Virus record (IMG/VR): IMGVR_UViG_2606217104_000013
Length of the DNA: 10,212 nucleotides
Strand: one strand, 5' to 3'
From: a virus
Lineage: Duplodnaviria; Heunggongvirae; Uroviricota; Caudoviricetes
Shown here: in pieces, positions 1 through 10,212 of the stretch
Position numbering within the stretch: position 1 is the first letter of the stretch
Layout of the letters: the number at the start of each line of letters is the position of its first letter
Translations under genes and position numbers: made by a program
The notes under the pieces: model-generated
The model's database searches: none
What the model was told of the DNA's origin: nothing
The model's input: only the letters and a program-made list of their open reading frames with translations

Positions 1-30
1 ACCCGCGAGGTCGCCGCCCCGTAACCTGTC
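1..30. other. cos site (lambda-type cosN cohesive-end sequence at the window edge)
   Basis: Positions 1-19 (acccgcgaggtcgccgccc) are the exact reverse complement of the lambda left-end sequence GGGCGGCGACCTCGCGGGT; the 12-nt cohesive end AGGTCGCCGCCC sits at 8-19. Downstream gene order (bor, Rz, R, S, Q, nin, P) matches a reverse-complemented lambda right arm. Confidence 0.6.
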
Positions 31-218
31 GGATCGCCGGAAAGGACCCGCAAAATGATAATAATTATCATCTACATGTCACAACGTGCATCTACGCCAT
101 CAAACCACGTCAAATAATCAATTATGACGCAGGTATCGTATTAATTGATCTGCGTCAACTTAACGTAAAAACAACTTCAGACAATACAAATCAGCGACAC
201 TGAATACGGGGCAACCTC

Positions 219-413
219 ATGTCAACGAAGAACAGAACCCGCAGAACAACAACCCGCAACATCCGCTTTCCTAACCAAATGATTGAACAAATTAACATCG
301 CTCTTGAGCAAAAAGGGTCTGGGAATTTCTCAGCCTGGGTCATTGAAGCCTGCCGTCGGAGACTAACGTCAGAAAAGAGAGCATATACATCAATCCAAAG
401 TGATGATGGATGA
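219..413 (+). CDS. Small basic protein, DUF3950 / YlcI-YnfO-like, conserved between bor and cos in lambdoid phages
   Basis: 64 aa ORF with ATG at 219; Arg/Thr-rich N-terminus (MSTKNRTRRTTTRNIRF) followed by a helical segment; position next to cos and bor matches the small right-end ORF of lambda and DLP12. Family assignment is from memory. Confidence 0.55.
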   Translation: MSTKNRTRRTTTRNIRFPNQMIEQINIALEQKGSGNFSAWVIEACRRRLTSEKRAYTSIQSDDG

Positions 414-772
414 ACATCCCGGTTTCTTCCACCATCGCACCGGAAAAGCGACTATGAGGGTAACCCTGCGTCTGTCAGCACAGTAAAACCCGGTGTGCAT
501 CGTTTTTGATTATTCCCGCACACTCACGCAGAAGGAATTCCCCGTCGGGCTACGGTCATGGTTAATGCGGGAATACGGCGACGATACAGCGCAGCTAAAA
601 GGGTAATGGACAGATAGAGCGGTTTATTTCATTCCACAGGATTCTGAGTGCCCCCCTCCTCCAATAGGCTGAGCATCCACCTATATAGTTTTAATTTTCA
701 TCAATCCATTTAACTATCGTTTAATTGTTGTCACATAGGATTCTGCCGTTTTTAACAATGCAGGATAATAAG

Positions 773-1066
773 ATGAAAAAAATGTTGTTTTCTGCCGCTC
801 TGGCAATGCTTATTACAGGATGTGCTCAACAGACGTTTACTGTTGGAAACAAACCGACAGCAGTAACACCAAAGGAAACCATCACCCATCACTTCTTCGT
901 TTCGGGAATTGGACAGGAGAAAACTGTTGATGCAGCCAAAATTTGTGGCGGCGCAGAAAATGTTGTTAAAACAGAAACCCAGCAAACATTCGTAAATGGA
1001 TTGCTCGGTTTTATTACTTTAGGCATTTATACTCCGCTGGAAGCGCGTGTGTATTGCTCACAATAA
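773..1066 (+). CDS. bor: Bor outer-membrane lipoprotein (serum-resistance moron)
   Basis: 97 aa from ATG 773 (AGGA 7 nt upstream); lipoprotein signal MKKMLFSAALAMLITGC with lipobox LITGC; sequence essentially lambda Bor. The ORF-track start at 725 is an upstream alternative start codon, not used here. Confidence 0.9.
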   Translation: MKKMLFSAALAMLITGCAQQTFTVGNKPTAVTPKETITHHFFVSGIGQEKTVDAAKICGGAENVVKTETQQTFVNGLLGFITLGIYTPLEARVYCSQ

Positions 1067-1077
1067 TTGCATGAGTT

Positions 1078-1093
1078 GCCCATCGATATGGGC
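1078..1093. terminator. Perfect 16-nt palindrome GCCCATCGATATGGGC between convergent bor and Rz; possible bidirectional terminator or hairpin
   Basis: 6-bp stem gcccat/atgggc with 4-nt loop, lying between the bor stop (1066) and the Rz stop (1098). No strong U-tract on either side. Confidence 0.3.
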
Positions 1094-1097
1094 AGCT

Positions 1098-1559
1098 CTA
1101 TCTGCACTGCTCATTAATATACGTCTGGGTTCCTTCCAGTTGTTTTTGCATAGTGATCAGCCTCTCTCTGAGGGTGAAATAATCCCGTTCAGCGGTGTCT
1201 GCCAGTCGGGGGGAGGCTGCATTATCCACGCCGGAGGCGGTGGTGGCTTCACGCACTGACTGACAGACTGCTTTGATGTGCAACCGACGACGACCAGCGG
1301 CAACATCATCACGCAGAGCATCATTTTCAGCTTTCGCATCAGCTAACTCCTTCGTGTATTTTGCATCGAGCGCAGCAACATCACGCTGACGCATCTGCAT
1401 GTCAGTAATTGCCGCGTTCGCCAGCTTCAGTTCTCTGGCATTTTTGTCGCGCTGGGCTTTGTAGGTAATGGCGTTATCACGGTAATGATTAACAGCCCAT
1501 GACAGGCAGACGATGATGCAGATAACCAGAGCGGAGATAATCGCGGTTACTCTGTTCAT
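1098..1559 (-). CDS. Rz: Rz i-spanin (inner-membrane spanin subunit)
   Basis: 153 aa from ATG at 1559 ([21 protein letters not shown]...), near-identical to lambda Rz: N-terminal TM segment plus coiled-coil periplasmic domain. Its ATG overlaps the R stop (ATGA). The ORF-track start at 1571 is an upstream GTG. Confidence 0.9.
1157..1339 (-). CDS. Rz1: Rz1 o-spanin (outer-membrane lipoprotein) embedded in the +1 frame of Rz
   Basis: 60 aa; lipobox LVVVGC then proline-rich [22 protein letters not shown], matching lambda Rz1; lies entirely inside Rz in another frame. Confidence 0.85.
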
Positions 1560-2053
1560 TGCTGACCCCACAAACAGATTTCACGCTCAATCTCACGACG
1601 AGTCATGAGACCTTTCCATTGCTTACCGCCAGCATATGTCCAGCGACGTAGCTGATCACATGCGCCTTTGATATCGCCCTGGTTTATTTTGCGAAGAAGC
1701 GTCGATGTTCTGAAATTGCCAGCACCCACGTTGTAAACGAATGAGTAAAGAGCGCCGCGCGTTGTTTCCGGTATATCGACTTCGATGTACGGGTTAATTT
1801 GTCTGGCGACAGTGGCAAGGTCTTTATTCAAGAGTGCTTTGCATTCTGCTTTGGTATACGTTTTACCGAGCATGATGTCTTTTCCTGTATGCCCGTGACA
1901 TACAGTCCATACACCAACAATATCTTTGTATGGTATGTAGCTGACACCTTCCAGACCATCGTTACCACTTGGGCCAGTGATTAACACTGATGCTATAGCA
2001 ATTGCTCCGCCACCAATAGCAGCAGCAACGGCTTTTCGTAATGATGGAGGCAT
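1556..2053 (-). CDS. R: SAR endolysin (phage 21 R21-like, T4-lysozyme-fold muramidase with signal-anchor-release domain)
   Basis: 165 aa; N-terminal Gly/Ala-rich weakly hydrophobic SAR segment ([20 protein letters not shown]); catalytic E...D...T spacing in [16 protein letters not shown]; start ATG overlaps the S stop (TAATG). Confidence 0.9.
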
Positions 2054-2268
2054 TATTCACCTCTCGCAGCCTTGCGCTTATCTTCTTTAATCTTGAAATA
2101 AAGGTTTGTCAGGTACGTCAGCAGGCCAAATACCAGGCTACCCAGCACACCTATTGCTGCCCACTGTGAGGGCGTGACTTTATCGAGCAGCTGTAAAAAC
2201 CAGTAACCGGCACTACCTGCTGAGGTGCCATAGGCGACACCCGTTGTTAACTTATCCATGGATTTCAT
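2053..2268 (-). CDS. S: Class II holin / pinholin (phage 21 S21-like)
   Basis: 71 aa from ATG 2268 (MKSMDK dual-start motif, strong GAGGTGGGG RBS); two TM segments, charged C-terminus [13 protein letters not shown]. The ORF-track extension to 2313 is an upstream alternative start. Confidence 0.85.
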
Positions 2269-2396
2269 AACCCCACCTCGCAGACAAAGCGGGTGTAAAT
2301 TGAGGGAATACAACGTATCGCAAAAAAGCAGAAACGTAACAGACTCGGAGTCAGTGAATAACTCAGGTATTGGGTTATCAGCTAATATCGAGACTC

Positions 2397-2430
2397 AAAA
2401 AATGGAAAAACCCGCTCGACGGCGGGTTTA
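2397..2430 (-). terminator. Rho-independent terminator on the minus strand, about 130 nt upstream of S
   Basis: Minus-strand RNA reads AAACCCGCC-GUCGA-GCGGGUUU followed by UUCCAUUUUUU (8-bp stem, U-tract). Confidence 0.5.
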
Positions 2431-2856
2431 AGCTGTGTGACGAAGTAACCACTCTTAACAGCATAACCAATTTTTTACGTACGTAAACCACTAAATGATA
2501 TTTGCGAGAATGCTACCGAGTATTGAAAACACCACTACAAATACATAAGCAAATCTCAACAAATAACCAACAAATAATTTCCAGCGTTATTTTTAGCCGA
2601 TTTAAATTGAACCTTCAAATTATAGAGCACTTATAAATAACAGCCATTAATATAAATTGGCTAATAGATTTATTTTTATTCAGCCAAGAGCCATGAATAG
2701 GATTCGATAGAAAAAGTTCAGATAAAAATAGAGATCTACTTCACAAATCAAATGAGAAACCAAAACTTACATCTTGAAATAATCACATTGATTAGATGAA
2801 TATTTATCGCGCAGTGACATCATTTTTTAATAATAGTTCAAAAAAAAGGGCTCACG

Positions 2857-3939
2857 ATGAAAAAATTAACAGTGGCAATTTCTGCTGTAGCTGCATCAGT
2901 ACTGATGGCGATGTCTGCTCAGGCAGCTGAAATTTATAATAAAGACAGTAACAAGCTGGATCTGTACGGGAAAGTTAATGCTAAGCACTACTTCTCCTCT
3001 AATGATGCAGATGATGGTGATACTACTTATGCCCGTCTTGGCTTCAAAGGTGAAACCCAAATCAACGATCAACTGACTGGTTTCGGTCAGTGGGAATATG
3101 AATTCAAAGGCAACCGCGCTGAATCTCAAGGTTCCTCCAAAGATAAAACCCGTCTTGCCTTCGCTGGCCTGAAATTCGGTGACTACGGCTCCATCGATTA
3201 TGGCCGTAACTACGGTGTAGCATACGATATTGGTGCATGGACCGACGTTCTGCCAGAATTCGGTGGCGATACCTGGACCCAAACAGATGTATTCATGACT
3301 GGTCGCACCACAGGTGTTGCAACTTATCGTAACAATGACTTCTTTGGTCTGGTTGATGGTCTGAACTTTGCTGCTCAGTATCAGGGTAAAAATGACCGTA
3401 CTGACGTAACTCAAGCTAATGGTGATGGTTTCGGTTTCTCCACTACTTATGAGTATGAAGGTTTCGGCGTAGGTGCAACCTATGCTAAATCTGACCGCAC
3501 TAATAATCAGGTTATCTACGGTAACAACAGCCTGAATGCATCTGGTCAAAATGCTGAAGTATGGGCAGCTGGTCTGAAATATGATGCGAACAACATCTAT
3601 CTGGCTACTACCTATTCTGAAACCCAAAACATGACTGTTTTTGGTAAAAACCATATTGCCAACAAAGCACAAAACTTCGAAGTAGTTGCACAATATCAGT
3701 TCGACTTCGGTCTGCGTCCGTCCGTTGCTTATCTGCAATCTAAAGGGAAAGACTTGGGTGCTTGGGGTGATCAGGACCTGGTTGAATATATTGATGTAGG
3801 TGCAACCTATTACTTCAACAAAAATATGTCCACTTTTGTTGACTACAAAATCAACCTGATTGATAAGAGCGATTTCACGAAAGCATCTGGCGTTGCTACC
3901 GATGATATCGTTGCTGTAGGTATGGTTTACCAGTTCTAA
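2857..3939 (+). CDS. nmpC: General diffusion porin, OmpC/OmpF/PhoE family (prophage-borne Lc/NmpC-type moron)
   Basis: 360 aa; signal peptide [23 protein letters not shown] then AEIYNKD; many Gly/Tyr/Asp/Asn beta-strand repeats; C-terminal VYQF aromatic beta-barrel signature. Sits antisense between Q and S as in DLP12 and PA-2. Symbol given by family and context, not by search. Confidence 0.85.
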
Positions 3940-3954
3940 TTTGATTACTAAAAG

Positions 3955-3987
3955 ATATGTTGGGGAGGCTTTGCCTCCCCAACATAT
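3955..3987 (-). terminator. Strong 15-bp GC-rich hairpin; candidate late terminator tR' on the minus strand
   Basis: atatgttggggaggc-ttt-gcctccccaacatat; on the minus strand it is followed by AUAUCUUUUAG, and it lies about 170 nt downstream of the Q stop, the expected tR' distance. Two more hairpins follow at 3988-4009 and 4013-4036. Confidence 0.35.
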
Positions 3988-4075
3988 AAGTGGCTCCCTC
4001 AAGCCACTTCCTTTAGAAGCACAACCTTGCTTCTAACTATATAAACCTTCTGTTATATATTACCCTTTATTTTTG

Positions 4076-4100
4076 GGGGCGTTTCAACGCCCCATTTTTA
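4076..4100 (+). terminator. Rho-independent terminator on the plus strand downstream of the porin gene
   Basis: GGGGCG-tttcaa-CGCCCC followed by ATTTTTAATAATTTTTA; T-tract only in the plus direction. It would stop porin transcription from running antisense into Q. Confidence 0.6.
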
Positions 4101-4126
4101 ATAATTTTTAGTAAACAATTGGCATA

Positions 4127-4510
4127 TTAATTAGAGTTATTAACAACGATATCCATCTCTAACCGGATATCTAATGCCATTAACATCCCTTCAATTATGC
4201 CCTCAGCCTTCTGTAACCTTTTCCCGATATAACCATCAGAGCAGCAATGCTTACCTGCCAGTGACATGAATGTCATACCGACTACATAATAATCTACTAA
4301 TAAATCGTGCAAATCGCTGTTGTTCTTTTTCAGACGGGCCATGCACCCGCAAATGATCATCGCGTCATCGTCACAACATTGCGGGCGAGATTTTACTTTT
4401 GAAGTAATTAATCCCTTAAAACCGGCGGCAATGGACGACCAGGTCACATCTTCATGATTATTAGCCGCCCACGCTCCCCAACGCTCAAGAACCATCTGAA
4501 TATCACGCAT
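4127..4510 (-). CDS. Q: Late-gene antiterminator Q (small DLP12 QuuD / phage-21-type)
   Basis: 127 aa from ATG 4510 ([24 protein letters not shown]...); Cys-rich core ([16 protein letters not shown] ... KHCCSDGY) typical of small Q antiterminators; sits immediately upstream of the lysis cassette. The ORF-track start at 4525 is a TTG. Confidence 0.8.
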
Positions 4511-4595
4511 CAACTTACTCCACAAAAATCAGACCAGAACGCCAATTACAAGCAAAAATCAACGAAACAGTATTAGTTGATTGTTATCTCTGACT

Positions 4596-4718
4596 TCATA
4601 CTCCTGCTCCTGTCAGGGTTTTGGCGTAATTCTTCAGTATTCGGTAATCGGTCAAAACAGAACCGGGGAAACGATATAAGCGCAGACGCCCCCAGCGGTG
4701 GCGAAGACGTTCTGCCAT
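4596..4718 (-). CDS. Small basic ORF (40 aa) between rusA and Q, in the YlcG position
   Basis: ATG at 4718, 14 nt after the rusA stop; MAERLRHRWGRLRLYRFPGSVLTDYRILKNYAKTLTGAGV; no strong SD, so expression would rely on coupling. Not in the ORF track (under 60 aa). Confidence 0.3.
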   Translation of the reverse strand: MAERLRHRWGRLRLYRFPGSVLTDYRILKNYAKTLTGAGV

Positions 4719-4732
4719 ATAAAACTCAAACA

Positions 4733-5095
4733 TCATTCATTCCCCATTTCGGTGATGGTCAGTTCCAGCCTCCCACCTTTGGTAACAGGCATCTTCACAA
4801 CGCGGTAATCAACGACCTGAGCATCATCCAGCCAGAAACCTGCTTTAGTGAGTGCGTCAAAAGCGGCTTTTTGCAGATTATCCAGGTCACGGCGACGGCG
4901 ATCCGGCATGTGGCACTCAATGCGGATTTTCACAGGCATAGCCAAGCCGATATCCAGCATTGCGTTTTTAATGATTCGGGCGACGTTATCGCGGTATGCC
5001 TGCCCCTCTGCGCTGACGTGCGTGCGCCCGCGATTATGGCGGTAATAGCGATTATTGCTCGGAGGCCAGGGTAATGTGATGCTGTAGGTATTCAC
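4733..5095 (-). CDS. rusA: RusA Holliday-junction resolvase
   Basis: 120 aa from GTG at 5095 ([37 protein letters not shown]...), matching the RusA family over its full length; the GTG start overlaps the ybcO stop (GTGA). The ORF-track N-terminal extension to 5158 is not part of the protein. Confidence 0.9.
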
Positions 5096-5382
5096 GCCTT
5101 GATTACCCCCTCTTTCAGCCAGATAACCTGCGTTCTCGCCATACCTTCCAGCGCGCATTCTTTTGCGTACTCAGCATCGACAAAATGCGTGCGGCGGTCG
5201 ATTTCGTCGTGACAGGCAGAACAGGCAATGGTGGCAATAAGGTCTGGCGGTTTAATACCGGTGCCACACAGTCCAGCCAGCCGGATATGTGCCAGTACAG
5301 ACGTTTCAGGGTTGCCATTGCATACGCCAGGGATTCTTACCTGGCATTCGCGACCACGCGCTGCTTTTCTCAAATCAGCCAT
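5092..5382 (-). CDS. ybcO: YbcO-like DUF1364 protein (putative Zn-binding nuclease of the nin region)
   Basis: 96 aa from ATG 5382 ([23 protein letters not shown]...); Cys/His cluster (CQ...C...CSACHDEID); start overlaps the ninE stop (ATGGCTGA). Confidence 0.8.
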
Positions 5383-5545
5383 GATTCCTCCTTGCTGCCA
5401 GTCGCAACCATTTTTTATCAACCAGGCTGGCGGTATATCCGAGCCGTGTTGGTATTTCGGATGGTTTTAGCTCAGGCTTACGCTTACGACGATTTGGTAC
5501 TCTGTAGATGTGTCCGTTCATGACACGAATAAGCGGTGTAGCCAT
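5375..5545 (-). CDS. ninE: NinE
   Basis: 56 aa translated by hand from the minus strand: [59 protein letters not shown] overlaps the ybcN stop (TAATG). Absent from the ORF track because it is under 60 aa. Confidence 0.8.
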   Translation of the reverse strand: MATPLIRVMNGHIYRVPNRRKRKPELKPSEIPTRLGYTASLVDKKWLRLAARRNHG

Positions 5546-6000
5546 TACGCCTCCTGCTTGTCGCGCAGCAGCTGGAACTCGCAGCTCTGCGGAATAGTCA
5601 GGTGGCAGCCAATATTCATCGCCCAGGCTTCAACCTTACACAGGAAGACATACATCTCTCCGGTATCAAGATCGGAGGTATGGCGTAACGACTGGATAGT
5701 AGTGATTTCGCCGGTTACGACATCAACCAGGTCCTTGGTTTCATAACCGAGGTATGTGTGTTTGAGAGCATCTTTTACCCATGCTGCGGTAGCGAACGAT
5801 TTCCCCCTGCGGATAAGGTATTCACTGATTTCGCTGTACCACATGTGGCTAAGTGCATTCTGGGAAAGACTGCGTCTCTCGCGCCACGGTTTAAGCACCA
5901 TGCGAAAGCACTTGCCGTCTTCCAAATAAGGCTGGAGCTGCTGACCGATAGCGGTGAAGTTACCGCGATGCAGTTTGATGCCGTCTTGTGGGAGGTTCAC
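5545..6000 (-). CDS. ybcN: YbcN-like protein (DLP12 YbcN family, occupying the NinB position)
   Basis: 151 aa; GTG start at 6000 with GGAGG 7 nt upstream; first gene of the overlapping ybcN-ninE-ybcO-rusA string. Confidence 0.8.
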
Positions 6001-6035
6001 GCTTCACCTCCGCAGAGGTCAAACGCTGGATAAAG

Positions 6036-6128
6036 AAAATCGCAGGTGCATTTCTGCATCTGTGACGGGAGAAGATAGTTTAGATTGTATGTGCGCATAA
6101 ACGTCCCCGTTTAGCGCAGAAGTCACCG
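6036..6128. repeat. Direct repeat copy 1 (~93 bp) with internal imperfect palindrome TGCGCATAAACG-TCCC-CGTTTAGCGCA
   Basis: 93 bp matching 8358-8450 at a constant offset of 2322 bp with 5 mismatches; palindrome at 6092-6118; followed by an 11-bp-stem hairpin at 6121-6151 (agtcaccggag / ctccggtgact). Confidence 0.85.
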
Positions 6129-6221
6129 GAGGAGTTCAAACTCCGGTGACTTAATTATGACAAGTTGATTATTGAAAATCAAAAGTCATTTAAACAATAA
6201 TGATACCCAGCAAGAGATTTC

Positions 6222-6623
6222 TTATTTTAACTCATAGATCAGACAGTCAACGATTTCTAAACCATTTACCATAGAATTAGAAACGCGAACTTTACCATCG
6301 TTGACTCTAGCAAATCCTTTTAACATTTTATAAACAAAAGCTGAATCCCCCTTAGCCTCAATTGCTTCTAATGGTATCGGCTTATACTTTTTTGATATGC
6401 TATTTCTATTTATCTCACTGATTTTTCTATATATTTCTGCCGGCCCACGTTCTGAGAAGTCACTGATAACTAAAATATATCTCCAAGATAGATCTGGGTA
6501 ATAAAACCACATTGCAGCATCAATAGTTAAATTCTGTAACTTGAGTTTTTTTAACAAAAATTGACCTGAGAATTCCATATCTTTTGTCAACTCTCTGCCG
6601 ATTACCAGTGTGCTTTTACCCAT
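6222..6623 (-). CDS. Hypothetical 133 aa protein, second gene of the AT-rich two-gene operon (possible partner/antitoxin-like component)
   Basis: ATG at 6623 with GGAG 8 nt upstream; start lies 22 nt inside the 3' end of the upstream gene; roughly 35% GC against about 50-55% in flanking phage genes; no family recognised. Confidence 0.6.
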   Translation of the reverse strand: MGKSTLVIGRELTKDMEFSGQFLLKKLKLQNLTIDAAMWFYYPDLSWRYILVISDFSERGPAEIYRKISEINRNSISKKYKPIPLEAIEAKGDSAFVYKMLKGFARVNDGKVRVSNSMVNGLEIVDCLIYELK

Positions 6624-7018
6624 TTCAAAACTCCAGAATTTTGGTCACCTACAGCATCAAACAATTGTTCGGCCATAGCTTTACTTATGTTATTGTCGTA
6701 TCTAAATTGCTCGCTCCAGTCTTTAACGACCGACCAGTTAATCTCCAACGAAACATCATTTTTTGCGTCAGCAATCAAAATTTGATGTAAGTTGGCAATT
6801 TTGAGAAGTTGCGACAAATCATGAGTATATGAATCATTTACGACTTTTTTGTTTGGAAACTCATGTTGTAAAAATGACTTGGCAATACAGGCCTTCAATG
6901 CACATTCAACTGCATACCCACAAAGATAATATGCACCATGAAAAAAGCCATGATCAAGCAAGCATTTGGCCTCATTAAGCCTAGTGTCAGATAATGCTTC
7001 AAGGTCGTTTTTATTCAT
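6602..7018 (-). CDS. HEPN-like domain protein (138 aa), first gene of the AT-rich two-gene operon
   Basis: ATG at 7018; helical protein with HEPN-like signatures: YAVECALKACIA (cf. QAxEKxLKAxL), THDLSQL, and a C-terminal FRYD motif. The canonical Rx4-6H arginine is replaced (VNDSYTHD), so the assignment is tentative. Confidence 0.55.
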   Translation of the reverse strand: MNKNDLEALSDTRLNEAKCLLDHGFFHGAYYLCGYAVECALKACIAKSFLQHEFPNKKVVNDSYTHDLSQLLKIANLHQILIADAKNDVSLEINWSVVKDWSEQFRYDNNISKAMAEQLFDAVGDQNSGVLKWVKAHW

Positions 7019-7021
7019 ACA

Positions 7022-7081
7022 ATTATAACTTGAATTATCCTAATTTTTATGATTATACCCTTATCAGGTATGATGTAGGAA
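7022..7081 (-). promoter_or_regulatory. Candidate sigma70 promoter(s) for the AT-rich operon
   Basis: Minus strand reads TTCCTA-18 nt-TATAAT (plus 7081-7076 and 7057-7052). A second TATAAT (plus 7027-7022) ends 3 nt before the ATG, so the mRNA may be leaderless or short-leadered; no SD precedes the ATG. Confidence 0.3.
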
Positions 7082-7317
7082 CTGAAAACAATATTGGATA
7101 TCATTTTCGGTATTTCTCTGCAAATTCCAGCCCACAGGATCTCGGTGTACAATCTGTCGCTGATCGCGCAAATTTAGGGTCAATCACTTCATTTTTTGCA
7201 TCAAACCCTCACTAACATCGAACGATTATAGTACAAGTAGTGTTCTTGACTTCTCATTAAACCGTCAGCATTCAATTAATTACAAAATACTAGCGGCATT
7301 TCTCTCCCGCAACTTTA

Positions 7318-7926
7318 TTACAGCCGTTCAGAACGTAAATGCGTCAATACTCGACTCCACTTATCATCCTGCCACGGCCGGAATTTTACATGTGCCGTTT
7401 CTCTGGCAAGGATTGCCTGTGCCTTATTGAGTATCCGGGGATATTCTTGTTCGATTGAAGTGAAGCGACCGGCTTCGCGGTGTTCTGCTACCTGAAGAAG
7501 CGGAGTGACGTTTTGGCAAGCGGTTAACATTGTGTCACTTGCCCGCCATAACCAAGCAAGTGTGCAAAGTTCGTTATCAGTGAATTGTTTTGTGATTGGG
7601 GATTGTTGAATTTCTCGATCGAGAATATCCAGCACCCAGCGGCGGAATTCTTTGGCCACAGGAGTGCGGGCGAACATGGCGATCAGATGGGCGCCACGGA
7701 GGGAGAAAATGCGAGTCTTCTTACGATAATTTCCTGAGGTCGTTGATTCGACGACCTGAGACATTCCGTCAGTAAACTCATCAATATTTTTGTTGTAGAT
7801 GTCGGTTACTGCTTTGGTGCTGGCATATTTTAATGCTGCCGCCAATTCTTTGCTGGTAAACCAGATCTGGTTGTTGTGATTTATAGGAGTGAATTTTACA
7901 TCGCGGAATGCGAGCTGAGTGACCAT
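7318..7926 (-). CDS. Bro-N domain protein (Roi / antirepressor-like)
   Basis: Bro-N-like N-terminal domain (LAFRDVKFTPINHNNQIWFTSKELAAALKY ... RIFSLRGAHLIAMFARTPVAKEFRRWVLDIL). Start is uncertain: ATG 7926 (202 aa) is preferred; in-frame ATG 8061 (247 aa) is possible. The ORF-track start at 8163 lies upstream of an intrinsic terminator and is unlikely. Confidence 0.5.
   Translation of the reverse strand: MVTQLAFRDVKFTPINHNNQIWFTSKELAAALKYASTKAVTDIYNKNIDEFTDGMSQVVESTTSGNYRKKTRIFSLRGAHLIAMFARTPVAKEFRRWVLDILDREIQQSPITKQFTDNELCTLAWLWRASDTMLTACQNVTPLLQVAEHREAGRFTSIEQEYPRILNKAQAILARETAHVKFRPWQDDKWSRVLTHLRSERL

Positions 7927-10212: not shown

Follow-up and report, generated by a model that had tools for sequence, protein, structure and literature searches.

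The window analyzed here, i.e., the whole stretch of 10,212 nucleotides of viral DNA (IMGVR_UViG_2606217104_000013), is a segment of a lambdoid prophage of the DLP12/PA-2 type, in which the minus strand represents the phage direction. Gene identities were assigned from the ORFs of the window together with their matches to Pfam profiles. The first gene in phage order encodes the replication protein P (9231–9953, minus strand), which is followed by a NinB-like gene, ybcO and rusA and then by the gene of the late antiterminator Q. The first late gene encodes an S21-type pinholin/antiholin (2053–2268, minus strand; Phage_holin_2_1) with a dual start at positions 2268 and 2259. It is followed by a SAR endolysin gene (1556–2053, minus strand; Phage_lysozyme) and the spanin genes Rz/Rz1 (1098–1571 and 1157–1339, minus strand; Phage_lysis), and bor was found on the plus strand (725–1066) in the ORF/Pfam survey. 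The start of the holin gene is the ATG at 2268, which gives the MKSMDK dual start of the S21 type, and not the TTG at 2313. All lysis gene assignments agree with the annotation of 434B and phage 21.

The Q gene (4127–4510, minus strand) encodes a QuuD-type antiterminator of 127 amino acids. The ORF had been listed as 4127–4525 with a TTG start at 4525, while its homologues begin at the ATG at 4510 (MRDIQ). The protein covers the entire PF06530 profile (positions 1–118 of 118, E = 4e-53), matches the Q21 chains in the PDB entries 6jnx and 6p18 (E = 7e-7), and is 100% identical to the Q protein of DLP12/434B and 77% identical to that of 933W. A late promoter similar to that of phage 82, which a pause at +25 had first suggested, was ruled out on this basis, since PF06530 corresponds to the Q21 family and PF06323 is the family of Q82 (PMC9388147).

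An intact gene for a general porin of the NmpC/Lc type (2857–3939, plus strand), which encodes a precursor of 360 amino acids, separates Q from the lysis genes S, R and Rz and has the opposite orientation. The protein matches the Pfam family Porin_1 (PF00267) over the full length of the profile (residues 29–360 on positions 1–337 of 337, E = 3e-153) and is 98–100% identical to many database porins. As read from the translation, its N-terminal leader ends in AQA directly before AEIYNK, and its C-terminus is GMVYQF with an aromatic last residue. The gene is preceded by an AT-rich regulatory region (2490–2856, plus strand) with a GC content of 27–34%, in which the block 2697–2856 is nearly invariant across 49 variants. 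These data bear out the original prediction of a complete OmpC/OmpF-family porin with a signal peptide and a long AT-rich region upstream of it, and gene order and orientation agree with its description as a porin moron that has its own regulatory region and lies antisense between Q and the lysis genes. At the nucleotide level, the cassette is homologous to DLP12 nmpC and its 3' flank. A chromosomal porin as the origin of the cassette flanks was considered and rejected, as the porin genes of Citrobacter, Salmonella and Enterobacter (76–79% amino acid identity) lack both the hairpins on the 3' side and the AT-rich stretch upstream. In CFT073, both mRNA and protein of the prophage nmpC genes were detected at 37°C (PMC12890032), and the porin is probably expressed in the present lysogen as well.

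Over the 2.6 kb that extend from Q to S, the window shares 92–98% nucleotide identity with 36 phage records. Among these is 434B (93.7% across 2.6 kb), a phage that is able to grow and carries the DLP12 segment of Q, late promoter, nmpC::IS5 and lysis genes (PMC9119081). The interval between the Q stop codon and S is best matched (99.9%) in strain mip270_05, by a prophage that has genes for terminase and portal. Of 5426 complete E. coli genomes, 2465 (45%) contain this interval at a coverage of at least 80%. The module is therefore already known: its parts nmpC/lc, ipeX and quuD have long been described in DLP12/PA-2-type prophages, and very little of the locus is new.

The late promoter and its leader

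When the segment that runs from the porin start to S was compared with phage genomes, only positions 2406–2488 (minus strand) matched phages without the porin gene. The pR' and tR' features annotated in 933W, which overlap the end of Q, fall within this match. By alignment to the 933W promoter, pR' of the window is located at 2453–2487 (minus strand) and consists of the −35 element TTTACG (2487–2482), a 16-nt spacer, the −10 element TATGCT (2465–2460) and the transcription start A at 2453; the pairwise alignment shows TTTACG, 16 nt and TATCAT in 933W. The −35 element sits within the dyad TTTACGTACGTAAA (2487–2474). Past the −10 element, both sequences continue with the same invariant block TAAGAGTGGTTAC (2457–2445 in the window) and then with a conserved GC hairpin and a T-run. 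This promoter-leader block is invariant in SfII, PhiR55_1, mEp460 and 1720a-02, while its flanks vary.

The pR' leader (2397–2452, minus strand) comprises a small hairpin (GTGG...TCAC, 2451–2436) and then an intrinsic terminator, the equivalent of tR', which was called in a terminator scan and has its stem at 2429–2408 and a T-run that extends to 2397. A leader RNA of about 50–56 nt is predicted to be made from pR'. This terminator had been listed earlier as a further minus-strand feature at 2397–2430 just before S. Its existence was confirmed by the scan, but it does not adjoin S, as it lies about 130 nt upstream of the holin start at 2268; it is the tR'-like terminator of the late leader.

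In 933W, the predicted transcription start is position 936 of L004, and a transcript that ends with the final T of the downstream terminator (1193) would be exactly 258 nt long. The same length of 258 nt separates the PR' start determined by dRNA-seq from the tR' end determined by Term-seq in the Sakai prophages Sp5 and Sp15 (PMC7547250). The aligned element is therefore the experimentally mapped late promoter, where the tR' mapped in Sakai is the second terminator at +258 and not the homologue of the first hairpin, which is termed tR' here.

In K-12 DLP12, promoter and leader are identical to those of the window. The predicted +1 corresponds to position 577,229 of NC_000913.3 and 576,452 of U00096.2 (converted with an offset of 777 taken from essD). 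The Cappable-seq table of uninduced K-12 cells (Ettwiller et al.) lists a plus-strand start site exactly at 576,452; this start-site evidence stems from K-12 and not from the present strain. The constitutive start at the predicted base in K-12 is followed by an intrinsic terminator in the leader. The signal at this position is weak (relative read score of 1.7), which would be expected if leaders of about 50 nt are lost during library preparation. For 573,500–573,799, which includes the quuD-nmpC spacer, the K-12 data contain no plus-strand start site.

A promoter scan based on consensus sequences was discarded as evidence because it did not discriminate: pR', which agrees with the sigma70 consensus at 8 of 12 positions, was not among its hits, and the Q-porin spacer holds hexamers that are equally good by consensus, e.g., TTGAAA and TAATAT separated by 19 nt. 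Near pR', neither a match to the Q-binding element (QBE) of phage 21 nor a clear −10-like pause element was identified.

A much stronger start in the phage direction is found close to the porin ATG. The K-12 Cappable-seq start at 576,081 (plus strand, U00096.2) has a relative read score of 90 and corresponds to position ~2823 (minus strand) of the window, seven bases past a TATTAT −10 element (2835–2830); the porin ATG, on the opposite strand, is 33 nt away. The promoter of the DLP12 lysis cassette has been located in the nmpC-essD interval and is under the control of both Q and RpoE (PMC7918800). The published reporter primers for this cassette map to 2929 to 2143 of the window, and the published numbering of the amplicon (−121 to +650) cannot be exactly reconciled with them. 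A candidate sigma-E promoter that would have explained this numbering (GAACTA, 2839–2834, and TCACT, 2817–2813) was dropped, as it has no Cappable-seq start site.

The spacer between Q and the porin gene

The Q-porin spacer comprises 187 bp (3940–4126) rather than the 170 bp reported for it before. The four hairpins described in this spacer were all recovered, each folding far better than shuffled controls: 3955–3987 (−26 kcal/mol, z = −7.1), 3988–4009 (−10.4 kcal/mol, z = −4.4), 4013–4036 (−9.6 kcal/mol, z = −6.3) and 4076–4093 (−12.5 kcal/mol, z = −4.2). For the fold of the entire spacer, z-scores of −10.4 on the plus strand and −8.2 on the minus strand were obtained. The consensus scan for terminators identified 4076–4093 as a plus-strand terminator, in line with what had been proposed, and 3987–3955 as a weak minus-strand terminator with the tail CTTTT.

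We take ipeX to map immediately 3' of nmpC, in the quuD-nmpC spacer of DLP12, and Castillo-Keller et al. are said to have placed it directly 3' of nmpC in 2006. RefSeq records of K-12 carry no ipeX annotation. The spacer of the window and the DLP12 quuD-nmpC spacer are identical at 183 of 189 aligned positions (97%). Based on folding, the plus-strand terminator and the identity to DLP12, we assigned positions 3940–4106 (plus strand) as the porin 3' UTR and the region equivalent to ipeX. It contains the hairpins 3955–3987, 3988–4009 and 4013–4036, a weak AU hairpin at about 4038–4059, and the terminator hairpin 4076–4093 followed by a T-run. The T-rich tail past the fourth hairpin ends about 163–167 nt from the porin stop codon. 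IpeX is a 167-nt sRNA of DLP12 that is produced as part of the porin transcript (PMC12197685; PMC5069750) and decreases OmpC and OmpF (PMC12197685; PMC5069750; PMC3617542). With a size of 167 nt, the 3' end of the equivalent RNA would lie at about 4106. Searching the full window against Rfam (E ≤ 1) gave no family match in either the spacer or the pR' leader, and the spacer variants were too alike for a covariation test of the hairpins.

Pieces of the spacer were not found beside Q homologues that carry other cargo, and most of it (spacer positions 3–163) persists beside the porin gene in a prophage remnant of E. albertii from which Q has been lost. This distribution links the spacer to the porin, with which, rather than with Q, it is inherited. 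Together with the 97% identity to DLP12, the presumed position of ipeX and the length of about 163–167 nt, this linkage argues that the hairpin cluster is to be read as the porin 3' UTR/IpeX with its terminator and not as a pR' leader. In the present strain, IpeX is probably both produced and functional.

Arrangement of the porin cassette and the late promoter

Taken together, our results make it very probable that a porin-ipeX cassette separates Q from its late promoter, with pR' located beyond the porin gene, so that late transcription avoids the porin ORF. In the proposed arrangement, a lysogenic-conversion cassette of 1.6–1.7 kb would consist of the AT-rich regulatory region, the porin gene nmpC/lc and a structured 3' UTR taken as IpeX. 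It would be transcribed away from pR' and toward Q, ending at the terminator 4076–4093, which would shield Q from antisense read-through. The late promoter would fire away from the cassette, and its short leader would end at the terminator 2429–2397 until Q is made. After induction, Q would load in trans at pR', allowing RNA polymerase to read through this terminator and to transcribe the structural genes as well as S, R and Rz; such loading and read-through at pR' probably occur here. Since Q acts in trans, its gene need not adjoin the promoter. Porin gene and pR' would thus be back-to-back units, and Q-modified transcription would never run over the porin ORF, which could presumably be crossed only by pR transcripts that read through past Q. 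The earlier claim that late transcription must cross the porin gene in antisense does not hold with the start of pR' at 2453, on the lysis gene side of the porin. Both the homology to 933W and the K-12 start site place the late promoter downstream of the porin gene, the very position that the original prediction had named as speaking against itself.

That prediction instead expected pR', qut and tR' in the 187-bp spacer as in lambda, with hairpins that include a 6S-like leader and its terminator, and with the porin gene crossed in antisense toward S. It is true that pR' directly follows Q in lambda, phage 21 and 933W, and the spacer does offer a minus-strand hairpin before CTTTT and AT-rich hexamers that resemble promoters. 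However, the spacer has no homology to any pR' of the Q21 family and lacks the core motif, which is found 1.67 kb from the Q stop codon, so that the late promoter does not directly follow Q here. In addition, the spacer contains no plus-strand start site in the K-12 Cappable-seq data, goes with the porin and not with Q, and closely matches the DLP12 spacer in which ipeX presumably lies. A true pR' homologue, for which a start has been mapped, is located past the porin gene on its downstream side. We consider this layout extremely improbable. Somewhat less remote, yet still very unlikely, is that the lysis genes are mainly transcribed from the strong promoter at ~2823, or from an RpoE-dependent stress promoter in the same interval, and that the 933W-like pR' is minor or vestigial. 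The relative read scores of 90 and 1.7 and the control of the DLP12 cassette by RpoE as well as Q (PMC7918800) point in this direction. Against it, transcripts that start at 2823 still reach the terminator at 2429–2397, Q-type factors load only at the cognate promoter-proximal pause, and Cappable-seq is expected to under-count short terminated leaders. Moreover, the candidate sigma-E promoter is not matched by a start site, and the pR' core and leader are invariant among phages with unrelated cargo, which argues for function.

A further question concerns the spacer hairpins, which might serve mainly to insulate the two convergent transcription units of Q and the porin from each other in both directions, blocking read-through from the porin gene into Q and of unmodified pR transcripts into the porin gene, with a role as trans-acting sRNA being secondary. 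The convergent orientation of the two genes and the terminators on both strands (hairpin 4 on the plus strand and, weakly, hairpin 1 on the minus strand) are in agreement with such a function. Three additional stable hairpins, however, exceed what termination needs, and effects of IpeX on OmpC and OmpF in trans have been published; we therefore regard the insulator as rather unlikely to be the main role, while noting that both roles are compatible.

The preferred arrangement, with the cassette between Q and pR', has a direct counterpart in DLP12 (qsr') of K-12 and in 434B, where quuD, ipeX, nmpC and essD show the same order and orientation; the DLP12 Q protein is identical to that of the window, the spacer is 97% and pR' with its leader 100% identical. 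The porin gene is intact here, whereas it is cut by IS5 in K-12 DLP12, and its surface-loop regions represent another allele than the K-12-like NmpC-type porin of an E. albertii locus (L110). Compared with K-12 DLP12, there is also a 16-nt insertion between the terminator and S and a 1-nt deletion in hairpin 1. The lc gene of phage PA-2 (protein 2), known from lysogenic conversion, is likewise a porin gene on a lambdoid phage. The PA-2 porin is reportedly expressed from the prophage, with a drop of OmpC/OmpF in lysogens (work ascribed to Schnaitman, 1975, and Blasband, 1986). PA-2 has also been named as a carrier of IpeX (PMC8065619).

In 933W and Sakai Sp5, which have a Q of the same family (77% protein identity), the −35 element, spacer, −10 element, +1, initial transcribed sequence and first hairpin with T-run are all homologous to those of the window. 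However, pR' overlaps the 3' end of Q in 933W, and the cargo (tRNAs and stx) is located downstream of pR' in sense orientation and is therefore Q-dependent, whereas the cargo here lies upstream of pR' in antisense orientation and is therefore Q-independent. The StxS leader of 258 nt with its RNase E-processed 3' fragment of 74 nt, known from 933W/Sakai, has no counterpart in the window: homology to 933W stops after the first hairpin and T-run, and the StxS body (L004 ~1000–1193) and the second terminator are absent before S. Phage 21 shares with the window the Pfam family of Q, a very short leader with an intrinsic terminator (+3 to +50) and the S21/R21 lysis cassette. Its promoter directly follows Q and has no sequence similarity to pR' of the window, and its QBE is a direct repeat between the −35 and −10 elements, whereas the lineage studied here has a dyad over the −35 element.

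Cargo between Q and pR' in related phages

IMG/VR was scanned for the leader core TAAGAGTGGTTAC, and a Q gene was sought in the 5 kb upstream of each match. At least 120 stretches matched, and at least 100 loci had a Q homologue upstream of the core, in the same orientation in all of the matches listed. Among 100 listed loci, Q was adjacent to the core (20–62 nt) in 24 and separated from it by cargo of 0.63–2.5 kb in 76, with at least 12 size classes of cargo; a porin gene was present in 38 of these 76. The non-porin cargos at the loci listed have a GC content of 31–44% and are mostly antisense. They encode, again among the listed loci, a KAP NTPase (PADLOC candidate PDC-S20), PDC-M68A-like and PDC-S42-like proteins, an esterase and, as a nucleoid-associated-protein pair, an NA37 protein together with its membrane partner, among others. 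As Q acts in trans, such cargo can split the Q gene from its target promoter.

The GC hairpin and T-run are kept in 67 of 76 distinct leader variants despite at least eight unrelated stem sequences, which supports their role as a terminator. A dyad centered near −28 was found in 92% of the variants vs. 18% of shuffled sequences. Its sequence tracks the Q cluster regardless of the cargo: for example, the QuuD/933W cluster has TTTACG(T/A)(A/T)CGTAAA, the mEp460 cluster GCGTACGC and the 1720a cluster GCGGTCCGC. The dyad may thus be a candidate Q-binding element, although genetic linkage alone could also yield this pattern. The slot with its displaced promoter and the dyad that co-varies with Q are side findings of modest weight, which may be less appreciated; in a limited literature search, we found no explicit description of a cargo slot between Q and pR'. 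We regard it as possible, though somewhat less likely than not, that in the 933W/QuuD branch of the Q21 family Q-independent, mostly antisense cargo of low GC content repeatedly uses the junction of Q and pR' as an insertion slot, and that the dyad at the −35 element may be an unrecognized Q-binding element.

In the corrected map, the late promoter is located at 2487–2453 and does not adjoin Q. The porin gene and ipeX are outside the Q-controlled late operon, so that the lysogen can express them in the absence of late transcription. If the proposed slot is real, prophages annotated as lacking PR' beside Q simply have their PR' displaced. The separation of Q from its promoter matters for the annotation of late promoters, e.g., in Stx prophages, in which toxin output depends on pR', and for locating cargo and defense slots in prophages.

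Cargo between Q and the late promoter

The interval separating the antiterminator gene Q from the late promoter pR' was analyzed in IMG/VR loci that carry the pR' core (L172-L290). The gap between Q and the core falls into at least 12 cargo size classes, mostly antisense and of low GC content. The encoded cargo includes a KAP NTPase (PDC-S20), proteins resembling PDC-M68A and PDC-S42, an NA37 protein and its membrane partner, and an Abhydrolase_3 esterase, and for several further cargo proteins of these loci a family match was sought and none was found. The Stx2a prophage of RM14516 was described as having a Q with 47.6% identity and an 'altered qut', as having 'lacked the late promoter PR'', and as having two CDSs that separate Q from stx2a (PMC10562709). 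What was taken there for an absent promoter seems to be another case of the displaced promoter described here.

A dyad, here TTTACGTACGTAAA, lies over the -35 element of pR' (window 2487-2474, minus strand), and dyads also occur at the equivalent position in L172-L290. Among the IMG/VR matches listed, such a dyad was found in 92% of 76 promoter variants, as compared with 18% of shuffles. In the listed matches of L172-L290 it takes at least seven different sequences, each associated with one Q protein cluster, whatever cargo intervenes. The -35 dyad of pR' is a candidate Q-binding element.

Variation in the leader and in the spacer hairpin

In many porin-type prophages, the 3' arm of the leader terminator stem reads GAGCTGG in place of GAGCGGG, a G-to-T change at the equivalent of window position ~2413; such L021-type copies make up 24 loci and several singletons. 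Since the change disrupts one G-C pair of the stem, the copies concerned may either leak into the lysis genes or be decaying. Compared with K-12, the window carries an insertion of 16 nt, CTGCTTTTTTGCGATA (2317-2332, minus strand), after the leader terminator and ahead of the holin start. The porin-carrying prophages also lose their mutual sequence similarity just 3' of the leader terminator, a loss that marks a mosaic junction.

In the spacer between porin and Q, the 5' arm of hairpin 1 (window 3955-3987) is without one base, C or T, that is found in all 23 related spacer variants. As a result, the stem is a perfect 15 bp in the window; it is bulged in the relatives. In one of them (L087), the 3' arm has gained a matching A, a putative compensatory change.

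A start site beside the porin start codon

Cappable-seq of K-12 places a strong phage-sense primary start site at 576,081 (relative read score 90), which corresponds to window position ~2823 on the minus strand and is preceded by a -10 element, TATTAT, at 2835-2830. The porin start codon, an ATG on the other strand, is 33 nt away. RNA initiated here would be antisense to the 5' leader and promoter of the porin gene and would extend for ~420 nt to the terminator at 2429-2397. The site could be the published 'lysis cassette' promoter of DLP12, or else a spurious AT-rich promoter.

Other modules and porin remnants

On the minus strand of the window, Rfam further identifies a C4 antisense RNA (82.5 bits), isrK (64 bits) and a c4-a1b1 target, directly upstream of a Bro-N/P22_AR_C antirepressor gene (7978-8177 and 7318-7926 for RNAs and antirepressor jointly). 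Together these constitute a P1/P7 immI-like c4-ant module within a lambdoid prophage. An ORF on the plus strand (8679-9026) sits between replication gene P and this module and belongs to VCH_CASS14, a family of integron-cassette proteins (E = 6e-20). Between the NinB-like gene and ant, an island of 32-36% GC holds two overlapping minus-strand ORFs (6222-7018), one encoding a HEPN-domain protein (Pfam, E = 3e-6; the PADLOC match to PDC-M28A is weak) and the other a 133-aa partner without a family match; the two may form a toxin-antitoxin or defence pair.

Parts of the porin module also persist in prophage remnants. In E. coli WP3-S18-ESBL-09, positions 3001-3375 match the AT-rich porin upstream region (window 2520-2897) with 83% identity; the region stands alone there, without any porin; its neighbours are emrE-ybcL-ybcM, and the DLP12-like remnant that contains it is decayed and located near fliE. 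In E. albertii NBRC 107761, a remnant adjoining minC (positions 231-2667) has been reduced to bor, a porin of the NmpC type and the greater part of the ipeX-like spacer. Its porin shares 89% amino acid identity with that of the window and is presumably the nearer of the two to K-12 NmpC. Q and the pR' core are gone from this remnant, and no lysis gene is among its listed ORFs. The retention of bor, the porin and most of the spacer without Q or the pR' core suggests selection for conversion genes.

Follow-up and report, generated by a model that had tools for sequence, protein, structure and literature searches.

A conserved two-hairpin RNA element at the head of the nin operon in phage-82/DLP12-type lambdoid prophages

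Lambdoid prophages carry the nin region between their replication genes and Q, and it is what reaches Q that decides between prophage silence and lysis and, in EHEC, the release of Shiga toxin. At the entrance to this region, the window analysed here (the whole stretch of 10,212 nucleotides in IMG/VR record IMGVR_UViG_2606217104_000013, a tailed-phage genome of the Caudoviricetes) carries two adjoining inverted repeats, which raises the question of whether they are DNA operators or the imprint of structures formed in RNA. The palindrome TGCGCATAAACG-TCCC-CGTTTAGCGCA occupies 6092-6118 and occurs a second time at 8414-8440, while the inverted repeat AAGTCACCGGAG-9 nt-CTCCGGTGACTT (6120-6152), with 12-nt arms that are 100% complementary, is found in copy 1 only; both are enclosed by a 162-nt direct repeat (6021-6182 and 8343-8504, 81% identity). 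An earlier sequence-only reading had described a palindrome in each repeat copy and a long perfect hairpin beside the first copy with no U tract in either direction, and these observations hold, there being no U run on either strand and no call by the terminator scan. Its placement of the site on the path of early transcription into ybcN and the nin operon is likewise borne out by gene order. Early rightward transcription here follows the minus strand, from P through a cargo cassette to orf33-ybcN-ninE-ybcO-rusA-ylcG-quuD, and both inverted repeats thus lie on the strand that is sense for the early operon running from P through nin to Q. The hairpin had been said to follow copy 1 of the palindrome; the two are indeed adjacent, but in the transcript the order is reversed, the hairpin (HP1, 6120-6152, minus strand) preceding the palindrome (HP2, 6092-6118, minus strand).

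Folding of the minus-strand RNA, the check that had been proposed for this site, returns both structures. HP1 forms a 12-bp stem, 10 bp of which are conserved in homologues, closed by the 9-nt loop UUUGAACUC with a conserved UGAAC core (-20.0 kcal/mol, z = -5.9, folded alone), and HP2 forms 11 bp with a bulged U6097 and a GGGA tetraloop at 6107-6104 (-14.4 kcal/mol, z = -4.7, alone). Folded together, the pair reaches -34.4 kcal/mol (z = -7.4), a value matched by 0 of 200 shuffles. A scan of the whole window against Rfam 15 gave no match with E <= 1 at 6000-6200 or 8340-8500, the matches in the window being C4, isrK and c4-a1b1 only, all in the cargo.

The variation of the two stems among relatives speaks for the RNA. 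Across about 100 distinct homologues, taken from viral contigs as well as from 26 bacterial species, the stems vary in a compensatory manner and 97.5-98.1% of cells stay paired, although conservation is flattered both by the gathering of homologues with a 22-nt anchor inside orf33 and by the fitting of the alignments to the model. Seven phages compared directly have compensatory changes in both stems. Because the MAFFT alignment A3 misaligned the HP2 types, a covariance model was built and pair counts were taken from it instead: over its 75 matches, 97.5% of cells are paired and 17 of 20 pairs are altered on both sides, namely 9 of 10 in HP1 and 8 of 10 in HP2, where 99.4% of cells pair. The covariation score of 0.487 compares with 0.176 in shuffles, none of 500 shuffles equalling it, and control alignments slid out of register were only 30-51% paired. 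In the independent set of 26 bacterial species, 98.1% of cells are paired and 15 of 20 pairs are altered on both sides (8 of 10 in HP1), again with 0 of 500 shuffles reaching the observed value, so that compensatory changes of the kind expected of structured cis-regulatory RNA are present in both homologue sets; RNAalifold independently predicts both helices. The imperfect pairs favour the sense strand, with 71 G.U cells against 15 A.C cells and 97.5% pairing on the sense strand versus 92.2% on the antisense strand. The loops, the UGAAC core in HP1 and GGGA in HP2, are conserved and the arms are variable, those of HP1 existing in many versions and those of HP2 in at least six around an invariant 4-nt GGGA centre. 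In every homologue the element lies in the sense orientation and is followed at once by the first nin gene (of YbcN or NinB type, in one case Q). An RNA structure composed of HP1 and HP2 is strongly supported by these observations. Of the earlier alternative 'operator or RNA structure', the RNA half is upheld by covariation, sense-biased G.U pairs, conserved loops and an RNA 3' end in K-12 described below, whereas the operator half fails on the varying arms and invariant GGGA.

The sequence type of the window is carried by 3002 of 5426 complete E. coli genomes, and the element as a whole occurs in at least eight genera of Enterobacteriaceae. In the public records consulted it figures only as annotated inverted repeats, and it is absent from Rfam despite its strong covariation. 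The phage 82 record X92588 (1996) annotates the -35 and -10 hexamers, HP1 as a repeat_region with the comment 'possible regulator-binding site', the ribosome-binding site and orf33, and 'IR4' in the phi80 record JX871397 is HP2. Both records treat inverted repeats at the level of DNA, and neither proposes an RNA structure or places the start of orf33 in HP2. The sequence-only reading mentioned neither the ribosome-binding site and start of orf33 in HP2, nor the promoter-like sequence at HP1, nor the phage 82 annotation.

HP2 contains the translation start of orf33 (5997-6098, minus strand), a 33-codon leader ORF homologous to ylcH that is seen in translation and is annotated in RefSeq and in phage 82. 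The Shine-Dalgarno sequence GGGGA is displayed in the GGGA loop, and the orf33 AUG (6098-6096) lies in the 3' arm. Among 106 homologues, the start codon has a mean pairing probability of 0.91 and the loop one of 0.00, and all variants keep the Shine-Dalgarno sequence in the loop and an AUG or GUG in the 3' arm, as a sequestering hairpin should. At its other end, the TGA stop of orf33 overlaps the GTG start of ybcN (5545-6000, minus strand), the first nin gene, in the sequence GTGA, and the tail of orf33 encodes the Shine-Dalgarno sequence of the downstream gene; ybcN is read as translationally coupled to orf33. Almost all of 87 variants keep the ORF open, at 29-34 codons, and retain the 4-nt ATGA or GTGA overlap whether the next gene is YbcN- or NinB-type, which is the pattern expected of a leader ORF coupled in translation to the gene behind it. 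The variants also show synonymous changes of Leu codons. NCBIfam holds no family for orf33, and the literature found under 'ylcH' amounts to one expression table, with a 2-fold increase under microaerobic growth. A further helix within orf33, AUGCAGAAA/UUUCUGCAU, was considered and not adopted, its 3' side changing without compensation.

Codons 2-12 of orf33 form a C-rich, G-poor and unstructured stretch (6063-6095, minus strand). Its composition of 38% C and 11% G is maintained across all 44 sequence variants despite differing peptides, and in copy 1 the value of (C-G)/L, 0.30, exceeds the 99th percentile of the window. On this composition, the segment may be a candidate for Rho loading or for translation enhancement; the K-12 table of Rho termination has no entry for ylcH or ybcN.

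Directly upstream of HP1, a promoter scan finds the promoter-like sequence TTGATT-17-TGtCATAAT, here called P-nin. Its -35-like hexamer TTGATT (6177-6182, minus strand) is the putative -35 of phage 82 X92588, and its extended -10, TGtCATAAT (6154-6162, minus strand), is likewise annotated in phage 82. TTGATT is found in 86 of 106 distinct homologues and the 17-nt spacer in 102 of 106, and the -10 reads CATAAT in 72 of the 106, CATACT in 11, TATAAT in 9 and AATAAT in 9, in line with a conserved sigma-70 promoter with a spacer of 16-18 nt. The distance from the end of the -10 to the HP1 loop motif is 15-17 nt in 104 of 106, and hexamers, spacer and distance to HP1 are kept even where the sequence is replaced. 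The predicted +1 is A6147, the sixth nucleotide of the 12-nt 5' arm of HP1 and the fourth of its 10-bp core. In about 15 of 103 contexts a canonical terminator lies immediately upstream, which suggests that P-nin is a restart promoter. The text of one Cappable-seq supplement contains no 5723xx entry. A Term-seq study of K-12 places an RNA 3' end at 572349 in a list restricted to ends that have a mapped transcription start upstream, at a distance above 20 and up to 200 nt (PMC7815308, Supplementary file 3), an inclusion rule that indirectly implies a K-12 start 21-200 nt upstream of that end.

The same study reports RNA 3' ends at 572349 and 572350 and counts the former among its 5'-UTR 3' ends, ahead of ylcH (PMC7815308). 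These positions correspond to window positions 6117 and 6116, 5-6 nt past the homologous HP1 stem. HP1 thus combines the G+C-rich hairpin of an intrinsic terminator (12-bp stem, -20 kcal/mol) with an in vivo 3' end shortly after the stem of its K-12 homologue, where termination and trimming are indistinguishable and the read count is low. HP1 is not followed by a run rich in U (5 or more within 8 nt), the tail being CUGCGCUA behind the 12-bp stem and UUCUGCGC behind the conserved 10-bp core. Because HP1 has no such run and fails the terminator scan, the K-12 end could reflect exonuclease trimming or mark where the ybcM transcript stops. Covariation extends to the outer 3 bp of HP1, although these precede the predicted +1; either, then, HP1 works chiefly in read-through RNA, or transcription starts elsewhere.

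Taken together, the reading preferred here, and the one considered probable, is that the nin operon of phage-82/DLP12-type lambdoid prophages opens with a cis-acting RNA leader, at the map position of lambda tR2, which would attenuate transcription or stabilise the mRNA and would occlude translation. As the promoter-like sequence abuts HP1, a transcript from P-nin would start inside the 5' arm of the hairpin, and HP1 would then be a promoter-proximal attenuator, an end-protecting hairpin, or both: on transcripts derived from pR it would act as a barrier at the position of tR2, and on those from the internal promoter as a 5'-terminal stabiliser. HP2 would be a translational hairpin that offers the Shine-Dalgarno sequence in its loop while the start codon of orf33/ylcH, a leader ORF of 31-34 codons, is base-paired. 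Through the overlap of the orf33 stop with the start codon of ybcN or ninB, whichever is the first nin gene, opening of HP2 would set the translation of that gene by coupling, and probably also shield the C-rich leader from Rho. Expression of nin and Q from read-through or from the internal promoter would accordingly stay low unless antitermination occurs or HP2 opens. Of this picture, the two structures and their conservation, the arrangement of the ORF and the K-12 3' end are observed, while the activity of the promoter, termination as against processing at HP1, repression of translation and a part for Rho are inferred.

Several known systems resemble parts of this arrangement. Lambda tR2, an intrinsic terminator between ren and ninB, has the same map position, where transcription from pR passes it last before reaching the first nin gene, and both tR2 and HP1 are G+C-rich hairpins, with the K-12 3' end lying just past the HP1 homologue. 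Lambda tR2, however, has a canonical U tract where HP1 is followed by only UUCU, and it lacks an associated promoter, a second hairpin and a leader ORF; the two share no sequence similarity, lambda being absent from the BLAST matches, and the covariance model finds no match in the lambda ren-ninB stretch. Like the start-codon-sequestering operator of the MS2 replicase, HP2 holds Shine-Dalgarno sequence and AUG in one hairpin, in the window with a bulged base. As in the leader-ORF coupling or attenuation systems tnaC-tnaA and mdtU-mdtJI, there is a short upstream ORF, whose stop overlaps the next start, and a leader that is C-rich when untranslated; the likeness to MS2, tnaC and mdtU is one of architecture alone, and a role for Rho is unsupported by the K-12 data. 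HP1 resembles 5'-terminal stabilisers of the ompA type and promoter-proximal terminated leaders such as the greA leader RNAs (GraL; PMC2836576) in being a stable hairpin that begins at or close to the predicted +1, to within a few nucleotides, with a short RNA end about 30 nt downstream; it differs in that the outermost pairs of its stem precede the predicted +1. The element is a concrete and mutable target for asking how phage-82/DLP12-type phages replace lambda tR2 and why rusA and other DLP12 nin genes stay silent in K-12.

A bolder extension of the cis-acting leader, possible though on balance unlikely, is an undescribed riboregulatory checkpoint, common to over half of complete E. coli genomes and to many prophages of Enterobacteriaceae, in which the UGAAC and GGGA loops would dock an RNA or a phage or host RNA-binding factor, such as a CsrA-like protein or the orf33 peptide, and so switch the leader between one state that is both terminated and untranslated and another that is open. 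Such a checkpoint, if true, would gate N-independent expression of nin and of the Q antiterminator, and would affect prophage stability, spontaneous induction and toxin release in Stx phages.

Four rival readings were weighed. According to the first, which is also unlikely, the element would be structural only, HP1 being a barrier to decay or a stabiliser of mRNA ends, HP2 a fixed damper on orf33 translation, and the high conservation owed in part to use as a recombination linker. The 3' end 5-6 nt past a stable stem is what stalling of an exonuclease would be expected to leave, the element brackets varied cargo cassettes and joins differing upstream and downstream genes, and experiments have demonstrated that the nin regions of phages and prophages recombine (PMC3945230). 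Recombination alone, however, leaves the compensatory changes, the conserved loops and the fixed register of promoter and hairpin unexplained.

It is a good deal less probable that the locus encodes a trans-acting or dual-function sRNA of about 115 nt, made up of HP1, HP2, a C/A-rich single strand and a weak terminator in orf33, and directed at host or phage RNAs. The layout is of the Hfq type, with a promoter-like sequence, 5' hairpins, a single-stranded C-rich stretch and, at 6058-6031 on the minus strand, a weak terminator-like hairpin with a short U run inside orf33 (a 5-bp call of the terminator scan, also seen in folds), and prophage sRNAs are common (PMC4104026). The U run, however, is not conserved, variants reading GAUGUCUUG, GAUAUAUUG and similar, and K-12 Term-seq reports no 3' end at the equivalent of 6058-6031. 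The synonymous Leu changes in orf33 and its coupling to the next gene also tell against an sRNA, as do the EcOnc sites examined, which lie outside nin regions, and the HP1 loop, whose complement occurs in the window at chance level, with no enrichment. Among candidates compared and set aside were the EcOnc list (Tree et al. 2014), whose fetched Sakai sites (Sp3, Sp10, Sp12, Sp15) include 0 in the nin region, the AgvB/AsxR-type anti-sRNAs, which lie downstream of pR' and outside the nin region, and the unrelated prophage sRNA svsR, located at the cI 3' end (PMC12803456).

Very improbable is the reading as DNA operators, in which a dimeric regulator of the phage or its host would bind the palindromes and repress the neighbouring promoter. 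The symmetry of the inverted repeats is genuine, and HP1 covers +1 to +30 relative to the predicted start, where repressors classically sit, and is labelled in the phage 82 record as a possible regulator-binding site. An operator, however, should conserve its half-sites and leave the spacer free, and the homologues show the opposite, with arms that change in compensating pairs around conserved GGGA and UGAAC centres. In a DNA palindrome the 71 G.U cells would be G.T mismatches, which strand-equal symmetry does not tolerate, and a bias of 71 to 15 between strands would be meaningless for a duplex; because the arms differ, GGGA is invariant and these mismatches would not be tolerated, the operator reading fails. 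The same element, moreover, occurs in phages with different flanking early-region genes. As its arms are conserved while its middle varies, the sole operator-like site at the locus, judged by sequence, is a different inverted repeat, TTGAT-N8-ATCAA (6165-6182), which covers the -35 and spacer of P-nin and is found by alignment in 72 of 106 homologues.

Hardly credible, finally, is processive antitermination by an RNA like HK022 put, whose two hairpins would bind polymerase and carry it through the nin terminators to Q: as in the put RNAs, two adjacent stem-loops with conserved loops, here 1-3 nt apart, directly follow a promoter-like sequence, and the element is present in HK639, which presumably uses put-type RNA antitermination, but the covariance model finds no match in HK022 at 22-36 kb, the early region with putL and putR (best E = 0.24). 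A lysogen, moreover, would not survive a constitutive path to Q that bypasses N, and the position of the K-12 3' end, just past HP1, indicates stopping rather than read-through. The arrangement of a nut site is not found either, there being no boxA (CGCUCUUUA-like) near HP1 and the -10 of the promoter lying directly upstream; the HP1 loop does resemble lambda boxB (CCUGAA.AA).

The second copy of the repeat is a decayed duplicate of the leader. Its HP2 (8414-8440, minus strand) is identical in sequence and falls within a covariance-model match at 8407-8478, while its HP1 equivalent (8442-8474, minus strand) folds as a degenerate, mismatched stem of 6 bp, for a total of -19.6 kcal/mol, and its promoter hexamers have decayed to TTAATT and AATTAT. 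Its orf33 is a 46-codon fusion (8280-8420, minus strand), unrelated after about codon 26 and listed in RefSeq as a pseudogene fragment, and the junction recurs in three homologues (L120, L035 and L072). Between the copies lies the cargo cassette (6183-8342, minus strand), which has its own promoter at 8200-8171 and carries the c4-a1b1, isrK and C4 RNAs (7978-8177), a Bro-N/P22AR antirepressor (7318-7926), a HEPN protein (6602-7018) and a 133-aa ORF (6222-6623). Copy 2 is the scar of the insertion of this C4/IsrK-antirepressor cassette inside orf33, which duplicated the leader. The element recurs elsewhere as an insertion junction for cargo cassettes, including antirepressor modules and a pyocin-like toxin, and this recurrent junction bears on the formation of phage mosaics.

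The window comes from a DLP12/phage-82-type lambdoid prophage and shares 99.7% identity with prophages of O26/O111 EHEC strains. Its early rightward operon occupies the minus strand, from the replication protein gene P (9231-9932) through a cargo segment to orf33-ybcN-ninE-ybcO-rusA-ylcG-quuD, after which come a porin gene and the lysis genes. The transcript meant by the sequence-only reading is therefore the minus-strand one, along which a perfect hairpin (HP1, 6152-6120) comes first and an imperfect palindrome (HP2, 6118-6092) second. A direct repeat of 162 nt (copy 1, 6021-6182; copy 2, 8343-8504; 81% identity) encloses both. As that reading had described, the palindrome TGCGCATAAACG-TCCC-CGTTTAGCGCA is present in each repeat, at 6092-6118 and 8414-8440. 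The hairpin beside copy 1 has fully complementary (100%) 12-nt arms (6120-6131 and 6141-6152) with 9 nt between; it lacks a U tract on either side, and a terminator scan makes no call there. Nothing equivalent to HP1 was found at copy 2. Folding of the minus-strand RNA, which had been proposed as a check, gave -34.4 kcal/mol for the two hairpins together (z = -7.4, 0 of 200 shuffles as good), and -20.0 and -14.4 kcal/mol for HP1 and HP2 separately. The earlier reading had missed promoter-like -35 and -10 sequences, as well as a ribosome-binding site (RBS) and the start of a small leader ORF, orf33, inside HP2.

By BLAST, the element immediately precedes the first nin gene in phage 82, phi80, HK639, HK225, CobraSix (Enterobacter) and KO-TP1 (Klebsiella), that gene being of the YbcN type in some of these phages and of the NinB type in others. 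Among seven sequences the stems occur in compensating versions, GUCACCGGAG/CUCCGGUGAC versus UCUGCCAG/CUGGCAGA versus GUCAUCGGAG/CUUCGAUGAC in HP1 and UAAACG/CGUUUA versus AUUUAAG/CUUAAAU in HP2, and the loops, CCUGAACAA and GGGA respectively, are unchanged. A larger homologue set of 120 viral contigs, yielding 106 distinct elements, was gathered by a 22-nt anchor inside orf33, which biases the sample and makes the anchor block invariant by construction; the BLAST-derived phage sequences share the same block without change, and K-12 departs from it at one base. For HP1 and HP2 together a covariance model was built on 11 ungapped sequences, and in the 75 hits aligned to it standard pairs fill 97.5% of cells, with both-side changes in 17 of 20 pairs (156 cells) and a covariation score of 0.487 (0.176 in shuffles, 0 of 500 reaching the observed value), figures to be read knowing that the sequences share descent and that model-fitted alignments favour the model's own structure. 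When the 3' partners were slid by 1-3 columns as a control, pairing fell to 30-51%, and RNAalifold predicts both helices on its own. A separate set with one genome per species, drawn from Enterobacter, Citrobacter, Trabulsiella, Escherichia, Lelliottia, Huaxiibacter, Scandinavium and Pseudescherichia, is 98.1% paired, with 15 of 20 pairs changed on both sides (0 of 500 shuffles).

The sequence-only reading had offered an operator or an RNA structure, and of these the second stands. Arms that vary around a conserved centre are the reverse of the operator pattern, and the wobbles among paired cells comprise 71 G.U versus 15 A.C, the latter being the wobbles of the opposite strand; pairing likewise reaches 97.5% on the sense and 92.2% on the antisense strand. 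A DNA operator at HP1 or HP2, which the symmetry of the repeats had suggested, is thus very unlikely, and covariation in both stems with a sense-strand G.U bias makes it very probable that HP1 and HP2 are both RNA hairpins of the sense strand. A nut site is ruled out because the element has no boxA, and no homology to HK022 put RNA was found. A perfect enterobacterial-phage leader (106.7 bits with the covariance model) also occurs in a 1115-bp contig of the actinobacterium Kocuria sabuli (NZ_JAVHZE010000050.1), most likely as contamination of that assembly.

Upstream of HP1 lie a putative -35 (TTGATT, 6182-6177) and, after a 17-nt spacer, a putative extended -10 (TGtCATAAT, 6162-6154), both on the minus strand. 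Of the 106 elements, 86 have TTGATT as the -35 and 102 have a 17-nt spacer. The -10 reads CATAAT (72), CATACT (11), TATAAT (9) or AATAAT (9) and in 104 elements ends 15-17 nt before the UGAAC loop; lineages with unrelated upstream sequence still keep a good -10 in that register. By the usual 7-nt rule the predicted start is the fourth nucleotide of the 10-bp HP1 core (A6147 in the window), a purine in the sequences inspected. About 15 of the 103 distinct upstream contexts (contigs L015, L030, L042, L057, L061, L080, L084, L102, L114, L122, L130 and L131 among them) carry a strong canonical terminator, GGCCTCTTCGGAGGCC followed by a run of T, whose end is some 15 nt short of the -35, an arrangement that makes sense if the promoter restarts transcription; the window itself lacks this terminator. 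An inverted repeat, TTGAT-N8-ATCAA (6182-6165), overlaps the -35 in 72 of the 106 elements and, with conserved arms and a variable middle, is the sole operator-like pattern nearby, as expected of a putative protein-binding site.

The leader ORF orf33 (6098-5997, minus strand) has its AUG (6098-6096, U6097 bulged) within the 3' arm of HP2 and its RBS, GGGGA, formed by the HP2 loop and the closing G, and its TGA stop shares bases with the GTG start codon of ybcN. The HP2 3' arm holds the start codon (ATG; in one family GTG) of all 87 distinct variants, the length is 29-34 codons in nearly all, and the stop overlaps the downstream start as ATGA or GTGA whichever gene comes next. The ORF tail is a reading of the downstream Shine-Dalgarno sequence (…GGEA, …KEAV, …GGGV). 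Past a conserved core of 12 residues, synonymous leucine changes (CTG, TTG, CTT, CTA) occur, as would be expected if the ORF is translated. Peptides encoded by the first 11 or so codons differ between families, yet the codons themselves are C-rich and G-poor throughout (C 38%, G 11%), the C-minus-G value of copy 1 exceeding the window's 99th percentile. When all 106 elements were folded by partition function, the start codon was paired with a mean probability of 0.91 and GGGA was unpaired.

Several of these features were annotated before. The phage 82 record X92588, 88.5% identical over the element, calls HP1 a 'possible regulator-binding site' and marks a putative -35 and -10 just upstream of it, and downstream an RBS and a 33-codon orf33 that ends at orf151 (ybcN); RefSeq also carries orf33, whose K-12 homologue is ylcH, and the phi80 record labels HP2 'IR4'. 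The sequence features have been in GenBank as DNA repeats since 1996 (phage 82) and 2012 (phi80). No account that treats the element as a conserved RNA structure was found, and Rfam 15 holds no family for it.

In the DLP12 element of K-12, HP1 and HP2 are identical to those of phage 82, and Term-seq located RNA 3' ends at 572349 and 572350 on the plus strand (flank …CUCCGGUGACUUCUG^CGCUAAACGG; Adams et al. 2021, PMC7815308), 5-6 nt past the HP1 stem and equivalent to window positions 6117/6116, with low read counts. The 572349 end already sits in a published table, classed as 5' UTR and placed 19 nt before ylcH and 117 nt before ybcN (Supplementary file 3, PMC7815308). For an end to be listed there, the first upstream feature must be a mapped TSS, or a mapped TSS must lie ≤200 nt upstream, and ends with a TSS ≤20 nt upstream are excluded (PMC7815308). 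This fits a start about 30 nt upstream of the K-12 end without proving it. The Rho-termination table of K-12 has no ylcH or ybcN entry (PMC7815308). A 3' end beside so stable a stem can reflect termination or exonuclease stalling. At the same map position lambda carries a canonical terminator, GGCCUGC…GCAGGCC-UUUUUAUUU, 20 nt before ninB, known as tR2 in the established lambda literature, although the sequence record does not name it so; the element is accordingly the phage-82-type occupant of the tR2 slot.

On balance we favour, with some reserve, a cis-acting RNA leader composed of HP1, HP2 and orf33. HP1 would halt RNA arriving from upstream, or mark its end, and in truncated form would cap the 5' end of RNA begun at the predicted internal promoter. 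HP2 would restrain initiation at orf33 and, the first nin gene being coupled to orf33, would set translation of that gene as well; the C-rich orf33, when untranslated, may also attract Rho, and N-modified polymerase would pass the transcriptional blocks. The structures, their conservation, the layout of the ORF, the conserved promoter-like sequence and the K-12 3' end are observed, and promoter activity, termination, translational repression and a role of Rho are inferred. In its workings the element resembles known leader devices, with a hairpin that sequesters a start codon, an upstream ORF coupled to the next gene and a hairpin close to the promoter, and it is therefore not a new category.

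Copy 2 retains HP2 exactly, its HP1 and promoter hexamers have decayed, and beyond about codon 26 its orf33 continues as unrelated sequence, for 46 codons in all, which RefSeq labels a pseudogene fragment. The same orf33-internal junction recurs in contigs of other phages (L120, L035 and L072), in the first of which the upstream copy is still intact. Two leader copies flank an antirepressor cassette in L035 (10600-13076) and L120 (503-3037), and in L094 (6844-11919) a tail-fibre-like gene and a Pyocin_S/Cytotoxic (colicin-like) toxin gene, the downstream copy directly preceding Q. The duplication is thus a recurrent cargo-insertion scar rather than a two-site regulatory design, and the leader looks like a preferred point of insertion or recombination. 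The window's sequence type by itself is carried by 3002 of the 5426 complete E. coli genomes, with as many as 4 occurrences in one genome.

Between the two copies, the minus-strand cargo has a promoter-like site of its own (TTGACG-18-TATATT, 8200-8171), followed by Rfam matches (E = 1e-7 to 2e-15) to c4-a1b1 (8177-8125, below the gathering score), isrK (8162-8090, 64 bits) and C4 antisense RNA (8065-7978, 82.5 bits) upstream of a Bro-N/P22AR antirepressor gene (7318-7926). The stretch 7978-8200 is an immI-like RNA control module and resembles c4-icd-ant of P1 and the isrK locus of Salmonella Gifsy-1 (PMC4825925). A HEPN-domain protein (6602-7018, Pfam E = 3e-6) and a 133-aa ORF without a family match (6222-6623), overlapping by 22 nt on the same strand, may be a HEPN toxin with its partner, carried as nin-region cargo. 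Between gene P and copy 2, a plus-strand 115-aa ORF (8679-9026) without an NCBIfam match would be crossed antisense by early rightward transcription. Just past the porin gene (2857-3939), a perfect 15-bp inverted repeat with a 3-nt loop (3955-3987, ATATGTTGGGGAGGC / GCCTCCCCAACATAT) is probably a bidirectional terminator between that gene and quuD; in K-12, Term-seq gives an RNA 3' end at the corresponding position of DLP12 (574366, minus strand).

Follow-up and report, generated by a model that had tools for sequence, protein, structure and literature searches.

We propose, with moderate confidence, that a pair of overlapping genes in the window (the whole 10,212-nucleotide stretch of viral DNA that was analyzed) makes up a self-sufficient module of the toxin–antitoxin or abortive-infection type, which spreads horizontally and which a prophage carries here as cargo. 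The first gene (gene A) encodes a HEPN-fold protein, and the second (gene B) encodes a protein that accompanies it in bacteria of many phyla. The features under consideration are the following:

6222-6623, minus strand: gene B, an alpha/beta protein of 133 aa from an unnamed family, the obligate partner of gene A and its proposed neutralizer or sensor
6602-7018, minus strand: gene A, a 138-aa HEPN-domain protein of the HEPN-T / AF0298-like clade, the proposed RNase toxin/effector
6602-6634, minus strand: the dual-coding junction, a translational-coupling element conserved across phyla (Chloroflexi to E. coli)
7019-7317, minus strand: an AT-rich noncoding leader (GC 0.358), a possible promoter region

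Both genes are real, far beyond what chance would produce, with homologues that number in the hundreds and invariably lie next to each other. The two overlapping minus-strand reading frames of 138 and 133 aa described in a first-pass annotation of this DNA are present, sharing 22 nt at 6602-6623, and RefSeq carries the same coding sequences as WP_001038620.1 (“HEPN domain-containing protein”) and WP_000520500.1 (“hypothetical protein”). The peptides cited there, YAVECALKACIA, THDLSQL and FRYD, all lie in the gene A translation, and the low GC content remarked upon is borne out, at 0.351 for the pair versus 0.523 for the ybcN-rusA block and 0.528 for the P gene. Likewise, the pair does occupy the slot between P and the nin genes, being flanked by replication gene P and an orf33-ybcN-ninE-ybcO-rusA-Q block in what is a DLP12/phage-82-like lambdoid prophage of the E. 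coli O26 type. An antitoxin small RNA or other known RNA in or beside the pair was considered and rejected, as an Rfam scan of 6100-7330 returned no match.

Gene A matches the Pfam HEPN-T family PF05168 over residues 12-118 (27.8 bits, cut-off 22). This is the sole Pfam family reported for it, DUF86 not being among its matches, and many of its homologues carry a precomputed PF05168 annotation. The predicted structure is an all-alpha HEPN bundle that can be superposed on solved HEPN domains, the nearest structural relatives being TT1696 and AF0298 of the nucleotidyltransferase-associated HEPN-T clade; PDB sequence searches with each of the two proteins and with the family profiles gave nothing meaningful. 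Within the gene A family R13, E38, K42, H66, N94, W95, W101, R106, Y107 and G129 are invariant. Helix 3 does not end in the canonical Rx4-6H motif, in that positions +4 to +7 from R106 are variable or gapped and never histidine, and the invariant H66 is a separate histidine upstream of R106. It had been claimed that the arginine of this motif is replaced by asparagine, and the protein was considered a divergent HEPN on that account. The claim reflects a mis-registration: the motif position is R106, as judged from its place in the predicted secondary structure rather than from a residue-level superposition, and this residue is invariant; what is absent is the motif histidine. The reasoning is thus not supported. 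A histidine placed upstream instead is the arrangement described for AF0298-like HEPN-T proteins and for AbiV (PMC3710099), and AbiV, which has this arrangement, has been reported to be an active RNase toxin (bioRxiv 10.1101/2024.05.05.592566). On the strength of its fold and conserved residues, gene A probably encodes an RNA-cutting protein, and since the canonical histidine is absent, catalysis would rest on the alternative site proposed for the HEPN-T clade.

Gene B belongs to a family of 791 clusters at 50% identity, with a predicted element order of a1-b1-b2-a2-b3-a3-b4-b5 and conserved residues G20, W39, W47, G60, Y65, R113, D126 and Y130. The earlier view that it has no fold that can be named is in line with searches of Pfam, NCBIfam and PADLOC, none of which gave a match, and the Pfam scan found no HTH, RHH or other domain. 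A Foldseek search with the predicted model reached a best E-value of 0.11 with TM below 0.36; its low-scoring matches include RimP, RbfA, BolA, uS3 and RsfS, all ribosome- or RNA-associated.

It is worth considering whether the ancestor of gene B was a minimal nucleotidyltransferase (MNT) whose catalysis has been lost, so that gene B neutralizes its partner by binding alone; the pair would then be a decayed type VII toxin–antitoxin system and not a new pairing. The clade to which the structural relatives of gene A belong is compatible with such an origin, and G60 of gene B, at the N-terminus of the helix after strand 2, might correspond to the nucleotidyltransferase G-S turn. However, nucleotidyltransferase Pfam models match none of 47 gene B family members even at E<=10, the conserved columns contain no GS...DxD motif, and hhalign comparisons of the gene B profile with HI0073 and with a 5-sequence MNT alignment give probabilities below 1%. 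No Foldseek match is significant (the MNT chain 7ae2_B has a probability of 0.16), the predicted strands of gene B start with a beta-hairpin and not with beta-alpha-beta, and the HEPN gene comes first in the gene order. Hence, we consider this origin unlikely.

The first seven codons of gene B overlap the last seven codons and the stop of gene A (22 nt), and a GGAG at 6634-6631, 7 nt before the gene B ATG (6623-6621), spans the codons for the invariant G129 of gene A and the valine that follows. An overlap of exactly 22 nt with an in-frame start is found at 67 of 76 genome loci and at 41 of 42 viral loci, and a purine-rich motif resembling a Shine–Dalgarno sequence for gene B is found at 66 of 75 non-redundant loci. 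Furthermore, GGA or GGG encodes G129 at 64 of 75 loci, whereas these two codons account for 55 of 128 cases at positions G28 and G34 (p=1.7e-9, Fisher test). This deeply conserved junction is a testable case of translational coupling that constrains the termini of two proteins together. A programmed frameshift yielding an A–B fusion was rejected as an explanation, the junction having no conserved slippery heptamer. One locus (L084) does carry a single fused reading frame, owing to a 1-nt insertion in a contig from a metagenome-assembled genome, and this may be an error.

What the first-pass annotation missed is that the pair belongs to a very widespread, phylum-spanning cassette that is mostly found outside phages. 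Scanning genomes with the gene A alignment as query places the cassette in at least 580 bacterial species from many phyla. Of 80 sampled GTDB-species loci, 77 have gene B directly after gene A and three are cut short by contig edges; in viral contigs the order holds in all 42. Viewed from the opposite side, one gene B match is preceded by the gene for a 138-aa HEPN protein, again with this overlap. All-against-all clustering of the neighboring reading frames at the 80 loci revealed no conserved third gene. The two proteins diverge together (Mantel r=0.69, a value reached in 0 of 999 permutations), and mean pairwise identity is higher for gene A (0.49) than for gene B (0.34), the usual pattern being that a toxin is better conserved than its antitoxin. 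At two loci gene A is null and gene B intact. At one other (L066) gene B is truncated and gene A apparently intact, which speaks against unconditional lethality of gene A, although it may reflect a sequencing error.

The cassette is also demonstrably mobile. Among 5426 complete E. coli genomes 190 (3.5%) carry it, exclusively in prophages and always with both genes intact, and these prophages include those of O26, O103, O111 and O157 Shiga-toxin-producing strains. Matches to 6100-7320 in phages outside E. coli are confined to the first ~86 nt (6100-6185). Klebsiella copies lie in the nin region of a prophage, as in E. coli, and an Acinetobacter copy lies at a prophage end adjoining AbiH, umuDC and an integrase, outside any early operon (a second 138-aa gene near this copy was considered as a relative of gene A and is unrelated to it). 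Together with the low GC content in three hosts and the restricted E. coli distribution, these unrelated Klebsiella and Acinetobacter prophages support the horizontal acquisition that had been suggested earlier. Elsewhere, the copy on plasmid pAJ4131 lies beside two BrnTA pairs, Chlorobiaceae copies adjoin Septu PtuAB, a Woeseiaceae copy sits within a VapBC/HicB/Fic cluster, and a Chloroflexi copy is inserted between purM and purH. Sequenced mobile elements seldom carry the module, which occurs in 1 of 50,697 phage isolates and 1 of 72,556 plasmids. Most homologues have housekeeping surroundings, chiefly in nonviral chromosomal contexts, and not defense islands. Neighbors are highly varied, with 188 Pfam families among 150 neighbors of 43 loci; as raw counts, these comprise PtuA (3) and PtuB (2), all from Chlorobiaceae loci of which at least L036 and L041 are near-identical, PIN (3), AAA_15 (3) and integrase (2), the remainder being mostly housekeeping.

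This environment bears on the idea that the system has nothing to do with conflict: gene A might be an inert HEPN domain that binds RNA or a nucleotide, A and B might together be a small complex for regulation or RNA handling that serves many bacteria, and the prophage copy might be a passenger. Such a function would suit the absence of the canonical histidine (the HEPN review allows that motif-less domains may be non-catalytic binders), the mostly housekeeping neighbors in environmental genomes, the ribosome- and RNA-associated proteins among the weak fold matches of gene B, and the one locus where gene A persists beside a truncated gene B. On the other hand, the invariant glutamate, histidine and arginine of gene A are arranged as in the proposed alternative active site, the distribution is patchy (in E. 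coli, the 3.5% of genomes given above, and there only in prophages) with no conserved context, and copies of the pair turn up repeatedly at cargo sites of prophages and plasmids, next to toxin–antitoxin and Abi genes. Patchiness, varied context and recurrence at cargo sites typify selfish or defensive cassettes rather than housekeeping factors, and we regard a non-conflict role as improbable.

The position of the pair in this prophage invites a further reading, in which the phage uses both proteins in its own lytic cycle, for counter-defense or host takeover, with expression from pR through the nin region. The pair is co-oriented with the delayed-early rightward transcription unit and lies within it, between P and Q, and no terminator was found between it and the downstream operon. 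Nor is there a convincing promoter of its own: the “dedicated promoter-like region” of the earlier annotation did not withstand a sigma-70 scan, which found no minus-strand site in 7019-7317 and, over the whole region, 3 sites versus 4.7 +/- 2.4 in shuffled sequences, that is, fewer. Two TATAAT hexamers are present, neither with a usable -35. A promoter in 7019-7317 is nonetheless possible because the 300-nt upstream region travels with the cassette; the leader is the same in E. coli EC21Z-014 despite a different upstream gene, and similarity to that strain extends ~100 nt past it, into the remnant of an antirepressor gene 3′ end. Against use in the lytic cycle stand the great majority of homologues, which are nonviral, chromosomal and spread over many phyla, the rarity of the pair among sequenced phage isolates, and the Acinetobacter copy, which lies near an integrase at a prophage end and not in an early operon. 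This reading is accordingly a still less probable one. Two last readings, that these are standard nin housekeeping genes of lambdoid phages or that the frames are spurious ones in AT-rich DNA, would be in keeping with the nin-region location and with the PHROGs entries (where both genes figure as phage families with no assigned function), but are refuted by hundreds of non-phage homologues with obligate pairing, conserved residues and confident predicted folds, and by the E. coli counts, most lambdoid prophages lacking the pair (partial or full matches to 6100-7320 occur in 2,644 E. coli records and the pair itself in 186-190 genomes).

We therefore return to a mobile toxin–antitoxin or abortive-infection module. 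The properties of the pair fit the candidate status given to it at the outset: it is small, autonomous, coupled and found in variable contexts, with occasional BrnTA, AbiH, PIN and Septu neighbors. Generic type II-like features are likewise present, namely small, co-oriented, coupled genes that always occur together and a patchy, mobile distribution. Classical type II antitoxins have a DNA-binding domain and an operator palindrome; type II-like autoregulation is not apparent here, as gene B has no DNA-binding domain and 7019-7317, upstream of gene A, contains no inverted repeat or operator-like palindrome. Further points that weigh against the proposal are the absent canonical histidine, the failure to find a convincing promoter of the pair's own (expression in the lysogen is presumptive), the mostly housekeeping surroundings of the homologues, their rarity in sequenced phage isolates and plasmids, and the locus where gene B is truncated. 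Mechanistically, a dimer of gene A would act as an RNase with a non-canonical site as described for AF0298-like HEPN proteins, formed by R106 at the motif position, H66 in the insert between helices 2 and 3, and the acidic E38 of helix 2. Gene B would be translated by ribosomes coupled to gene A, through the ribosome-binding site in the last codons of gene A and the 22-nt overlap, so that the two proteins are made together. Protein B would then bind A and keep it inactive, as a protein antitoxin and/or sensor; neutralization by AMPylation in the manner of MntA is not expected, since B lacks the catalytic residues of nucleotidyltransferases. Were B lost or titrated, for example when another phage infects or the element is lost, the RNase would be released and cell growth arrested, and the prophage could benefit through competitor exclusion or addiction.

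A more ambitious version of this proposal joins three claims: that gene B is the first of a new family of proteins, perhaps with a new fold, as the dedicated partner of a distinct HEPN-T subfamily; that A and B are an unrecognized toxin–antitoxin or abortive-infection system of many phyla with a non-canonical H66/R106/E38 site; and that the 22-nt overlap and internal ribosome-binding site hard-wire the A:B stoichiometry, with immunity or addiction encoded by the prophage in Shiga-toxin-producing E. coli as the outcome. We put this combination forward tentatively, as possible but with less than an even chance of being right in full.

HEPN RNases are among the commonest effectors of bacterial immunity and toxin–antitoxin biology. 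To our knowledge, AbiV is the sole member with demonstrated activity in the HEPN-T clade without the canonical histidine, and the known partners of that clade are nucleotidyltransferases. The cassette pairs a HEPN-T protein with a wholly unannotated family that has no entry in Pfam, NCBIfam or PADLOC. If it is indeed a toxin–antitoxin or defense system, it would supply a new neutralization partner for HEPN biology, a clean test system for the alternative HEPN active site, and an accessory function on prophages of O26, O103, O111 and O157 Shiga-toxin-producing E. coli, in which the spread of Shiga toxin phages is influenced by how stable the prophages are and how superinfection is controlled.

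It is informative to set the pair beside known systems. As had been stated, no named system matches it. The PADLOC-DB v2 scan, whose models include RnlAB, AbiV and the PD-T4, PD-T7 and PD-Lambda systems as well as PDC-M28, gave a single, weak match, of gene A to PDC-M28A (E=1.8e-7, 29.7 bits), and gene B with 47 relatives gave no consistent match and none to the PDC-M28 models; literature searches on either accession, on HEPN proteins in the nin region and on UPF0332 HEPN toxins found nothing. PDC-M28 is a candidate three-family cassette, FAM_01482>>FAM_02546>>FAM_01036, proposed from guilt-by-embedding (Payne et al. 2024 bioRxiv). Membership was rejected, because three families are needed and only gene A matches, weakly; PDC-M28 is a three-gene system, whereas here there is no conserved third gene.

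The HEPN-MNT (HepT/MntA) type VII systems, exemplified by Shewanella SO_3166/SO_3165, Aphanizomenon HEPN/MNT and Legionella HEPN-MNT, differ at several levels. Their toxin is a DUF86/HepT protein with an Rx4HxY motif whose tyrosine is AMPylated, whereas gene A is HEPN-T (PF05168), has no histidine after R106, and has Y107 immediately adjoining R106. Their partner is a nucleotidyltransferase, whose motifs and sequence similarity gene B lacks, so that neutralization of the AMPylation type is not expected; the HEPN-first order and conserved 22-nt overlap set our pair further apart. The HEPN-T proteins AF0298, TT1696 and ST0689 (UPF0332; 2hsb, 1ufb, 1wol) are related to gene A at a level below HMMER detection, the gene A family profile matching no PDB chain, and they are classed as nucleotidyltransferase-associated, whereas the gene A family always occurs with gene B.

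Other resemblances lie in organization and setting. RnlAB and LsoAB likewise have a HEPN RNase toxin gene first and a small protein antitoxin second, and they are anti-phage systems on mobile elements (PMC3710099, PMC8266594). AbiV of Lactococcus is a HEPN protein that shares the alternative histidine arrangement of gene A (PMC3710099) and is reported from experiments to be an RNase and abortive-infection toxin. Finally, HepS of the Salmonella prophage Gifsy-1 is a HEPN protein that occupies a lambdoid accessory slot near replication and antirepressor genes, much as gene A does, and it acts there as an abortive-infection defense (PMC13043305).

The two overlapping minus-strand genes upstream of the nin genes in this E. 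coli O26-type lambdoid prophage make up a genuine, conserved cassette that has so far gone undescribed: a two-gene module built on a HEPN protein, with a new partner. The ORFs reported in the first-pass annotation, of 138 aa (gene A, HEPN-T clade, PF05168) and 133 aa (gene B) with a 22-nt overlap, were found at 6602-7018(-) and 6222-6623(-), and the same CDSs are present in RefSeq (WP_001038620.1 and WP_000520500.1). When one genome was scanned for each GTDB species, at least 580 relatives were confirmed, among them members of the Acidobacteriota, Chloroflexota, Bacteroidota, Desulfobacterota, Planctomycetota, Verrucomicrobiota, Nitrospirota, Spirochaetota and several gammaproteobacterial genera. 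Gene B lies directly 3′ of gene A in 77 of the 80 loci kept, the remaining 3 ending at a contig edge, and of the 76 loci in which both ORFs are present, 67 have a start codon yielding exactly the 22-nt overlap (in the remainder the overlap is 4 or 7 nt, special cases aside). IMG/VR viral contigs with gene A show the same pattern (gene B in 42/42, the 22-nt overlap in 41/42), and a search from the gene B side recovers the same pairing. Even where the HEPN homologue is distant, in Bacteroidota, Woeseiaceae and Chloroflexi, the next gene is an unannotated one of ~130 aa with visible homology to gene B. No recurrent third gene family was found among the 80 loci. The two proteins co-diverge (Mantel r=0.69, 0/999 permutations), with a higher mean pairwise identity for A (0.49) than for B (0.34).

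The window covers the early-right, nin and lysis region (10.2 kb) of a DLP12/phage-82-like lambdoid prophage. Positions 6100-7320 match E. coli O26:H11 str. 11368 (NC_013361.1) with 100% identity, as they do many further genomes, most of them of cattle or human origin, O26, O103, O111 and O157:H7 strains among them.

Gene order of the region in minus-strand reading
Replication protein P, then a plus-strand cargo ORF
8679-9026 (+), that 115-aa ORF, WP_000152742.1 (RefSeq: hypothetical), matching Pfam VCH_CASS14 'integron cassette protein' at 71.7 bits
8090-8162 (-), isrK sRNA, Rfam gathering-level match, 64.1 bits
7978-8065 (-), C4 antisense RNA, Rfam gathering-level match, 82.5 bits
7318-7926 (-), Bro-N/P22AR-C antirepressor-like gene, directly downstream of the C4 and isrK matches
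6602-7018 (-), gene A, then 6222-6623 (-), gene B
6120-6152 and 6154-6182 (-), just 3′ of gene B, perfect 12-nt inverted repeat AAGTCACCGGAG / CTCCGGTGACTT and sigma-70-like site (TTGATT-17-CATAAT with TG): phage-82-type palindrome and putative promoter
orf33-ybcN-ninE-ybcO-rusA-ylcG-Q, then a porin gene, lysis genes and bor/iss

This order agrees with the earlier placement of the pair in the slot between P and the nin genes. The C4 and isrK matches and the antirepressor-like gene, immediately upstream of the HEPN pair, look like a P1/P7 immI-like or Gifsy isrK-type control unit, and the ORF at 8679-9026(+), which lies in AT-rich DNA (GC about 0.36-0.41) between P and that unit, is likely a second acquired cargo item. 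The phage 82 record X92588 annotates counterparts of the elements at 6120-6182 as a 'possible regulator-binding site' and a putative promoter, ahead of orf33-orf151(ybcN)-ninE-orf96-rus-Q; matches of 80-90% to part of this stretch (about 6100-6185) occur in over 2,300 E. coli records. Elsewhere in the window, between Q and the lysis genes, the opposite strand carries a prophage-borne OmpC/NmpC-type porin gene (2857-3939(+)), which is preceded by the window's AT-richest stretch (2551-2850, GC 0.27), and the bor/iss lipoprotein gene (about 770-1066(+)) is another gene of the lysogenic-conversion type.

The GC content of the pair is 0.351 and that of the 300-nt leader upstream of gene A 0.358, as against 0.523 for ybcN-rusA and 0.528 for P. 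Homologous pairs are also AT-rich relative to their surroundings in Klebsiella (0.393 vs 0.507) and Acinetobacter (0.287 vs 0.358), so that low GC belongs to the cassette itself, compatible with the horizontal acquisition proposed at first pass. The dedicated promoter-like region proposed with it was not recovered: a consensus sigma-70 scan of the leader (7019-7317) gave no minus-strand site, and the region holds fewer sites than shuffled sequences. In a different prophage background, the cassette is still accompanied by this leader.

Among clinically relevant Proteobacteria, prophages or plasmids carry the cassette as cargo. It occurs in 190 of 5426 complete E. coli genomes, always single-copy, with both genes and at least 99% identical, and all E. 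coli loci examined have it immediately 5′ of the orf33-ybcN block, also those with a different upstream gene. An unrelated prophage of Klebsiella carries it in the corresponding nin slot; the Klebsiella prophage loci L092-L094 have ParB-like (HTH_ParB) and DndB-like genes in the early region upstream of it (about 3221-5082). In Acinetobacter it is found at a prophage end, in an apparent corner for accessory or defence cargo, beside umuDC (umuDC-like genes adjoin it in loci L095 and L096), AbiH and an integrase (both in L096; L096:9884-11233, L095/L096:7883-9675), and, next to two BrnTA pairs, on a plasmid of 13.9 kb. It is rare in sequenced collections (1/50,697 phage isolates, 1/72,556 plasmids). 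In environmental genomes it has highly diverse, mainly housekeeping neighbours (188 Pfam families represented in 150 of them), with the cassette inserted between purM and purH in Chloroflexi and within a VapBC/HicB/Fic cluster in Woeseiaceae. Defence genes are only occasional among these 150 (Septu, a few PIN and AAA_15 proteins); in related Chlorobiaceae, Septu PtuA/PtuB (E down to 1e-103) lies immediately 3′ of the cassette (L036:7165-8960, L041:6860-8880).

The junction of the two genes is dual-coding, in that the same 22 nt encode the C-terminal W-x-K-x-x-W-stop of gene A and the N-terminal M-x-x-x-x-L-V of gene B, both conserved. A GGAG at 6634-6631, 7 nt 5′ of the gene B ATG (6623-6621), consists of the codon of the invariant G129 of gene A and the first base of the next codon. 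That codon is GGA or GGG in 64 of 75 non-redundant loci, compared with 55 of 128 at two other invariant gene A glycines (Fisher p=1.7e-9, indicative only, as the loci are phylogenetically related), and a purine-rich SD-like motif is correctly positioned in 66 of the 75. The junction sequence, as direct evidence, suggests that gene B is translationally coupled to gene A. Interrupted alleles are anecdotal and, all coming from metagenome-assembled genomes, possibly reflect sequencing error: gene A has a nonsense codon beside an intact B in L041:6001-6417 (Chlorobiaceae) and L031:5990-6440 (Terracidiphilus), B is truncated beside an intact A in L066:6393-6900 (Planctomycetota), and a 1-nt insertion fuses A to B in L084:6001-6777 (Bryobacterales).

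Alignments of 29 and later 76 relatives of gene A identify R13, E38, K42, F54-P55, H66, N94-W95, W101, R106-Y107 and G129 as invariant. The secondary-structure prediction places E38 and K42 in helix 2, R106 at the end of helix 3 and H66 in the stretch inserted between these two helices. According to a survey of the HEPN superfamily (PMC3710099), the AF0298-like HEPN-T and AbiV proteins retain the basic residue of Rx4-6H and lack the motif His; a second strongly conserved His in the helix-2/helix-3 insert could form an alternative active site, near which lies an acidic helix-2 residue. Gene A shows this arrangement, and the first-pass reading of NDSYTH as Nx4H, with Arg replaced by Asn, is therefore a mis-registration. 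We propose this residue equivalence from secondary-structure position and family pattern rather than from residue-level superposition.

Gene B has no match in Pfam, NCBIfam or PADLOC, nor do 47 diverse relatives, and its PHROGs entry reads 'unknown function'. A profile search of 1.84 billion representative proteins places it in a family of 791 clusters (E<=1e-3), almost all of which are stand-alone proteins about 130 aa long. With a pLDDT of 92.1 the AF2 model is confident, and its elements follow the order a1-b1-b2-a2-b3-a3-b4-b5.

We put the chances at about even that the cassette is an autonomous toxin-antitoxin or abortive-infection-type module in which A is a HEPN RNase and B its restraining partner. 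Gene A would act through the alternative H66/R106/E38 site, and gene B, made by coupled translation, would bind and restrain it as a protein; MntA-type AMPylation would require catalytic residues that are missing from gene B. Gene A, once freed, would stop growth, and the prophage might gain competitor exclusion or addiction. That gene B is a dead minimal nucleotidyltransferase (MNT), a variant of the same mechanism with another ancestry, is unlikely. The GS...DxD motif is absent from the family and hhalign against HI0073 and a small MNT alignment gave probabilities below 1%, so gene B is not an MNT family member by any sequence test, in keeping with the first-pass remark that no such motif was recognisable; a remote, degenerate nucleotidyltransferase-like origin is possible. 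Ranking lower, and doubtful, is a non-toxic RNA- or nucleotide-binding complex; that the pair serves the phage's own lytic cycle is improbable, and ordinary housekeeping genes or artefacts are refuted, with a negligible chance.

HEPN modules in prophage cargo slots are a familiar theme, and so the cassette is less surprising than first judged; what makes it worthwhile is how broad the family is, together with the unannotated partner, the candidate non-canonical active site and the conserved dual-coding junction. The literature searched makes no mention of either protein. The earlier statement that the pair matches no named system stands: PADLOC returned a weak match of gene A alone to PDC-M28, a three-gene candidate, and none for gene B. 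The HEPN toxin-antitoxin systems most alike in proposed working would be HepT/MntA, RnlAB and AbiV, and HepS of Gifsy-1 is similar by location. The cassette lies outside all four: it belongs to a different HEPN clade, has only part of the canonical motif and pairs with a new partner family, and its PADLOC match is weak.
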